From IMG/VR virus record IMGVR_UViG_3300029305_003259, positions 64,432 through 128,431 of that record: a stretch of 64,000 nucleotides of DNA; one strand, written 5' to 3'. Positions 1 to 64,000 of the stretch are shown piece after piece; within the stretch, counting starts at the first letter, position 1, and each line of letters begins with the position of its first letter. This DNA is from a virus (lineage: Duplodnaviria; Caudoviricetes). The notes under the pieces were generated by a model that was given only the letters and a program-made list of their open reading frames with translations, did not search any database and was not told where the DNA came from. Made by a program: the position numbers and the translations under genes.

Positions 1-2
1 TC

Positions 3-3000
3 TATTCTACAGATGAATTAGTTGATTTGGCAAAGTCTAAAGGACATGACGGTATGGTAATAAAAAATCTTCGCGATGTCGTTGATGATGGTCGTACCGA
101 TCCTATTCCGTCTACGATAATTGTTACTTTTGATGATAGTCAGATACAATACCTTGAAACAATTGCTAGTTTTGAAAATGGCAACAATAATATTTCCACT
201 CCTCTTGAAGGCGAAGACCTTAAAGGCGAACAACTTGGCATGGATCTCGATGCCGCCGTACAAGATGCTAAAGAGTTAGCTGCGGCTGAAGAAAAGGTTG
301 AGGCCGCAGTAGAGCAAATAAATGATACACTTGATGAACAAATATATAAAAGGAAGCAATTGCTTGAAGCATCGGATACACAAAAATATGTAGACCTTTT
401 GAATGAGCGTAGTAAAAATCTTCCAAAAGATTCTATTGGTTATGGACATAAAGAAAAGATTGAAACCGTAGCTAATAGCAATATGCTAAAAATTTTTAAT
501 TCTTTAAAAAAACAAAATGGTTCTATGAGTTTTATTGGGGATAGCGATGAAACTCGAATTAGGTTATCTTCAATAAAAGAAATGTTGGAACAAATAGGTT
601 ATACTCTTTCTGAACCAGTATTTAATAAAAAGAACGGCTTATTATCTACTCAAATTATACCTATAGATGGCCAAGCCGTAACAGATTTAGAGAAAGCTAA
701 TCAAATTCTAAAAGATATTTTTATAAATAATACTAGAACATTTCAAAGTGCAGATGAACTTACTGCTGAGGCACAAAAGGCAAATGAGCGTGTGATAGCA
801 GAAGAAAAGGCCGAAGCAGCCGTAGAACAAACTAATGATGCTCTTGATGAACAGATTGCTAAAGAATCTGAATTAATTAAACAAAAAGGAACATTAAATT
901 TCTTAGAAAATGAAGCAAAAGAACATTCTAAGATTGCTAGTACCAAGTGGTCTGATGATCAAAAAGAAGCATATGAACAGCTTATAGCTAAGATTCAGGA
1001 ATATAAGAAGTCTAAGAGCAAGTTAACAGATGAAGAGCTAAATAGCATTAGAAAGATCGTAAATGGGTATAAGATTCAGGCGCAAACCATTATTAATGCA
1101 CAGGAATCCGCAGAAAAGCGCTCTAAGGCGTTTGGATTAAAGGAGCTTAATAAGGCTACTGGTAGTAAAAATAATCTCGAAGCATTAGGTAGAGGGTTTG
1201 ATTCTAAGACCGTAAAAGATGGGCTCGAGAGCGTTCGTCATGCATATACGGCTTTGGTTGAAGCTCAACAGAAGTTCAATGATGGTCATGAGCCTACCGA
1301 AGATGAGAGAATTGCGTACCAGCAATTAACAAATGAATATAATCAGGCTGCGAAAGCTCTTGATACTTTATTTAAGGCATCAAAAAAGATGTCTGAGAAT
1401 AGTCGTTGGTCTGTTGATATTGACCAATCAGAATTAGACAATCTTGAGAAGTCAATGCAGAAGGCTATTCAAGCATCCGAAAATGGTAGAGTAAAGTTTG
1501 GACAGTTTAATGCTGAAACTGGACAACTTGAATATTCTGTTCGTAGAGCAAATGGTACTTGGGATCATTTTACTGCTCAGGTCGATCAAGCTGGAATGGC
1601 CGTCGTTGGTCTGAATGGCAAGATTAAGACGACCAATGGAATAATCAGAGAATTTACTGCTGGTGTTGCCACTAAGTTCAAGAATGCTATGCAAGTATTC
1701 TCAGGTTATGACCTATTCTTTGAAGCCGTAGCACAAGTAAAGCAAGGTATTCAGTATGTAAGAGATATTGATACGGCTTTAACGGAACTTAAAAAGGTAA
1801 CTAATGAAACAGATGAAGCATATGCACAATTTTTGCAGACTGCTTCTAAGACGGCTGGAGTCGTTGGTAGTACTGTAAAAGATATTACTACAATGACTGC
1901 CGATTGGGCAAGACTCGGATATTCTATGCAAGAAGCTTCTTCTCTTGCAGAAAGTACCGCTGTCTTATTAAATGTTTCAGAGTTCACTGATGCGACAGAT
2001 GCATCAGAGGCACTAATTAGTACCATCCAGGCATATGGATATGCTGCTGATGAGAGTGGCATTGTTGTCGATACATTAAACGAGGTAGGTAACAATTTTG
2101 CCGTATCGAGCGATGGATTAGCGACAGCATTACAAACATCTGCAAGCGCTCTAATGTCTGCAGGCAACGACCTGAACCAATCAGTCGCACTCGTTGCCGC
2201 AGCTAACAAGGTTCTACAAGACCCATCTCAAGCAGGCGCAGCTCTCCGTACTATTGCTCTACGTATCCGAGGAACTTCACTTAAAGTTCTCGAAGAAATG
2301 GGCGAAGAAACTGACGGCGTAATTGAAAGCGTCAGTAAGCTACAAGAAAAAGTTAAAGCAATCAGTGGAGTAGATATCCTTGATGATACTGGCGCATATC
2401 GTGATACATATGATGTACTTAAAGATTTAGCAGAAGTCTGGGAAGAAATAGGTCAAAAGGATCCTCGTGGACAGGCTGCGCTTCTCGAACTATTAGCCGG
2501 TAAGAACAGATCAAATGCTCTTGCAGCAATTCTAACAAACTTAGATGACTTAGAGGGTGCATATGATGCCGCATTACAGGCAGAAGGTTCTGCACAAAAA
2601 GAGTTAAATACTTATTTGGATTCTATTGAAGGGCGAGTATCAATATTCACAAATTCAGTCCAAACAATGTGGATGAATGCTATGAATACTGAGGCAATAA
2701 AATGGTTTGTAGATAAAGGCACGCAGCTTGTGCAAATATTTGATGCCATTAACCAAAATAATCCTATTGGTATTTTTGGTGGACTAGCTACTGTTGGAGG
2801 ACTTTTATTTGGCGCATGGAAAGGAATACCAGCTCTATGGACTGCCGTTGGAGCAGCATCTAAAGCAAAAATTGCTGGCATAGTTGGCGAAACTGCAGCA
2901 ATTCAAGAATTAAACGTACAACAAGGAATTGCTAATCTAAATGCATCAACCGCAATTACTTCTGACATAAAACAAGCAGCAATGTCTGCTATTTTGACAG

Positions 3001-6000
3001 GGGAAACAGGCAAGGAAACAATTGCAACAAATCTTAATACTAAAGCTGCAATTTTAAATGCTTTAGAGAAAAAAGGAATAGTTGGTGCTGATGCAGAAGC
3101 GATACTTTCTGCTTTTGGGCTATCGGCCGCAAATACTACTCTGACTGGCACGTTTACCATATTAACGGCATCTGTTAAAAAATTATGGGCAGCATTTTTA
3201 GCAAGTCCACTTATGCCCATTGTTGCCGGTCTTGCAGTATTAGGAGCCAGCTTATGGGCAATAGATGCAGCAACCACGTCTTTCAAGGAAGCCAAAGAAC
3301 AATTGGAAGAAACTTCTGAAGAATTAAATAATGTTCAGGAAAACATTAAATCTTTAAATCAAGAACTAGAAACAACAAAGAATCGTATCGATGAATTGTC
3401 TAAAAAAGATGATCTTACTTTCTTGGAAAAGGAAGAGCTCAAAAATCTAAAAACATACAATGCTGAGCTTGACCGTCAAATTGCTCTGGAAGAACAAAGA
3501 AAGAAAATTCTTGAAAGACAACAGATTTCCGATGCTCTTGAAACATTCAAAAAAGATGACTCTTTTAAAAAGATTACTTATTCTGAAACTGATGAAAATG
3601 GCGTTATAACCGGAGTAGTCAATGAGTTGGCCCCAGAAGTAGACCGCAAACTAGAAGACATAAAAGAGGCACAACAAGGTCTAGAAACTGCAAGAGCCGA
3701 ACTTGAGTCTGCAAATGAAAAATATTTATCTAATGATGATAAAGAATCTAAGAAGGCCGTAGAAAAGGCACAAAAGAGCGTTGATGAGTATACGGATATT
3801 ATTAGAGAATCTGAAAATGATATTAATGAAATTTTAGCAGAACGCGCAGAAACGTATGGAAATCTTGAATGGCAATTTGGAGATCCCGATCAATTAACTA
3901 ATGATCAAAAAGAATTAAATGCATTTTTAAAACAAATGTATGATGATTCAGATAGATTTGCTATATCTATGGATAGTACGGGGAAAGCTCTGGAAGCGGC
4001 ATTTTCTCGTGTATCTGGTCAAACTGAATTCAATGATAACTTAAAAGATATTCAAGCAAATGTTGGAATTACAGGCGAGCAACTTCTTGAGATGTGGGAG
4101 AATGCTACCCCTGAAACTGAAGACCCGTATGGTTTACGTGCATTTATTCAGAATCTAATTGACGCTGGAGTTATTGCTGATACTTCTGCTGAATCTATGC
4201 AGAAGGTTGTCGATATGTCCATCATGTTAAGCGATGGAACCAGTGAGATGGAGCGTGCAAACAAGAAACTTGCTCGTTCTCAGAAGAGACTTGAATATTA
4301 TAATCTAGCAAAAAAATTAAATAGTTATACGGATGGAATTGAAGATTTAACCGATGCACAAAAAGATGAGATTTCTCAAATCAGAACCAAAATGAGTGCG
4401 TTGGCCGTAGAGATCGATGCTTATGATATTCTTGGTGCTAAGATTTCCGAAGTCAAACAATCTTTTGAGGAGTTCTCTCAGGCACAAGAGGCCGATACTG
4501 CAAGTGACTTTACCGATGACATTTCAACAATGCTTCAAACAATCGTTGAGGGTTATCAAAGTGCGGAAATGGGCTCTGAAGCATTTAAGTCTGCATTTAC
4601 ATCATTAATTCCAGATAGTGTATATGAAGACATTGATACTCTTCAAGGAAAATATGAAGCTGCTGCAGCATATATTAGAGACACTTTAAGTGATTACTTC
4701 AAGATAGAATATGATGACGATGGCTTAATTAGCAGCATTGAAGTAACCACTAAAAACATTCAGAACTTTATCGAAGATGCCAAGGCCAAGGGCCTAATGA
4801 ATTTCGCCAATGGTGTTTGGCAAGTAAATGAAACCGACTTTGAAACATTTGCTGAGAAGATGGGCATTACTGAGGAAATGCTCGTTGCTCTTGGTGAACA
4901 AATGGATAAAGTTGATGCTGACTGGATAACCGGAGACCTTACCAGCTTCTTTGACTCGTTTGAGATGGGCACTGAAGCAGAAATTTATAAAAATGTTCAG
5001 GCTTTGGCTGCTCTAGATGGTCAACTTATTGATGGCGAAATTACACTTGATGAATATACTGCGGCATACAAAGAATATACGAGTGCAATAGAATCAAATA
5101 CAGATGATGCAATTGCAAATATTCAAAAGTATAATGACGCAACCATAAATGTTGATGATATTACTGCGCAATTAGATGAGGCTCAGAAAAAGTTAAGCGA
5201 ATTAACATCGAATCCAAATGCCGATGAAGCAGAGATACAAATTCAAACAACAGAAGTAGATAATTTAATAACTAAACTAGGCGAGGCAATTCAGGAAAAG
5301 GGTAAACTTACAGCTCCTAGTTTAATTGAAATTCAATTTGCTCAAGATTCGATTGATACACAAATAGCCGGCGTACAGCGGCAACTGATTGATGCGAATA
5401 TTTCCTTCCCGGCAATGATAGACGGAAAATTAAATCTAGAAGAAAATGGCTCAATCATTGAAAAGGATGGTAAATATGTAGTCAATACTGAGCTGGAAGG
5501 TTTGGAAGAATCTGAGCTTGCGTTATTACAAGAATATGCAGATCTTGCGAATACTCAAGGTGTCATTAATGTTTATGTGAAATCTTCCGAAGATACCCAA
5601 AAGAAAGTCGATGATTTAAAGAAAACTGCGGAAGATACTCAAAAAATTCTAGAAAATCTATCCGTTGAAGTTGAAGCTGCTCAAGCAATTTCAACTTTGA
5701 AAGAAATAAAAACATTAGCTGATTCTCTCAAAGATAAAGAAATTAATGTAACAACATATACTGAAACCGTTGATAAAGGTACAAGAAAAGAAACATTTTG
5801 GGAAAAATTATGGCCATTTGCAAAAGGCACTGCTTATTCAGATGGCAACTGGGGAGCTGGAGTAAGTACTAATAAAGCTCTTGTTGGAGAACTAGGCCCA
5901 GAGTTGCGTGTACGTAATGGTAAGTACGAACTTATTGGAGAAAATGGCGCTGAATTTACCGACGTAAGACCTAATGACATAATCTTTAACCATAAGCAAA

Positions 6001-8591
6001 CTGAAGAAATTTTAAAGAATGGCCATATTAGTTCTCGCGGCAAAGCTTATGTTGAAGGTAAAGCATTTGCAGGGACTAGCGGAACTATGTATACTGGCGG
6101 CGCAATTGCATCTCAATTTGGCGGCGAAGTTCCGAATTGGTTCCCTCGTAATAGTACATTACAAAATCTTGGGCATATTGTTGAAGATGCATCTAAGGAT
6201 GCCAAAGATGAATTTGATGAAATTATTGATTGGTTCGAAATCCTAACAGAAGAAATTGAGCATCAAATCTCTGTTATGGAAGCTCAACTTGATAATGCGG
6301 TTGGCGTTCAAGAAAAGTCAGGCATTTATGCAGGTCTTGCAGTCCTTGAAAAGAATAAAATGTCTGCATTTACAAAGGGGATCGACTTATATACTAAAGA
6401 AGCAAATAGATTCTTAAGTCAAATTCCTGATAAGTATAAAGCTATGGCTAAAGATGGTAGCGTTGCGATTACAGAATTTGTTGGAGAAGCTAATGAATCT
6501 ACTGTAGAAGCAATCAACAACTATCGTGAGTATGCAAGCAAAGTAGATGATTTACAACTTCAATTAATAGAGACAGAGACTCGCATTTCTAACCTCAGAG
6601 TAGAAAAGTTGCAAATGATTTCTGAGGAATATGAAAATCAAATTAGTCTTGTAGAACATCTAAATAGCAAAATCCAATCCCAGATTGACTTGCTAGAGGA
6701 ACAAGGTGAACGAGTATCCAAGCATTATTATGAAGCCATGATTAAGAATACTGAGAACCAAATTAATCTTATGAAGGCTCAGAAAAATGCAATGCAGGCG
6801 GAGCTTAATAGTGCTGTATCTAGCGGAGATGTTGAATACGGTTCAACTGATTGGTATGAGATGCAAGGCGCTATTAATGATGTTGAGACTAGTATTCTTG
6901 ATGCAACGGTCAGTATTGAATCTTTCAATAACGCTATTCGTGACCTACACTGGCAAGAATTTGACCGCATTGTTGAAGCCGTATCTAATCTAGCAGATGA
7001 ATCAGCAAACCTTCGTGAACTTCTTGGTGAAGATTCCGACATGGTTGATGAACTTGGCGAGTGGACTGCCGAAGGCGTTACTTCTATCGGTCTATTGGCC
7101 CAAGAGATGGAAAATGCTGAGTATCGTGCAAAACTATATGCCGATGAAATTAAATGGCTAAATGAGAACTGGAAAAAAGAAGGCTATAGTTTAGATGAGT
7201 ACAACGAGAAACTACAAGAATTAAAAGATGGTCAATGGGATTCTATCGAAGCATATGAAGCCGCAAAAGATGCTATTCTTGACCTCAATGAAGTTCGTGT
7301 CGATGCAATCAAGGAAGGTATCCAGAAAGAAATTGATGCCTATGAAGAACTAATTGAAAAGCAAAAAGAATCTTTACAGGCACGCAAAGACGAACATGAT
7401 TGGGCCAATACCATTGAAGAGCATACAGATGAAATAGGTTCTATCCAACGTCGTATCGATGCGCTTAATGGTGACACATCTGCATCCGCTGCAGCACAGC
7501 GCAAACAACTGCAAGAAGAATTAGCTGAAGCAGAAGAAAAACTAAGAGAAACTTACTATGACCATGAAATTGAAACTCAGCAAGAAGCTCTTGATAAAGA
7601 ACTTGAAATGTATCGTGAGAATAAAGAGGATGAGATGGCAACATGGGACGAGTATCTCACTCACGAACAACAAGTGCTTCTCGATAGCTTTAATACTGTT
7701 AAGACAAATACGGAATTAATTCATAGTACAATTCTTGATACTGCTACAAGATATGGTATTGAAATTACAAAGAATATCACCGAGCCTTGGAAGCAAGGTC
7801 AAAATGCCGTAGCGTCTTATAGTACTGATTTTGACAACGCAACGAGTCATTATATCTCTCAACTTGGTCTTGTTAAGCAAAATCTTATTGATTTGCAGAC
7901 TCAGGCAGATGCGACTGCAAAAGCATTAGCTGCTGCACTTAATCAAAAATCAAATTATGTTCCAAGTGCTACGCCTTCTGCGCCAGCTGGGAACAATAAG
8001 CCTTCTAGCAATACTGGAAGTCAACCAGCCAATTCCTCAAAATCAGGAACCGAAAATTACACGGTTAAATCTGGAGATAACCTTTGGAATATTGCTAAAA
8101 AAGAACTGGGAGACGGCACTAGATGGAAAGAAATTTATGATTTGAATAAAGATAAAATTAGTAATCCTAATCTTATTTATAAAGATCAGAAATTAGAAAT
8201 TCCAAAATATGCAAAGGGCACTACAGGTGTTAAGACTGATGAGTTAGCATGGATTGATGAAAACGGGCTAGAAGAAATTGTTATGCATGCTCAGGGTGGT
8301 AAGCTTTCTTATTTAACCAAGGGTAGCGCCGTTATTCCTCATGATATTAGCGAAAATCTAATTGAATTAGGAAAAGTTGATCCGAAGACTTGGATAGATA
8401 AGAATAGGCCCAATACTACTCCTGCCAATATTATTGCCCAAAATAATAATATTGAACTTAGTGTTGGGAAACTAATTCATATTGAACATGCAGATAAGGA
8501 TTCTATCCCAGAGATTCAAGCTGCTGTTCAGAAACAACTGGACTCTTATATGAAAAACTTAAATGCCGGTATAAAGAAATATGCTAGATAA
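3..8591 (+). CDS. Giant tail tape-measure protein (5'-truncated), with ART-PolyVal-like N-terminal segment and C-terminal LysM domain
   Basis: Frame is open from base 3, so the true start is upstream of the window. TP901-type TMP core ([12 protein letters not shown]...[11 protein letters not shown]...LAGKNRSN), long coiled coils, LysM ([15 protein letters not shown]...NPNLIY) at ~8058-8204; lies before Dit/Tal genes. Confidence 0.93.
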
Positions 8592-8596
8592 ATTAT

Positions 8597-8623
8597 GGGT
8601 GGGCGTTATCGCCCACCCTTCTT
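8597..8623 (+). terminator. Hairpin after the TMP gene (weak terminator or processing site)
   Basis: GGGTGGGCG-TTAT-CGCCCACCC followed by TTCTT. Confidence 0.5.
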
Positions 8624-8636
8624 ATAAGGAGGTGTA

Positions 8637-10097
8637 TTGATGGCTGTATACCAAAAAAAGTTTATGTTAAATAATCGTAGTAATACCGATTTTGGACTTA
8701 TTGTTTGCGCAATTTCTCCAGATGATGGTGAAACCGATAGTTACTTAACTGTCGAGTCTGTATATACGGAAAGTTTTGACGGAAGCAGAAGACATGATTA
8801 TGGTGCAAAATATACGGAAACAGCAGTTCTATATATTACAATGCTGAAAAATAATTATGCAGATTTTACTAAAAAAGAATTAAGAGAAACTTTAGACTGG
8901 TTAACCGGATTGCGCAAAGTATCATGGTTAGATTTGTATAATGATGATAGTGGCGAAATATCATTTTCATTTCTTGGCCGTGTAACCGATGTTAAGTTGC
9001 AAAAATTAGATGCCAGAGTAGTGGGACTGAATGTTGAATTTACATCTGTTAGTCCATGGGCATATTCAGGTATTAATCACAATGAAATGTCATTGGACGG
9101 GAATGCCACAAGATACTCAATTTGCAATGGTTCGGATGAAATAGGTGTTTATGTATATCCAAATGTTACTTTCATTAATAAAATTGCAAATGGAACTTTA
9201 AAAATTATGAATTATACAACTGGAGAAGAGACTATTCTTCGTAATTTGGGAATGAATGAAGTTGTTAAGTTAGACAGTAATAAGACAATTTATTCAGATA
9301 AGCCAATGAAAATTTTTGGCGATGACTTTAATTTTAATTGGTTAAGATTCGCACAGGGATATAATCATATAGAGATTACCGGTATAGGACATCTTACTAT
9401 TGAACACAGAGATATTATGAAGGTTGCGGATGCATTTGATGATAACTGGGATATGAATACAAATCCTGCGGCAATGAATTTATTATTGCGTACTAAGGTA
9501 GATCTGCCAGCATCAAATTGGACTTATGTTAATACCGCACCTGGCGTTATTACTACGTATTCTCAGCCAGTAAATTATTTGAATGTTACAAGCAATTCTA
9601 TGATTAATCTTCAGGCAAATGAACAACAAACACTGGACTTACAGGCTTCCGATATAGAAATCCAAATAGTGAATGACAATGGTGATGTTACCGCTTTTGC
9701 ATATGGCGGAGCACCAGTAATAGACTATGTCTTTCAGGCCACTATAGAAGAGACAAATGTAGATATATCTCATCGTTATGATATCGTTCATTTATATGCT
9801 AACGGATGGACTGGTCAGGGGAGCGTATATACGCAACCAGTTTATATTAAAGATATGACTAAGAATTCCATCATTGATTTAGATTTGTCCGATGTACAAA
9901 TTGCAAAACTTGAAGGTTCAGAAACAACTTTATTAGTAACTAATGATAATGGTACTGCCATTGCTTATGCTTTAGGATTTAAACCCGATGAAGATTATCA
10001 TGTCAATGTCATTATTACAGAAACAACAGACGATGTAGCTTTGGCTAGAGCCGCATTGGACGATGGACTAATTTATGCTGAACCATTACCATTTTAA
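8637..10097 (+). CDS. Distal tail protein (Dit) with a C-terminal extension of two repeats
   Basis: Directly after TMP; Dit-like N-terminus (FTSVSPWAYS...NFNWLRFAQGYNHIEITG); repeated W...Y(S/T)QPV...NS(M/I)I(N/D)L unit. Confidence 0.8.
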   Translation: MMAVYQKKFMLNNRSNTDFGLIVCAISPDDGETDSYLTVESVYTESFDGSRRHDYGAKYTETAVLYITMLKNNYADFTKKELRETLDWLTGLRKVSWLDLYNDDSGEISFSFLGRVTDVKLQKLDARVVGLNVEFTSVSPWAYSGINHNEMSLDGNATRYSICNGSDEIGVYVYPNVTFINKIANGTLKIMNYTTGEETILRNLGMNEVVKLDSNKTIYSDKPMKIFGDDFNFNWLRFAQGYNHIEITGIGHLTIEHRDIMKVADAFDDNWDMNTNPAAMNLLLRTKVDLPASNWTYVNTAPGVITTYSQPVNYLNVTSNSMINLQANEQQTLDLQASDIEIQIVNDNGDVTAFAYGGAPVIDYVFQATIEETNVDISHRYDIVHLYANGWTGQGSVYTQPVYIKDMTKNSIIDLDLSDVQIAKLEGSETTLLVTNDNGTAIAYALGFKPDEDYHVNVIITETTDDVALARAALDDGLIYAEPLPF

Positions 10098-10111
10098 AGT
10101 AGTTAGGAGGT

Positions 10112-12718
10112 GTGTTTCATTTGAGACTGCCAAAAAATTTATTATCAGATACATATAGGCCACCAGCTGTTTATTTATGCCAAACAAATAAGGATCGTAT
10201 AGGCGAACTGATAGTCAATGATTTTAACGGCACATTCAAGTGGAACGCCTATAGCGATATTTCTTTCAGTATTGATAGAGAATATTGCGATATCACACAG
10301 GGAAATGTAACTGTTAATCCATATTATGACTTAGTAGAGGCTTTAAGGCTTGTTGAAGTTGAAGGATTTGGATTTTTCCAATTACAAGATCCTGATATTG
10401 AAAGCGATGGTATTAAAGAAATTAAAAACATTAATGCCAATTCACTTGAATATGATTTATCAAATCGTTATCTTGAAAATTTTATTATAAACAAGGGCAT
10501 TGCAGGTAGTATTGATGGCGTTCAATTGTATAAACAAAGCGACGCATCTCATTCATTGTTGCATCTTATAATAGCGGAAAAGTGTCCTGACTGGAAAATT
10601 GGACATGTTGATGCTACATTAGCTATGCAAAGACGTTCTTTTGAAATTGATAGGGAATCCGTATATGACTTTTTAATGAATGAAATGGCGCCTACATTCA
10701 AATGTGTTGTCATTTTTGATACATTTAATAATACGATTAATATCTATGATGAAGAGAGCGCTGGAGATGATACTGACGTTCTTGTTACATTCGAGAATCT
10801 TGCCAATGAAATCAATGTAAAATATTCTGCCGATGATATTAAAACCGTACTTACAGTCTCTGGTGCTGAAGATCTGAGCATCAGAGAAGTAAATTATGGA
10901 TTGCCGTATATTACCGACTTATCTTATTACCATACAGTAGAGTGGATGGGCGAACATTTATATAATGCATACAGTGATTATCTGCAGGTTTTAGCAAGCA
11001 ACCAGCAATTATATCTTAATGCCGCAGCAGAAGTACGTAGATTAAATGATATTCTTACCGATTTACGAAATCGTGTAGGAGAAAATATTAATGCACTTAA
11101 ACTAAATCATTTTTCTCAATTCCTCGTATATTATTATAGGGATAACAAAATAGATGCTGAGAAAATGGAAACATTGGATTCAGATTTTGCATATTTAGAT
11201 GATGCAGATTGGTTATCATTTAAGATGACATTATCTGACCCTGATGCTACCGACAATGATAAAGAAAATGCAATCATGGATATATTGGCAATTATATGGG
11301 AAGATTATGGTTTAAATAATTTAAAAATTTATGAATCTTCTTATAAGGAAGTTCAGACAGCTCAAACCAGTAATGGAATGTCGGACCCTGCTAATGACAC
11401 ATATTATCAGTATCATGCTAATTTTATGATGCTTGATTCGTGTCAAAAAGCAATTTCTGTCAGAGAGGCTTCTATTAATGTTGCGCAATCACAACTCGAT
11501 GCAGTAAATAAAGAGATTGATAAAATAACTGAAAAGGTAGCAATGAAAAATAACTTTGCACAAGAAGATATTATTCGACTTGCTCCTTTTTTGCGTGAAG
11601 ATGAATATAATGATGATAATTTCGTAGTGACCGATATTGATACGGACAAAGAAATACAAGAAATTCAGGCCGAGTTATTGAAAGCAGGTTCTGTTGAATT
11701 ACACAAATTGAGTCAACCGAAATTGTCATTCTCTACATCTATTGCTAATATCTTTGCATTGGACGAATTTGCAAATATCATTCATCAATTCCAATTAGGC
11801 AACTTAATTAAAGTTGAGTTAAGACCTGATTATATTAAAAAGTCACGTCTTATGGAAGTACAGATCAATTTCCACGATCTTAGTGATTTCGGAGTAACAT
11901 TTGGAGACTTATTATCTGTGAGAGATGAATCAGATATTCATGCTGATTTATTAGCGAATGCTATTAGTGCAGGTAAGAGCGTTGCACGTAATTCTTCTAA
12001 TTGGCAAAAGGGCTCGGCTACTGCTAGTTCTATACAGGACGCTATTAACCAGGGATTGCTTGATGCGGCCACTGAGATTAAAGCTATGGATGGGACTCAA
12101 TCTGTAAGCATGGACAAATATGGAATACATTTAAAGAAAATAGAAGATGGAGTTGTGAGTCCAGAACAAGGTTGGATTGTTTCAAATAAATTCTTATATA
12201 CCAACGATAACTGGAAAACAACCAAGGCCGTATTCGGTAAATATACTCATAATGGCGAAGAAAAATGGGGAGTGATTTCCGAGGCACTTATCGGTGGTTA
12301 CGTACAAGGTACAGAAATCGAAGGTGGCAGTCTCAAAATCGGAGACCGTGGAGATGGGACTTATGCATTAGTAGTAAACTCCGATGGTACTGTCCAAATT
12401 AATGCTTGGGGCGGAGAATTAGCTGATACTATTACAAGCATTGAGTCAACTGCATATGATGCAATTGTAAGCACTTCTACTACACCTATTTTCAATGAAA
12501 GTGTACAATCTACTGTATTAACATGTACTGTATATCAAAATAATAATGAAGTTTCTCCAGACGGAGCCACGTATAGTTGGATTAGAACATCGACCGATCC
12601 TACTGGAGATGCTGCATGGAATGCGGTGCATGCAAATTTAACAACAAATACTTTAACCATCACAGGGGATGATATTGAGCATAGTGCCCAATTCTCCTGT
12701 AATGTAAATATTCCTTAA
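10112..12718 (+). CDS. Tail-associated baseplate hub / Tal-like protein
   Basis: Synteny after Dit; prophage-tail-like N-terminus, coiled coil, GWIVSNKFLYTNDNWKTTKAVFG segment. Confidence 0.78.
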   Translation: MFHLRLPKNLLSDTYRPPAVYLCQTNKDRIGELIVNDFNGTFKWNAYSDISFSIDREYCDITQGNVTVNPYYDLVEALRLVEVEGFGFFQLQDPDIESDGIKEIKNINANSLEYDLSNRYLENFIINKGIAGSIDGVQLYKQSDASHSLLHLIIAEKCPDWKIGHVDATLAMQRRSFEIDRESVYDFLMNEMAPTFKCVVIFDTFNNTINIYDEESAGDDTDVLVTFENLANEINVKYSADDIKTVLTVSGAEDLSIREVNYGLPYITDLSYYHTVEWMGEHLYNAYSDYLQVLASNQQLYLNAAAEVRRLNDILTDLRNRVGENINALKLNHFSQFLVYYYRDNKIDAEKMETLDSDFAYLDDADWLSFKMTLSDPDATDNDKENAIMDILAIIWEDYGLNNLKIYESSYKEVQTAQTSNGMSDPANDTYYQYHANFMMLDSCQKAISVREASINVAQSQLDAVNKEIDKITEKVAMKNNFAQEDIIRLAPFLREDEYNDDNFVVTDIDTDKEIQEIQAELLKAGSVELHKLSQPKLSFSTSIANIFALDEFANIIHQFQLGNLIKVELRPDYIKKSRLMEVQINFHDLSDFGVTFGDLLSVRDESDIHADLLANAISAGKSVARNSSNWQKGSATASSIQDAINQGLLDAATEIKAMDGTQSVSMDKYGIHLKKIEDGVVSPEQGWIVSNKFLYTNDNWKTTKAVFGKYTHNGEEKWGVISEALIGGYVQGTEIEGGSLKIGDRGDGTYALVVNSDGTVQINAWGGELADTITSIESTAYDAIVSTSTTPIFNESVQSTVLTCTVYQNNNEVSPDGATYSWIRTSTDPTGDAAWNAVHANLTTNTLTITGDDIEHSAQFSCNVNIP

Positions 12719-12730
12719 GGAGGTGGCAGA

Positions 12731-15700
12731 ATGCCAATTATTAAATCGGCTCCTATGACAGTTATTGATAGTTCTTCAAGCGTCAATCTTGAACTGTTTG
12801 TAGCGAGCAATTTACCTACTTCTCAAATTATGAAATCAAGTGGCGCTGTCACTCCCTCTTGGGTAGATACACCATTAGTATTAGAGCCATCTGCATATGT
12901 TAGCAATACATTGGTTTCTAATCCTAATATTACATGGCAAAGACGTTCTGGTGCAGGAGAATATACTGCTTTGATTGCCGGGGAATCCGTGGCTAATGGT
13001 GTATTAACAGTTAATCAAAATTTATTGACCAAAGACGCAAACGGCATAATTACATATAAATGTACTGTTACTTACGGAGCAATTACAAGATTTACCGAAG
13101 TTACATATACTTTAAATATAGCTGGAATAGATGGGAAAGATGGTTCTAGTGTAAGTATTATTGGAACTGCATATGTTGCGGAATCTATTACAGAATGTGT
13201 TATTGGTCAAAATTATACATTATATTCTGATCCAGAATTGACAATACAAATTACTGGCCCAGAACTTGGCGATGGATATTTAGTCCAAGGTCACTTGTTT
13301 ACGTATAGCGGCGCTGCAAATGATCAGTTTAACTGCGTTGGAAGTATTCAAGGCGTTGGTATTACATCTATCACTGGGCCAGTATCGAATGGTGAAGTTG
13401 ATACATATACAATTCATTATTCTGATGGAACCACCACTACTTATGATGTTGTAAATGGTAAGTCTGTTTTTGTAACTTATCATGACAGTATTGAAATGCC
13501 AGCATTTCCTGTTGGAGATGGTACTACAGGTGGTTGGCATACAGAGATGACTACTAACTCCGTGTGGATGAGTCAAAAGGTGGCGGATTCCAGTATAAAT
13601 GGCACTTGGGGTGCCCCAGTTAGATTCAAAGGTATTGATGGTAAAGGAATTTTGGCCACAAATGTTTCTTACCAAGCTTCAACCTCTGGAGCAACTGTTC
13701 CTACTGGTAATTGGCAAACCACTATTCCATATGTCGGACAAGGACAATATTTATGGACTAGAATTACAACCGTGTATACTGATGATTCAAGTATAGATGC
13801 ATATAGCGTTGGGCGTATTGGCGAGAATGGAGTAAATGGTAGTTCTGGTAGAGGAATTAAATCTACTGTAATTCATTACAAGGCACATACAAGTGGCACT
13901 TCTGCGCCTACTGGTATTTGGTCTACTACTATACCAGATGTTCCCGCAGACCAATATCTGTGGACTAGAACAACTATTGTTTATACTGATGATACAGAGA
14001 CTGCTTCATATAATGTTGGTAAAATAGGTAAAAACGGTTACGATGCACTATCAGTTATTCTTACAAATGATACGTATACATTTGCTGGAACAACGAGTGC
14101 GGCAATAGCAGATAGTGTTACATGTAATGTTCTTGCTTATAGCGGTGCGTCTCAAGTTGCCGCAACTATAGGAGCTATTACAGGTGCTCCGGTTGGTATG
14201 AGTGTTAATATTTTAAATAATGGCACTAATAATGCTAACTTTACAGTATCGGTTGCGTCTAATATGAGAACTGCAAGCGGATTTTTAACTGTTCCAGTTA
14301 CAGTAGGAGCCAATACATTTAATAAGACATTCTCATATGCAATAGCTTTTAAAGGAGCTACTGGAGCAAAGGGAAATGATGGTGTTGTATTTAATATATA
14401 TTCAGAAGATGGTTTTGTTTTCCATAAGGAGCAGGACGTCTTAACGTTGCAGCTTCAAAAAATGTATGGATCTGCGCCAATAGCAATTGGAGGCTCTACT
14501 AGTGTTCAATGGAGCAAATTTGTAAATGGACAATGGATTACAACTTGGAAATATGATAGTGGTAATACCGATAATGTTGTTACGAATGCCGAAACTCTAA
14601 TCGTTAGACATGAGGAAATTAATGGTTCGCAATTATATAAATGTGTCCTTACATATGGCGGTGTAACATATACTGATGTTGTTACAATTACTGATAAACT
14701 AGATGCTTATCAGTCACAAATTATAGCAATCGGAGGAACGGTTCTTACTGGTGGAGATATGGGTGTAGTGGCTTACGCAGTAGTATTCCATGACACTACC
14801 GAAGAAGACCCATTGTTGTATCCGATTTATGAAGAAGGTACTACGCCAGTTGCTAATGCGACATATTATATTGTAGATGACGGCAAAGTTTCTATGAAAA
14901 CATATGCCAATGGAGCGTGGGCCTTAAATGAGACAGTGCAACAAGATTATAATTATAGCTGGTTTATATTAGACCAATATACTGGTGAAGAACATGAAAT
15001 AGGAAGCGGTAAGGTAGTATATATTTCTAGCGATGCAATATCTTCTTCTGGTATCGTACAATGTCGCATCAACGATATATCAATGTGTACTGAAGTTTTT
15101 TCTGATGCAAATGACCCAATTGTTGGTGCAGAAACTCCTTTGTCTACATCGGAAGGACAGCTGTGGTATAACACAAATGATAATGTTTTATATGCTTATA
15201 ATTCTGAAAAGGGAGAATATGTAGCAGTAAACAATGGTAAGAGCCGCACATATTTAACAGCCCCAGTGACAATATCGGAAGGTTATTATTATCATAAAGG
15301 AGATTTATGGATCGTTAATGATAGTGATTCGTCATATACCGATGCGTCTGTTGGTTCCATACTTATTGCAGTAAATGACTTTATCAGTGGCGGTGGCTCA
15401 TGGGATGCTGCAACATGGAAGGGAAGACTTGCTAATGACTGGGAAGATAAACTTTATTATGATCAGAAATTAAATGAGATTTTAGATTATCAATCTAAGC
15501 TCTATGCATATTTTGATTATCAAATTGATGGCTTAAAGATTGGTGCTACTAATACCGAGTTCTATACCAAAGTAACTCCTTATGATTTAGGGTTTTATCA
15601 GGGCGTTGAAAAGGTTGCTTATATTAATAACAACAAAATGTACAATACTTCGCTGGAAGTATCTAATGATGTGCAAATTGTTAATCATCGAAGCGACACC

Positions 15701-16138
15701 CAGCCAAATCCGCCAAAGCCATATTTAAATTTGGGAAATTATAAGTTTATTATTGAAGAAAACAACAGTCTATCAATTGCATACACACTTATTAATGCGC
15801 CAATTCCAAGTATTAGCAATTATGGCGTATTTAATTCATATATTAACCTATTTTTCGAGCCATGGTCTACGCAAAATAGTTATGGTTACGTATCTTCGCA
15901 TAATACAACTGAAAAAGATAATATTATTGTAACTGATTTGGATGGCAATGTTATATCTACAACTGTTGCAACTGGACGTGGTTATTTGCAGGTTAAAGCA
16001 ACTTCATTCCCTGATACCGTTATTGTTCATGTGCCAGCACGTTCAGTATATAATAAAGGAGTCGCTGGCAATACATTAGGATATGATACGGTCGAGTCTC
16101 CTAATGATGCGATAACATTAACATTAAATAAAACTTAA
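12731..16138 (+). CDS. Tail fibre / host-specificity protein
   Basis: Two copies of GI....Y.A.TSG...PTG.W.TTIP.V...QYLWTR.T.VYTDD with short Gly-X-Y linkers, typical of Bacillota siphophage host-specificity proteins. Confidence 0.8.
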   Translation: MPIIKSAPMTVIDSSSSVNLELFVASNLPTSQIMKSSGAVTPSWVDTPLVLEPSAYVSNTLVSNPNITWQRRSGAGEYTALIAGESVANGVLTVNQNLLTKDANGIITYKCTVTYGAITRFTEVTYTLNIAGIDGKDGSSVSIIGTAYVAESITECVIGQNYTLYSDPELTIQITGPELGDGYLVQGHLFTYSGAANDQFNCVGSIQGVGITSITGPVSNGEVDTYTIHYSDGTTTTYDVVNGKSVFVTYHDSIEMPAFPVGDGTTGGWHTEMTTNSVWMSQKVADSSINGTWGAPVRFKGIDGKGILATNVSYQASTSGATVPTGNWQTTIPYVGQGQYLWTRITTVYTDDSSIDAYSVGRIGENGVNGSSGRGIKSTVIHYKAHTSGTSAPTGIWSTTIPDVPADQYLWTRTTIVYTDDTETASYNVGKIGKNGYDALSVILTNDTYTFAGTTSAAIADSVTCNVLAYSGASQVAATIGAITGAPVGMSVNILNNGTNNANFTVSVASNMRTASGFLTVPVTVGANTFNKTFSYAIAFKGATGAKGNDGVVFNIYSEDGFVFHKEQDVLTLQLQKMYGSAPIAIGGSTSVQWSKFVNGQWITTWKYDSGNTDNVVTNAETLIVRHEEINGSQLYKCVLTYGGVTYTDVVTITDKLDAYQSQIIAIGGTVLTGGDMGVVAYAVVFHDTTEEDPLLYPIYEEGTTPVANATYYIVDDGKVSMKTYANGAWALNETVQQDYNYSWFILDQYTGEEHEIGSGKVVYISSDAISSSGIVQCRINDISMCTEVFSDANDPIVGAETPLSTSEGQLWYNTNDNVLYAYNSEKGEYVAVNNGKSRTYLTAPVTISEGYYYHKGDLWIVNDSDSSYTDASVGSILIAVNDFISGGGSWDAATWKGRLANDWEDKLYYDQKLNEILDYQSKLYAYFDYQIDGLKIGATNTEFYTKVTPYDLGFYQGVEKVAYINNNKMYNTSLEVSNDVQIVNHRSDTQPNPPKPYLNLGNYKFIIEENNSLSIAYTLINAPIPSISNYGVFNSYINLFFEPWSTQNSYGYVSSHNTTEKDNIIVTDLDGNVISTTVATGRGYLQVKATSFPDTVIVHVPARSVYNKGVAGNTLGYDTVESPNDAITLTLNKT

Positions 16139-16152
16139 AGGAGGTGTCATAG

Positions 16153-18318
16153 ATGGCAACAAGTGGATCTTTTACTACTACTTCTTATGAGGGTAGAAGT
16201 TTAACCTTTTCATGGAATAGAACAACTTATAGTGTAGCCAATAATACATCTACAATTGCATGGTCTGTTAAAGGTAGCGGATCTTATACTGGCGGATGGG
16301 TTACATGCGGAGATATTGATGTGGTCGTCAATGGCACCACTGTATATAATAGTTCTGCAGAAAGTCGTATTAATGTTTGGAGTGGAGATGTTGTAGCTAG
16401 TGGTACGATGACAATTGCGCACGATGCAAATGGTAATAAAACATTCTCTGCAAGCGTCAAAGCTGCTGTTTATAACTATGCGCAAAATGTTAGTGGAAGC
16501 AGCAACTTCTCTCTTAATAATATTCCTAGAGCTGCCAGTATTGATAAAGTCGCAAACACTGGTGGGGCCTCTATTACATCTCTTGGAACAGGTAACGCAG
16601 TTAGGGTTTATTTTACTCCAAAATCTACCGCATTTAAATATCGTGTTACTGTTTCTATGAATGGCGAATGGGTTCAAAATGATGGATCTGGTGTATCAGT
16701 TTCTTCTACTTCTCAAACTTATTATCAATCTGGAGTTATCCCACATAGTTGGATTCCAAATGCTACGTCTGGCACTTTAACATGTAAACTTGAAACATTA
16801 AATGGGACAACTGTTATTGGTACAAGCACTAAGACAATTACAATGACTGTTCCATCATCTGTAGTTCCAACAATTTCTAGTCTGACCGTTGCGCCTTATA
16901 ATACAAATAGTGTAATTAATGGTTGGGGAATATATGTAGCGAATTATTCAAAGGCGAGATTATCCTGTGCAGCATCCGGTAGCGGAGGCTCTACTATTAA
17001 AAAATTTACTATTAGCAATGCAGCGTCTGCAACAATAAACGGAGCATCAATGTCATATGATGCAACTTTAAATAGCGGTGGGTCGAAAACATTTACAGTT
17101 GTGGCAACAGATAGTCGTGGCAGAAATAGTGCAGCTAAATCTGTAGCTATTAATGTTGTAAATTATTATACTCCAGCTATAGCCTCATTTGATGTTATAC
17201 GTACCGATGCTTCAGGCAACGCAAGTGATAGCGGCACTGCGGCAAAACTATCATTCTCTGGAACATATACAAATATTGGAGCTAATGGAGCAACAGCTAA
17301 ATTTTTCTATAAGCTTTCTACTGCATCTGGATATACTGCAATCAGTACTACATCTGCTGGATCTGGTGGCAAAGTTAATGGCGGTATAGTGGTAAATAAC
17401 GTAACTTTTGCCACCGCTAGTGAATATGATTTCCAAATGCAAATTACTGACTCAATGGGCAATACTGTATCTAGGACTGTTAGACTTGGCACTGTAACTA
17501 GAACTATGAATATTGCTAAATTTGGCAATGGTGTAGCTATTGGTAAAATGTCGACCATCACAGCTTCAAATAGCGCAGGTAAATTTGAATGTGGTTGGGA
17601 TGCAGATTTTGATAAGAATGTTAATATCGATGGAAAAATTGATGTAACAGGAGTTGCCAATCTTAAAGGAAATACAACTATTTCTGGCACAACACATATA
17701 AATGCATCTACTAATATGAATTCAAATGCATTTTTAAAGGGCCACTTATATATGGGTGGTAACTTTGAAAGTACTGGCGAAAAACATGTCAAATTTAATA
17801 CTATTGCCGATGGTACATACCCTCATAATGTTTATTTATATGGAGGAAATCCAGACTCAGTAGTAGCAATAGGGTGTTATGATGCTAAAAATACTAGAAC
17901 TGTTTTTACATATGATGACACTGGTAATACATTTAGAATAGGAAATGGCTCTTGTAATATTAATTTTAATGGTAGTAATTTAAAAGATTTTATTGTAGAG
18001 CAAGGAACAAGTGGATCGTGGTTTTATCGTAAATGGTTTAGCGGTGTTTCTGAGTGTTGGGGAACTCTTGCTGGAACATTAAGTTATTATACTACGATAA
18101 ATTCATTTTATGCTTACGAGGGTTCGGTAAGTTTTCCGGGCATATTTATTGCCGTACCTAATGTTCAATTTCAACCATACATAGGTAATGGATTTGCCAT
18201 TCCTGCTCGAGGTGTTATATCTACTGCAACACAATGTAAATGGGTAGCGTTATCAAATGTCGGAACTGCCAATACTTCTGTTAAGGTAGATGTCTATGCT
18301 TTTGGTAAATGGAAATAA
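16153..18318 (+). CDS. Minor tail / receptor-binding protein (DUF859-like)
   Basis: N-terminus S.ANNTST...IAHDANGNKTF...L.NIPRAAS; C-terminal WFYRKWFSGVSECWG fibre-tip motif. Confidence 0.75.
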   Translation: MATSGSFTTTSYEGRSLTFSWNRTTYSVANNTSTIAWSVKGSGSYTGGWVTCGDIDVVVNGTTVYNSSAESRINVWSGDVVASGTMTIAHDANGNKTFSASVKAAVYNYAQNVSGSSNFSLNNIPRAASIDKVANTGGASITSLGTGNAVRVYFTPKSTAFKYRVTVSMNGEWVQNDGSGVSVSSTSQTYYQSGVIPHSWIPNATSGTLTCKLETLNGTTVIGTSTKTITMTVPSSVVPTISSLTVAPYNTNSVINGWGIYVANYSKARLSCAASGSGGSTIKKFTISNAASATINGASMSYDATLNSGGSKTFTVVATDSRGRNSAAKSVAINVVNYYTPAIASFDVIRTDASGNASDSGTAAKLSFSGTYTNIGANGATAKFFYKLSTASGYTAISTTSAGSGGKVNGGIVVNNVTFATASEYDFQMQITDSMGNTVSRTVRLGTVTRTMNIAKFGNGVAIGKMSTITASNSAGKFECGWDADFDKNVNIDGKIDVTGVANLKGNTTISGTTHINASTNMNSNAFLKGHLYMGGNFESTGEKHVKFNTIADGTYPHNVYLYGGNPDSVVAIGCYDAKNTRTVFTYDDTGNTFRIGNGSCNINFNGSNLKDFIVEQGTSGSWFYRKWFSGVSECWGTLAGTLSYYTTINSFYAYEGSVSFPGIFIAVPNVQFQPYIGNGFAIPARGVISTATQCKWVALSNVGTANTSVKVDVYAFGKWK

Positions 18319-18341
18319 ATAATGTTTGGAGGTGATGTATC

Positions 18342-18908
18342 TTGAAAGGACTTGAGCAATTTTTAAATTTGTTCGGCAATATGACGATATTACAAGTCGT
18401 AGAAATTATACTTACTATTGTTTTTCTTGTAACTTTATGGAAAAAAATAGAAAAGAATGCAAATGATCGCCATGATGCTGAACAAAGACGAGACGCAGAA
18501 CTACAAGAAGCATTAGATGGCGTTCGTATGTATCCTAAATATAGAGAGCAAAGCATAGAAATACAGAAACAACTTGAGAGTAAATTTGATGTTGTACACG
18601 AGATGTGTATTAACATTATAGATAGATTAGATAAAATGGAAGAAGCCCGTCGCGATAGCAAAAGAAAAGAGTTGCAAGCGACCTTATTACAAAACTACAG
18701 AATTTTTACTGACACAATAAAAAATCCTATGCAAGCATGGACTGAGATGGAGGCCAATGCATTCTGGGAGCAGTTCTCTGAATATGAGGACAATGGCGGA
18801 AATGGACATATGCATACAATTGTTCAGCCAGCAATGAATAAACTTATGGTCATCAGTATGTCAGACCATGAGAAGTTATATGAATTGATGCATAGTAGAA
18901 AATTATAA
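18342..18908 (+). CDS. Holin-like membrane protein
   Basis: One N-terminal TM helix, coiled coil, Y...GGNG motif; last gene of the tail module. Confidence 0.55.
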   Translation: MKGLEQFLNLFGNMTILQVVEIILTIVFLVTLWKKIEKNANDRHDAEQRRDAELQEALDGVRMYPKYREQSIEIQKQLESKFDVVHEMCINIIDRLDKMEEARRDSKRKELQATLLQNYRIFTDTIKNPMQAWTEMEANAFWEQFSEYEDNGGNGHMHTIVQPAMNKLMVISMSDHEKLYELMHSRKL

Positions 18909-18911
18909 TTT

Positions 18912-18944
18912 AAGGGGTAGCCTAACGGCTACCCCTCTTTTTTT
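18912..18944 (+). terminator. Rho-independent terminator of the late operon
   Basis: AGGGGTAGCC-TAAC-GGCTACCCCT followed by C and T7. Confidence 0.85.
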
Positions 18945-19086
18945 GGTTTTCAAAATATTCCTTTATAATAAATGTAATTAAATTATTTACAGATCTGTTT
19001 TGTCTAACAGCCTCCTTCTCTATTTCGAATTTTAAATCTCCTGGTATTCTTAAACTTAAAGTTTTAGTTCCTTCTTTCATGACCAT
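18922..19086 (-). CDS. Arc/ribbon-helix-helix DNA-binding protein (54 aa, not in ORF track)
   Basis: Hand translation MVMKEGTKTLSLRIPGDLKFEIEKEAVRQNRSVNNLITFIIKEYFENQKKRGSR; GAGGTGA RBS; LRIP...A...RS.N pattern of the Arc family. Confidence 0.8.
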   Translation of the reverse strand: MVMKEGTKTLSLRIPGDLKFEIEKEAVRQNRSVNNLITFIIKEYFENQKKRGSR

Positions 19087-19140
19087 TATATATCACCTCG
19101 AAAATATTATAATAAATTTACAAAGTGATGTCAAATGTAG

Positions 19141-19204
19141 TTGACAAGAGTGCATTAAAGGTGCTATCATAAATTCAAGGAAGTGATTGCACGTGTGTGC
19201 AATC
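19141..19204 (+). promoter_or_regulatory. Sigma-A promoter of tubR-tubZ with a downstream palindromic operator
   Basis: TTGACA-18 nt-TATCAT with extended TG; GATTGCAC-GTGT-GTGCAATC at 19185-19204. Confidence 0.65.
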
Positions 19205-19225
19205 TTATGGAAGGGGAATGTATCA

Positions 19226-19477
19226 ATGGCAATCAATCGAACTCATTTGATATTAATGACAATTTTATCCAAACATAACGCAACATCGGCAGGTACGGCA
19301 ATTAGCACAGAGGAGATAAAGCAATTCTGCGCTATTGGCAAAAGCAATACAACATTGCATAGAGCCTTCTGTTTCTTGCGTTCAAATAACTATATAGAAC
19401 AAGGTGTTAAGGATGGAAAATTCTTTACATACTACATTACAAATCAAGGAATACAATTATTAAAGGAGATGTTATAA
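19226..19477 (+). CDS. Winged-helix DNA-binding protein, putative TubR adaptor
   Basis: 83 aa from the ATG after an AAGGGG RBS; wHTH wing (GVKDGKFFTYYITNQG); directly upstream of tubZ. Confidence 0.65.
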   Translation: MAINRTHLILMTILSKHNATSAGTAISTEEIKQFCAIGKSNTTLHRAFCFLRSNNYIEQGVKDGKFFTYYITNQGIQLLKEML

Positions 19478-20497
19478 ATGAGAGAACAATTTGGAATTTT
19501 AGCTTTGGGACAATGCGGAGGTAATATAGGAAAGGAATTTGATGACCTTGGATATACTACTGTTTACGTTAATACAAGCAAAGAAGATTTAGCAACTATT
19601 AAAGGGACTCATAAGATCCATATACCGGGAGCAGATGGTGTTGCGAAGGACAGGAAGAAGGTATTGCAACTTGCATCAGAACATATAGGAGATATAGTAG
19701 AAAAGATTACTACTCTCCTTCCACAAAAATATATTATTTGCACATTTAGTGCTAGCGGTGGAACTGGTTCAGGATTGAGTGTGCCTTTAATGGCTTATTT
19801 AGCCCAAATAGGACGTGTTTGTATTCCAGTTATAGTTTTACCGAATGATGCAATAGAGAGCGCTAAGGCATGCGAGAATGCGTATAATGCATGTGTAGAG
19901 ATTATGGGCATTAAAAATTTAGGAGCAACATTCCTACTTGATAATTCTAAGTATGATAAATTTGCAATCAATAGTAGATTTGCCAGAGAGCTAGATGGGT
20001 TCATTAGTTTGAAAAATTCAAGTATGTATGGAAATATAGATAAGGCTGAGCGTAAGCAAGTTTTATCTTGCCCAGGCATATCTATCATCGGAAGGTCAAG
20101 CAAGGCTAAGAGCACTGCTCCTGAGATTGTAGAAAGCATGCATAATGGAATATATGCCGAAATTGCTTCAAAAACTGCATATTACTTAGCAATTTCTACC
20201 TCAAATAAATCTCTAGATATAAATACTATATCTAAAACATTCAATGGAATTTATGATATATTTTCAGGAATTTCTGAGTCTACAACGATTGCTGTTGTTA
20301 CTGGTCTTCAGTGGCCGCAACAAAGAATTTTAAAATTTAAGAATAAATTAGAGGAAACTGTCAAGACTATGAATGATACTAACTTTGTTCAAGATTTTGC
20401 ACCGCTAGAGCCGTTGAAAGGATTGTCATTCACACCGACTACTGTTCAACCTCAAGTATCTAGTGCTAGAGACATTTTACTAAGCTTAATGAAATAA
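19478..20497 (+). CDS. tubZ: TubZ-like tubulin/FtsZ-family GTPase
   Basis: GQCGGNIG N-terminal motif and SGGTGSG tubulin signature; 339 aa; paired with a small wHTH gene. Confidence 0.88.
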   Translation: MREQFGILALGQCGGNIGKEFDDLGYTTVYVNTSKEDLATIKGTHKIHIPGADGVAKDRKKVLQLASEHIGDIVEKITTLLPQKYIICTFSASGGTGSGLSVPLMAYLAQIGRVCIPVIVLPNDAIESAKACENAYNACVEIMGIKNLGATFLLDNSKYDKFAINSRFARELDGFISLKNSSMYGNIDKAERKQVLSCPGISIIGRSSKAKSTAPEIVESMHNGIYAEIASKTAYYLAISTSNKSLDINTISKTFNGIYDIFSGISESTTIAVVTGLQWPQQRILKFKNKLEETVKTMNDTNFVQDFAPLEPLKGLSFTPTTVQPQVSSARDILLSLMK

Positions 20498-20499
20498 TG

Positions 20500-20528
20500 A
20501 GGTCACCGAAAGGTGACCTTATTTTTTT
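20500..20528 (+). terminator. Terminator after tubZ
   Basis: AGGTCACC-GAAA-GGTGACCT followed by a T-tract. Confidence 0.85.
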
Positions 20529-20577
20529 ACGCTTATAGTCAAAAGAAAAGCCCTATGCATACGCATAGGACATTGTA

Positions 20578-22560
20578 TTAATATAGTTTTCTAGATGTAT
20601 TGTTAATATCATTTTCAATCCATTTATTAATATTCATTATATCTGCAAAAGTTATAGTTTCAATAATATCATTGTTATAACTCCACCATGTGGTGCTATT
20701 GGCAATAGTGTTATTTAGGAAAGCATTAATAGCTTCTTTTTTAGAGCCTACTAAAACTCGATAGCCTTTACGTAATCCTATATGCTCTATAATTTTCAAT
20801 TCTTCAAATTTATGAATTTGGTCATAGAATTTTCTCGTACCTATTGCAAATCCTTTTTCAACAGATATATATTCAAACGCTCTGCTTCCTATAAATTTAT
20901 CTTTATGTTCAAACATATAATCTATAAGAGCTTCGAATATCCTATTTTCTGTTCCTTTTTTATGAATTATTTGTCTAGAGCATGATTTATAAAGATCTCC
21001 TTTTAAGACAATATCAAGGCCCTGATCTTCATGTACAACGATATGTTTTATAATTGTTGCTACTTGTTTTTTTGTTAATGTTTTAGTAGCAATAATATGG
21101 TCAAATATGTTTCTTGCAGTTAGTAAATTGTCTTTAATATTTATTTCATCAATTGTATTGTCTACTAAATCATTTAATTGTATTTCCAATGATTTAATTT
21201 CATTTAGTTTTTCTCTTTGCATAACATCATATGTATCATGAATTAATTCTGCCATTGATGGATTTGCTATAGATTCTATCATTTTCTTTTCCATTATATA
21301 TTTCAATGCAGCCTTGGCATCACTCAATGATTTCTCTACACGAGTTATAGAACTTGTGTTGTTACCTCTTTTTTTATATTCTTCTCTTATGATGCTATCA
21401 AAATTGTCAATTGTTTTATCTAAATTTTCTCTGCAATGATCTAAAAATAAAATTAATGATTCTGTTATATTCTCTTCTAATATTGAATGACTTTTACAGA
21501 ATTTTATACCTCTCTTATTATAGGTATTACAAATAAATCTTGTTTTCCCACTACTGGTTGTTGGAGTTAATTTTTTGCTACAGTCTGCACATACTAGCAT
21601 ACCTGAATATGGGCTATTTCTATCGACTTTCTTTCCACGATAAGAATTAATAGATCTATCTGTCATTATTTCTTGAACAATATTAAATGTAGTTTTATCA
21701 ATTATTGGCTCATGCGCATTTTTGAAGATCAAATGTTCTTCTTTATCTAATTTAATCTTTTTCCCTCTGATAGATCTACGTCTTGTTTTACCCAAAGTAA
21801 GAGTACCTATATAAAATGTATTTTTTAATATATTTTGTATTGTATTATCATGCCATATATTACTTGCTTTGCCACGATATGGTCTGCCCATACTTTCTAA
21901 TCTTTGTTTTGTTAGTATACTATGAGTAGGAACCCCTTCTTCTGTTAATGTCAATGCAATTCTTCTAGTTCCCATTCCATTTATATACATATCAAAAATT
22001 CTTCTAACATATATTGCAGCGACTTCATCAATATAATATTGCCCTTTTACTATAGGATCAATTACATATCCATACGGAACGCATGAAATAAATTTTCCCT
22101 CTTTTTGCATAGCACGAATAGAGTCTTTAACTTTTCTGCTTATTTCTTTTAGATAACGTTCTCCTAGCCATGAGTTTATATTCAGCATATCGCTAGAATT
22201 CTCATCATCGCTATCATAATTGTCTCCAATTGCAATTAATCTTTTATCATCTTTTTGAAGATTTTCTACAAATGTTAACATATGACCGCTATTTCTTCCA
22301 AGTCTACTTAAGTCTTTTACAATAATAGTATCAATTTTATTTGCGTTTAGATCTTCTTTTAATTCATTAAACGCAGGTCTCTTACTAAATGAGAAACCAG
22401 ATTCACCATCATCTATATAGAATTTTTCAATTTTGATATTATTTTTTTCTGCATACTCAAGTATTATTCTTCTTTGGTTTGATATAGATGTACTCTCATC
22501 ATTTCCATCCTCTCGTGATAATCTTAAATATGCTACTACTACTTTTGCTTTTTTGCTCAT
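20578..22560 (-). CDS. Large serine recombinase (integrase/resolvase)
   Basis: YLRLSRED catalytic Ser, DDGESG, KDLSRLGR, recombinase domain, zinc ribbon (CADC...FIC...C), coiled coil. Confidence 0.95.
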   Translation of the reverse strand: MSKKAKVVVAYLRLSREDGNDESTSISNQRRIILEYAEKNNIKIEKFYIDDGESGFSFSKRPAFNELKEDLNANKIDTIIVKDLSRLGRNSGHMLTFVENLQKDDKRLIAIGDNYDSDDENSSDMLNINSWLGERYLKEISRKVKDSIRAMQKEGKFISCVPYGYVIDPIVKGQYYIDEVAAIYVRRIFDMYINGMGTRRIALTLTEEGVPTHSILTKQRLESMGRPYRGKASNIWHDNTIQNILKNTFYIGTLTLGKTRRRSIRGKKIKLDKEEHLIFKNAHEPIIDKTTFNIVQEIMTDRSINSYRGKKVDRNSPYSGMLVCADCSKKLTPTTSSGKTRFICNTYNKRGIKFCKSHSILEENITESLILFLDHCRENLDKTIDNFDSIIREEYKKRGNNTSSITRVEKSLSDAKAALKYIMEKKMIESIANPSMAELIHDTYDVMQREKLNEIKSLEIQLNDLVDNTIDEINIKDNLLTARNIFDHIIATKTLTKKQVATIIKHIVVHEDQGLDIVLKGDLYKSCSRQIIHKKGTENRIFEALIDYMFEHKDKFIGSRAFEYISVEKGFAIGTRKFYDQIHKFEELKIIEHIGLRKGYRVLVGSKKEAINAFLNNTIANSTTWWSYNNDIIETITFADIMNINKWIENDINNTSRKLY

Positions 22561-22626
22561 TTCTATTGCTCCTTTATCATTGTTACTTTATTTTATTATC
22601 ATTGTAACATAAAAAAAGGAAAAGCA

Positions 22627-22800
22627 CTATGGGTTTGTTGCAGATTTTATGAAATCATATAAAGTTTCTTTGAAATCGCAATTCCCACTTATTAATATAT
22701 TTAATTTATCATTATTATTTTTATATTGTTCTCTAATTTGTTTAATGTCCTCAGTTGTTGCCGTAGCTGGGACAGAAATCATTATTATTCCGTCTTTCAT
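22627..22800 (-). CDS. Small hypothetical protein upstream of the recombinase (57 aa, not in ORF track)
   Basis: MKDGIIMISVPATATTEDIKQIREQYKNNNDKLNILISGNCDFKETLYDFIKSATNP; AAAGGA RBS; co-oriented with the recombinase. Confidence 0.6.
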   Translation of the reverse strand: MKDGIIMISVPATATTEDIKQIREQYKNNNDKLNILISGNCDFKETLYDFIKSATNP

Positions 22801-22871
22801 TATTGTGCATCCTTTTGTGTATATAATTTATATATATTGGGTATCATATAAATGACATCGGGGAGTGGCAT

Positions 22872-22906
22872 AAAAATAGGGACTGTAGCTTCACACCACA
22901 GTCCCT
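22872..22906 (-). terminator. Terminator after dut
   Basis: Minus strand AGGGACTGTGG-TGTGAAG-CTACAGTCCCT followed by ATTTTT. Confidence 0.8.
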
Positions 22907-22912
22907 TTATTT

Positions 22913-23374
22913 TTAATTAGTGCCAGTGCTACCAAAACCACCTGAACCACGATCTGTGGAATCAAGTTCATCTACTTCAATTAGATTTGCTTGCTCATAA
23001 GGAACGAACATTAGCTGTGCAATGCGGTCACCGTGTTTAACAGTCTGAGTATAATTGCCATGATTATGAAGAGAAACAATATATTCTCCAGTATAATCTT
23101 CATCACAAAGCCCGATTTTGTTAGAAGGAGCTAAACCATGTTTATTAGCCATACCACTTCTAGCAAGAATTAACCCACAATAATTTTCAGCAGGTTGAAA
23201 TGAGAAACCAGTTCCAATCATAACGGTTGTATGAGGAGGAATATCTACTTGATCCGGACAATTATCATCTATATAACCTAGATTAGCATACAGATCCATT
23301 CCTGCTGCCTTAGCAGATCCATATGTAGGTACAATTGCAGTATCTGATAGCCTCTTAATCTTTACATTTAGCAT
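22913..23374 (-). CDS. dut: dUTPase (trimeric)
   Basis: AAGMDL, ARSG, G.CDEDYTGE, RIAQL, RGSGGFGSTG motifs. Confidence 0.97.
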   Translation of the reverse strand: MLNVKIKRLSDTAIVPTYGSAKAAGMDLYANLGYIDDNCPDQVDIPPHTTVMIGTGFSFQPAENYCGLILARSGMANKHGLAPSNKIGLCDEDYTGEYIVSLHNHGNYTQTVKHGDRIAQLMFVPYEQANLIEVDELDSTDRGSGGFGSTGTN

Positions 23375-24128
23375 TTAAAAATTCCTCCTTTGGAATCGTA
23401 ATACCATAGATACGATCATTTAGTTGCTTATAAACTTCAATCTTTTCTTTTAATTCTTTCTTTGTGGGATATGCTCCACAGCCCTTCTTGCCTTCTGGGC
23501 ACCAAAGTAAAGCTTGACAATTAGGGACAAGCTTATCTTTTAGTTCTGGTAGAATTTCCAGAGAAACGTTTCGAATCTTTTGAGCAAGCTCTCTATGGAT
23601 ATCTTCTGTTCTTACACATAGACGCATATTACAAAAATGAATTAATGCCTCAATGTCCATGGCAATTACAAAACTAGAATGAGTTGAAATAGGCAGAACA
23701 TATCTTGCTTGTTCATTAGCCCTTTCATCGGACTTTGTCTTATCTGACACATATGATTGAATATCTCCATAAAGAATAATGGCTTCATTCATATGTGCGA
23801 TATATCTATTTAATAGTTCTTTATTATCTTTAATTTCAACGGGAATTTCATAAGCAAACATATGCTTGCTTACATATCGAAAGCTCTGAACATTTTTCAT
23901 CACACCATCTTCATGACGAATGGCTTGGTCAATAGTAAATCTGGGACAGTCATCTACTTGGAATAAAATATACTGAGAACGACTACCGGAGAAATGGCCA
24001 GAGTTCATACAATGCTTGCCAACAGCGGCAGGGTTGCTGGTTTGAGTATCATAGCAAACTTTAGATGCCATACCCCACCAATAGAATAATTCTTTTGCTA
24101 TATCTGGATTGAGAATTGTTACCCTCAT
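23355..24128 (-). CDS. thyX: Flavin-dependent thymidylate synthase
   Basis: GH.S, RH...SFRY, EQARYVLP, F...RLC.R motifs. Confidence 0.9.
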   Translation of the reverse strand: MRVTILNPDIAKELFYWWGMASKVCYDTQTSNPAAVGKHCMNSGHFSGSRSQYILFQVDDCPRFTIDQAIRHEDGVMKNVQSFRYVSKHMFAYEIPVEIKDNKELLNRYIAHMNEAIILYGDIQSYVSDKTKSDERANEQARYVLPISTHSSFVIAMDIEALIHFCNMRLCVRTEDIHRELAQKIRNVSLEILPELKDKLVPNCQALLWCPEGKKGCGAYPTKKELKEKIEVYKQLNDRIYGITIPKEEFLNAKCKD

Positions 24129-24141
24129 AGCAACCTCCTTA

Positions 24142-24423
24142 TTAGAACCACCAAGTCTTATTGCTGAATAGTAGCTTTAGGTATGGATATTCCTTATGAA
24201 TCTCTAGGCGCTCATATTCCTTGAAATGCTTCTTTAGAGCATCTTCTGCGACTTCTACAGCATCAATAGCAGCCTTCTCGCTCTTTTCACGAGCTTCAGC
24301 TTCCTTCTTTAGTTTCTTGAGTTCCTCTCTCTTCTTTTCGTCTGCTAAACATTGGGATTCGCACTTAACACGTTCCTCAATGGATTCATAATCCTTTCCG
24401 CAGATTGCACAAGTATAAATCAT
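24142..24423 (-). CDS. Hypothetical protein (N-terminal Cys motif)
   Basis: ORF with AGGAGG RBS; C.ICGK...CE..C then coiled coil. Confidence 0.7.
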   Translation of the reverse strand: MIYTCAICGKDYESIEERVKCESQCLADEKKREELKKLKKEAEAREKSEKAAIDAVEVAEDALKKHFKEYERLEIHKEYPYLKLLFSNKTWWF

Positions 24424-24426
24424 AAA

Positions 24427-24975
24427 TTATACCTCCTTTAATTTTGTATTGTAACTGACAGCGCATCCGTGTTGTAAAGATTTTTTTACGTCAATAATCC
24501 TTTGATTACTAGATCCTCTCCATTCAAGGGTTAGATCCTTTAGTTCTTCCATGAATGGGCCATCAATAAAAATATCAACATTTTTAATTAATTCTTGTCT
24601 GTATTCACGAATAATATTGAAATCATCTGTAATAACAATTGGGAAAATCTGCTCCCAAGTAAATCCAGACCATAACCATACTGTTTTGCCCAAATCATGA
24701 ACTCTATGACAAATGTCGATAAGCTGCAACAGTCCGTTCATGTTTTGACAAAGCGGATCTCCGCCTAAAATAGACAACCCGTTAATCTTTGTATCTGAAA
24801 CATATTCAATAAGCTTTGTTAAAGCTAATGTATTAAAATCTTCGCCGTAATTGAAATCTTGAGCTTCTTTATTAAAACATCCAGAACAATGAAAATTACA
24901 TCCGCTAACGAAAAGGGTGGTTCTCCACCCTTCTCCATTCGCACAATCATATTGAATTAGATTTGAGTAATTCAT
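24427..24975 (-). CDS. nrdG: Anaerobic ribonucleotide reductase activase
   Basis: NGEG.R..LFVSGC..HC.GCFN, LGGDP, RGSSNQR; next to nrdD. Confidence 0.97.
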   Translation of the reverse strand: MNYSNLIQYDCANGEGWRTTLFVSGCNFHCSGCFNKEAQDFNYGEDFNTLALTKLIEYVSDTKINGLSILGGDPLCQNMNGLLQLIDICHRVHDLGKTVWLWSGFTWEQIFPIVITDDFNIIREYRQELIKNVDIFIDGPFMEELKDLTLEWRGSSNQRIIDVKKSLQHGCAVSYNTKLKEV

Positions 24976-27158
24976 CTATGTTTCACTCTCATTTCAACTT
25001 CTTGTTGCTTGCCAAGATTAAATGCCGTTGTATAGTTACCGGTTAGATAACCAGTTACACGACGTAGGCGCTGAATATCTTCACAACTACACTGTGGACA
25101 TTCATTTCCAATTTCATCTGTATATCCGCAATTCATACACGTATCATTTGGAACATTTAAAGCAAAGTAAGGAATATCCTTATCCATTGCATAATTTACA
25201 ATTGTCTCAAGTGCTTCGATATTATTCTTACAAGTACTGTCTAGTTCTACATAAGTAATACAACCAGCGCTTGAGTATCCGGTTAATTGCGATTCAATAT
25301 CGATCTTTTGGAATGGATTCATATTCTTCCATACAGGAACGTGCATGGAATTAGTGAAGAATTCCTTGTCAGATACATTTGGAATTTCGCCATACTTGGC
25401 CTTAAATTTCTTCATTGCCGTATAGCAAAGATTTTCTGCAGGAGTATAATAGACACCGAAATTTAGCTTATATTCCTGCTTAAATTGAGCACATCTGTCC
25501 TTGAATAACTGCTCAATATGCTTAGCTAGTTCCATACCTCTTTCTTCTGTATGGTCGCATCCAATAAGAATTTGAAGCGTCTCTGCTAAGCCAAGTTGCC
25601 CAATTACCACAGTGCCATGCTTTAGAGCTGAGCGGATACCCTCTTCTGGAATGTATCCTGCCATTAGGCCATTCTCATACATGAACTTTGCTGATGCTGG
25701 ATCTTGAGAACAAATCCATTCGAAACGCTCAATGAGCATATCTTTTGCTTCATGAATTTTATCATCTAATATTTCAAAGAAGATATCTTCACTAATTGAA
25801 TCTGTTTTTTCAGCAATTTCTTTAGCTTCCATGGCTAAAGTTGGCATAATAATTGTTACGGGACAGATGTTTCCTCTGCCATCCTTAAGTTGGCCAAGAC
25901 CATTAATGTCCATACCATTTGCTGTACGACATCCCATTGTGCTAAAATATGTCCTCGGGTCATTGATATCGTATCCTGCATTACCAGACCAATCTACATT
26001 GGCATAATTAGGATACAGTCTCTGGCTTGTAGACTTTAGGGCTAACTGGAATAAATCATAGTTTGGATCTCCAGGTTTACGGTTTACACCATTCATACAC
26101 TGGAATATACCACAAGGGAAAATGCTTGTCTTATGCAGTCTACCAATACCCTTAATAGAAACATCAAGTAGAGCCTTTGTTACCATGCGACCTTCTGGAA
26201 GAGTGCATGTGCCGTAATTAACAGAAGTGAACGGAAGTTGATTCCCAGATCGTGATTGGAGTGTATTTAAATTATGATACATTCCTTCAACGGCCTGATA
26301 ACATTCACGAGTTGTCATATCTAAAGCATAATTGTACGCTCTCTCAGAATATGCCTGATAATCGCTTTCATCAATTGGCAGAGCATCATGAAAACTATAG
26401 TCTAAATCATGCCCTTCTAAATACTTTACGCCATCCTTATAATGTTTGAAAAAGCTCTTTCGTACATAAGGAACCATTGTCCAATCAATGTGGGTTGCGC
26501 TAACGCCACCAAACTGTTGTAAGCTCTGTAATTGGAAAATTACAGCAACAAGTTGAAATGCCGTATTCACAGACTGAGCGGGTCTTACATCAGTCTGCCT
26601 AGTATTAAAGCCTTTTGCTAGCAAATCATCAAAAGGAATAGAAAGGCAATTATGACTTCCGACAGCATAAGAGTTTAAATCATGAATATAAATTTCATTA
26701 TTTTCATGATTTGCTCTTGCCATAGGAGACACTAAATATTCAAGAGCATACTGCTTAGTTACAACATCACTAGCCTCACCAATACGACCACCAAAAGAAT
26801 GTTCATCTACATTTGCATTCTGATTCTTAACATCCTTGGCTTGAAGCTTTTCAGCAACAGCCTCCATCAGCTCCTTATATTGAGATCTCGCCATATGGTG
26901 TAGTTGTCGATACTGAACATAATGTGCCGCTACATCTTTACGTGAGCTTGCCATGAGTTTATTTATAACAATATCTTGAATCTCCTCAACGCTCATGTCT
27001 TTGTCTAGAGATTCTACATAATTAGCGATCTCTCTAGCCTTATCTTTGGCAAAAGAAGTTTCCTCGCCATCGACATCCAAAAATGCTTTTCCTACGGCAA
27101 GCTTAATCTTGTTCTTATCAAATTCGACTTGGCTCCCATCACGCTTTTTTACAATCAT
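24972..27158 (-). CDS. nrdD: Class III anaerobic ribonucleoside-triphosphate reductase
   Basis: ATP cone (VKKRDGS), MGCRT, TPAENL, C..C...CP.C, RRVTGYL glycyl-radical loop. Confidence 0.98.
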   Translation of the reverse strand: MIVKKRDGSQVEFDKNKIKLAVGKAFLDVDGEETSFAKDKAREIANYVESLDKDMSVEEIQDIVINKLMASSRKDVAAHYVQYRQLHHMARSQYKELMEAVAEKLQAKDVKNQNANVDEHSFGGRIGEASDVVTKQYALEYLVSPMARANHENNEIYIHDLNSYAVGSHNCLSIPFDDLLAKGFNTRQTDVRPAQSVNTAFQLVAVIFQLQSLQQFGGVSATHIDWTMVPYVRKSFFKHYKDGVKYLEGHDLDYSFHDALPIDESDYQAYSERAYNYALDMTTRECYQAVEGMYHNLNTLQSRSGNQLPFTSVNYGTCTLPEGRMVTKALLDVSIKGIGRLHKTSIFPCGIFQCMNGVNRKPGDPNYDLFQLALKSTSQRLYPNYANVDWSGNAGYDINDPRTYFSTMGCRTANGMDINGLGQLKDGRGNICPVTIIMPTLAMEAKEIAEKTDSISEDIFFEILDDKIHEAKDMLIERFEWICSQDPASAKFMYENGLMAGYIPEEGIRSALKHGTVVIGQLGLAETLQILIGCDHTEERGMELAKHIEQLFKDRCAQFKQEYKLNFGVYYTPAENLCYTAMKKFKAKYGEIPNVSDKEFFTNSMHVPVWKNMNPFQKIDIESQLTGYSSAGCITYVELDSTCKNNIEALETIVNYAMDKDIPYFALNVPNDTCMNCGYTDEIGNECPQCSCEDIQRLRRVTGYLTGNYTTAFNLGKQQEVEMRVKHR

Positions 27159-27162
27159 AAAG

Positions 27163-27717
27163 TTACATCACTCCATTTTTATTTAATTTATTAATAACAT
27201 CCAGTGCTTCGCTCCAGTTTTGTACTCTATGAATGTCATATACTTCATCATGAACATCTCTGTTCCAAGGATAATCAAAAAGCACACGGTCATAATGATA
27301 GCCGCCTAGCAGATTGTCTAGATTATCTTCTACCATGACATCGCATTTAAACAACCACTTATGCTTCATTGAAATAACATGCGAATGGTCAATATCGAAA
27401 TTATACTTAATCCAATTAACCTTTTCTTCAATCATCGAAGGTGCAGAATCGGTTACAATATAAATTTCATGCCCAGACTTCTTTAGTCTCTGGATTGCAT
27501 TCTTTGCGCCATTAATGACATTTACACAATCATAAATGCCAGTTTTTACATATAGTTTCTTCATATTAAGAGCATCATTTTTATTAAGACATTCAGAAAT
27601 ATCATAATGCGTAAAGTCATTCAAAGAATATGAAGTTCCATATACATCGTTAGAAATTTTAGTAACAGTTTCCTGCAGATTACACAAAATATTATCCATA
27701 TCTACGCAAATAATCAT
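27163..27717 (-). CDS. 5'(3')-deoxyribonucleotidase (HAD, NT5C-like)
   Basis: VDMDNIL, EK..W, D...ED...N, YPWN motifs. Confidence 0.85.
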   Translation of the reverse strand: MIICVDMDNILCNLQETVTKISNDVYGTSYSLNDFTHYDISECLNKNDALNMKKLYVKTGIYDCVNVINGAKNAIQRLKKSGHEIYIVTDSAPSMIEEKVNWIKYNFDIDHSHVISMKHKWLFKCDVMVEDNLDNLLGGYHYDRVLFDYPWNRDVHDEVYDIHRVQNWSEALDVINKLNKNGVM

Positions 27718-27724
27718 ATCGAAC

Positions 27725-28207
27725 CTACTTTCTTAATTTACCATTTTGTTTAGTAACTTTGGTTTGTCTAAAATCTTTCAATAGTTCTTCGAATGGTTTG
27801 TGTGCTTCACATATATGGTCTGTTATTGTTAAATCATTTCTTTGCCTAGGTCTATAAATACGTTTGCTATGAGCATCTGAAATTTTAGCAGCGTTGCTTT
27901 GTATCTTTTGCATAGAAGATTTAAAGATTTGGCCCTGTTGAGTTTTAAAGAATTCATACATATCTTTTAATATTTCATTCTCATCTTTGGCCAATCTTCT
28001 TCGCTGTCTAACTTCGCGAATCTGTTTATACATTAGATACCCTTTATACATATCTTTTGGTTCCGATAATTCACATTCATGATTTAGATCATTGAGCTCT
28101 TCTTCTGCTTGCTTGATAATATCGAGATTATTTTCATATCTATTTATAACTGATTGATAAATAGATATAATGGTTGAACTATATTGATTAACAATATTAT
28201 CTGACAT
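27725..28207 (-). CDS. Hypothetical coiled-coil protein
   Basis: Co-oriented ORF; D..H..E...RR..KDE...Y.PR pattern common in Bacillota phages. Confidence 0.7.
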   Translation of the reverse strand: MSDNIVNQYSSTIISIYQSVINRYENNLDIIKQAEEELNDLNHECELSEPKDMYKGYLMYKQIREVRQRRRLAKDENEILKDMYEFFKTQQGQIFKSSMQKIQSNAAKISDAHSKRIYRPRQRNDLTITDHICEAHKPFEELLKDFRQTKVTKQNGKLRK

Positions 28208-28218
28208 TATATCCCTCT

Positions 28219-28773
28219 TTAATTTTGTGCTGTTTTAACTTCAATAATCTTTTTTAAAACTTCAAAAGCATCATCATTATTTAGATTGCTTACTGCCCAA
28301 TCAAATCCTCCATGCCCTTTCATGCGAACAAATTGCTCCGTTTCCGCAGAAGTTCGAGATGCAAATACTTCGATGTCGTCACCTCTAGACAGGGCACGAT
28401 TTAGACGAATATTAAATGGTACGTTGACATAAATAGAACATAGGTCGATATCGGATAACCCTAAATCCTCTAATGTCTGTAATCCAAGTGCATCAATAAT
28501 GTATATATCATTATCGTACAATTGTTCGATTGTAGACCAGTAGTGATAACCGTCAATATTGGTATATGCAGCGATATTGCCAATATCTTTCATGTCATAA
28601 TATACGCTATCATCTACAAAGATATGAGTTCCAACCTCTCCATTACGAGGAGGACGTGTAGTATAACTAATTACTTGCTTTAGTCCAAGCTCTTTACATA
28701 ATCTTTGAGTTAGAGTATCTTTCCCAGATGCGCTCTCTCCCATAATACAAAAAAGTTTATGCTTCTTCTCCAT
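28219..28773 (-). CDS. gmk: Guanylate kinase-like protein
   Basis: GESASGKDT P-loop, SYTTRPPRNGE..G.H.FV. Confidence 0.9.
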   Translation of the reverse strand: MEKKHKLFCIMGESASGKDTLTQRLCKELGLKQVISYTTRPPRNGEVGTHIFVDDSVYYDMKDIGNIAAYTNIDGYHYWSTIEQLYDNDIYIIDALGLQTLEDLGLSDIDLCSIYVNVPFNIRLNRALSRGDDIEVFASRTSAETEQFVRMKGHGGFDWAVSNLNNDDAFEVLKKIIEVKTAQN

Positions 28774-29032
28774 CAGAATCCTCCCCAAACTTCGGTACTT
28801 CTACCTCATGGTCAATTGCAATCTGACAGAACTTTCGTACTTCCTTGATAATGCGCTTCATATCATTCATCGTTCTCTTACCAGGCTTATTCATGTCCTG
28901 GTCGATCATTCTTGCAATCATAAGAGCCATAGATCTGCCGCCAAGTAGCATAGATTGAGTGCGAAGCTTTTCCATAACTTCTTGAACGTCGTTCTTTAGC
29001 TCTTCGACATTTACATTGTTCTCTTCATTCAT
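28757..29032 (-). CDS. Hypothetical protein
   Basis: ORF with RBS just after a consensus promoter. Confidence 0.7.
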   Translation of the reverse strand: MNEENNVNVEELKNDVQEVMEKLRTQSMLLGGRSMALMIARMIDQDMNKPGKRTMNDMKRIIKEVRKFCQIAIDHEVEVPKFGEDSDGEEA

Positions 29033-29047
29033 ATATATTACCCCCTT

Positions 29048-29092
29048 TTAATTTTGTGTTGTAATTATACCACAAAATTCCTGATTTGTCAA
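29048..29092 (-). promoter_or_regulatory. Sigma-A promoter with the CARYACAAAATTAA box
   Basis: Minus strand TTGACA-17-TATAAT-TACAACACAAAATTAA. Confidence 0.8.
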
Positions 29093-29096
29093 TAGG

Positions 29097-29243
29097 TTAA
29101 ATGTCTTTGATGATTTTGCTTAATTCATCTATAATGTTTAAATAGCTACCTCTGGATACAGCCCACTTCCCGTCTACATATAAATCATAAACATTGTCGC
29201 CACGAAGCTTAATTGTAAAATTGTGGATAGTACTATTATTCAT
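29097..29243 (-). CDS. Small hypothetical protein (48 aa, not in ORF track)
   Basis: MNNSTIHNFTIKLRGDNVYDLYVDGKWAVSRGSYLNIIDELSKIIKDI; AGGAG RBS; own promoter at 29261-29305. Confidence 0.6.
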   Translation of the reverse strand: MNNSTIHNFTIKLRGDNVYDLYVDGKWAVSRGSYLNIIDELSKIIKDI

Positions 29244-29342
29244 ATAACCCATCTCCTAAATTAATTTTGTATTGTTAATATAACACTGATTTAATTATTT
29301 GTCAATATATTTTTAGGCACGAATTTCTCCGTGCCTAATTTT

Positions 29343-30299
29343 TTAATTCATTAACATTTTTCTTGTAGCTGGGCCACAGGAACCGTCTGCTTCTAGTCCA
29401 ACGCTTGATTGATATGCCTTAAGCTGTTTTAGGGTAGTAGGCCCAAAACTTCCGTCAATTTCACAAGGGAATCCGTGTGCGGTAAGTTCCCACTGTAACC
29501 ACTTATTATATTCCTTATGTAGATTCTTGTACTTTAATGCAACAGTTGGAACTTTATATGGATTCTTTGTAGTCTCCTTCTCAGTGTCTCCAAATAAAAT
29601 AATAGTATTTACTCGTCTATTCTCCAGAGTAGACTTTGTAACCCCATCTGCATTAAAATAGAACGATCCTCCGCCGTCCAGCTTTATGACATCGTAAAAT
29701 CCAAGCTTCTTAAACTTCTTAAATGCCTCTGCAGAGAGAATCATATTTGAACTAGATGTCTTCATTGCCATGCAATATACAGTGTCCGCATTCTTTTCTT
29801 TGATTCCAACAAAGATATGCCAAGTACCATATAGGGAGCCACCTCCCCATCCTTGGCCCTTAACATAAGTTGCAAACTTTACATCATTGCCATCACGCAT
29901 AATTGGTACACCAGCAATAGCATAATCTACTCCCTTTGGGGCACTAAACAAATCATTCATGCTTGCGATACCCTTATGTACGATAAGAGTTGTTTGAGAA
30001 TTTCCGTAAAATGGATTCATGTAGTTGAAAGAGCCAGAATCAAAGCGGAATTTATCCCCCTTTAATTCACCTCTCTCTTTACAATAAAACTCTGTCCATT
30101 TACTCTTTGCGTCATAATCGCATACTAGATGCCCAACAGGAAGAGTAAACTTATCCTTGCCCTCATTGAAATTTCCAAAAAATCCAGCATTGCAAGAATT
30201 CTTAGGAGAGTTTTTCTTTCTATCATCCACCATTACAATTTTAAAGTCTTTTGCTGGCACTTCTGCTATATGAATATTATTAGATACACTATATTTCAT
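29343..30299 (-). CDS. Phosphodiester glycosidase (NAGPA/DUF2233-like) with C-terminal peptidoglycan-binding domain
   Basis: NAGFF and LDGGGS motifs; C-terminal WLQ..L...G...DGSFGP.T...YQ...GL.ADG.CGP.T. Confidence 0.82.
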   Translation of the reverse strand: MKYSVSNNIHIAEVPAKDFKIVMVDDRKKNSPKNSCNAGFFGNFNEGKDKFTLPVGHLVCDYDAKSKWTEFYCKERGELKGDKFRFDSGSFNYMNPFYGNSQTTLIVHKGIASMNDLFSAPKGVDYAIAGVPIMRDGNDVKFATYVKGQGWGGGSLYGTWHIFVGIKEKNADTVYCMAMKTSSSNMILSAEAFKKFKKLGFYDVIKLDGGGSFYFNADGVTKSTLENRRVNTIILFGDTEKETTKNPYKVPTVALKYKNLHKEYNKWLQWELTAHGFPCEIDGSFGPTTLKQLKAYQSSVGLEADGSCGPATRKMLMN

Positions 30300-30302
30300 A
30301 AA

Positions 30303-32315
30303 TCAACCTCCACACATTTTTAAAAATTCATCTTCTGTTATAATAGGAACATTTAGAGATACAGCCTTTTGGTATTTGCTACTACCAGAAGCTTCGTTGG
30401 TGATTAAATAATCAGTATTCTTAGAAACAGATCCTGCCGTCTTGGCTCCAAGCGAAGTAATCTTTTCATTAATTGAATCTCTTGTGAAATGGTTGAGCTT
30501 GCCAGTTACAACAATGGTCTTACCAGTGAATGGGCTTTGTTTTATATTATCCGTGATATCGGGAAGAATAAAAAATAATTGCTCAGATGTTTTTAGCATA
30601 AGATCATTATTGCTTTCAAACCAACTGTATAGAGATTTATTCATAATTTCACCGAAATCGCTTAATGTAGTAAAATCAAATTGGCGTGTAAGTGCATTCC
30701 AAAAATCAAGAAAACTACCATTAAAGTGCTTAGAAATGGTTTTTGACGCAGACAGCCCAATATTAGGAATACCCAATGCGCAAATAAAATTCTCAAGCCT
30801 TACATTCCTTGAATCTTCGATAGATTTTAGCATATTTAGAATGGATTTTTCACCAAAGCCTTCTAGCTGTACAAGTTCATTCTTATGATCCTTGAGGTGA
30901 TAAATATCCACATAGTTATGGATAAAATTATTGGAAATTAGGGTTTCTAGCGTTGCTTCTGACATACCTTGAATGTTCATAGCTTTGCGGCTTACAAAAT
31001 GATTAAATTTGCCAAGTATTTTACCAGAACAATTATTATTCATACACATCAAAACAGTAGAATCATTTTCTTTGATAAGATTTGCAATACCGCCGCATAC
31101 AGGACATTTCGATGGAATAGCAATGTAATCTGAATCTTTGCCAAGTGATTCTCTCTCATCGGCAGAAATATTTCGTTTTACTTGTGGAATGATTTGATTG
31201 GCTTTTACAATTTCAATTGTATCTCCAATATGTAAATCTAATTTTGTTAGAATAGAAACATTATGAACTGATGCTCTCTCAACAGTTGTCCCATCGATCT
31301 CAACAGGCTCAAACACCGCAGTAGGAGTTAGTACACCAGTCTTGCCCATTGTCCAGTCAATGTCGATTAGTTTTGTCTCATGTGCCTCATCATAGAACTT
31401 AAAAGCAAGTTGAGAACGCAAATGATGGCCAGTAGCTCCTAGCGATTCACCATAAGCTACATCGTCATAACCAAATACGCATCCATCAATTGGATAACCT
31501 GCATTTTTGCAAACTACCTTAATCTGCTCAATAAGATTATTAATATTTTCTTTTGATGTATTATGATGCAATCTTGCGCATGGAGTAACATCGAATCCTA
31601 AATTACGCAAAAGCCACAATCTGTCAAAGAATGAATTTTCGTTCATTGAACCAGCAATGTCATCTGGAACAATCCATCCTTTAACAAGTTTCCAAGCAAC
31701 AAAGTTCATATTCCTCTTGGTAGCAACACTGCTATCAAGCTGACGAATAGAGCCAGATGCTAGATTGCGAGGATGCTTATATCTCTCATTTTCAGGAAGT
31801 GTCGAATTAATTTTTTCAAAGTCATCATAAGTAATAATAACTTCGCCATCAACAATAACTTCATCAAGACATTCAATCTTCAAAGGAAGATTCTTAATAG
31901 TCTTGGCACAATGCAGAATGTCCTCGCCAACCTCTCCATTACCTCTCGTTTCAGCAGAAACAAGTTCGCCATTTAGATATCGAAGACTACAAGTCAATCC
32001 ATCCATCTTAGCCATAACTACGCCGTCTCTGCCATCAAGAAACCTAATTACATCATCAACGCTCTTAGTCTTGTCTAGAGAAAGCATAGGATGATTGTGA
32101 GTCACCTTGGTAAGGCTAGACTTAACCTCATACCCAACTGTCTGTGTTGGAGAGGTTGCTAAGACAAACCCTGTCTCTTTCTCAAGAGCAGATAGCTTAT
32201 CGAATAGATTGTCATATTCAAAGTCTGAGATTTCAGGACGGCTGTTGTTGTAATAAAGATCTCGATGATAGTTAAGCTGCTCAACTAAATCTTTAATTTT
32301 ATCAATCTTGTTCAT
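30303..32315 (-). CDS. ligA: NAD-dependent DNA ligase
   Basis: Y...P.ISD.EYD, KMDG adenylation motif, TRGNG, zinc finger, HhH, BRCT. Confidence 0.97.
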   Translation of the reverse strand: MNKIDKIKDLVEQLNYHRDLYYNNSRPEISDFEYDNLFDKLSALEKETGFVLATSPTQTVGYEVKSSLTKVTHNHPMLSLDKTKSVDDVIRFLDGRDGVVMAKMDGLTCSLRYLNGELVSAETRGNGEVGEDILHCAKTIKNLPLKIECLDEVIVDGEVIITYDDFEKINSTLPENERYKHPRNLASGSIRQLDSSVATKRNMNFVAWKLVKGWIVPDDIAGSMNENSFFDRLWLLRNLGFDVTPCARLHHNTSKENINNLIEQIKVVCKNAGYPIDGCVFGYDDVAYGESLGATGHHLRSQLAFKFYDEAHETKLIDIDWTMGKTGVLTPTAVFEPVEIDGTTVERASVHNVSILTKLDLHIGDTIEIVKANQIIPQVKRNISADERESLGKDSDYIAIPSKCPVCGGIANLIKENDSTVLMCMNNNCSGKILGKFNHFVSRKAMNIQGMSEATLETLISNNFIHNYVDIYHLKDHKNELVQLEGFGEKSILNMLKSIEDSRNVRLENFICALGIPNIGLSASKTISKHFNGSFLDFWNALTRQFDFTTLSDFGEIMNKSLYSWFESNNDLMLKTSEQLFFILPDITDNIKQSPFTGKTIVVTGKLNHFTRDSINEKITSLGAKTAGSVSKNTDYLITNEASGSSKYQKAVSLNVPIITEDEFLKMCGG

Positions 32316-32548
32316 CTCAACGCCCCCTTATTCAACCAAATAGACATCCAGATTTTATTATTTCTTAAATCATTTTCATTCTCATAAACAGATTCTAAAG
32401 CATCATCTAAAATATGCATAAAACCAGTTAATGTATTATGGTTAAGTGCCTCAATAATCCATCTTCTGCATTCACATTCAACATATTCATGGTCACTACA
32501 ATCAGAGCGCTTCAACCCCAGATCACAATTAGAACATACTGATTTCAT
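32312..32548 (-). CDS. Hypothetical protein
   Basis: GAGGTG RBS; overlaps the ligA start. Confidence 0.6.
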   Translation of the reverse strand: MKSVCSNCDLGLKRSDCSDHEYVECECRRWIIEALNHNTLTGFMHILDDALESVYENENDLRNNKIWMSIWLNKGALR

Positions 32549-32558
32549 TTAATACACC

Positions 32559-32795
32559 TCAATCATATACATTCTTTGGCTTTCCACAATGTTTACAAAA
32601 ATAAATAGTATAATCTCCAATAGAATCTGAGCCGCATGAATTACTAGGAGACCATTCATGATTACAATCTTCGGCTACTCTATCAAACAATCCATTATAA
32701 GCCCCTGTTGTCCCGATTTTTTTATCGCACTTCTTATCCCATTTAGTACACCAATGACAAGGAGTTTCGTAAATACAATCAAATGTTCCCATCAT
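32559..32795 (-). CDS. Small Cys-rich hypothetical protein
   Basis: C.YETPC.WC.KWDKKC and C.H.W...CKHCG. Confidence 0.65.
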   Translation of the reverse strand: MMGTFDCIYETPCHWCTKWDKKCDKKIGTTGAYNGLFDRVAEDCNHEWSPSNSCGSDSIGDYTIYFCKHCGKPKNVYD

Positions 32796-33679
32796 TATTC
32801 AACGCCTCGAATCTTTTTAAACATATCATCAATACTATCCATAATGGGCCAACGTTCCATAGATAGAGAATTCTTGGCAAAAGTTCCTTCAACCAGGTCA
32901 ATGTAGAAAGTATAATTGCCATCATCACCCATATAGAACTCATCCCACTGGTCTTCGTTTACAAGTCGCTTAACATCAAGCTGATTAATCGCTAAATTAT
33001 CAAAGCTAACAACTTCAAAATGATTCAGCATTTCCTTGAGATTATCATACAGCCAGTCTTGCTTCTTGCATACATCAACTTCATGAGAATTATAATAATC
33101 AACGCCACGTCTCAGCTGCTTATAACCAAGGATCAGAACCTTTAACCCATTATCTTTTAGAATCTCATAATCAGCAGGAGATAAAATACCATTGATAGTA
33201 TGAATAACGGCATTAGGGAATTCCTTAACCATATTCACAAATTCCTTGGTTGACTTATTCAAAGAAATTCCAAGACCATGGATGAGTCCTTGCTCAACAA
33301 GGAATCTGATGGCTTGATAACGTCTTTCAAAATGAATCTGATTAACTGTCATGTTAACAATAATCTTTTTATCTTTCATCTTCTGTAGAAAAACAAATAG
33401 ATCAGGATGAGTCAAATCATTGCCATTAATAGCTAGCTCAGTATAAGGATGAAGAGTATCTAGAAACTTATAATTCAGAATATCTCCGTGCTTGCCATTT
33501 ACGGTGCAGCCCTCATAACAAAAGGCGCATCCACCATCACATTGATCGGTAATCTTAACATCACAATTCTCTGCAAATGCAGGTTCAAAGAAATCAAGAT
33601 CGTTCTCACGAATCTTAGTGCCATCGTCCAGTAAAGTTACCATGTAATTGCCGTTCTTATATCTACCAATGATACTCAT
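32795..33679 (-). CDS. Radical SAM protein
   Basis: CxxxCxxC (CDGGCAFCYE); 294 aa. Confidence 0.9.
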   Translation of the reverse strand: MSIIGRYKNGNYMVTLLDDGTKIRENDLDFFEPAFAENCDVKITDQCDGGCAFCYEGCTVNGKHGDILNYKFLDTLHPYTELAINGNDLTHPDLFVFLQKMKDKKIIVNMTVNQIHFERRYQAIRFLVEQGLIHGLGISLNKSTKEFVNMVKEFPNAVIHTINGILSPADYEILKDNGLKVLILGYKQLRRGVDYYNSHEVDVCKKQDWLYDNLKEMLNHFEVVSFDNLAINQLDVKRLVNEDQWDEFYMGDDGNYTFYIDLVEGTFAKNSLSMERWPIMDSIDDMFKKIRGVE

Positions 33680-33690
33680 ATTAATTCTCC

Positions 33691-34077
33691 TTAATAATCG
33701 CTTCCATAGTATCCAAAGCTTACAACAGACTCTCCGTTAGGTGTGGTATACTCAGACTTAAAGCACTCAAACTCCCTGTCATTATAACGATTGAGTGTGT
33801 AAATTTCAAAGCTCTCTAGAAACTCCTCAAATTCATCTTCATCCATTGCGTAGTAATCTTCATCATTGTAATACTTGGAATTACGAATAAGGTCAAGTGC
33901 TTCTTCTCTTGTCACAAAGTTCTTGTTGGTATACATTGATTGATTTCCAGTCCACCAACCATCATTTAGATATACCTTGCCATTCTTCCAGTCATCATAT
34001 TCATTCTTCATGCACATGGTAATGGAATGTACACTGCTACTATTAGTTTCAAATACGCCTCGTCTAATCTGTCTCAT
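33691..34077 (-). CDS. Hypothetical protein, 'FETNSSSxHS' paralogue B
   Basis: Starts MRQIRRGVFETNSSSVHSI; ends FGYYGSDY. Confidence 0.8.
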   Translation of the reverse strand: MRQIRRGVFETNSSSVHSITMCMKNEYDDWKNGKVYLNDGWWTGNQSMYTNKNFVTREEALDLIRNSKYYNDEDYYAMDEDEFEEFLESFEIYTLNRYNDREFECFKSEYTTPNGESVVSFGYYGSDY

Positions 34078-34080
34078 AAA

Positions 34081-34629
34081 TCAATTCCCCTTATAAAAAT
34101 AATCATAATTTTCTGGATCATGATATGGATTCTTAATCATCTTATTGCGGTCATAATCATAGTATTCATCACAAGCAATGTCACATCCTTCAGGGTCATC
34201 ATCTTGATTGTCATTCCCTGTGTAAATGCAGCTATCACTAAAAAGATATCTCATTAGCATATCTTCATCATTTAGAACGGATTCAACAAATTCAGTGCAT
34301 TCGTTGCCGTGGTCAATATATCCATGTTTTAAATATGTACCCCAGCTACCAGTTACATATACTGGCTCTTCAAAATCATATAGAACATTATGTTTATCAA
34401 GAATATGTTTTAGATGATTAATCTTTTCATTTGCTACTTCATAGCTATATGCATCTAAAATCGCAGTATATAGATAAGATGCCGTATCTTCTACACAATC
34501 ATTTTCCCATCCATATTCTCCAATTCTAAATCTAACGTAGCTCAAATAACTTGCCGGTTTCTTGGAAATACAAATGCTATGGGTGCTACTAGAATTTGTT
34601 TCAAAAACACCATTACGAGTCTGTCTCAT
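34081..34629 (-). CDS. Hypothetical protein, 'FETNSSSxHS' paralogue A
   Basis: Starts MRQTRNGVFETNSSSTHSI; GEYGWE, GYIDH, TGNDN motifs. Confidence 0.8.
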   Translation of the reverse strand: MRQTRNGVFETNSSSTHSICISKKPASYLSYVRFRIGEYGWENDCVEDTASYLYTAILDAYSYEVANEKINHLKHILDKHNVLYDFEEPVYVTGSWGTYLKHGYIDHGNECTEFVESVLNDEDMLMRYLFSDSCIYTGNDNQDDDPEGCDIACDEYYDYDRNKMIKNPYHDPENYDYFYKGN

Positions 34630-35129
34630 TATTTCACCCTCTTATTCTGTACCAATCTCTTAAACTTAACATCGCTATTCTTCATATATTCATCAATCAA
34701 TTTACTTTCATCCTTAGTCTCTGGATAAGCAGTAATTGATAGTACCTTTTCCCAATCTCTATCATAGCTGTCGCTAACCACATTTGTAATCTTATTAGCG
34801 GCAAGAAAATCTCTAAGCGCCATCATTTCATCAACATTGTCAGACAAGATAACATTAACATAAGTCTTATCTTTGCTGAAATGATTATTGAACGCAATTG
34901 CTAGGCAACAGCCGACACCACTTGCAATTGACACAATTGCAATCGAAAGCATACCGTCGCTTTCAACAATATTTTTAGTAATAAGGAAATAAATGAAATT
35001 AGATAGACCTAACGCAATACCTGCTAGTACACTTTTGTTGTGCTGCACTAAGATAGTTTTTGCAGTGCCAAGCATATTATCTAGCATCTTTGCAAAAAAC
35101 AAGATAATTAATGTTGTAATTCCAGTCAA
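34629..35129 (-). CDS. Membrane protein (DUF5698/DUF2179-like)
   Basis: Three N-terminal hydrophobic segments and a soluble C-terminal domain. Confidence 0.6.
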   Translation of the reverse strand: MTGITTLIILFFAKMLDNMLGTAKTILVQHNKSVLAGIALGLSNFIYFLITKNIVESDGMLSIAIVSIASGVGCCLAIAFNNHFSKDKTYVNVILSDNVDEMMALRDFLAANKITNVVSDSYDRDWEKVLSITAYPETKDESKLIDEYMKNSDVKFKRLVQNKRVK

Positions 35130-35155
35130 GCTATCGCCTCCTTTAAATATAATTT

Positions 35156-35479
35156 TTACGTATCAATATTTTTTACTTCGCCATACTGTTTAGCGAATTC
35201 AACAAGAATGTCTTCCATTTCAGATGGATAAATTGGTATATCGCCACCATAATAATCATGCATGTACTTCATAAAATGAGCAGCACCACCCATAAATGTT
35301 TCCCAATAAAGTTTAATTATTTCCTCTGGAGTCTTTTTCAATTCTTTCTCTTCATAACAATCAAACCAATATTCATCTTTAAAATGATTGTTTTCAAACA
35401 CGCTTACTCGATACATGCCTCTATCTCTGTCATAATCAACAAAGAAATCATCGCTTTCGGAAATTCTAATTAAGCTCAT
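35156..35479 (-). CDS. Hypothetical protein
   Basis: Co-oriented, tightly packed ORF. Confidence 0.65.
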   Translation of the reverse strand: MSLIRISESDDFFVDYDRDRGMYRVSVFENNHFKDEYWFDCYEEKELKKTPEEIIKLYWETFMGGAAHFMKYMHDYYGGDIPIYPSEMEDILVEFAKQYGEVKNIDT

Positions 35480-35480
35480 A

Positions 35481-35930
35481 TTACACCAGCATATCTCCGA
35501 CTACTTTATTAACTACTTTCATATCAACCCTACCCTTAAGATAAGTAGAGATAATCCTCATAATCGCTCCACGGTTATTCTTGGTAAGAGATAGACCAGA
35601 TTCCTTAGCGCAATCAGTAACCATAATTTCAATGGCCACTGGATCCGTAATTAGCTGAGGTGCAAACTCGTTAATAACCTTAAGCTGCTTGTTATATTCA
35701 GCCAAGGTCTCCATTCTATCAACAGGACATGTATCAATCATTTCCTGTGCGGTCTTCTTGCACTTTAGAAGCACTTCGTCAACAAATGCTTCTGTGATAT
35801 TATCTCGGCAATTCTTGTTGATTGCTGCCGTTTTGATATCGCCAATAAGATCTGCGAGAACGCCCTTGCGGAACTTATTGCCATTCTTCATTGCCTGAAT
35901 CATTTCAGATTGTAGCTTTTCTAGTGTCAT
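35481..35930 (-). CDS. GatB/YqeY domain protein
   Basis: L..EM..AMK.G.K...E...I.EFAP.L...G.IM...KGRVD.K.V pattern. Confidence 0.85.
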   Translation of the reverse strand: MTLEKLQSEMIQAMKNGNKFRKGVLADLIGDIKTAAINKNCRDNITEAFVDEVLLKCKKTAQEMIDTCPVDRMETLAEYNKQLKVINEFAPQLITDPVAIEIMVTDCAKESGLSLTKNNRGAIMRIISTYLKGRVDMKVVNKVVGDMLV

Positions 35931-35936
35931 TTTTAA

Positions 35937-36233
35937 TCACTCCTTGTGGTTATTAATCCAATCTATAATTTCATTAATTTTGTTAAATACTCTGTGGTCG
36001 TCTGTAACCTGCTTCTTTAAATGCTTAATTTTTGTATTAAATTTATATTTGCCAATTTGATTGAAGTATTCTGGGAATTGATCAAAGCTAATAGAGTATT
36101 GCCAATAGCTTTCATTATTTCCTTTAATGTCTACACTGCCAAAAAAATGATTAGAAGAAACCTCAAAACTAGTAAGATAACCAACGTTTCCATCAACAGT
36201 TTCTACATAATCTCCAGTATGAAATTCGTACAT
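35937..36233 (-). CDS. Hypothetical protein
   Basis: GGAGG RBS; FH.GDYVET N-terminus, KINEIID C-terminus. Confidence 0.65.
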   Translation of the reverse strand: MYEFHTGDYVETVDGNVGYLTSFEVSSNHFFGSVDIKGNNESYWQYSISFDQFPEYFNQIGKYKFNTKIKHLKKQVTDDHRVFNKINEIIDWINNHKE

Positions 36234-36389
36234 TTATCTTTCCTCCTCTTTGCCGCAAATTCTAGCAGCAATTACACCAATAATACACACCCACCACAAC
36301 CAATCCGTGGGATTATGGCCTTTTTGTGCTAGCGAAAATGACATAATTACAATGTCAATATAATAAATTAATGTAGCAATTTTAATCAT
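36234..36389 (-). CDS. Small membrane protein (51 aa, not in ORF track)
   Basis: MIKIATLIYYIDIVIMSFSLAQKGHNPTDWLWWVCIIGVIAARICGKEEER; fills the gap between neighbours exactly. Confidence 0.55.
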   Translation of the reverse strand: MIKIATLIYYIDIVIMSFSLAQKGHNPTDWLWWVCIIGVIAARICGKEEER

Positions 36390-36607
36390 TTCTTCTTTGG
36401 CCTCCCGCGAGTTTTCTTTACAGGTTCAGATTCCATCGTTTGTAACTTCGGAGCCTCTGGCATATGCATCCAATGAGTTATATTTAAATAAGTAGTAAAT
36501 TTACCATTACCAAGATAAATTGCAGATTTCACAATTCCATTAATCGAGGCTACAATAACTTCTTCATACTTTTTAGGCTGATCATTATTAATATCGAACC
36601 AATCCAT
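36386..36607 (-). CDS. DUF551-like protein
   Basis: M.W......P...EEV.V...ITHWM.MPE.P. Confidence 0.75.
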   Translation of the reverse strand: MDWFDINNDQPKKYEEVIVASINGIVKSAIYLGNGKFTTYLNITHWMHMPEAPKLQTMESEPVKKTRGRPKKK

Positions 36608-36619
36608 ATATTTACCTCA

Positions 36620-37036
36620 TCACATACATTTATTACAATAAGGAAGAACCCATCCCTTACTATATCTTACTGCTTTAGATCCACACTTCACGCAAGTGTT
36701 ATAACTAATTTCGGTGTACTTATCTATAATAGATTCTACTTTTGCTGCAATATTATGAGGAACGCCACTATGATATAGACGCATTTCGCCAAACTTTTCT
36801 TTCATCTGTACTATTTTCCATTTATAAGCATAATCTCCTAGTGCATCCATTAGTTCTAAGCACATCGTTTCTCCGAATCTATTGACCCAACCAGGAGGCA
36901 AACAGTCGAGCCAGCATCCATGCTCTTCATCTGAATATTCATCATCGAATTTCATTTCTAGAAATGGGTATTTGGAAATCCAATATTTGCTATCCTCTTG
37001 ATTATCTCGAACCCAATCTTTATATTCGTTACTCAT
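36620..37036 (-). CDS. Hypothetical phage protein
   Basis: P.GW...Q.KEKFG.MR.Y...C..CG...GW....C; start moved downstream of the promoter at 37050-37094. Confidence 0.7.
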   Translation of the reverse strand: MSNEYKDWVRDNQEDSKYWISKYPFLEMKFDDEYSDEEHGCWLDCLPPGWVNRFGETMCLELMDALGDYAYKWKIVQMKEKFGEMRLYHSGVPHNIAAKVESIIDKYTEISYNTCVKCGSKAVRYSKGWVLPYCNKCM

Positions 37037-37137
37037 ATTTTCACCTTCATTAATTTTGTACTGTAAATATAGCACATTAATTTCGATTTGTCAATATAGT
37101 AAATATGCCCAAAGAATTGCTCCTTGGGCATAAATAC

Positions 37138-38010
37138 TTAATGCGCATTTAGGTCGCACTCATGCAACTGATCGATGTATTTCTTAAGAAAAGGCGATAG
37201 ATTATTATAATATTTCGTATTCATAAACGGATCCATATGTACTCCAACAAGCCATGCAAGAAATGGCGTAGTATTACTCATCCCATATGCAAGCCACCCA
37301 GAGTAATTATGATGAGAATAATAATGGGCGGTTTCGCACGCATTACCCTTATTATCAATAAAAGCCTTTACATATGGCTTGCCTATATCGTGCCATAAAG
37401 CTGCGGTTTCAATATCGCTTCCCATTCCATTTTTACATGCATAAAGATAGGCTTCTTTACAATGATTATAAATATCATTGGTATGATGTGGATTATCATG
37501 CGGAATTTTCATAGAATCCATTACTTTGAATGTATAATCAGTCGCATTAAAGTTATCAGGTAGAATAATGCTGATTTCATCAAACCCTTCATCATAAAAA
37601 GGAGGTTGAAACCTCTTAAGCATCTTATCAATAACGGCCTTGCCAACGGTTCTCTCTCTGGCAGAATCTCGCTCAATGCAGGTTTCAATAGGTGCCCAAA
37701 TTACATGGGTTTCAATTTGCACAAACTTGGGGCAAAGAGAGATGATATAAGAGCGATCCTTGCGAGTAATGTTAGTCGCGTCATAAATTACGTTCTTGCC
37801 ATCATGTAATGCATCAATTGCTCTGGATTGCATGAAAGAAAATACCATGTCATTGTCTCCCTGAATTGCTTCATCACCCCAAAGTTCTTCTCTGATTTTA
37901 TCAGAAGAAAGATGAACGGTATCAGGATGCTCATTAATATATTTTTCAGCATAAGTGGTTTTACCACTACCAGGGATTCCAACAAGTAGAATTAACTTAA
38001 CCCTATCCAT
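37138..38010 (-). CDS. Polynucleotide kinase (AAA_33) fused to a CCA-enzyme-type HD phosphohydrolase
   Basis: GIPGSGKTT, DATN, R..R; C-terminal NPHH...H...AALWHDIGKP...HYY.H. Confidence 0.88.
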   Translation of the reverse strand: MDRVKLILLVGIPGSGKTTYAEKYINEHPDTVHLSSDKIREELWGDEAIQGDNDMVFSFMQSRAIDALHDGKNVIYDATNITRKDRSYIISLCPKFVQIETHVIWAPIETCIERDSARERTVGKAVIDKMLKRFQPPFYDEGFDEISIILPDNFNATDYTFKVMDSMKIPHDNPHHTNDIYNHCKEAYLYACKNGMGSDIETAALWHDIGKPYVKAFIDNKGNACETAHYYSHHNYSGWLAYGMSNTTPFLAWLVGVHMDPFMNTKYYNNLSPFLKKYIDQLHECDLNAH

Positions 38011-38014
38011 ATAA

Positions 38015-38341
38015 TCAATCCTTTAAAAATGTATACTTCCATTCAACAGCATAGCCAGGAGCAGCAGATACTGTAATTCTGGCCAAAAGAACTTCTCTAT
38101 ATCCAGTTACACTTGATACTTCCTTCTTTTCATCCTCAATAGAAAAGCCACGAAGGTGGTAAAATAGATCTCCAATAAATCCTCGCTTTAGACCATCGAG
38201 TTGAAGCGACGAGGTAACAACAATCTCATGGTCATATTCATCCAATGCAGTAACTGACTTGAACTCATATCTATTATCGTTGTTTTGTACTGCTACAAGC
38301 TTAATTTTGTCATAAGCATAATTCATCATATAATCACCCAA
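38015..38341 (-). CDS. Hypothetical protein
   Basis: Co-oriented ORF inside the RNA-repair cluster. Confidence 0.6.
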   Translation of the reverse strand: MGDYMMNYAYDKIKLVAVQNNDNRYEFKSVTALDEYDHEIVVTSSLQLDGLKRGFIGDLFYHLRGFSIEDEKKEVSSVTGYREVLLARITVSAAPGYAVEWKYTFLKD

Positions 38342-39134
38342 TTTCTTTCTTAAATGCGTGTTTTAATACATTGATAAGAACATTGTTCATAATCTTATCC
38401 GCTTCCTTGTCAATGACAATCTCATAATTGTCCATATAGGCTTGCTTAACCATTTTTACAATTTCAACACAATTGTCTGCAAGATCAATTGCATCTTCAA
38501 GAGAATATCCGTATCCAGATTTTACACTGATTAAATAATTAGGTCTGGTAGGAATAAGGCATTCTGCATATGGAACTCCATGGATATATCTTTTTAAAAA
38601 TTCTTCACAGCGCAAAATGTGATGCAGTTGTTTGTTGTCGTAACCATACTTCTCAATTTTCTCTTTCAGCCCTTCGTATGGATGACATAGAGCTTTGCGC
38701 TTTTCGAAAACCATACCAGCAATACAATTCACAGCAGCATAATTGTTATAATGAGCAATGCGCTCGTTATTATCGAACATGGGCTGGTATAGAGATTTAT
38801 ACTCTGGATTTAAATATTTGTATTTGGTAAACAAGATTTCAATAAAGTTGATATTCTGTTTACGGAAACACTCATGCATCAATCTAATATCTTTAATGTC
38901 AATGTGTGAATTGTCGCTTCGAATAAGAGTAGTACTTACAGGTTTCTTATTAAGCACAAAATCCTCAAATGATGGAATTAGAATTGCTTTAGTGTCAATG
39001 TCGCTACCTTCATAATCTAGGTTATAGTTCTGGGAGCCCTGTAAAAAGACTCCCAAAACATTATGACCAAGAGAAGTTACGTATTCAAAATCTTCATGTA
39101 AGCGTGAATTAATTTTTTGTTCTCTATTAATCAT
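38334..39134 (-). CDS. Pol-beta-fold nucleotidyltransferase
   Basis: GSQNYNL....SDIDTK (GS...DxD), N.N..E.L, K.L.H..R. Confidence 0.85.
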   Translation of the reverse strand: MINREQKINSRLHEDFEYVTSLGHNVLGVFLQGSQNYNLDYEGSDIDTKAILIPSFEDFVLNKKPVSTTLIRSDNSHIDIKDIRLMHECFRKQNINFIEILFTKYKYLNPEYKSLYQPMFDNNERIAHYNNYAAVNCIAGMVFEKRKALCHPYEGLKEKIEKYGYDNKQLHHILRCEEFLKRYIHGVPYAECLIPTRPNYLISVKSGYGYSLEDAIDLADNCVEIVKMVKQAYMDNYEIVIDKEADKIMNNVLINVLKHAFKKEIG

Positions 39135-39961
39135 TAAATCATCACCAACTTATTTACATATTCCTTATCTTGAGTGAATATAGGAATTTCATTATCAATT
39201 ACCCACTTGTTGCGAATAACTTCCTTATCAGTTCCTTCGTTAATCTTTACTGGAACCTTGATACAGCAACTACCACGCTTTAAAGTTGTGGGATAGTCGT
39301 TCCAATTAATACCCTTTTCTACGAACAGTATATCCTGAATCTTATCGCACTTCTTACCATGTAGTTCTTTACTAGAAAAGTTGGCTTGGCCTACAGACAG
39401 AATGGAATTACGAGTGGCATCTTGCTGCCTCCAGATAAGACAATTAACCACTTCTTCTTTAGGCAGTGTAAAAACACGAGAATCAAACATGGCATAGCCG
39501 TTGGTCTTATCTAAAATAGTCTTAGAATATTTAAACTCGTCTTCATTGCCATCTACGATTTTTCCTACGTGGCTATCAACCCAATTAATCATGTTCTGTC
39601 TAAAATTATGATAGAAGCTAATTGTTGCCATACTTGCAGACACGCTTGCCATCTTCTGAATATTATTATCAAACCAAGCGTCAGCATCTCTACTCTGATA
39701 ATCTACAAGAACTAATGTGATTTCATCAGACTGTGTGTAACCAAGCACACAGCCCTGAATATTCTCACATAGATACTTCATAGTTTCTTGCATGGATTTT
39801 ACAAAGATATTATCAAATGGTTTCTTTAAGCCACGAGTGAAGGAATGGAATGCCTTGCCATCTAATCTAATAATAACTGGAAGTCTACGAGTTAGATGTG
39901 TACGAGTTATGTATTCGTACTGTTTCATGCGGTCTCCAAGAGAATCATTTTTATTACTCAT
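39134..39961 (-). CDS. thg1: tRNA(His) guanylyltransferase / Thg1-like 3'-5' polymerase
   Basis: RMK.YE, RLDGKAFHSFT, YTQSDEI, FDSR, WRQQDA.RNS. Confidence 0.95.
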   Translation of the reverse strand: MSNKNDSLGDRMKQYEYITRTHLTRRLPVIIRLDGKAFHSFTRGLKKPFDNIFVKSMQETMKYLCENIQGCVLGYTQSDEITLVLVDYQSRDADAWFDNNIQKMASVSASMATISFYHNFRQNMINWVDSHVGKIVDGNEDEFKYSKTILDKTNGYAMFDSRVFTLPKEEVVNCLIWRQQDATRNSILSVGQANFSSKELHGKKCDKIQDILFVEKGINWNDYPTTLKRGSCCIKVPVKINEGTDKEVIRNKWVIDNEIPIFTQDKEYVNKLVMI

Positions 39962-40853
39962 CTTCTCCACCTACTATTTCGTCTAAAATTCTTTCAATAT
40001 TTTCAAAATCCCAATATGGAATTTCATATAATGGTATATTTAATTTTTTACACCAATCTCGTTTTTCATTATCACGTCTTACGGTTTGTTTAAAATTATC
40101 CTCATTATCCCACCCATATCCACTGTAGTTATAGTGCTGTGTTCCATGATATTCTATAAAACACTGTAATTGATTATCATCAAAAATTGCAAAATCAAAA
40201 AATGGTCTTCTTCCAGTAGATAAAATAATGTCATTGTGTGAATATTGTGGTATAAAGGTAATCGAGTGTTCTGTTAGCCATTGATTAATTTTCATTTCGC
40301 CCTTTGATTTAATACACCCACAAGATGTTGTATTGCCATTTTTTAAATTAGTTGAATCAACTATAGATCCTCCGCCACAATCACATTTGCACTTATAGCA
40401 TACATGTCCAAATCGATTATTGGCGACACGCTCCACTACAATTAGTTTTCCAAATCGTTGACCTACCAATGATTTAAAACTTGCATCGCTCGACCTTTGT
40501 TTTTGATAACATCCACATGATTGAGTGTTTCCACTTGTTAAATTAGATGTTTCAACCGTAACAACATTACCACATTCACATGAGCATTTTTGATAAATAG
40601 GTGGAATAGGCTCAAGTACAGTAAGCTTTCCAAATTTTTGCCCGACTAAATTTAACTTATAAAAATATTTATCTTTGATGTGGCCACAACTTGTTGTGTG
40701 GCCACTGGTTAAATAGTCGGTTCTTACTTCTGTTATTTTCCCACATGAGCATTGGCAAATCCATCTAGTATATTTATCATTTCTTTTTTCTGCTCTACAT
40801 AACACTTCTAATTCGCCAAAATGTGTTCCAGCTAAATCTAGTAATTTAGACAC
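39954..40853 (-). mobile_element. Free-standing putative homing endonuclease (C.C.CG repeats plus PD-(D/E)xK-like domain)
   Basis: Three L.G..FG.L.V...C.C.CG...L.SG.T.SCG repeats, then SKGE, FDF, IEYHG.QH, D..K..WC; sits between the RNA ligase and Thg1 genes. Confidence 0.75.
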
Positions 40854-40902
40854 AAAATCACTTCCAAAATTTCATTAATTTTGTATCGTATTGAGCCTTT
40901 AA

Positions 40903-42303
40903 TTATTCTGTCTCTTCTACACCTTCTGCTTCTTCCATATCTGGAGCATCTGCTTCAACCTTTACAATACCTTCTAAAGCTTTGAAAAACCAATTTTTAG
41001 TTTTATAAGCACAGAACTTAGGACGATTTAGAATACGAACCACTACACCCTCACGAACATGAGTCTTGCCAATAGGATCAGGGCCATCGTAATACTTTTC
41101 TGCTACGCTCTTAATGTAATCACCAGGAGTGAAATTATTCATAATAGTCTCGCCATTTACAGGATCAGGAATAGTGCCCTTCCACATCACAGGGACTGTC
41201 TTAACACCCATCTGCTCACAACGATAACGCATGAAGTCAGGAGTATATTCTACTACATCGCCATCTTCATTGGTCATAGTCATGCGATATACATAAATAT
41301 CAGACTGAGGTGCAGACTCAACAGCAATACCATAACCAAGCGTTTCGTCAATTACAGGAACTGCCTTTTTACCATTTGCTTCACAACCATAGCTGAAAGT
41401 AGTAGTTTTGCCATACTGCTTAACAAAGTCCTTGTCATTAATCTTCTTGTTGTCAGCAGTTGCCATAATAGGAGTTCCAGTGTGAGTAAAGCCTACGACC
41501 TCATAGAAAATCTCCTCACCCTTCCAAAGCTTACCCTCAAAGAATTTAGAATGCTGCTCACGGAATTCATTAGAGCCATAGTATCCACCATCGTAGTTCT
41601 CAAGAACAGTGCGGCGAGTACCAGATACATAACCCCAATCATAAATGGGAGCACCTTCCTTGCGAGTAATCTTATCCCACAGAGTGCGCTTATAACCCTT
41701 AAATACAGGCAGATAAGCAGTTCTTTGGCTGGTTCCATGCATCTTTAGTGTAATCTCAATCTCGTCTCCAGGCTTGAATGCGGCAAGATTATATGCAAGC
41801 TGCTCAGTATCTGCATGCTCAATAAACAGAGGAGCTACATCAACCTTCTTCTTACGAGTGCGGCTGCCGCCAGAAGTGCCGCCACGGCGATGATTCTGGC
41901 GAGGTACATACTTACAGCAGATCTCGTGCCCGTTGAAGTTATCAATTCGGTCGCCTTCCTTGAGGGTTGCAATGTCGCCAAAAGACTCAAGAGACTTTAG
42001 AGGAAGGAACAGGCCATCAGACTTCTCGCCACGAAGCTTAATAGCAGTAACATTGCGCTTAGATTCATCCATGTAACCGCCAATGTTATTGCCATTCTCA
42101 TCCTTCTTGCGGAGTAGGTTATTTGCCTCAGCAAACGCAACGCTTACCTGCCCATCAGAAGGAAAGTAAATGCCAAGCTGATTGTCGGTATATTCCATAG
42201 AAACAATTACGGTATTGCCAAAGCACTCGCCCATCTGTAGGCGGTCAGCATTAGGGTGCTGGCGCACATTCTTAATCCTAGTAATAAATGCCGTGTATGC
42301 CAT
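40903..42303 (-). CDS. ATP-dependent RNA ligase (DRB0094/Rnl2-like, N-terminal OB domain)
   Basis: HPNADRL, LRGE.S.G, KMHGT motif I, YEVVG, REGVVVR, YK.K...F. Confidence 0.88.
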   Translation of the reverse strand: MAYTAFITRIKNVRQHPNADRLQMGECFGNTVIVSMEYTDNQLGIYFPSDGQVSVAFAEANNLLRKKDENGNNIGGYMDESKRNVTAIKLRGEKSDGLFLPLKSLESFGDIATLKEGDRIDNFNGHEICCKYVPRQNHRRGGTSGGSRTRKKKVDVAPLFIEHADTEQLAYNLAAFKPGDEIEITLKMHGTSQRTAYLPVFKGYKRTLWDKITRKEGAPIYDWGYVSGTRRTVLENYDGGYYGSNEFREQHSKFFEGKLWKGEEIFYEVVGFTHTGTPIMATADNKKINDKDFVKQYGKTTTFSYGCEANGKKAVPVIDETLGYGIAVESAPQSDIYVYRMTMTNEDGDVVEYTPDFMRYRCEQMGVKTVPVMWKGTIPDPVNGETIMNNFTPGDYIKSVAEKYYDGPDPIGKTHVREGVVVRILNRPKFCAYKTKNWFFKALEGIVKVEADAPDMEEAEGVEETE

Positions 42304-42320
42304 ATTTATTTCTCCTTACA

Positions 42321-42365
42321 TTAATTTCGTGCTGTAATAATATCAAATCGTTTACGTTTTGTCAA
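42321..42365 (-). promoter_or_regulatory. Promoter of the RNA-repair operon with a motif variant
   Basis: Minus strand TTGACA-17-TATTAT-TACAGCACGAAATTAA. Confidence 0.75.
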
Positions 42366-42418
42366 TATGTTAAATTAGTCAAAAAGCCGCAGTAAAATCT
42401 GCGGCTATTTGTTTAATA

Positions 42419-42739
42419 CTACCAATTTGCATTATAATTAATTACCCAACCATCTTCTTTAAGTTCATCCCACTGATCAAGTAACTCGCAAACATCTTTA
42501 ACGGTATTAAATCCGCCAAAATAATCGCGATTATGTGTTACATGATTAAGAACCATTTCAATATCTTCTTTAGTTAGTTGTAAATCTTCACCATACTCTT
42601 CGTCTCTATAAGGAAATAGATAAAACAAGTCCCAATTCTTACGCCAATAACACATTTGCTGTCGTTCTTCATAATCTCGTCTGCCATTTTCTTTAATAAC
42701 AGGTTTGCGGCACTTATCTATATACATATCAAGGCCCAT
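42419..42739 (-). CDS. Hypothetical phage protein (MGLDMY...YWRK family)
   Basis: MGLDMY start, YWRK, C-terminal Y.A.W. Confidence 0.75.
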   Translation of the reverse strand: MGLDMYIDKCRKPVIKENGRRDYEERQQMCYWRKNWDLFYLFPYRDEEYGEDLQLTKEDIEMVLNHVTHNRDYFGGFNTVKDVCELLDQWDELKEDGWVINYNANW

Positions 42740-42750
42740 AAGAAATCTCC

Positions 42751-43530
42751 TTACAGTTCATCATCGTCATCTTCAATTTTCTTCATTAGTGCGGCAATTG
42801 CATCCTGTACGTCTTTGCGCTGAATACTTTCAGCCATCCAAGAGACATAATCAGGCTTCTCATTATAAACATCGATAAGCTTGTGGCCTTTGTACTTACC
42901 AAATCCAAGAACATAATTATCAATATCTACTTGAACCGGTTCTGCATCATTGACCATAGGATTTTCAAATGTCATGATTAAATCCTTTCGTGACGCTAGA
43001 TAATCTGCTAGATGCACAAAACGCTGATAATCATCTAACGGCTTAGGCAGTTCAAACTTAGTCTTTTTATCTACATTCCACTGCCCCATATGGGATTCAA
43101 TACAATGAGCGATAAAATCCTTTTCTGCATTTTCCAATCCATCAGTTTCACGAACAACATTAGCCATACGCACAGGATGGTCAAATCTAGTATACTTTGA
43201 TTTTTCGTAATCTTCCTGATTGCCACTCTTACGACCATCATGAATTAATGCAGCCACACGCATGAGATCCATTTCTCTATCAGTCATGCCTATATTATAC
43301 TGTTCTAGTTCAAAAAAGAAATTCAGAAATCTGACAACGGCAACCTGATGACGCATAAGCCCGCCGTCTCCAAGCGAATACTCGGGATGATATTTGCCAG
43401 TACTAGATGCCCCTACATGCCAGACATAATCGGGCAGATCATTTAATAGGGTTACTGCAAAGTTCTTAATATCTTCATTAATAAAAGTATTTAAAATTGG
43501 AGCAACAAAATTCATCTGAGTTTCAGTCAT
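42751..43530 (-). CDS. HD-domain phosphohydrolase
   Basis: ASSTGKYHP...GGL.RH, LIHD..K, HMGQW, HLADY; C-terminal FGKYKG domain. Confidence 0.88.
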   Translation of the reverse strand: MTETQMNFVAPILNTFINEDIKNFAVTLLNDLPDYVWHVGASSTGKYHPEYSLGDGGLMRHQVAVVRFLNFFFELEQYNIGMTDREMDLMRVAALIHDGRKSGNQEDYEKSKYTRFDHPVRMANVVRETDGLENAEKDFIAHCIESHMGQWNVDKKTKFELPKPLDDYQRFVHLADYLASRKDLIMTFENPMVNDAEPVQVDIDNYVLGFGKYKGHKLIDVYNEKPDYVSWMAESIQRKDVQDAIAALMKKIEDDDDEL

Positions 43531-43532
43531 AT

Positions 43533-43775
43533 TTAGTCCTCCGTGTAATACTCTAGATCCTCAAAAATACTAGATAAAGTAATGGCAGAGTTTCTTTGGT
43601 TCATAATTGCCGCATTCGGCAGATCCTCGTCTTCGTGATTCTGAGCGAATCCAATGAGATTATCCAAAATAATCTTACAGACAGATGCAGTTTCAATTAC
43701 ATCCGCGCTTTTACAATAACTAATTTCTCCATTTTCAATCATTTCGCATACATTATATAAATGTTCTAACTTCAT
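43533..43775 (-). CDS. Hypothetical protein
   Basis: GAGGAGG RBS; coupled to the upstream ORF. Confidence 0.65.
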   Translation of the reverse strand: MKLEHLYNVCEMIENGEISYCKSADVIETASVCKIILDNLIGFAQNHEDEDLPNAAIMNQRNSAITLSSIFEDLEYYTED

Positions 43776-43933
43776 TAATATTCCTCCTCAATATCAAGCA
43801 CAATCTTATCAATGTGGCCGCAATTATCGCACTCTTCCTTCCAATTAGATAGAATCATTCTATCGATATTCTTCTTGGAAAGCTTATGCTTCTTTAGATA
43901 ACACTTCTTACATAGGGTAGCTTCTTCGTACAT
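43775..43933 (-). CDS. Small Zn-ribbon protein (52 aa, not in ORF track)
   Basis: MYEEATLCKKCYLKKHKLSKKNIDRMILSNWKEECDNCGHIDKIVLDIEEEY; AAGGAG RBS; two CxxC. Confidence 0.7.
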   Translation of the reverse strand: MYEEATLCKKCYLKKHKLSKKNIDRMILSNWKEECDNCGHIDKIVLDIEEEY

Positions 43934-43944
43934 AATTTTACTCC

Positions 43945-44355
43945 TTAATCAAAAATTTCTTGAATATAACCATTGTCACTAGTGTAAAAGATTTTTTTAA
44001 TACCAAGACTTCTAATAAGTCTCTGACAGCTCGGACAAGGTCTAGCAAGCGCCTTGGTTCCATCCTTCATCTCTCGATAAATGTAAAGCTTGACCTTGCC
44101 CCATTCGACGTTTTTACGATTCATCAATGGCAGCAAAGCATCAAGTTCCGCATGTTTCCAATGATGAAGGGTATCAACATCAAAACGTTCTCTATTAAGT
44201 TCCCTCTGTTTGGGATGCGTGACTTGGCAATTACAACCACTAGAAATCAATCTGTGCTTATACACGACTGCGCACCCGATATGCTGCCTGGGGAAGTCGC
44301 TTGTCTCTGCAACTGCTTTTGCCACATTGAAATATGCTTCATCTTTTTTATTCAT
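43945..44355 (-). CDS. Zn-dependent deaminase (cytidine/dCMP/TadA superfamily)
   Basis: HAE and PCPSC motifs. Confidence 0.88.
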   Translation of the reverse strand: MNKKDEAYFNVAKAVAETSDFPRQHIGCAVVYKHRLISSGCNCQVTHPKQRELNRERFDVDTLHHWKHAELDALLPLMNRKNVEWGKVKLYIYREMKDGTKALARPCPSCQRLIRSLGIKKIFYTSDNGYIQEIFD

Positions 44356-44407
44356 AAATACTTCCTTTAATTTTGTACTGTAATACTAGCACATGTTTGC
44401 TGTTTTG

Positions 44408-45535
44408 TCAAGACTGTTTTCGCACGTCTTCAATTAAGAAAGGCAAAATATTTAAAACCTTATTTACTTCATCATACGTGTTAAACATATCAACGGTAAT
44501 ACGAATTGTCTGCGAAGCCTGTTCATCAGTTAACCCAATGGCCTTTAAGGTTTGGCTTGGAACATTGCTATATGAATGACATGCAGATCCTTTGGAAATA
44601 CATATGCCATGCATATCACATAAGCCTAACAATGTAGATGCATCTACTCCGTCAATGGTTAAACTAATATTGCCATCTAATCTATTTTCATTAATTGACG
44701 GGCCATTTAGGTGAGTTCCAGGAATTTTAAGCAATTCATTTAATAAATTATCTCTGAAATATTTACAATAAGAATTGTTATTATACTTTCTTGTAATTTC
44801 TAGCGCTTTGCCCATTCCTGCGATAAGAGCAGTATTATAAGATCCGCCACGCAGATGATTTTCTTGACTGCCGTAAATAATAGGATTGATGTTAATGCCG
44901 TTTCTTACATATAGAAATCCAACGCCCTCTGTTGCATGAAACTTTTGCGCAGATGCCGTCATCATATCAATGCCTAGTTCATTAACATCTAGTTTACGAT
45001 GCGGATATAGTGCAGTGGCATCACAATGGAAGATACCATCAAATTTATGAATGATATTTGACAGTGATTTAATATCCTGAATTGTACCAATTTCAGAATT
45101 GGCTGCCCCAATTGACACAAATGGCTTGGTACAGTTTATAACTTCACTCCATAACAATGCATCTTCTAATTTATTAGGGTGAATATTGCCAAAATTATCA
45201 TTCTTAATAAAAAATGTTTTACCAATATGCGGAATCGCATCAATTATAGATGAGTGTTCCAGATATGTTGTCAAAAAGCTATATTCTTTTCTTGAAATGC
45301 CGCTGATTGCCATACTGTTTGCCTCACACCCAGAAGAGGTAAAAATGATTTCTTCTGGTTTGCAATTAATATCGGCAGCAATTTGATCACGTACGTTTTC
45401 AATGATTTCCTTAGACTTGTGGCCAAACTCATATACAGAACTTGCATTGCCCCAAGAATTGCTTAACACATCTGTGATTGTTTCAATGACTTCCTTATAC
45501 GGCTTTGTTGTTGCCGCATTATCAAAATAAATCAT
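44408..45535 (-). CDS. iscS: Cysteine desulfurase (IscS/NifS)
   Basis: IYFDNAATT, GNASS, EIIFTS, NSEIG, SAQKFH (PLP Lys), SKGSAC (catalytic Cys). Confidence 0.95.
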   Translation of the reverse strand: MIYFDNAATTKPYKEVIETITDVLSNSWGNASSVYEFGHKSKEIIENVRDQIAADINCKPEEIIFTSSGCEANSMAISGISRKEYSFLTTYLEHSSIIDAIPHIGKTFFIKNDNFGNIHPNKLEDALLWSEVINCTKPFVSIGAANSEIGTIQDIKSLSNIIHKFDGIFHCDATALYPHRKLDVNELGIDMMTASAQKFHATEGVGFLYVRNGININPIIYGSQENHLRGGSYNTALIAGMGKALEITRKYNNNSYCKYFRDNLLNELLKIPGTHLNGPSINENRLDGNISLTIDGVDASTLLGLCDMHGICISKGSACHSYSNVPSQTLKAIGLTDEQASQTIRITVDMFNTYDEVNKVLNILPFLIEDVRKQS

Positions 45536-45600
45536 AACAATGCTCCTTTAATTATGTATTGTAAGTGTATAATAGCACATAATTTTATATTTGTCAATAG

Positions 45601-45628
45601 CAAAAACGGACACCTTTCGGTGCCCGTC
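45601..45628 (-). terminator. Terminator at the end of the tRNA array
   Basis: Minus strand ACGGGCACC-GAAA-GGTGTCCGT-TTTTG. Confidence 0.85.
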
Positions 45629-45650
45629 TTTGCAAAAATCAAAGAGTACT

Positions 45651-45739
45651 TGGCGCAGCGCTGAGGTGTCGATCCCCATACCATCCCTGGCACCACTTGT
45701 TTTCAAGACAAGGCTTACCGCCGGGTAAGTTAACGCTGC
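45651..45739 (-). tRNA. tRNA-Ser(TGA)
   Basis: GCAGCGT/GCGCTGC acceptor, CTTGT-CT TGA AA-ACAAG, long variable arm, G73, CCA. Confidence 0.85.
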
Positions 45740-45742
45740 ATA

Positions 45743-45828
45743 TGGCGGAGAGCAGTGCAATCGAAGCACATCCCTTGCGAGACACAACGCTTAGCAGGCG
45801 TGTTCCAGACCTCCTGAATTTACTCTCC
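45743..45828 (-). tRNA. tRNA-Ser(GCT)
   Basis: GGAGAGT/GCTCTCC acceptor, CT GCT AA loop, long variable arm, G73, CCA. Confidence 0.88.
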
Positions 45829-45945
45829 ATATTCTATTTTTACACTTCTTAGCAGGAAATAGAGAACCTGCCGCTTGTCAACCTCGTGCTGGTTAGGCTT
45901 GCTTTCTAAGTATCTAAATACGTAGCGCTCTATAAGTAGATACTA

Positions 45946-46031
45946 TGGAGCAGCAGGTGGGATTCGAACCCACGCGGGCTTACACCGACGGCTTACAAGA
46001 CCGTTCCAATCAACCACTATGGGACTGCTGC
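45946..46031 (-). tRNA. tRNA-Thr(TGT) with an unusual long variable arm
   Basis: GCAGCAG/CTGCTGC acceptor, ACGGT-CT TGT AA-GCCGT, 14-nt variable region, TTCGAAT loop, CCA. Confidence 0.8.
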
Positions 46032-46193
46032 ATATAAGTGGAAAATTTATTTATACTTCCACTTTTAATAATTTTGTATTGTTATTAACATACATTTCTA
46101 TTATCATAAATATAAATTAAGTCACCCTGAAGCTATGGCAGCGTCATTAACACAACCAATACGAACTCAATATGGTGACAAGTTCTGATAATT

Positions 46194-46269
46194 TGGTGAC
46201 CCGCCCGAGAATCGAACTCGGGACACCATGATTAAAAGTCATGTGCTCTACCAACTGAGCTAGCGGGTC
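46194..46269 (-). tRNA. tRNA-Lys(TTT)
   Basis: Canonical cloverleaf, CT TTT AA, CCA. Confidence 0.95.
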
Positions 46270-46272
46270 ATA

Positions 46273-46346
46273 TGGTAGAAGATGTCGGACTTGAACCGCT
46301 ACTCTTCGCCCCAAACGAAGCGTGTTGCCATTACACCACATCCTCT
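46273..46346 (-). tRNA. tRNA-Pro(TGG), apparent 8/4 fold
   Basis: AGAGGATG/CATCTTCT acceptor, CTTCG-TT TGG GG-CGAAG, short T-stem, CCA. Confidence 0.8.
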
Positions 46347-46397
46347 ATATGGTGGAAAGGGGATATTATAGAGCACCTCTCCACGTTACTGCTCTTT

Positions 46398-46485
46398 TGG
46401 TGGGAGGGGTAGGAATTGAACCTACGGTGTATCTTACGTGCCTGATTTACAGTCAGGTGTCATCGCCAACTAGACATACCCACCC
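46398..46485 (-). tRNA. tRNA-Tyr(GTA)
   Basis: CCTGA-CT GTA AA-TCAGG, long variable arm, A73, CCA. Confidence 0.9.
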
Positions 46486-46567
46486 ATATATAGTGGGCGG
46501 TTTATGAGATTACCGTTCTCAATTACGTAGAGTATTTGCCCTAAATAAGACCAACCGCCGTAGTCTT

Positions 46568-46654
46568 TGGTGCTACTGATAAGACTCGAACTTACACGGC
46601 ATTTCTACCATCAGCACCTCAAGCTGACTTGTCTACCTATTCCAACACAGTAGC
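46568..46654 (-). tRNA. tRNA-Leu(GAG)
   Basis: TCAGC-TT GAG GT-GCTGA, long variable arm, CCA. Confidence 0.92.
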
Positions 46655-46657
46655 ATA

Positions 46658-46733
46658 TGGAGCAAGACACGGGATTCAAACCCGCCCCTTCAGCTTGGAA
46701 GGCTGACGTGCTAATCGCTAACACTAGTCCTGC
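46658..46733 (-). tRNA. tRNA-Gly(TCC)
   Basis: TCAGC-CT TCC AA-GCTGA, U73, CCA. Confidence 0.9.
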
Positions 46734-46878
46734 ATATGTGCCGTGGTGACACTAAGCCACGTCTCTCCGAAGTTTTACCCACGGCTATTCTATTGTACTA
46801 TCGTTACAATAGACCTTAGAGGATTTTTATGTACGAATTACGATAGTTTCCGTACAAGGCTATGTATTATAATATTAT

Positions 46879-47010
46879 TCAGGGCTTATACCAACCTACA
46901 TACTTTCCATCACGGAAGATAAAACGCTTCTTGCCGATGCAGAGATAAACAGCATTGTCATCTTCTGCGCTCTGCACCATGGTGGCCTTCTTGAAAATTC
47001 TGTTTAGCAT
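46879..47010 (-). CDS. Small protein inside the tRNA array (43 aa, not in ORF track)
   Basis: MLNRIFKKATMVQSAEDDNAVYLCIGKKRFIFRDGKYVGWYKP; strong GAAAGGAG RBS. Confidence 0.7.
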   Translation of the reverse strand: MLNRIFKKATMVQSAEDDNAVYLCIGKKRFIFRDGKYVGWYKP

Positions 47011-47040
47011 AATATTGTCTCCTTTCTATAAATTTAAATT

Positions 47041-47114
47041 TGGCGGGAGATAGAGGTAACGATCCTCTGTCCTACGGTTAACAGCCGTATGCTCTACCTT
47101 TGAGCTAATCTCCC
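47041..47114 (-). tRNA. tRNA-Asn(GTT)
   Basis: TACGG-CT GTT AA-CCGTA, G73, CCA; atypical T-loop ATCGTTA. Confidence 0.88.
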
Positions 47115-47210
47115 ATGTAAAGTTATTTCCTACACAACCGCGTAGACTATTCCTTTCGGACAAATCTATCTACCTCGTCCCTCTTCAACCATTCCCCTCG
47201 GAAATAACTG

Positions 47211-47285
47211 TGGCACGGCTGGATGGATTTGAACCATCGAATGCGGGAGTCAAAGTCCCGTGCCTTACCGCTTGGCTACAGCCGT
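47211..47285 (-). tRNA. tRNA-Gln(TTG)
   Basis: CGGGA-CT TTG AC-TCCCG, G73, CCA. Confidence 0.93.
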
Positions 47286-47412
47286 ATATTTGGTGGATCT
47301 AAAAGCAGAGCCAGTACAGCTTCTGACATCTTTAAAACTCCCCACCAAGTTTTGTTTAATGGATTCTGCATCTAGAATGTATCGGCTTATACGCCGATAG
47401 CAGACCCCAAAA

Positions 47413-47489
47413 TGGTACGCCATACTGGACTCAAACCAGTGACCTACCGCTTAGAAGGCGGTTGCTCTGTTCAACTGAGCTAATGGCGC
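47413..47489 (-). tRNA. tRNA-Arg(TCT)
   Basis: ACCGC-CT TCT AA-GCGGT, CCA. Confidence 0.92.
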
Positions 47490-47492
47490 ATA

Positions 47493-47569
47493 TGGTTCCC
47501 AAGGTGAGGATCGAACTCACAGTCTCCCGATTATAAGTCGGGTGCTCAGACCAATTGAGCTGCTTGGGA
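47493..47569 (-). tRNA. tRNA-Ile(TAT)
   Basis: CCCGA-CT TAT AA-TCGGG, A73, CCA. Confidence 0.88.
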
Positions 47570-47575
47570 ATATAA

Positions 47576-47650
47576 TGGTAGCCCGTAGGAGAATTGAACT
47601 CCTGCCTCTGGAATGAGAATCCAGCGTCTTAGCCACTTGACTAATAGACC
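47576..47650 (-). tRNA. tRNA-Glu(CTC) with a weak acceptor stem
   Basis: CTGGA-TT CTC AT-TCCAG; acceptor GGTCTAT/ACGGGCT has three G-U pairs and one A-C mismatch; CCA. Confidence 0.75.
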
Positions 47651-47675
47651 ATATAAAGCTCAATTTTTTGAGCTT

Positions 47676-48380
47676 TTAATTTTTTCTATAATCTAAACTA
47701 TGATAAGACATGTTATATTTTTTACACCATTTTCTAACTGTATTATCGCTGACTTCATATTGTCGCCCAACCATGCGAAAATTGCCTTGATTGTTAATGA
47801 TACAATTGATTAATTCTTCTTTACTTGGACATTTAGTTGATTGTGAAACTTTTGCACAGCAACTTTTACACAACATTGCATCTTTACTAATTTCTTTTCC
47901 ACAATTAGTGCAATATTTTTTCTTTTGTTCATGAATTGGTCTGTTTTTTCCACCAAAAGTATCTAATTGTCTATCACAATTAGGGCAAATCCATCTTAAA
48001 TTTTCTAATCTATCATCATGGTTGTCTCCATTAATATGATCTAACGTTAATGATAATTCTTTTCCATTCCAAAATGGTTCTTGTCCACATATAGAACATT
48101 TATATTCTGAATACCCACCTTTTAAATACCATTTTCTTAAAGTAGATTGGTCTGCTGTACTATTTAATATAAAGATATTTTCTGGTGTTCTTTTAATCCT
48201 AGGTGTATTCTGAAAGTGATTAATTGAGATTCCATATTCAATTATTTTATTTTTAATTAATGTATAAACATCTCCTGTTTTAGCAGAATACCCAATCTTA
48301 TTTACGACCTCAGCATAAGAATTACTATTTTTAATTATTTCTTCTAATGCATCTTTACTAAAAGTATCAATTAAACTCAT
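47676..48380 (-). mobile_element. Free-standing HNH homing endonuclease
   Basis: YKCSICG...LDHINGD..D.RLENLRWICPNC, extra zinc ribbon, C-terminal HTH; AT-rich insert between two tRNA-Glu genes. Confidence 0.9.
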
Positions 48381-48411
48381 TATGTCATCAACTCAATTGT
48401 CAATAAATATC

Positions 48412-48468
48412 TACAAGCTATCAGTTAAAACAGGTCATACCACGTGAAGGTTGCTTGTACAATGACCC
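48412..48468 (-). ncRNA. Theta ribozyme (minimal HDV-like self-cleaving RNA)
   Basis: P1 GGGUCAU/AUGACCU with first G-U pair; P2 UACAAGC/GCUUGUA; P3 ACC/GGU; L3 UUCACGU; G after P1; CUGA junction; begins right after the tRNA discriminator. Confidence 0.85.
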
Positions 48469-48541
48469 TACTCCCAACGGGATTCGAACCCGTGACTTCG
48501 GAATGAAAGCCCGATGACTTAGTCCACTTGTCGATGGGAGC
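48469..48541 (-). tRNA. tRNA-Glu(TTC), no encoded CCA
   Basis: GCTCCCA/TGGGAGT acceptor plus A73, TCGGG-CT TTC AT-TCCGA; followed directly by the ribozyme. Confidence 0.92.
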
Positions 48542-48703
48542 ATTTGAGTAGGTTAGGATTCCCTACAACCGCACATCACACCTCTCTTGGCCTGTCATTT
48601 TCGCCACTATTTTTTCAAGATACCTTGCGCTTCAGCATCTTTACTTCAATAGCGTTAAGCTACTTGACACTAGGGCTGGTGTTCATTTGCTCTCTGCCCT
48701 CGG

Positions 48704-48779
48704 TGGTGGAGCTATGCGGAATCGAACCGCAGACCTCTTCCTTGCAAGGGAAGCGTTCTCCCAACTGAACTATAGCCCC
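48704..48779 (-). tRNA. tRNA-Ala(TGC)
   Basis: GGGGCTA/TAGCTCC with G3-U70, CT TGC AA, CCA. Confidence 0.95.
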
Positions 48780-48931
48780 ATATAAAAAAGGCCTTTTAAA
48801 GTGATGCCTAGCACTCCACCTCAACGGGCGGATTTTCCTCCGAGTAAGACTTAGCACATACAATCATAGGCTTAATCCTCCTTGTTGGATTTCGGTTTAG
48901 TTTTTTTAGGACATACACCGAAACAAGTCCT

Positions 48932-49005
48932 TGGTTGCGGTCGAACGATTTGAACGTTGTCTCTAGGTTATGAACCTAGTGAGCTACCATTGCTCCACCA
49001 CCGCG
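48932..49005 (-). tRNA. tRNA-Met(CAT), initiator-like, apparent 8/4 fold
   Basis: C1xA72 mismatch, CTAGG-TT CAT AA-CCTAG, 4-bp T-stem AACG/CGTT, CCA. Confidence 0.8.
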
Positions 49006-49010
49006 ATATT

Positions 49011-49087
49011 TGGTAGCCCTGGTCGGATTCGAACCGACACTATACGGATTTTGAGTCCGCTTCCTCTGCCAATTGGGATACAGGGCC
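49011..49087 (-). tRNA. tRNA-Leu(CAA) with a short variable loop
   Basis: GCGGA-CT CAA AA-TCCGT, 5-nt variable loop, A73, CCA. Confidence 0.87.
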
Positions 49088-49094
49088 ATATTCA

Positions 49095-49153
49095 TTAATT
49101 TTGTGTTGTCTTTTAAGTGTTGTTATTATAACACATATTTTTTAGTTTGTCAA
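49095..49153 (-). promoter_or_regulatory. Sigma-A promoter driving the tRNA array
   Basis: Minus strand TTGACA-17-TATAAT, then the CAACACAAAATTAA box just before tRNA-Leu(CAA). Confidence 0.85.
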
Positions 49154-49158
49154 GAGGT

Positions 49159-49607
49159 TTTGCTACCGCCCAGCCCAGAGGTCAACCTATGGATAATGGC
49201 CACTATTCCAAACCTTTAACCTGGGATTTTATCAACCTTTATCGGACTCAACGCTATCCTATAATATTATATAAATCATCAATAATTAGTAGCGGATAGC
49301 ATTATCTACGCCCTCTTTACACCTTTGACCAAAATGATCTTTGAGCGCATCAACCACAGATGCAATAAAAACTTTGAATCTTGAACATTGAACCTTGATT
49401 CTTAAATTTTAATCTTTACAGTAAAATATAATATTATCTAATATTATAAAATCTTTTCAATCTATAAAGATTTTATGTATAGAATACAAGATTAGCAGTC
49501 TTGTTCTAAACCAAGTTTGCGATTACTTTCTTTAAATTTTTAATATCCCTCTAAGTAATCAAAAAGAATAGATAAGCAGTCATTTTAGGTTTTCGGGCGG
49601 TAGCAAA
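49159..49607 (-). ncRNA. Candidate large structured ncRNA (~450 nt) after the DIP1984-like gene
   Basis: Perfect 13-bp terminal inverted repeat TTTGCTACCGCCC/GGGCGGTAGCAAA, several internal hairpins, 7-nt periodic tract, no ORF in the track. Confidence 0.65.
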
Positions 49608-49616
49608 TTAATTCAT

Positions 49617-50270
49617 TTAATACTCAATATCAATTACAGTCAGAGCATTGGAAACACTCAAAGCTGCATCAACTTCAGTATTGAACTCGTCAACCTCATT
49701 AGATAGATCCTCAATAAGCTTAGTAGCATTCAGAGGATCAATCAGATCATAAGTATTATTCTCAATATAAGTCTTACGAAGAGCCTTCATTGCATCGCTG
49801 TCTACGGTCATCTTTGCATCCTTGGGCTGTGCGGCAATAACATCAAGAATATACTTCTCAGCACGCTTCTCAATAGCTTCACCACTATTGCGGTTCAGTT
49901 CCATCTGAGCTCCAGCATTCTGATTAGCTACAGTACGCATATAAGCGGACTTAAATAGCATACCATGGTTCTTCATTTCAATAGCCTCAGCAACAGTGTA
50001 CTCAACGTCTCCAACCTTAACCTTGGTAACAGCATTGGAAAGAACAACTGCACGCTTAATTGCATTGCGACGATTAATTAGATCAGTAACCTTCTGATGA
50101 CAAGACTTCATATGATCCTTAAAATCATTAACAGTCTTGCCCTGAATCTTCTCGTTGGAATGCTTATTAGCAATTACGTAAGTACCTTCCATGATAGCCT
50201 TATTGATACGGCTATCGATTACCTTGAGTTCAGCCAGAGCCTTATGAACAGTCATCTTCTCAGTATGCAT
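49617..50270 (-). CDS. DIP1984/DUF6847-like long coiled-coil protein
   Basis: MTVHKALAELK...SNAVT.V...TVAEAI...EVDAALSVSNALT.I pattern; AGGAGGAG RBS. Confidence 0.7.
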   Translation of the reverse strand: MHTEKMTVHKALAELKVIDSRINKAIMEGTYVIANKHSNEKIQGKTVNDFKDHMKSCHQKVTDLINRRNAIKRAVVLSNAVTKVKVGDVEYTVAEAIEMKNHGMLFKSAYMRTVANQNAGAQMELNRNSGEAIEKRAEKYILDVIAAQPKDAKMTVDSDAMKALRKTYIENNTYDLIDPLNATKLIEDLSNEVDEFNTEVDAALSVSNALTVIDIEY

Positions 50271-50297
50271 AGTTAACTCCTCCTAAATTTTAAACTT

Positions 50298-50372
50298 TGG
50301 TATACCCTGAAAGAATTGAACTCTCACCTCTTGGTTCGTAGCCAAGCGTCTTCTCCGTTCGACTAAGGGTAC
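50298..50372 (-). tRNA. tRNA-Arg(ACG)
   Basis: CTTGG-CT ACG AA-CCAAG, CCA. Confidence 0.88.
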
Positions 50373-50438
50373 ATATTATATTGACACAGAACCTCACTTG
50401 TCAATTTTGCGACCCGACTCACATTGTCGCTTTCCACA

Positions 50439-50483
50439 TTAATTTTGTACCGTAATTATAGCATATTATTTTTACTTTGTCAA
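50439..50483 (-). promoter_or_regulatory. Promoter of the tRNA-Arg / DIP1984-like / ncRNA unit
   Basis: Minus strand TTGACA-17-TATAAT-TACGGTACAAAATTAA. Confidence 0.85.
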
Positions 50484-50488
50484 GAGGT

Positions 50489-50803
50489 TTATGCTTCGAA
50501 AAACTGACCCCACAGAGAATTTACGTCGTCAATAAAAATATCAAGACGCTTGTCAAAGCTCTTATAATAGCGATTCATAATTCGCTCCTTGACCTTATCC
50601 TTGCCTGTCTTTACATCAAACTCATCAGCAGGATCACACGTTACGACAGTTCTAAAAGAATCGGGCATCAGACACTTATCATTAATATAACAAAACGAGG
50701 TTCCATCAAGAATCTTATCGATCTTATTTACTACATCATACTTGGTACCATCAAGAACTCCAATAACCTGTCGCTTACCCTCATTAACATAATACTTAAT
50801 CAT
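50489..50803 (-). CDS. Hypothetical phage protein
   Basis: C.P.D.FD...G motif; AAGGAG RBS. Confidence 0.75.
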   Translation of the reverse strand: MIKYYVNEGKRQVIGVLDGTKYDVVNKIDKILDGTSFCYINDKCLMPDSFRTVVTCDPADEFDVKTGKDKVKERIMNRYYKSFDKRLDIFIDDVNSLWGQFFEA

Positions 50804-50816
50804 TGTATTGCTCCTT

Positions 50817-50936
50817 TTAATTTTCAGACTTAGTTACTCGACGGAGCATGCGCTCCCACTTTTTAATTAGCTTTGCATTCTCTACAGGATTTGTATTAAG
50901 CTTTGCAATACGATTTTCAATATGCAGTTTCGTCAT
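50817..50936 (-). CDS. Small basic protein (39 aa, not in ORF track)
   Basis: MTKLHIENRIAKLNTNPVENAKLIKKWERMLRRVTKSEN; GGAG RBS; promoter at 50955-51002. Confidence 0.7.
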   Translation of the reverse strand: MTKLHIENRIAKLNTNPVENAKLIKKWERMLRRVTKSEN

Positions 50937-51009
50937 TTTTGCATCTCCGTTTCATTAATTTTGAACTGTATATATAATAACATAAAATTTTCTATTTGTC
51001 AAGAGGTTT

Positions 51010-51153
51010 TTAATCAAAAGATTCTATCTTATGTTTTTCTTTTCTGGAATAAGATCCTTTGCCCTTTTTAGCCTTAACCTTAGAGCCTCTGCGCTTAAAC
51101 TGCAGATATTCCCGCAGTTCATCTTTATCCTTTTTGAATATCGTCTTATCCAT
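51010..51153 (-). CDS. ArfA-like alternative ribosome-rescue factor (47 aa, not in ORF track)
   Basis: MDKTIFKKDKDELREYLQFKRRGSKVKAKKGKGSYSRKEKHKIESFD contains KKGKGSYxRKxKH; AAGGGG RBS; promoter at 51165-51193. Confidence 0.75.
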   Translation of the reverse strand: MDKTIFKKDKDELREYLQFKRRGSKVKAKKGKGSYSRKEKHKIESFD

Positions 51154-51170
51154 ATTTCCCCTTGATTATA

Positions 51171-51980
51171 TCACAATAATTTTGTGTTGTCAATACCTTT
51201 TGCGGCACAAATTACATTTTCTAATAGCGAAACTCTTGTCATTAGTCCGACACCGCCAGGTACGGAAGTAATTAAAGCGTCTTCACTATAGTTAGACTTA
51301 TCTACATCGCCATACAGCTTGCCATCTTCCCCACGAGAAATACCAACATCAATAACTATTTTATAATTAGGCACATTTTTAATTAAGCCGGCCTGACCGG
51401 TTGCACTAATAATAATATTTGAAATATCAATCATTCTGTCAAGCAGATATTTATTTGTATGACTATTGCACCAAATTACAGTTGCATTATGCTGTGCTAA
51501 CAAATTCACCATTGGCCTACCTACTTCTCCTCGACCAATGACGCAGCACACTTCTCCGTCTACATCAATGCCAATTTCCTGCAGAATGGTCATTACACCC
51601 ATTGGGGTGCAAGGCGTAAATTTACTATTGGGCTTAAACCCATCTACGTCTTTCCCGTCCGCAATAGAGCATAAAATCCTTTCCTTATCCATGTGCTCTG
51701 GCAAAGGCATCTGTACAATTATACCATTAATATTCTCATCTAGGTTAAGCTGATCAATCAAGTCTAAAATATCATTATCTTTGCAATCCTCTTCAAACTT
51801 GTAATGTATGAAATTGATACCAACTTCTTCACAGTCAGACTTCTTACCCTTAATATATGAATTAGAAGCAGCATTATTGCCAACCTGGATTACGGCAAGT
51901 GTAGGAACATATTCAATTGATTGGAGTAATTCTTTAATGTAAGACTTATGCCGTGAGGCAATTTTCTTACAGTCAATCAT
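51171..51980 (-). CDS. folD: Methylene-THF dehydrogenase/cyclohydrolase
   Basis: S.SYI..K, GIIVQMPLP, KDVDG, PCTP.G, IDVGI, GDVD, VPGGVG.MT. Confidence 0.96.
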   Translation of the reverse strand: MIDCKKIASRHKSYIKELLQSIEYVPTLAVIQVGNNAASNSYIKGKKSDCEEVGINFIHYKFEEDCKDNDILDLIDQLNLDENINGIIVQMPLPEHMDKERILCSIADGKDVDGFKPNSKFTPCTPMGVMTILQEIGIDVDGEVCCVIGRGEVGRPMVNLLAQHNATVIWCNSHTNKYLLDRMIDISNIIISATGQAGLIKNVPNYKIVIDVGISRGEDGKLYGDVDKSNYSEDALITSVPGGVGLMTRVSLLENVICAAKGIDNTKLL

Positions 51981-52305
51981 CGTCCTCATCTCCATAACAG
52001 AATTTATCGTCAGACTGGCTCCAATCAATTAGATTATAGCTAAATTCGCTGTCACACTGTTCGATGCTAATACTCCAAACAAAATATCCATCTTCGTCTA
52101 CCAGAGTAATAAAAACATCTTCAGCACCAGGGCCAAATGCATTATCCGTAGCATCAAGCATTGCATCCACAATATCGGAAAGATTTTCATAATTCGTGAG
52201 TTCTTCAAAACTCATATCTGCGACATGAGGCATCTCATAATCCTTGTTTGCAAAAAAGACATTATGGATAATATTGTTTCCTCTCTCAATAGAAAAAGTT
52301 CTCAT
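51973..52305 (-). CDS. Acidic hypothetical protein
   Basis: AAAGGAG RBS and upstream promoter. Confidence 0.7.
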   Translation of the reverse strand: MRTFSIERGNNIIHNVFFANKDYEMPHVADMSFEELTNYENLSDIVDAMLDATDNAFGPGAEDVFITLVDEDGYFVWSISIEQCDSEFSYNLIDWSQSDDKFCYGDEDDD

Positions 52306-52430
52306 ACAATTGCTCCTTTCTGATTGTGTTCATATCTTATCACAATAATTTTGTATTGTCAATAGTGCAAAATAACCAAAGGACTACTATTAAAATTGTT
52401 TATTTTAGTTAAAATCCTCTGGTTATAATT

Positions 52431-52619
52431 TTAAGCTTTATTTTTTGTCATGTATTCTTTTACATAATCCAGCATTTGGTGCGCCTCTATTTCACCATTA
52501 ACCTCTTTATTTGCCATTTCTTTAAATTCTTCTGAAATTGGTAAATTGACAGGCGCTGATTCTAATATAAACATCCATGCTTTGCAACGATTTTCTTTTG
52601 CACTATTTGATAATATCAC
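52431..52619 (-). CDS. Small protein resembling VbhA-type antitoxins
   Basis: A...I.....L..SEEF......V.GEI pattern; GAGGTGA RBS; own promoter. Confidence 0.45.
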   Translation of the reverse strand: MILSNSAKENRCKAWMFILESAPVNLPISEEFKEMANKEVNGEIEAHQMLDYVKEYMTKNKA

Positions 52620-52756
52620 TTTGCTATCACCTCTTGATATTATTTTATATCAATATGGTTATTTTGTCAATAGCAAAATGCACAAGAGACTTAGCGTATG
52701 TTTTGGGAATTCTATATAAAGCCTCCTGTGCATTTGCGATTTTATCATTGAATTAA

Positions 52757-55700
52757 TTAGATGTCAACATTAATTAGATAATTTGTGATCCAAGGTTCTG
52801 TTTCTGATAATTTAATCCACTGCCCATTTTCATCCTTACGAGACTTATTGCGTGACTCAGAGGTGAACTTAATTACACAACCAACGTCAAATGGGTTGCG
52901 CTGATACATAGCCTTTTGCACCTTATAAATTGAAGTTTTGCCAGTAGATAATTCATACATTGTAACTTTAGGGCTATACTTAGTGTCTATTTTCATAATA
53001 TATCCAGTATTCTTTTTTTCTGGCATCATCAATGAAACATAGCCTAAATATTCAGATTGCCATTCGATACGAGATTGAATTGGGGCTTCTACATTAGGAA
53101 TCATCGAACATAGTTCGCTTAAAAACGCATCTGGGTCAGTTAATCTATATTGTTTTTCAGTCTGTGTACTATATTTTTCAATGAGTTCTACTGGTATACC
53201 ATTAATCTTATCTTTCTTTATGATCTTTTTACCTGCATACATATCATAAATTGAAGCAATCCTAAGCAATGTACCAGATGGCGCAAACTCTGAAAAATAG
53301 TCTAACTTAATTAAAATATCTCTTTGTTTTGTATTCCCTGGGAATACCTTCAATAACTCTATGAATGAATTAAATTCTTGGTCTTTCATTTCATATAACT
53401 TATTAGAAACATCTTCATTAAGAAATTTTACAGATGATACTCCTTTATAAATCACATTTTCGGTTTTATCGCAGTTGTACTCTGCTTTAGAATGTCTAAA
53501 TTTGATATCTTTAAGTGATAGACCAAATTTAGGCATTTCTTCGATTAAGTTTGAAGTTCTATCCATATCTCCGCTATACATTGTTAATACAACAGTATAA
53601 TATTCCAATGGATAATGCGCCTTTAAGTATGCCCCATATAGACTATCAATGGCAACGGATAAACTATGTGATGCATTAAAAGAATAATGCGCCGCATCTT
53701 CAACGACTTGCCAAGTTTCATTAAATCCTTCTTCTTTGCCTACATTTTTTACCCATCCAGCAAGAAGTTCAGATTTAAGTTGCTTAAGCTCTTCTTCTTT
53801 AAACTTCTTCTTGGCAATCTTCTTGATAATATCATAAGTGCCCTTTTCCTCTACGCCTAACCATACCAAGTATTTCATAATAGATTCCTGATAAATTAGG
53901 TAATGGAAGGAATCCTCTAAGATATCATCGAGCTCCTTAACTCCTGTAGTATAAGGTTTTCTTTCTACAAAGTTATTTAACAATGATGCAAATCCGGGTC
54001 GAATAGCCGCAACATAAGCAGATAACTCTGCCAAATTCTTAGGCTTATACTTCTTTAAGATTTGTTTATCAAAGTCCGAATCGCACTGGTTGATTGTGGT
54101 AGTTAGTGCATTTGCATAAATATCCCATACCTTGTCATCACACTTTTTGAGCAAATCGTTAATATTATCAATAGGTTGTCCAATTAACTCATAAACATCG
54201 TGGATAATCTTATATACAGAAACAGTTAGGTAATCGTTTTTTAAGAACTTATATACATCACAATTATAGCCATCAAGGCAACAACATGTAACGTCTCCAA
54301 CCTTAATTAAACCAACCATTTCTGAAATCTTGTCATTAGACAGTAGGAAACTACATGGACTTGGAGCAACACTTTCTACTACTCCTCTGAACACTTTGCT
54401 TCCTTCAATTAAATCCTTCCACTTCTTATCCTCCAGATAATTATCCAAATTCTTTGCAACTTCATCATACTCAGAAATATGTAAGTCATTGGCCTTACAC
54501 CATAGTCTAAACGCAGAAGATTCTTGTAGCGGTTTATATGCAACCATGTAATAAATGCCATCTTCGCCAAGAATATCTTTACTTGCTCTAATTACAGGCT
54601 CTACGTCTGCGAAATTTAGGTCGATATCTGGCAAGGATCTACTGGACAAAATACGTTCAGCAGACATGAATCTAGTAGGATATAATGTAATTGGCGCAGC
54701 AATACGATCTACTTCTGTTAATCCAAGAAGTTTATTAACATAGAAAGATACCGCAGACCCTCTTCCTGATTTGGTCAAAATAGCATCATAATCTTCAACA
54801 GCCTTTTGTACAACATAATGGTCTAAGATAAAATAATCTGCCATTCCACAGTCTTCGATAATCTTATATTCATATTTAATCTGCTTAATATATTCAGACC
54901 ATTTTTCTCTAGGAACATTATGCTTTTCCTTATTCCAACCTTCATTGATTAACTTCTTCAACACTGTATTACTATCACCTTTAACAACTTTAGGAATCTT
55001 AAATTCCTTATCAATAGTAATCCCTTCTGCTTTATCAATGACTAATGTATTATTTAATGCACTTTGGGCCTCTTCTCTTGTCAATACTCCCTGCTTTGCA
55101 TATCTTTCAAGAATAGTATCGGAATCAGGATAATCTAAACAAAATCCGCTTTCCTCTTCATAAATAATTCCTTTGGCTTTAAGAAATAAGTCTCTATATT
55201 TTGCATCTTCTGGAAGAATATAATGAGAGTCATTAGCATGAATAATCTGCACACCTCTTTTTCTGTGCAGTTCCATAATCTTCTTATTATATTCAACTTG
55301 TTTATTATCTGAATGGCATTGTACCTCTAAGAAAAAGTTGTTGCCAAAATGTTTATATATTGGATTAAAGAATTTTTCTTCCCACCCCGGTTTAAACATA
55401 CGGCCTGCCACACATGCAGTAGTTACAACAGTTTCATCTGGAGTTAAAGATAAAAGCATCTTTAAATCAATTCTTGGCTTATAATAAAATCCATCGGTAT
55501 TAGCAATAGAAAGAATCTTATTAATTTCTCTACGTGCATTTTCAGTAAGTGCCACAAGCATTAGGTGATAATTTGTACGACTGGTTCTGTCATTAACATC
55601 ATCAACATAATATGCTTCGACACCATAAATGCATTTTAGTCCATGCTCTTGGCAAAGAGTATAAGATTCATAAATATTACCCTGAAATCCATGTTCAGTA

Positions 55701-55822
55701 GTTACATATTCCGTATGTCCCAACTCAATTGCACGTTTAATGTAGTCAATAGGTTTAACTACACAATCCAATGTTCTTAAATTAGAATACATGGTATGTT
55801 TATGATAATTAACATATCTCAT
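52757..55822 (-). CDS. dnaE: DNA polymerase III alpha subunit (DnaE, SPbeta YorL-like)
   Basis: PHP domain (NYHKH, TEHG, DSHY), GRGSA, PDIDL, K.DYL, YQE, YSFNASHS. Confidence 0.96.
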   Translation of the reverse strand: MRYVNYHKHTMYSNLRTLDCVVKPIDYIKRAIELGHTEYVTTEHGFQGNIYESYTLCQEHGLKCIYGVEAYYVDDVNDRTSRTNYHLMLVALTENARREINKILSIANTDGFYYKPRIDLKMLLSLTPDETVVTTACVAGRMFKPGWEEKFFNPIYKHFGNNFFLEVQCHSDNKQVEYNKKIMELHRKRGVQIIHANDSHYILPEDAKYRDLFLKAKGIIYEEESGFCLDYPDSDTILERYAKQGVLTREEAQSALNNTLVIDKAEGITIDKEFKIPKVVKGDSNTVLKKLINEGWNKEKHNVPREKWSEYIKQIKYEYKIIEDCGMADYFILDHYVVQKAVEDYDAILTKSGRGSAVSFYVNKLLGLTEVDRIAAPITLYPTRFMSAERILSSRSLPDIDLNFADVEPVIRASKDILGEDGIYYMVAYKPLQESSAFRLWCKANDLHISEYDEVAKNLDNYLEDKKWKDLIEGSKVFRGVVESVAPSPCSFLLSNDKISEMVGLIKVGDVTCCCLDGYNCDVYKFLKNDYLTVSVYKIIHDVYELIGQPIDNINDLLKKCDDKVWDIYANALTTTINQCDSDFDKQILKKYKPKNLAELSAYVAAIRPGFASLLNNFVERKPYTTGVKELDDILEDSFHYLIYQESIMKYLVWLGVEEKGTYDIIKKIAKKKFKEEELKQLKSELLAGWVKNVGKEEGFNETWQVVEDAAHYSFNASHSLSVAIDSLYGAYLKAHYPLEYYTVVLTMYSGDMDRTSNLIEEMPKFGLSLKDIKFRHSKAEYNCDKTENVIYKGVSSVKFLNEDVSNKLYEMKDQEFNSFIELLKVFPGNTKQRDILIKLDYFSEFAPSGTLLRIASIYDMYAGKKIIKKDKINGIPVELIEKYSTQTEKQYRLTDPDAFLSELCSMIPNVEAPIQSRIEWQSEYLGYVSLMMPEKKNTGYIMKIDTKYSPKVTMYELSTGKTSIYKVQKAMYQRNPFDVGCVIKFTSESRNKSRKDENGQWIKLSETEPWITNYLINVDI

Positions 55823-55860
55823 TTATTATCACCTACTTTAATTTTGTGTTGTGTATAATA

Positions 55861-57468
55861 TCATAAATTTTCTGTTTTGTCAATACATTTCCAATCTTGA
55901 ATAGTTAGCTGCAAATAATCATATTTTCCATAGTGCGCACGCTCTAATGTGCCAATGGTGCAAAACTTTCCATTAAAATCCCAATCGCCATTATAATTCC
56001 ATTTAACAAATATCATTCCAGTATCATCAATAATCTTCAAGTGTTTGCCATTAGACATTGAAGATATCTCATAGCCATCGCTTTCAATCATAACAGTAAT
56101 TGGCTCAAATCCTGTTCCACTAATGCGGTTTAATGCGTTAAGCTTTTTAATTAAATCACCTGTTACCTGGCCGGTTGATAGTTGAATATCCGCATTCGTC
56201 TCCGTAACAAATTCCACGTCTTTTAATGCATCTAAAATTGATGCCTTAAATTCTTCGAATCTATCAATCGGAACATTAAAGCCTGCAGCAAGTTCATGTC
56301 CTGCGCATGTACCAATTCCAGTATTGTCACAATACTCTTTGAAATTACGAACGCCTACAGCTCTCATTGAGCCAGCATATTCATTTTCATGCTTTTTTAA
56401 AATAAACAAAGGTCTCTGGAACTGCTCAAGCAACTTATTGCCAATTAAACCACTTACGCTGGCTTCTGTATCATCTGGAATGAAAAAGAACATTACCTTG
56501 TTATCTAACTGACTCTCTGCCTGTTCTTGTAGACTTGGCATAATCTTGTCTACGATTTTATTTTGCTCCGTCCTACAATTATTAAGTCCCTTTACGATTT
56601 CGGCAATTTCCTCTTCATCATCAGACAAGAATATATTCATTGCTAATTCATTATTATCAACTCTGTTTGCAGCATTAATCTTAGGAGCAACTCCAAAACT
56701 AATATTACGAGCCACAAACGCATAACTGCCATTAATTTTCTTAATGCCAGGATTACGCAAATTACCGAATGCCTTATGACAAATTGCCCTATTTTCCATC
56801 GATGCCATAGAACACATATCTGCCACAAGTCCAGTTGCTGCCAAATCAATCAAACTATCTGCATAATCATCGAGATTTAAATAGTCCATCATCTTGCATA
56901 GCTTCCATGTAGTTGCGGAACCAGACAAATCTGGATTTGCATAATCTACAGCTGAACTTACAAGGACAATGCCTCTATTTTCCATCTCTTCACATAATTC
57001 TGGGGCAATTAGATGGTGATCAGTAATAATTATTTGTATGCCCATATTCAATAATTCCTCGTATGGCTCAATTGAAGTCTGAATACTGTCGACAATCCAT
57101 ACAATATCTGCACCACCAATACAATACGGATCTAATTCCTCAATTCCATGTTTCTTTCCATGGTTAATACCAACGTATACATTGGCTCCTAAATATTCTA
57201 AATATCTAGCTGCAATACTACCTGCCGTACATCCATCAGTGTCAGTATCGTAATGCACATAAAATGTTTTATTATTTTCTACTCCATCTAAAATAATTTG
57301 CGCAGCTTTTTCTATGTTGCGCAAATCTTCTAGTGGTAATATATTATCTTCTTTTGGAAGTAAAAATGAATTGACATCATCAATCCCACGACTTTCTAAT
57401 ATGGCATCAATGATTTCTCCTGTATCCATTCCTCTTCCATCAATCTTTATATTCCATAGTTTTTCCAT
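55861..57468 (-). CDS. recJ: RecJ-like ssDNA exonuclease (DHH)
   Basis: D.D.DG, TDHH, LSGS, ADM, P.INA..R, GS.R, GH..AAG. Confidence 0.93.
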   Translation of the reverse strand: MEKLWNIKIDGRGMDTGEIIDAILESRGIDDVNSFLLPKEDNILPLEDLRNIEKAAQIILDGVENNKTFYVHYDTDTDGCTAGSIAARYLEYLGANVYVGINHGKKHGIEELDPYCIGGADIVWIVDSIQTSIEPYEELLNMGIQIIITDHHLIAPELCEEMENRGIVLVSSAVDYANPDLSGSATTWKLCKMMDYLNLDDYADSLIDLAATGLVADMCSMASMENRAICHKAFGNLRNPGIKKINGSYAFVARNISFGVAPKINAANRVDNNELAMNIFLSDDEEEIAEIVKGLNNCRTEQNKIVDKIMPSLQEQAESQLDNKVMFFFIPDDTEASVSGLIGNKLLEQFQRPLFILKKHENEYAGSMRAVGVRNFKEYCDNTGIGTCAGHELAAGFNVPIDRFEEFKASILDALKDVEFVTETNADIQLSTGQVTGDLIKKLNALNRISGTGFEPITVMIESDGYEISSMSNGKHLKIIDDTGMIFVKWNYNGDWDFNGKFCTIGTLERAHYGKYDYLQLTIQDWKCIDKTENL

Positions 57469-58494
57469 TTATAAATCATAGCCCTCCAAACAAGATTCAT
57501 CTTTAATGCAATATTTTAATATATCATCAAGTGTTTCCTTACCATCATCGCTTGGGCTACACTTTTCTCCTAAATCCAAACATTCTTCCCAATCAAAATA
57601 ACTTATATGTAAACTTCGCATTGTGCATACACTGCGAAGCATATCGATATTCCTTTTTGTATTTTCAAGAGGCAAATTATTATCAAGCATAAATATAACA
57701 TGCTCTGGATTTAATTGTAGAATTAATTTAGCCTGCTGTTCAGATAAATTATTACTGCCAAGAGCAACAGCATTGTTATATCCATAAGAAGCGCATTGTA
57801 GCACGCTTTTCTCGCTTTCAAATATCATTACAGTTTTGCCATACATATTGCTATAATTTTCGCTATATCCATATAGGACATTAGACATACGGCAAGGAAT
57901 CAAGTATAAATATTTTGGATCATATTCATCATCTGTATTATAATTCCGTCTTCCCTTTATCCCTATTAATTGTCCAAATTCATTGCGTATAGGTATAGTT
58001 ATTCTATCAGTAGACACATCATAACCGATCTTCCACTTGGACTGAGTATTTAAATCTATTTTATCCATTCTAAATCTATCGTTTGGTAATTGCAGATATG
58101 TTTTTAGCGTATCTTCTTCGTAAGTTTTTTGTTGCACTTGTTCCCTATGTATAATTTTTGAATATGCTCCGCCAAATATTGAACGACTACTTTTTGGAAC
58201 CCATTCATTTGATAAATTCAGAATACGTTTTATTGCCCCTAATACTGATTTGAAATCCGTATTTTTTTCTTTGATTATATATGAAATTATGTCAGTTTTT
58301 TCTCCATGAACATAATCAGTAACTCCAAGATATTCATCGTCTAAACGAATGTTTATATTTTGTCCACCACTGCTGTTTCTGGCAAAACGCATATTGTTGC
58401 CACGAATATTTATATGCTCAAATCCAAATTCTTGAAGGAGGGAACGTATTGATTCTGGATTTTCAATTAGTTGTTTTTTTAATTCCGCAATCAT
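57469..58494 (-). CDS. DNA primase (TOPRIM)
   Basis: RITIPIRN..G.LIG.KGR, PKY, LYG, FESEKS; lies between helicase and RecJ as in SPbeta. Confidence 0.85.
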   Translation of the reverse strand: MIAELKKQLIENPESIRSLLQEFGFEHINIRGNNMRFARNSSGGQNINIRLDDEYLGVTDYVHGEKTDIISYIIKEKNTDFKSVLGAIKRILNLSNEWVPKSSRSIFGGAYSKIIHREQVQQKTYEEDTLKTYLQLPNDRFRMDKIDLNTQSKWKIGYDVSTDRITIPIRNEFGQLIGIKGRRNYNTDDEYDPKYLYLIPCRMSNVLYGYSENYSNMYGKTVMIFESEKSVLQCASYGYNNAVALGSNNLSEQQAKLILQLNPEHVIFMLDNNLPLENTKRNIDMLRSVCTMRSLHISYFDWEECLDLGEKCSPSDDGKETLDDILKYCIKDESCLEGYDL

Positions 58495-58537
58495 TTGATA
58501 AGTTCCCTCCTCTCGTTAATTTTGTATTGTTATATTA

Positions 58538-58792
58538 TCAAATATTTGCGTTATTGTCAATAGGTTCTACAAAAATGCTAATTCCCATTGCTGCAACTTC
58601 ATTTCTCATGATAAATAGCTGTGCCATTTCGTCTAATGATAAAATTGTAAATACTGTTATACTGGGATCTTCTTCAAGAAGAAGCTTTCCTACATCAAAT
58701 GAGTTCTCTTCTGGCCCTGTATAAAGACCAGAAATATTTTGGCCGCTTTTAAGAGAAACATCAATCTTCCATTTGTTCATATTGGCCTCCAT
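58538..58792 (-). CDS. Hypothetical protein
   Basis: Coupled to the helicase stop codon. Confidence 0.55.
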   Translation of the reverse strand: MEANMNKWKIDVSLKSGQNISGLYTGPEENSFDVGKLLLEEDPSITVFTILSLDEMAQLFIMRNEVAAMGISIFVEPIDNNANI

Positions 58793-60363
58793 TATACATT
58801 CATTACTTTATGGGTAGGTCTACATTTAGCGGTTTCATAAAACGTGCAATGATCTCCGTCATAACGTACTAAATATGCTACGCCTGAATCTCCTGAATCG
58901 ATACCTCTACGACTTTTTTCAACAAATAAGCATCTATACACATTTGTCGGGTCTGGCAAATATGGTTCCTCAGTCCAAGCATCGCCCTTTTTTATACTTC
59001 TAAACGGCTTTAAATCATAAGGGCTTCCTTGCACAAGTTCATCTGGATAAACCTTTCTAAATAAGATTAAATTAGATAGAACCTCTTTAACAGCCTTACT
59101 GTTGCTCAAGCAAAATGCGTCCATCCACAATCTTCCAAGTGTATTGATGGCCAACTGGATAGTCATTAATCCAATTACATCATATCTCTTTGCAATTCCA
59201 TCAAGATCCTTACTATCAGCAACAAGCTGTAGCCAGAAATTATCATTAGTACCGCCAGATGTTGTAATCTTAAATGTATCAACCAAGAAGGTGGTAATTC
59301 CATCTCTCTGAATATGCTTTTTAATAATTCGACAAGTCAATCTTGAATCAGCATCAGATAATGCAACCATTTTAATTTGCTTTGCATAATTCTTACGCCA
59401 ATACTCTCTGGCCTTTTTGATCATTTCCTTATCTTCGCTGCTTAAATTACCACTGGCCAACTTTTTCTTGGGCAGTTTCTTATAATCAAAATAACGATAA
59501 AGAATCCATATTAAGAAACCTTGCTTAAAATCGCTTAGACCCATTTCGTTACTAACGATAAGAATTTTTTCTCCCTTTTCTACCAATGACATCAGAATGC
59601 CGATCATAAATGTCGTCTTTCCTACGCCAGAATGTGCTCCAAATGCAGATAATGTTCCGCTTTTAAGGCCAAGAATATTATTTGACAAGAATGGAAACGT
59701 AGAAATTTTATTTCCATTTATATCTACACCGGCATCACCAAAAGATATACCAACTTCCTCACCTGATTCTAGTCCATTAATAAATTCTTCATCAAAATCG
59801 ATATAGCCTTCATCAATGATTTTATTAGATGACACGGTTCCGAGTGTACTTAGCTGACTCTCGTAGAAATCTAAAACTTCTTGTGAAGTAAATTTCTCAA
59901 AAAGTTTATATGGAATTACTTCTTTCCCATTATCTAAAGTCATTTTATCAAGTAAATTAAATCCCTTATCATTTAACTTAAGGCAAATATTACTCTTACG
60001 CAAATCATCTAAAAATACATCGAAATTCTTAACATTACAGATATCAATTAGGGATTGTAGCTGCTTCCATCCTCCAATATGTTCAAGCCTTTCTCTAACT
60101 TCATCGGTCGTATTTGTCAGCAAAGTAACCTCATCCACAATGGTACATCCACGGTCTCTAAGTCCTTTAAGCATAGAGAATAAAAATCTACCATCTTTCG
60201 TGATATAATCTTTAGATGTTAACATAGAATCATCTAAAAGAAGCAAATCACCAGCGATACAACCAATAGTATTTCCTTCGATTTCCACTCTCTTTTTTAA
60301 AAGTTCTTCATTATACTTATCGCATATTCCAATTATAAAATTATTTTTATTAAAATCCATCAT
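58792..60363 (-). CDS. dnaB: Replicative DnaB-like helicase
   Basis: AHSGVGKTT Walker A, NEM, VDT.K, T.QL, K.R.G. Confidence 0.9.
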   Translation of the reverse strand: MMDFNKNNFIIGICDKYNEELLKKRVEIEGNTIGCIAGDLLLLDDSMLTSKDYITKDGRFLFSMLKGLRDRGCTIVDEVTLLTNTTDEVRERLEHIGGWKQLQSLIDICNVKNFDVFLDDLRKSNICLKLNDKGFNLLDKMTLDNGKEVIPYKLFEKFTSQEVLDFYESQLSTLGTVSSNKIIDEGYIDFDEEFINGLESGEEVGISFGDAGVDINGNKISTFPFLSNNILGLKSGTLSAFGAHSGVGKTTFMIGILMSLVEKGEKILIVSNEMGLSDFKQGFLIWILYRYFDYKKLPKKKLASGNLSSEDKEMIKKAREYWRKNYAKQIKMVALSDADSRLTCRIIKKHIQRDGITTFLVDTFKITTSGGTNDNFWLQLVADSKDLDGIAKRYDVIGLMTIQLAINTLGRLWMDAFCLSNSKAVKEVLSNLILFRKVYPDELVQGSPYDLKPFRSIKKGDAWTEEPYLPDPTNVYRCLFVEKSRRGIDSGDSGVAYLVRYDGDHCTFYETAKCRPTHKVMNV

Positions 60364-60899
60364 TACACCTCATCTTCAAGGGCATTTAACCCTCTTCTTT
60401 TTTTTCTAGAGGAAATGACAGGCTCATACATTTCCAAATTAGTTTTAACTTTTACAGGCTCTACTGTTACGCTTTGCTGATAATCCTTTAAATTATTCTT
60501 TAATATGGCGGACACATACCTGATGCGTGCGTATTCATTGCTATTTAGCCGTTCAACTGCATTTTTAATATAGCCCTTATTCTCCTGCAAATAAGCAAGA
60601 ATTTTTGCATCATTACAAATTCCACGCCAAAGTTTCATTTCTTTAAATAGAACGCTATTTTGAATTCTGTATCCAAACACATCTGCGATTTCTTCATAAA
60701 CAGGGTCTATTTTATGCTTCTTATTTTTTTTATTTTCTTCTAAAATCTTCTTTTTTTCTTCTGCATTTTTTAGCTTTTCTTCCTCTTTTGTCTTTGCTTC
60801 TGACTCATTACAATAATAAAATCTTCCGCCACCAGTAGGTGCTTGAAATGCATCTTTTTTATCAATCTTCTTGCCACATAAACGGCACTTTACTTGCAT
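60363..60899 (-). CDS. Hypothetical replication protein (YorH-like position)
   Basis: VKCRLCG...YYC; Y..AILKN; directly upstream of the helicase. Confidence 0.6.
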   Translation of the reverse strand: MQVKCRLCGKKIDKKDAFQAPTGGGRFYYCNESEAKTKEEEKLKNAEEKKKILEENKKNKKHKIDPVYEEIADVFGYRIQNSVLFKEMKLWRGICNDAKILAYLQENKGYIKNAVERLNSNEYARIRYVSAILKNNLKDYQQSVTVEPVKVKTNLEMYEPVISSRKKRRGLNALEDEV

Positions 60900-60913
60900 A
60901 ATACACCTCCAAA

Positions 60914-60944
60914 CAAAAAAATAGGAGGGGCAAACGCCCCTCCT
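60914..60944 (-). terminator. Terminator after the AAA ATPase gene
   Basis: Minus strand AGGAGGGGC-GTTT-GCCCCTCCT followed by A and a T-tract. Confidence 0.85.
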
Positions 60945-60950
60945 GATATA

Positions 60951-62135
60951 TTAGGCCAGAGCCTCTAGTGCTTTATTTAGTGTTTCCTTATCATGTACTT
61001 CGTTTAGCTTTGCACCAAGGATTTCCTTTACTAACTTCTTAGTCTCAGGACTTGCGGTTCTATGTAGCTTACGAATCTGTTCCTTTACTGCTTCCTCATC
61101 GAATGGCTCTTCATCATCTAGGTCAAAAGGCACCTCGTCTGCAGCAAAGATATCTTCATCATCAGAAGAATTAACTTCATCAATAGAATCTTCTACCTCA
61201 ACAATATCTTCTTCTTCAATCTCAGGCTCAGGTTCCTTTACAGGAGCAGCCTTCTTTGCCTTCTTAGGCTTATCTGAATTCTTTCCAGCCTCTGAAGCAA
61301 TTGCATCATTAATAGCATTAATGAACTCATCTACATCAAGAGTGATTTCCTCGGCAATGTCAGCGAATCTACTCTTACTGTCTGCTGTATAACCAGAGTC
61401 ACGGAACTTTACCTTACGATTTTCTGCAGTTACCTTGTTGCGAGTCTTCTTCTTCTTAGTAATAGGATTTTCCTCGCCATATTCCTCTACTTCAACAGAA
61501 CGGTCAATGTATGCAATACCCAGGATATGAGTCTTATTCTTTACTGCATTAAAATAACGCTGAGACATACTAGTAGTTAACATATCATAACTTTCACCAG
61601 TAAACACATCATCGTTAGAACGATTCTTTACATGACCGGTATACCAGAAGCCAACACCAACAGAACGTAGCTTGAAAATTCTATCAAGTAGCATCTCGAT
61701 TAGCCGATCTTGACCCTTCATAAAGCCGCCCTCTACTGCATTAATTGTCTTGGCGGGACGGAAATCCTTTTCTCCAAGATGCTCCTGATTATACAGCTTT
61801 ACCATATAAGGCTCTGCAAGATCAAACAACTGATCAAGAGTATCTCCAACAACAACCTTTAGGTCTGGATAATCAGTTTCCTTATTCTTGATAATGTCAT
61901 CTGTAACTTCAATAAACTTCTTATAATTTTCAATAGGTTCTGCAACTACACCATTAATACAAGTGGTGCCTACTTCCTTACCACAGTCTAAAATGATATA
62001 GCCATCTTCTCCGAACAGCTTATCACACGTCTTATACATTGTGGTTGTCTTACCAATACCACTTTCACCAAGTAGTCCTACAATATAAGTAGAAGGATCT
62101 AAATTTACAACGTTCTTCTTTCCAAACTTACCCAT
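60951..62135 (-). CDS. AAA-family ATPase (Sak4/YorG-like recombination protein)
   Basis: GESGIGKTT, V.DT.D, GH.K, SKSRF; acidic tail. Confidence 0.8.
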   Translation of the reverse strand: MGKFGKKNVVNLDPSTYIVGLLGESGIGKTTTMYKTCDKLFGEDGYIILDCGKEVGTTCINGVVAEPIENYKKFIEVTDDIIKNKETDYPDLKVVVGDTLDQLFDLAEPYMVKLYNQEHLGEKDFRPAKTINAVEGGFMKGQDRLIEMLLDRIFKLRSVGVGFWYTGHVKNRSNDDVFTGESYDMLTTSMSQRYFNAVKNKTHILGIAYIDRSVEVEEYGEENPITKKKKTRNKVTAENRKVKFRDSGYTADSKSRFADIAEEITLDVDEFINAINDAIASEAGKNSDKPKKAKKAAPVKEPEPEIEEEDIVEVEDSIDEVNSSDDEDIFAADEVPFDLDDEEPFDEEAVKEQIRKLHRTASPETKKLVKEILGAKLNEVHDKETLNKALEALA

Positions 62136-62152
62136 TTATATCATTTCCTTTC

Positions 62153-63277
62153 TTATAGATCTTCATCTTCATCATCCGCAATATTCATTGCAGGAATCAT
62201 ATCATCTGCACTATATGTAGTGTCTTCTACCTTATTCTTACGAGGATTTAGGCCAGAGAATCTAAGTTCGGTAATGCGTTCACCAAGTTTGTTTCCGCCC
62301 ATGGCTCTAACAACCTCTTCAAAAGTGACCCATCCTGCATCAATTTCCTCACGAGTTTCCTCATCAAGGTCTTCCATGGTAATTTCCATTCTGTCTGCTC
62401 CATCAATAACATTTACAGCAAGACCAATATTAGCAATTTCGCTTTCTCCAACAACAAACTTCTTCTTTGCAAGCTTGATATCCTTCTCATTTCGGATTGC
62501 TACAGAAACAGGATAGAATCCATTCTTCTTTAGACCAGAATCATAATATGTAGACCATCCATTTAGATAGGCCATATCATCATTTTCATTAATACAATCA
62601 TCTGCAAAATAGAAATCAATAATCATATTGGTATTAGGCTCCATATTAGATGCAAGCTCAACTCTATTTACCATATAATTAGTATAAAACTTTCCGTTAT
62701 TATACTGGATTTCCTGATTTCCAGAAATCTTAAAAATCTTATCCTTGATTTTATCCAAAACTACTACTTTGGCCATAAATTCTGCAAAATCCCAAGCACT
62801 GATAAATACATGTCTACGATTATTAGACTTCTCGAGAGCTTCCTTTGCCTCATTTTCCGTACTATAACCATATTCCTCAATCATTTCATCGGTTACAGTG
62901 CCATCTTCGAATGCCTTCACCAGATTGCGCAAATTCTTACGAGTGTTATAATCCTCTAAATCAACGATATAATGACGGAATCCAGCAACCTTGTCGATCT
63001 GCTCCTTGTCAAATCTCTTATCCCAAGGAATGATTACGGTATCACGCTTATTGCTGCCTTCAATCTTCTGGCCAGTAGTCTTAATAACATTTTTTACGTC
63101 ATCCTTCCACTTGCCGCCCTGTGCCGTACACATAATTCTATTTGTTCCAGAAATTGCATTAAATTTTACTGTAGTATTAGTCCATCCACTTTGAAAGGGC
63201 TTTCTATCAATAGGCTTAAACTTTTCCCTTTCCTTCATAGGTACGATTTTTGCATAAAATGTAAACTGATTTGCCAT
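62153..63277 (-). CDS. Putative single-stranded DNA-binding protein
   Basis: Heads the replication operon; acidic DDEDEDL tail. Confidence 0.55.
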   Translation of the reverse strand: MANQFTFYAKIVPMKEREKFKPIDRKPFQSGWTNTTVKFNAISGTNRIMCTAQGGKWKDDVKNVIKTTGQKIEGSNKRDTVIIPWDKRFDKEQIDKVAGFRHYIVDLEDYNTRKNLRNLVKAFEDGTVTDEMIEEYGYSTENEAKEALEKSNNRRHVFISAWDFAEFMAKVVVLDKIKDKIFKISGNQEIQYNNGKFYTNYMVNRVELASNMEPNTNMIIDFYFADDCINENDDMAYLNGWSTYYDSGLKKNGFYPVSVAIRNEKDIKLAKKKFVVGESEIANIGLAVNVIDGADRMEITMEDLDEETREEIDAGWVTFEEVVRAMGGNKLGERITELRFSGLNPRKNKVEDTTYSADDMIPAMNIADDEDEDL

Positions 63278-63311
63278 TTTTTATTCTCCTTTAATTTTGT
63301 ATTGTAATTAA

Positions 63312-63515
63312 TTAATAAAAATATCTATTGTCAAGATAATTATCTGCATATAAATAAAAATCAATTGGATCATTGCCTATCCATAAATGCGTTGCTATTT
63401 TCCCACATTTAACACAAATAAGTTGTTGATACATTTCACTGTCTATATCATATTCTGTTTCTATATAATGCACGCATCCACATTCTTGGCATTGGAAATA
63501 ATGTCTTTGCTTCAT
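63312..63515 (-). CDS. Small Zn-ribbon protein
   Basis: CQECG...CVKCG. Confidence 0.65.
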   Translation of the reverse strand: MKQRHYFQCQECGCVHYIETEYDIDSEMYQQLICVKCGKIATHLWIGNDPIDFYLYADNYLDNRYFY

Positions 63516-63616
63516 ATGATTGCTTTATGTCACGTTTGACATTTAAGCTTACCTCCCTTCATGTGGTACAATCCCCTTAATTTGTAAGTGTATTATACCA
63601 CACAAAATTAATTTTG

Positions 63617-63871
63617 TCAAGCTGTTTTTAATACCATTATAATGAAATTGTTTCCATTGATAATAATCCTGTCATCTTTGATATCATATGACTCAATTTC
63701 ATCATATTTTATATATATTTTTTGATTTTTATGCTTAAACCCGATGCCAATATCGGTTATAGGAATGAAATTTGAAGATTTGATGTGTTGATCATCAAAC
63801 AAATAATGTTTAGTATAAATATCAACATGCTGTCCTTTCATATCCTCTAATGCATCTTTGATCTTTATCAT
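63617..63871 (-). CDS. Hypothetical protein
   Basis: AAGGGA RBS; co-oriented ORF. Confidence 0.65.
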   Translation of the reverse strand: MIKIKDALEDMKGQHVDIYTKHYLFDDQHIKSSNFIPITDIGIGFKHKNQKIYIKYDEIESYDIKDDRIIINGNNFIIMVLKTA

Positions 63872-64000
63872 TTGTACTCAATCCCTTCTTTGCTTGATAA
63901 TCAAAGTATATCATATTTTAGAAATAAATGCAAACATGTGTTTGGGTTAATTTGTTAATTAATTTTGTATTGTATGTTCTTAAATAAGAACCAATATTAT

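Follow-up and report, generated by a model that had tools for sequence, protein, structure and literature searches.

A candidate theta ribozyme at the head of a homing endonuclease insert at the 3′ end of a phage tRNA-Glu gene

Introduction

Theta ribozymes are minimal HDV-like ribozymes that occur next to tRNA genes in gut Caudoviricetes. Their description in 2024 presented them as devices for trimming tRNAs, with a link to stop-codon recoding (Kienbeck et al. 2024, PMC10879173). They cut at most 5 nt, and mostly no more than 1 nt, away from the tRNA 3′ end, the tRNA usually lacks an encoded CCA, and a DRB0094-family RNA ligase is present in 54.5% of theta phages (PMC10879173). R2 and L1Tc retrotransposons also begin with HDV-like ribozymes (PMC3414825, PMC3185411). 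The mammalian CPEB3 ribozyme is active but a poor catalyst, and its P1.1 is weak and molten in crystals (10.1101/2022.09.22.508989). The theta paper (PMC10879173) makes no mention of homing endonucleases, and a full-text literature search returned no paper in which a theta ribozyme is paired with such an enzyme.

Here, we describe a locus in which both occur together, located in a 64,000-nt stretch of phage DNA (hereafter the window). Like the published theta ribozymes, the candidate described below lacks P4, carries the catalytic C as the first residue of J4/2, is predicted to cut at a tRNA 3′ end and follows a CCA-less tRNA; like the theta phages, its carrier is a gut phage with an RNA-ligase-like gene in the genome. 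Unlike them, it shows a P1.1 of UC/GU, the phage uses the standard code without a suppressor tRNA and probably infects a Firmicute, and the ribozyme opens an insert carrying a homing endonuclease gene. With the CPEB3 ribozyme (Rfam RF00622), it shares an identical 7-nt L3, a GU after P1′ and a P1.1 consisting of one G-C pair plus U-U, whereas the CPEB3 ribozyme contains a P4 helix, resides in a mammalian intron and has no link to a tRNA or a nuclease.

That phage tRNA clusters can harbor homing endonuclease genes is textbook knowledge, with SegB of T4 and the F-Tfl enzymes of T5 as examples. As in these cases, the nuclease gene studied here lies between tRNA genes and is present in some and absent from other related phages. 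Unlike these cases, which are not known to involve a self-cleaving RNA, the insert begins precisely where the tRNA ends, takes away the CCA and brings a ribozyme with it. The arrangement also resembles R2 and L1Tc, where the ribozyme separates the RNA of the element from that of the invaded RNA gene, with which it is co-transcribed. Those elements are eukaryotic, RNA-copied and equipped with a reverse transcriptase, whereas the phage insert would be a DNA-level homing element whose upstream product, the tRNA, must stay functional; we use the R2 comparison as an analogy only. Homing endonuclease genes within group I introns and inteins likewise belong to self-removing elements that invade essential genes harmlessly, but here no splicing or religation would take place, only a single cut at the gene end.

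The locus comes from a phage without recoding and has a ribozyme as the first part of a selfish nuclease insert, and natural comparators exist for both states. If this link is true, it would explain the origin and movement of some theta ribozymes and give homing elements, in addition to introns and inteins, a third harmless route into essential genes. The 57-nt ribozyme sequence is a short and directly testable candidate for cleavage.

Results and Discussion

The tRNA array and the likely host

The window covers the second half of a 128,431-bp IMG/VR viral contig with a completeness rating of 78%. Using ARAGORN and Rfam, we identified 16 tRNA genes on the minus strand between positions 45949 and 50372, 15 of which are followed by CCA. 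An initial annotation made from the sequence alone had counted 18 tRNA genes, 17 of them with CCA; these numbers were too high, but the sole CCA-less gene is indeed tRNA-Glu(UUC) (48541-48469, minus strand; Rfam tRNA score 58.9 bits). It ends at its discriminator A at position 48469, which abuts the ribozyme sequence with a gap of zero nucleotides, just as the annotation had read this junction. The second tRNA-Glu gene that it had noted behind the HNH gene is tRNA-Glu(CUC) (47650-47576, minus strand; ARAGORN, Rfam 55.7 bits). This gene encodes its CCA, is located directly 3′ of the insert and, by comparison with relatives, belongs to the tRNA-Glu sequence type of the phage's own family. CCA-TAT is the usual spacer within this array.

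A promoter scan revealed three perfect 12-of-12 matches to the sigma-70 consensus within 1.4 kb, all on the minus strand (50483-50455, 50404-50375 and 49153-49125). These promoters presumably drive the tRNA array. They match what is expected of a Firmicute-type host, not of the Bacteroidota that published theta phages typically infect. The promoter at 49153 is the nearest one upstream of tRNA-Leu, -Met, -Ala and -Glu, the ribozyme and the HNH gene. Because no promoter was found between the ribozyme and the HNH gene, we infer a single transcript from 49153 that reaches from tRNA-Leu to HNH. A search for RNA sequencing runs containing the locus gave no match. The DNA polymerase of the phage has its closest counterparts (52-57%) in large phages of Clostridium and Clostridioides, and the host is therefore probably a gut Firmicute.

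A theta-type ribozyme candidate at the end of tRNA-Glu(UUC)

For the ribozyme search, we used the theta layout P1-J1/2-P2-P3-U-P1.1-NCGY-P3′-P1′-P1.1′-L4-J4/2-P2′ taken from the supplementary data of PMC10879173. The resulting descriptor matches a single site in the 128,431-bp genome, a 57-nt sequence on the minus strand (48468-48412). Descriptors with the catalytic C swapped to A, G or T gave no match in the genome, and the original descriptor gave none in 300 first-order Markov random genomes. In the parse of positions 48468-48413, P1 comprises 7 bp, the one at the cut site being a G.U, and is followed by a J1/2 of 3 nt and a P2 of 7 bp, which contains one A.A beside P3 like many published theta members and can be lengthened by an extra U-A pair to 48412 (P2 of 7-8 bp). 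P3 is ACC/GGU, L3 has 7 nt, a short L4 of 5 nt stands in place of P4, and a J4/2 of 5 nt with the catalytic C at its first position (48424) leads into P2′. In this parse, the helices form the nested double pseudoknot of the theta layout, and the predicted cut between 48469 and 48468 falls exactly on the tRNA-Glu end, where the initial annotation had placed it. Its theta assignment is likewise supported by the full fit to the layout, the uniqueness of the match in the genome and its absence from random genomes.

The single deviation from the theta layout concerns P1.1, in which UC faces GU, resulting in one C-G pair plus U.U. The published theta examples that we compared have two pairs at this place, and UC/GU is absent among the about 130 published theta sequences compared. 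A P1.1 with only one Watson-Crick pair counts against the explanation that we consider best (see below); in CPEB3, an identically built P1.1 has been called weak. In an Rfam search, no ribozyme family was significant and CPEB3_ribozyme was the only one to appear (10.3 bits, E = 6.6, threshold 35); the Rfam models are unable to score the pseudoknot. Nested folding of the ribozyme, alone or together with the tRNA, recovers P1 only with z-scores near 0, a method that is uninformative for pseudoknots. By its layout, the 57-nt sequence is a candidate new member of the published theta family.

A ribozyme subclass with a CPEB3-like core

A core-only pattern consisting of P3, L3, P1.1′ and L4 was run on viral contigs and retrieved eight loci. 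Complementary P1 and P2 strands are present in all eight, though the pattern did not require them. After adding members from other loci, the subclass comprises 12 distinct sequences, all of which lie directly next to a tRNA or tRNA-like gene. Within these 12 members, P1 forms on average 6.0 of 6 pairs with its own partner strand compared to 3.4 with swapped partners, and P2 forms 6.4 of 7 compared to 2.9. Each position of P1 and P2 shows two to five pair types, that is, compensatory changes, while the U.U in P1.1 is fixed in 12/12 members. The eight loci found by the core pattern provide the cleaner evidence, because some of the 12 came from a descriptor that requires pairing. Judging from these sequences, the P1.1 deviation is not private to the locus in the window.

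One TAG-recoded phage (L149, minus strand) contains two units of this subclass (3722-3002 and 2333-1640), which consist of tRNA-Thr, theta ribozyme and a GIY-YIG gene, and of tRNA-Pro, theta ribozyme and an HNH gene.

The HNH gene and the 814-nt insert

The gene behind the ribozyme encodes a predicted HNH homing endonuclease of 234 amino acids (48380-47676, minus strand; phrog_10822, E = 4e-45). It starts 32 nt past the ribozyme end, in agreement with the roughly 30 nt given in the initial annotation. The leader in between (48411-48381, minus strand) is colinear with that of the closest HNH relative, L158, and contains neither a strong ribosome-binding site nor, in the promoter scan, a sigma-70-type promoter. 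The protein is composed of an HNH nuclease core, a zinc ribbon and a helix-turn-helix tail; the corresponding Pfam matches (HNH_3, HNH, Zn ribbon, HTH) are all below threshold. All residues invariant in 30 relatives are kept (including His115, Asn127 and Cys95/98/132/135), indicating that the gene is intact by motif. Its GC content of 27.5% is lower than that of the 25 other ORFs of the window (36.0 ± 2.9%; z = -2.9).

Right after the HNH stop codon, a scan for terminator-like structures revealed a 9-bp hairpin (47675-47655, minus strand), which is possibly a weak terminator and forms the right end of the insert. Ribozyme, leader, HNH gene and hairpin together make up 814 nt (48468-47655), exactly the segment that is missing from the empty allele described below. 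No copy of the tRNA 3′ end is present after the HNH gene within positions 47400-48800, because the insert begins after the discriminator base.

The HNH tail (residues 154-231, window positions 47676-47920) is 45-47% identical to the tail of one GIY-YIG enzyme (L075 = L151, one contig), which also sits after a theta ribozyme of the same subclass. The similarity is just as high to the tail of an endonuclease-like ORF of different build in L070-L074. On these identities, the shared zinc-ribbon and helix-turn-helix tail is a case of domain shuffling between nuclease types.

An empty allele and a ribozyme-less relative

The initial annotation had suggested searching related phages for empty alleles, with a CCA-bearing tRNA-Glu and neither ribozyme nor HNH gene. 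We compared contigs from four animal-faeces metagenome runs with positions 47300-49200 of the window and found such an allele, on short contigs, in two of the runs (X3 and X4). The contigs contain the joint 47654-GG-48469, which on the minus strand reads as the tRNA-Glu(UUC) end, CC, A-TAT and a tRNA-Glu(CUC)-like gene. The CC restores the CCA, and positions 48468-47655 (814 nt) are missing as one block. The contigs have a length of 142 nt, with 29 nt on the tRNA-Glu(UUC) side, and are about 9% diverged (5 differences in 54 nt on the tRNA-Glu(CUC) side); the empty allele therefore stems from a diverged relative.

Copies of tRNA-Glu(UUC) that are 88-89% identical, encode CCA and lack the ribozyme were found on two metagenome contigs and one viral contig (L353, L354 and L011), while the tRNA-Glu(UUC) genes of the phage's own family are of a different sequence type and all encode CCA. 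The identical HNH protein is encoded on 15 contigs, five of which have readable DNA and come from separate samples. In these five, the region comprising tRNA, ribozyme and HNH gene is 100% identical, so that no allelic variation is visible.

In further searches, the empty junction had no match in viral contigs, and its six matches in species-representative genomes were chance hits, none of them within a tRNA. Two junction matches in metagenome contigs contain the same tRNA-Glu plus CCA, but then continue into tRNA-Asp instead of tRNA-Glu(CUC). None of 59 viral contigs with the last 22 nt of the tRNA contains a ribozyme or is a close relative, and among 69 relatives found via the neighboring gene of 217 amino acids the tRNA arrays are very different, with no locus directly comparable. 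Megablast of the region against the INPHARED phages gave no match.

The closest relative of the HNH protein (L158, 72% amino acid identity) is encoded behind the same tRNA lineage, without a ribozyme and without CCA. Apart from the 56-nt ribozyme, the window locus and L158 are colinear from the tRNA end into the leader, and the homology stops at the same right edge as the joint of the empty allele. The upstream tRNA-like gene (L158:1228-1301) has acceptor, D and T arms as in tRNA-Glu(UUC), but a different anticodon arm (CGA), and scores below the Rfam tRNA threshold; this tRNA has possibly decayed after the invasion.

A theta ribozyme between tRNA and HNH gene was found in none (0/80) of the further HNH relatives in viral contigs. 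Most of these relatives are located in tRNA arrays, many of them at a distance of 23-150 nt from a preceding tRNA on the same strand, often one for Glu or Gln. Since both L158 and these 80 relatives lack the ribozyme, ribozyme and HNH gene are separable modules, which could be gained or lost separately, rather than an obligate unit, and a two-step origin of the present locus is as possible as a single insertion. The one-cassette model of the initial annotation is thus only partly upheld: an empty allele lacking both parts and the approximately 20-fold nuclease excess described below speak in its favor, the ribozyme-less L158 and the 80 relatives against it. Independent variation of the two parts, which the annotation had named as refuting evidence, is seen to that extent (L158 at 72%; 0/80 with a theta ribozyme).

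Upstream of many ribozyme-less HNH relatives (L163, L167, L169, L174 and L182), we observed the sequence TTTGGACAA, followed after a few bases by GTTCAA and then an AT-rich box. This motif may be a promoter of their own.

Homing endonuclease genes behind theta ribozymes

We combined the matches of a general theta pattern with the subclass loci, resulting in 65 unique ribozymes with at least 600 nt of downstream sequence. A homing endonuclease gene follows within 250 nt after 13 of them (11 GIY-YIG, 2 HNH), and most of these genes begin 17-36 nt past the ribozyme. The tRNAs preceding such units are Leu, Met, Pro, Gln, Thr, Glu, His and one Gly-like tRNA. By comparison, the same loci contain 316 unique tRNAs without a ribozyme, of which no more than 4 are followed by a homing endonuclease gene, and the sole GIY-YIG gene among these four is actually located behind a theta-like variant overlooked by the scan. 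Fisher's test yields an odds ratio of about 20 (p = 5e-8), a value to be taken as an indication and not as a calibrated probability, because the sequences are not phylogenetically independent. For one GIY-YIG family, 14/14 members found in the analysis lie behind a theta or theta-like ribozyme.

The overlooked variant (L150, ~2582-2640 in minus-strand orientation) precedes a GIY-YIG gene and differs by a P3 mismatch and by an L4 that is long and AT-rich; with strict descriptors, the number of such ribozymes is therefore underestimated. In five theta plus GIY-YIG loci (L308, L296, L267, L295 and L152), a second copy of the final 12-15 nt of the upstream tRNA stands right after the GIY-YIG stop codon; in L152, this copy includes the CCA. 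These repeats suggest that the insert entered within the 3′ part of the tRNA, bringing along a replacement end and the ribozyme.

A proposed role for the ribozyme and its alternatives

On balance, we consider it fairly probable that the 814 nt at the tRNA-Glu(UUC) end are an insert headed by a theta ribozyme, a separable module that renders the invasion harmless. The insert (48468-47655) would have come to lie between the discriminator of tRNA-Glu(UUC) and the next tRNA, displacing the CC of a once-encoded CCA, and the 3′ end of this tRNA-Glu lineage is the putative target of the HNH nuclease. Transcription from the array promoter at 49153 would yield one RNA containing tRNA-Leu, -Met, -Ala and -Glu, the ribozyme and HNH. 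Self-cleavage between 48469 and 48468 would then free a tRNA-Glu ending in A73 with a 2′,3′-cyclic phosphate, which could be healed by the kinase/HD protein of the phage or by host enzymes before the CCA is completed by the host CCA-adding enzyme. The HNH message would be left with a 5′-OH buried in the folded ribozyme. As the ribozyme would thus cut the tRNA free, invasion of the tRNA 3′ end would do no harm, and the module probably keeps the invaded tRNA usable. Three natural states fit this reading: the empty allele, HNH alone with a decayed tRNA (a single case, L158), and ribozyme plus HNH with an intact tRNA.

Alternatively, ribozyme and nuclease gene could be independent neighbors without any functional tie, an ordinary theta ribozyme maturing a CCA-less tRNA and either the HNH gene having landed behind it or the ribozyme having been added later. 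Relatives of the phage do carry theta ribozymes without a nuclease gene (L082 and L097), no homing endonuclease gene follows 52 of the 65 unique theta ribozymes, the HNH family mostly does without ribozymes, and the window differs from L158 by the precise presence or absence of 56 nt at the tRNA junction. We nevertheless regard mere coincidence as unlikely, if by no means negligible: both parts are missing from the empty allele in a single 814-nt gap, nuclease genes are in 20-fold excess behind theta ribozymes, and the 14/14 GIY-YIG family members point in the same direction. The P1.1 mismatch raises the further concern that the ribozyme is an inactive relic which has kept its shape and lost cleavage, with one Watson-Crick pair left in P1.1 and ribozymes of the same CPEB3 core described as poor catalysts. 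A U.U fixed in 12/12 subclass members, which have covarying P1 and P2 and all directly adjoin a tRNA or tRNA-like gene, is hard to reconcile with decay, and so are a locus that is 100% identical in five readable contigs from separate samples and an intact tRNA-Glu(UUC) without CCA. A relic is accordingly very improbable in our judgment.

In Bacillus, RNase Z can cut CCA-less tRNA precursors. The nearest cultured relatives of the phage infect Clostridia, and with RNase Z in such hosts, release of the tRNA may not depend on the ribozyme. It could then serve the nuclease gene instead, setting the 5′ end of the HNH message and tuning its stability or translation, while host RNase Z frees the tRNA anyway. 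The lack of a promoter between ribozyme and HNH gene, the weak ribosome-binding site and the probable Firmicute host, in which CCA-less tRNAs are RNase Z substrates, are in line with such a role; moreover, 5′-OH ends generated by the glmS ribozyme change mRNA decay via RNase J1 in Firmicutes. Most HNH relatives, however, do without a ribozyme and are preceded by their own promoter-like motifs, and the upstream tRNA has decayed in L158, where the ribozyme is absent, which points to a role for the tRNA. We consider a function confined to the nuclease gene improbable, and prefer the reading of a harmless insert whose ribozyme protects the invaded tRNA.

As a wider and distinctly more tentative proposal, many theta ribozymes could be RNA-level insulators of homing-endonuclease cassettes that invade phage tRNA ends, rather than stand-alone devices for maturing tRNAs. 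Homing would then spread ribozymes from tRNA to tRNA, and the window, the empty allele and L158 would represent three stages of one process. By analogy, such a ribozyme would be to an RNA gene what an intron or intein is to a protein gene.

Genes surrounding the array

Just downstream of the array, a run of genes related to RNA ends and tRNA modification is located on the minus strand (37138-45535). Based on Pfam matches, it includes a protein with an OB-fold and an RNA-ligase-like domain (42303-40903, minus strand; below threshold), a Thg1-like protein, i.e., a 3′-5′ polymerase (39970-39134, minus strand), and a kinase (AAA_33) combined with an HD domain (38010-37138, minus strand). The run also contains another HD protein, a deaminase of the cytidine/dCMP type and a class-V aminotransferase of the cysteine desulfurase type. 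No PolyA_pol match indicative of a CCA-adding enzyme was detected in the 128-kb record, which is 78% complete.

On the other side of the insert, we noticed a sub-threshold Rfam match to RAGATH-27 (49607-49520, minus strand; 36.4 bits, threshold 76.1, E = 0.026). It is located within a non-coding stretch of ~450 nt that extends from the gene of 217 amino acids to the 49153 promoter.

What the first reader, a model, noticed from the sequence alone, without database searches (positions are those of the whole stretch)
49159..50483. DIP1984-like coiled-coil protein paired with a ~450-nt structured RNA carrying 7-nt periodic repeats: candidate undescribed ribonucleoprotein system
Seen: a separate unit of consensus promoter (50439-50483), tRNA-Arg(ACG), a 217-aa helical protein, and 9 nt after its stop a 449-nt non-coding element. 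The element is closed by a perfect 13-bp GC-rich stem (49159-49171 with 49595-49607). Inside are hairpins (GATTACTT/AAGTAATC, TAGAA-CAAGA/TCTTG-TTCTA, ATAAAATCTTT/AAAGATTTTAT, GCATC/GATGC) and a tract with strict 7-nt period: GTAAAGA TTAAAAT TTAAGAA TCAAGGT TCAATGT TCAAGAT TCAAAGT (49371-49420), with more TCAAAG/TAAAG units further 3'. A fresh promoter for the tRNA array starts just beyond it, so it is not a tRNA leader. Knowledge: the protein pattern matches my recollection of the functionally unassigned DIP1984/DUF6847 family. Inference: an oligomer could bind one heptad per subunit (TRAP-like ring or filament), or this could be a protein-RNA toxin/antitoxin or anti-defence pair. I do not recognise the RNA as a named family.
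Basis: partly seen in the sequence, partly recalled or inferred. Interest (0 to 1): 0.85.

Follow-up and report, generated by a model that had tools for sequence, protein, structure and literature searches.

The report
Knotted heptad-repeat RNA plus partner protein
The 449 "empty" bases behind a small helical-protein gene in this gut phage's tRNA cluster encode a real, multiply knotted RNA showing seven evenly spaced 7-base units; the same gene-plus-RNA pair recurs in hundreds of phages, including model phage T5, and its function is unknown.

Summary
Window 49159-49607 (minus strand) is a conserved structured RNA.

**RNA structure.** Across 43 non-redundant relatives, 93% of proposed base pairs form, against 69% in shuffled and about 40% in slid controls. 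37 of 43 pairs show compensatory changes. The fold includes the 13-bp closing stem, an H-type pseudoknot and a long-range pseudoknot. Seven 7-nt units (N-U-Y-A-A-R-G) are kept in exact register.

**Catalogue status.** Rfam holds only the first 86 nt, as the orphan motif RAGATH-27. No ROOL or GOLLD match was found.

**Link to the protein.**
- An RNA-only motif scan found the 217-aa gene directly upstream in 100 of 102 viral loci and 4 of 4 bacterial loci.
- All seven distant phages inspected (T5, Bacillus Deep Blue, and Vibrio, Lactococcus, Klebsiella, Erwinia and Pseudomonas phages) have the same RNA in an unannotated gap.
- The protein's own 5'UTR carries 2-5 of the same units next to the ribosome-binding site. 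This points to autoregulation and hence direct binding.

**The protein.** Its fold resembles DIP1984 (3kdq, Z 11.5), but it fails the DIP1984 HMM.

**Best reading (about 0.55).** An undescribed, self-regulating protein-RNA particle linked to tRNA arrays. What it does is unknown.

This scan has reported the same module before on other DNA.

The parts
50455..50483 (-). Promoter of the unit (TTGACA-17-TATAAT, with TG extension)
   Evidence: 12 of 12 consensus matches. This is a consensus match only.
50375..50404 (-). Second perfect promoter-like site directly before tRNA-Arg
Evidence: 12 of 12 matches, 18-nt spacer.
50298..50372 (-). tRNA-Arg(ACG), first gene of the unit
   Evidence: ARAGORN. Rfam tRNA 60.5 bits.
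50279..50300 (-). 5'UTR of the protein gene: two heptad-like units (CCAAAGU UUAAAAU) running into the Shine-Dalgarno AGGAGG. Proposed autoregulatory operator.
   Evidence: Sequence read. Across the family, a weight matrix (PWM) built from the RNA's heptads scores a median 9.1 bits in this gene's UTR. The median is -8.4 bits in 529 control UTRs from the same loci, and 71% of target UTRs exceed the control 95th percentile. In this window alone the score is 8.9 bits, which is background level.
49617..50270 (-). 217-aa helical protein (phrog_1491) with a DIP1984-like fold
   Evidence: ORF. phrog_1491 E 7e-52. No Pfam or NCBIfam family. 2290 50%-identity clusters in public data. AlphaFold2 pLDDT 95.3. 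Best PDB match 3kdq, Z 11.5.
49159..49607 (-). Whole 449-nt structured RNA
   Evidence: Conserved in all 69 + 114 related loci. Covariation. Metatranscriptome contigs of 422-592 nt span 49160-49613.
49595..49607 (-). P1 closing stem, 5' strand (pairs with 49159-49171)
   Evidence: 13/13 complementary. In relatives 99.4% paired, 11 of 13 pairs compensatory, and a conserved G.U pair fixes the strand.
49159..49171 (-). P1 closing stem, 3' strand, preceded by the invariant GGCUG (49171-49175)
49520..49607 (-). Part matching Rfam RAGATH-27 (RF03100): conserved CGAAAACC..AAA leader plus hairpin P3
   Evidence: 36.4 bits, E 0.003, full model 1-86, below the 76.1-bit gathering score. Relatives L041 (91.3 bits) and L205 (77.2 bits) are above it.
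49544..49574 (-). P2 (49567-49574 with 49544-49551). Its 3' strand lies inside the loop of P3 (49554-49560 with 49521-49527), forming an H-type pseudoknot.
   Evidence: P2: 8 of 8 pairs compensatory, 83.7% paired. P3 is the RAGATH-27 model hairpin and varies compensatorily.
49575..49581 (-). Long-range pseudoknot PK3, 5' strand (GACUGCU). Pairs with the P9 loop at 49197-49203.
   Evidence: 7 of 7 pairs compensatory, 94% paired. Own-partner against swapped-partner test: 0 of 2000 permutations as good.
49446..49508 (-). Two variable hairpins (49480-49508 and 49446-49476). This region differs in length and sequence between relatives.
   Evidence: In other phages it holds a tRNA-like domain (27 of 100 RNAs) or an inserted endonuclease gene.
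49368..49421 (-). First heptad block: CUGUAAAG followed by six more 7-nt units (consensus N-U-Y-A-A-R-G), ending UUCAAAG UUUU
   Evidence: One A is invariant every 7 nt across 43 representatives, at positions 197, 204, 211, 218, 225 and 232. Most relatives have seven units in register. This is the best-conserved DNA of the element.
49347..49363 (-). Small hairpin GCAUC/GAUGC between the two repeat blocks. It is lineage-specific.
   Evidence: present in WIN, L002 and L149 only.
49310..49345 (-). Second, looser block of YAAAG units (UCAAAG, UCAAAG, GUAAAG), ending in the P6 5' strand GGGC
   Evidence: In short variants such as L162 this block is five strict heptads.
49241..49309 (-). Optional P6 insertion hairpin (GGGC...GUCC). 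Absent from about half of the relatives.
   Evidence: helix 4; 28 of 43 sequences lack it.
49172..49240 (-). Conserved 3' domain: AAAGGUUGAUAAAAUCC; P7 (49221-49225 with 49174-49178); P8 (49212-49215 with 49179-49182); P9 hairpin (49191-49209)
   Evidence: P7 99.1% paired, P8 86.3%, P9 93.0%, each with compensatory changes. P8 permutation test 4 of 2000.
49125..49153 (-). Next promoter, 6 nt after the RNA, driving tRNA-Leu(CAA) and the rest of the array. Not part of the RNA.
   Evidence: 12 of 12 matches. No terminator-like site follows the RNA.

Best explanation
This is a phage-encoded protein-RNA module.

**What is made.** One transcript carries tRNA-Arg, the 217-aa gene and, 9 nt after its stop codon, a 449-nt RNA. 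The two ends of the RNA fold into a compact knotted core made of P1, the P2/P3 pseudoknot, the PK3 pseudoknot and P7-P9. From this core loops out an A-rich, probably single-stranded array of seven 7-nt units, followed by a second looser block.

**Inferred mechanism.**
- Copies of the helical protein bind these units, roughly one unit per protomer, probably starting on the transcript that encodes them.
- Once the RNA is filled, surplus protein binds the two to five similar units that abut its own Shine-Dalgarno sequence and shuts off its translation.

**Shown here:** the RNA structure, the heptad register, the strict gene-RNA linkage and the units in the 5'UTR.

**Inferred, not shown:** binding, stoichiometry and autoregulation.

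**Function.** What the particle does is unknown. Its constant home in tRNA gene arrays, and the tRNA-shaped branch in some versions, point to tRNA biology.
For: **RNA reality**
- On the alignment of 43 non-redundant relatives, 93.4% of cells pair, against 69% when shuffled and 36-46% when the 3' partners are slid.
- 37 of 43 pairs are compensatory. The covariation score is 0.644 against 0.213.
- PK3: 0 of 2000 permutations match the observed pairing.
- Conserved G.U pairs mean the RNA is read from the ORF's strand.
- RNA-library contigs of 422, 452 and 592 nt from two studies cover the element almost end to end.

**Linkage**
- All 69 protein-found loci carry the RNA.
- An RNA-only motif scan found 114 viral loci. 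Of the 102 with enough upstream flank, 100 have the protein gene immediately upstream, at 31-83% identity.
- The two exceptions have a 471-aa endonuclease-like gene inserted in the RNA, and no partner-gene match was found in the upstream flank held.
- In bacterial genomes, 4 of 4 true RNA hits have the gene and 14 chance hits do not.
- Seven distant phages were inspected: T5, Deep Blue, Pseudomonas SYP, Vibrio Pontus, Lactococcus AM2, Erwinia Deimos-Minion and Klebsiella KpS11. Each has a homologue followed by an unannotated 364-557-nt gap holding the repeat units. Six also show the (G)GCUG end and a closing stem. The stretch fetched for the Erwinia phage stopped before its 3' end.

**Binding hint**
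- The RNA's heptad matrix (PWM) scores a median 9.1 bits in this gene's 5'UTR against -8.4 bits in 529 control UTRs.
- 71% of target UTRs exceed the control 95th percentile (Mann-Whitney p 8e-24; the sequences are not independent).
- The units run into the Shine-Dalgarno sequence, and this is also seen in T5 and KpS11.

**Protein**
- It is a real, confidently folded protein (pLDDT 95.3).
- Its conserved residues cluster in three stretches (K16; the RRxAIKRAxxxSNAxT motif; D201, S207, N208). In the model's secondary structure these flank the beta-strands at one end of the bundle.
Against: - No binding was shown.
- The protein has no known RNA-binding domain. Its only structural relative, DIP1984 (3kdq), has no known function.
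- In this window alone the UTR units score at background level (8.9 bits).
- UTR and RNA units do not co-vary by clade (511 of 5000 permutations), so a third factor could read both.
- The expression evidence is contigs only. It gives no strand, no RNA ends and no levels.
- Tight linkage could also reflect co-transcription, or a chaperone role for an RNA that otherwise acts alone.
Confidence: 0.55

Rival explanations
1. The RNA works on its own, like the ornate ROOL and GOLLD RNAs that self-assemble into RNA-only cages. It would act as a scaffold, cage or ribozyme. The upstream protein would be merely co-transcribed, or would help folding without being part of the working particle.
For: - It is large, multiply knotted and highly conserved.
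- Like ROOL and GOLLD, it sits beside tRNA genes in phages (PMC5737381; PMC12286853, listed).
- RNA-library contigs cover the RNA at higher nominal depth than the ORF, which is a weak hint.
Against: - No Rfam ROOL or GOLLD match even at E <= 10.
- The near-perfect coupling to one protein family across phages of Proteobacteria and Firmicutes is hard to explain without a shared function.
- So is the reuse of the same units on that gene's ribosome-binding site.
Confidence: 0.15
2. The RNA is a decoy or sponge for a host factor or a host defence enzyme that acts on tRNA. The heptads (Y-U-YAA-R-N) and the leading CUGUAAA would imitate anticodon loops, and the protein would only present or protect the RNA.
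For: - The module always sits in tRNA arrays.
- The heptad weight matrix prefers a pyrimidine at position 1, U at position 2 and a purine at position 6. This is the Y32-U33...R37 signature of anticodon loops (the matrix is; the loop signature is textbook knowledge).
- 27 of the 30 RNAs that lack CUGUAAAG carry an embedded tRNA-like domain, and none of the 70 that have CUGUAAAG does. In 11 of the 27, ARAGORN's window centres on an AUA, GUA or AUG triplet (10 called tRNA-Tyr, one tRNA-His).
- tRNA-Leu genes (UAA, CAA or UAG) often follow the RNA.
Against: - The loop resemblance is weak statistically: few constrained positions and seven possible registers.
- There are no closing stems around the units.
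- The embedded-tRNA pattern comes from at most two or three lineages.
- The tRNA-Leu neighbour may simply be inherited gene order.
- No candidate target enzyme was identified.
Confidence: 0.15
3. The element is only a cis-acting 3'UTR of the protein's mRNA. It would act as an exonuclease-resistant knot and regulatory tail that tunes the stability or translation of that one gene.
For: - It starts 9 nt after the stop codon with no promoter in between.
- One RNA-library contig runs from the ORF into the RNA (record 1).
Against: - Parts of the RNA are better conserved than the protein: the heptad tract aligns at 76% identity where the protein is 51% identical.
- A 330-490-nt, triply knotted fold with a strictly phased repeat array is far more than a stabiliser needs.
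Confidence: 0.07
4. It is a protein-RNA toxin-antitoxin pair (type III-like) or an anti-defence pair.
For: Only the general pattern of a protein gene next to a repeat-bearing RNA in a phage.
Against: - In ToxIN-type systems the repeat RNA precedes the toxin, the units are about 36 nt, and the toxin is an endoribonuclease (from knowledge).
- Here the RNA follows the gene, the units are 7 nt inside a large fold, and the protein is a helical bundle.
- The PADLOC library was not scanned.
Confidence: 0.03
5. It is a DNA-level element: iterons of an origin, a partition site or a packaging site.
Against: - Compensatory changes occur in seven helices, including two pseudoknots.
- G.U pairs would be A.C mismatches on the other strand.
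- The element is present in RNA libraries.
- It keeps a fixed orientation and position behind one gene.
Confidence: 0.01

Closest known systems
RAGATH-27 RNA motif (Rfam RF03100; an orphan candidate sRNA; by my recollection from the 2017 survey of 224 candidate RNAs, PMC5737381, whose main text does not name it)
   Same: It is the same RNA. The 86 model positions align to the first 88 nt of the element: the conserved CGAAAAC...AAAC leader and hairpin P3. Relatives L041 and L205 pass Rfam's gathering score.
   Different: - Rfam models 86 nt with one hairpin. The real unit is 280-490 nt.
- The full RNA adds a closing stem, two further pseudoknots, the heptad arrays, a 3' domain and a partner protein.
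- The window copy and the T5, Bacillus, Vibrio and Lactococcus versions fall below or outside the model.
ROOL and GOLLD large ornate RNAs
   Same: Large, intricately folded non-coding RNAs of unknown function, typically beside tRNA genes in phages and prophages (PMC5737381).
   Different: - No sequence or structure match.
- Those RNAs form RNA-only cages and have no dedicated partner gene (PMC12286853 abstract).
- This RNA has a strict partner gene and a phased single-stranded repeat array.
TRAP-trp leader and HutP-hut mRNA (proteins that read phased short repeats in single-stranded RNA)
   Same: It may work like them. Those RNAs carry evenly spaced short motifs, each read by one subunit of an oligomer. 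For HutP the motif is UAG every 7 nt. TRAP also represses translation through repeats placed over ribosome-binding sites (from knowledge).
   Different: - Those proteins are beta-rich rings that regulate host operons.
- Here the protein is an elongated helical bundle.
- The repeats sit in a large knotted RNA rather than an mRNA leader.
- Binding is not shown.
CsrA with CsrB/RsmZ sponge RNAs
   Same: A small protein whose binding motif occurs both on ribosome-binding sites and, many times over, on a dedicated non-coding RNA.
   Different: - The motif (GGA in hairpin loops), the protein fold and the genomic arrangement all differ.
- No wider set of target sites was seen in this window.
DIP1984 family (NCBIfam NF038048; structure 3kdq)
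   Same: It is the best structural match: Foldseek probability 1.0 and E 0.024; VIA-align Z 11.5 over 152 of 153 residues, with the next entry at 7.8. 3kdq was verified as DIP1984 family.
   Different: - No HMM match. hhalign probability is 2.6% over a 15-residue DLIxRRxxxK stretch.
- The phage protein is about 65 residues longer.
- The bacterial DIP1984 gene examined has no heptad RNA behind it.
- The family's function is unknown.

Membership tests
RAGATH-27 (Rfam RF03100) | Covariance-model score at or above the gathering threshold (76.1 bits) | tested here: not met
   The window scores 36.4 bits, E 0.003, over the full model length. Homologous positions in relatives score 91.3 bits (L041) and 77.2 bits (L205). 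The window copy is therefore a divergent homologue that the current model misses.
RAGATH-27 (Rfam RF03100) | Conserved 5' single-stranded leader followed by one hairpin with an A-rich loop | tested here: met
   The leader CGAAAACC..AAA and hairpin GAUUAC/GUAAUC align to model positions 1-86. The hairpin arms vary compensatorily among relatives.
DIP1984 family (NCBIfam NF038048) | HMM score at or above the curated cut-off (70 bits) | tested here: not met
   No hit at E <= 0.1. A search of the whole virus record at E <= 10 finds nothing at this gene. Profile against a true family member gives probability 2.6%.
DIP1984 family (NCBIfam NF038048) | Fold of the family's solved structure, 3kdq | tested here: met
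   Z 11.5, rmsd 6.7, 152 residues aligned, with the next entry at 7.8. Foldseek probability 1.0. For helical bundles a Z below about 13 can be a common arrangement, so this is suggestive rather than proof.
ROOL / GOLLD RNAs | Match to the Rfam covariance models | tested here: not met
   No match at E <= 1 over 5.5 kb or at E <= 10 over the element, nor in nine related loci.
Phased-repeat RNA-binding systems (TRAP, HutP type) | Short motif repeated at a fixed spacing in single-stranded RNA | tested here: met
   Seven units at exactly 7-nt spacing, with one A invariant per unit across 43 representatives.
Phased-repeat RNA-binding systems (TRAP, HutP type) | Oligomeric protein that binds one repeat per subunit | not testable with these tools
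There are no binding data.
Type III toxin-antitoxin (ToxIN type) | Repeat RNA upstream of an endoribonuclease toxin that cuts it into units | tested here: not met
   The RNA lies downstream of the gene. The units are 7 nt inside a 449-nt fold. The protein is a helical bundle with no nuclease family hit.

The most novel reading that the evidence does not exclude
The particle is a tRNA mimic or decoy. The seven units are a tandem display of anticodon-loop look-alikes (Y-U-YAA-R-N, that is, UUR-reading tRNA-Leu, led by a tRNA-Tyr-like CUGUAAA). Some lineages replace the leading motif with a whole tRNA-shaped branch. Phages and mobile tRNA arrays would use the particle to capture, divert or regulate an enzyme that acts on anticodon loops, such as a modification enzyme or a defence anticodon nuclease.
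Probability: 0.1. Interest if true: 0.92.

Novelty: categorically new. Interest (0 to 1): 0.85.

Why it matters
- **A widespread module with no known role.** This gene-plus-RNA module is present in hundreds of phage genomes, spanning Proteobacteria- and Firmicutes-infecting families. 440 T5-like records carry the RNA region unannotated, and model phage T5 is among them.
- **Poorly annotated.** In the T5 st0 record the protein gene itself is replaced by an ORF called on the opposite strand.
- **No catalogued relatives.** Neither the protein nor the RNA resembles any functionally understood family.
- **Directly testable.** Because T5 and E. coli are standard laboratory organisms, the question "what is this particle for?" can be addressed at the bench.
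- **Possible payoff.** The answer may show how phages manage their own tRNA sets, or how they meet host attacks on tRNA.
- **A catalogue correction.** The orphan Rfam entry RAGATH-27 is the first fifth of a much larger RNA.

Tried and rejected
- **Known RNA families:** Rfam at E <= 1 and E <= 10 gave nothing beyond RAGATH-27 and tRNAs.
- **Protein by sequence:** PDB searches with the single sequence and with the profile gave nothing meaningful. Pfam and NCBIfam gave nothing. The 'tail fiber' label of phrog_1491 and of some GenBank records looks like copied annotation with no supporting evidence.
  - Complex prediction.
  - The atlas fold library.
  - The search for related loci with the alignment in genome contigs, which found no conserved stretch to search with.
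- **A pairing AAAC/GUUU** between the 5' leader and the 3' domain is possible. Both sides are too conserved to test (371 of 2000 permutations).
- **Clade-specific matching of UTR units to RNA units:** not significant (511 of 5000).
- **A wider regulon:** apart from the RNA itself, no heptad array in the window rises above shuffled background.
- **Literature:** seven full-text searches (RAGATH-27, RAGATH, DIP1984, T5 ncRNA, tRNA array and others) found no paper on this RNA or protein. The 2017 survey's main text does not discuss RAGATH-27, and its supplements are not held. The DRT9 paper's T5 trigger is gene T5.058, a different gene in the tRNA region.
- **Sequencing runs:** only contigs were available. 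Depth differences and uncovered stretches are not used as evidence. The small word shares in bovine, pig and other gut runs were laid for four RNA runs only.
- **Bacterial DIP1984 gene:** the one examined has no such RNA behind it.
Full report
**1.

On the minus strand the window reads as follows:
- Promoter at 50483-50455, with a second perfect one at 50404-50375.
- tRNA-Arg(ACG) at 50372-50298.
- A 217-aa ORF at 50270-49617.
- Nine spacer bases.
- A 449-nt ORF-free stretch at 49607-49159.
- Six bases later, the next perfect promoter at 49153-49125, which drives tRNA-Leu(CAA) and the rest of the array.

The 13-bp perfect closing stem, the three named hairpins and the period-7 tract are at the stated coordinates. 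The sense strand folds 3.7 sd better than shuffles. The antisense strand does too, so folding energy alone decides nothing.

**2. It is a conserved RNA, and the strand is known**

*Conservation.* A protein-based scan of viral contigs returned 69 loci with homologues at 46-83% identity. Every one carries a closed element of 339-463 nt at the same place, usually followed by a tRNA. DNA similarity survives even where the proteins are 51% identical, and it is strongest over the heptad tract.

*Covariation.* I aligned 43 non-redundant elements (A2) and wrote a structure from comparative reading. The counts are:
- 93.4% of cells pair, against 69.0% when 3' letters are shuffled and 36-46% when partners are slid.
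- 37 of 43 pairs have compensatory changes.
- The covariation score is 0.644 against 0.213.

*Strand.* The closing stem keeps a G.U pair in 31 of 43 sequences, and another position is U.G in 13. These would be mismatches on the other strand, so the RNA is read in the direction of the ORF and the tRNAs.

**3. Anatomy**

- The two ends form P1.
- The invariant leader CGAAAAC..AAAC follows.
- Next come seven bases that pair with the loop of hairpin P9, about 370 nt downstream (PK3). All 7 pairs are compensatory. Examples are UGUAAUCG/CGAUUGCA, UACAACU/AGUUGUA and UAUAGCCAA/UUGGCUAUA. In a test of own partner against swapped partner, 0 of 2000 permutations did as well.
- P2 and P3 interlock as an H-type pseudoknot.
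- A variable region follows.
- Then comes CUGUAAAG and six further 7-nt units. One A is invariant every seven bases across all 43 sequences, and most relatives have seven units in register.
- A second, looser YAAAG block follows, with an optional GGGC/GCCC hairpin.
- Next is the conserved AAAGuUUUAyaAAAUCC.
- The 3' domain consists of P7, P8 and P9.
- The RNA ends with the invariant GGCUG and the P1 3' strand.

The repeat tracts are A-rich and have no conserved complement, so they are probably displayed single-stranded. That last point is inference.

**4. Relation to known RNAs**

Rfam finds only RAGATH-27, an 86-position orphan model.
- It aligns to the first 88 nt here at 36.4 bits, below its 76.1-bit threshold.
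- It aligns to the same place in relatives at 91.3 and 77.2 bits.
- RAGATH-27 is therefore the 5' fifth of this RNA.

ROOL and GOLLD share the phage and tRNA neighbourhood but do not match. I found no paper on RAGATH-27 or on this RNA. Absence from a partial library is not proof.

**5. The protein**

*By sequence.* It has no Pfam or NCBIfam family. It matches phrog_1491, which is labelled 'tail fiber' with no evidence I could find. The family is large, with 2290 clusters at 50% identity.

*By structure.* The AlphaFold2 model is confident (pLDDT 95.3). It is an elongated helical bundle capped by a small sheet made of the N-terminal, central and C-terminal strands.

*Conserved residues.* These are K16, the motif RRxAIKRAxxxSNAxT, and D201, S207 and N208. 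They lie in the stretches that flank those strands, so they probably gather at the capped end.

*DIP1984.*
- The best PDB match is 3kdq (Z 11.5, with the next entry at 7.8).
- I verified that 3kdq belongs to the DIP1984 family. A Flintibacter protein that scores 174.6 bits on NF038048 hits 3kdq at E 3.7e-28.
- The phage protein itself does not match that HMM.

**6. Gene and RNA travel together**

*RNA-first scan.* Starting from the RNA alone, I scanned viral contigs with a 3'-domain motif and got 114 loci.
- 102 had enough upstream sequence, and 100 of these have the homologue immediately upstream, down to 31% identity.
- The two exceptions carry a 471-aa endonuclease-like gene inserted in the RNA's variable region.

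*Bacterial genomes.* The same motif gave 18 hits in one genome per bacterial species.
- Four have heptads and the gene: Flavonifractor, Flintibacter, Pseudobutyrivibrio and a Peptococcaceae MAG.
- The other 14 have neither and serve as a chance control.

*Cultured phages.* A tblastn search of cultured phages found 746 records. I opened seven distant ones: T5_ev219, Bacillus Deep Blue, Pseudomonas vB_PpS_SYP, Vibrio Pontus, Lactococcus AM2, Erwinia Deimos-Minion and Klebsiella KpS11.
- In each, the gene is followed by an unannotated gap of 364-557 nt holding the phased YAAAG-like units.
- Six also show a closing stem and the (G)GCUG end. The leader and pseudoknot are plain in T5 and Vibrio Pontus. 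The stretch I took from the Erwinia phage stopped before its 3' end.
- 440 T5-like records carry the T5 version at 90-100% identity, almost always with no feature annotated.
- The T5 st0 record calls an ORF on the wrong strand over the protein gene.

**7. A clue to mechanism**

- The 5'UTR of the protein gene usually holds two to five of the same units, and the last one merges with the Shine-Dalgarno sequence (..AAAGGAG..).
- The window reads CCAAAGU UUAAAAU UUAGGAGG. T5 and KpS11 show the same layout.
- A weight matrix (PWM) built from the RNA's units scores three consecutive units at a median 9.1 bits in these UTRs. The median is -8.4 bits in 529 other SD-bearing UTRs from the same loci.
- 71% of target UTRs exceed the control 95th percentile. 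The p-value of 8e-24 overstates independence.

This is the classic signature of an RNA-binding protein that represses its own translation by site mimicry. It is why I favour direct binding of the protein to the heptads.

Caveats:
- The window's own UTR score is at background level.
- There is no clade-specific co-variation.
- No other strong array exists in the window.

**8. Expression**

Contigs from metatranscriptomes of two studies cover the element almost end to end. They are 422, 452 and 592 nt long and about 93-95% identical to the window. One runs on into the ORF. Contigs show presence in RNA libraries, not strand, ends or abundance. This is a weak hint of a stable species.

**9. Link to tRNA**

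- The module always sits in tRNA arrays.
- Of 100 distinct RNAs, 70 have CUGUAAAG and no embedded tRNA.
- 27 lack the motif and carry a tRNA-shaped domain in the variable region. In several of these the anticodon loop reads (C/U)(A/G)UAAAG. Three RNAs have neither.
- The unit consensus has a pyrimidine at position 1, U at position 2 and a purine at position 6, as anticodon loops do.
- tRNA-Leu genes often follow the RNA.

Each point is weak or lineage-bound. Together they justify the decoy or mimic idea only as a long shot.

**10. Verdict**

- The RNA is real (confidence above 0.95), and so is its partnership with the gene.
- Binding and autoregulation are inferred (about 0.55).
- The function is unknown.
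- Rival readings: an RNA-only machine, a decoy for a host factor, and a cis-acting 3'UTR. A toxin-antitoxin pair and a DNA iteron array are unlikely.

This scan has already reported the same module on other DNA. I reached the RNA, RAGATH-27 and T5 results before reading those notes, and I took only the UTR lead from them.

Noticed in passing
window 48791-48907 (- strand), between tRNA-Met and tRNA-Ala: A strong RBS precedes a 19-codon ORF (MIVCAKSYSEENPPVEVEC). It ends in a short conserved hairpin-like motif (GUGCUAGGCAUCAC..) just before a tRNA. Near-identical RBS-plus-peptide starts follow the heptad RNA in L003, L007 and L033. The GUGCUGGGCAUCAC..GCUGCCC motif precedes tRNAs in L016, L021, L022 and L037. 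It has no Rfam match.
   Followed up: no
L075:755-2170 and L160:4907-6322: A 471-aa endonuclease-like ORF is inserted inside the variable region of the heptad RNA. The heptad tract and 3' domain remain intact. The region therefore tolerates kilobase insertions.
   Followed up: partly
L157:8489-8562, L177:2237-2326, L163:4497-4569; also L209:2240-2330: tRNA-shaped domains sit inside the heptad RNA, with a canonical T arm and D arm, an AU-rich acceptor and no CCA. ARAGORN calls them Tyr(GUA or AUA), Gly(GCC) or undetermined. In Erwinia phage Deimos-Minion the tRNA-like pieces look circularly permuted.
   Followed up: partly
window 50375-50404 (- strand): A second perfect TTGACA-18-TATAAT promoter lies 50 nt after the first and directly before tRNA-Arg.
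   Followed up: no
L003:527-637: A drum RNA (Rfam RF02958, 72.4 bits, above its threshold) sits in the tRNA array of a related phage.
   Followed up: no
L061:960-1369: A phage-encoded tmRNA (Rfam RF00023, 114.9 bits) lies upstream of the module in a related phage. In that phage an extra small ORF sits between the protein gene and the RNA.
   Followed up: no
L008:5307: ARAGORN calls a tRNA with anticodon CUA (an amber suppressor, labelled tRNA-Pyl) in a related 169-kb phage. This hints at stop-codon recoding in that lineage.
   Followed up: no
L211:844-1641 (T5 st0, AY692264 35159-35956): The T5 st0 record annotates a hypothetical ORF (T5p083) on the strand opposite the conserved homologue of the 217-aa protein. 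This is probably a mis-call.
   Followed up: partly
window 5568-5789 (G000:C1:69999-70220): A weak DIP1984_fam match (15.8 bits, E 1e-3) lies inside a 4213-aa open frame elsewhere in the phage. It is probably a coiled-coil coincidence.
   Followed up: no
window 47676-48380 (- strand): An HNH endonuclease gene (phrog_10822, E 4e-45) is inserted between tRNA genes of the array.
   Followed up: no
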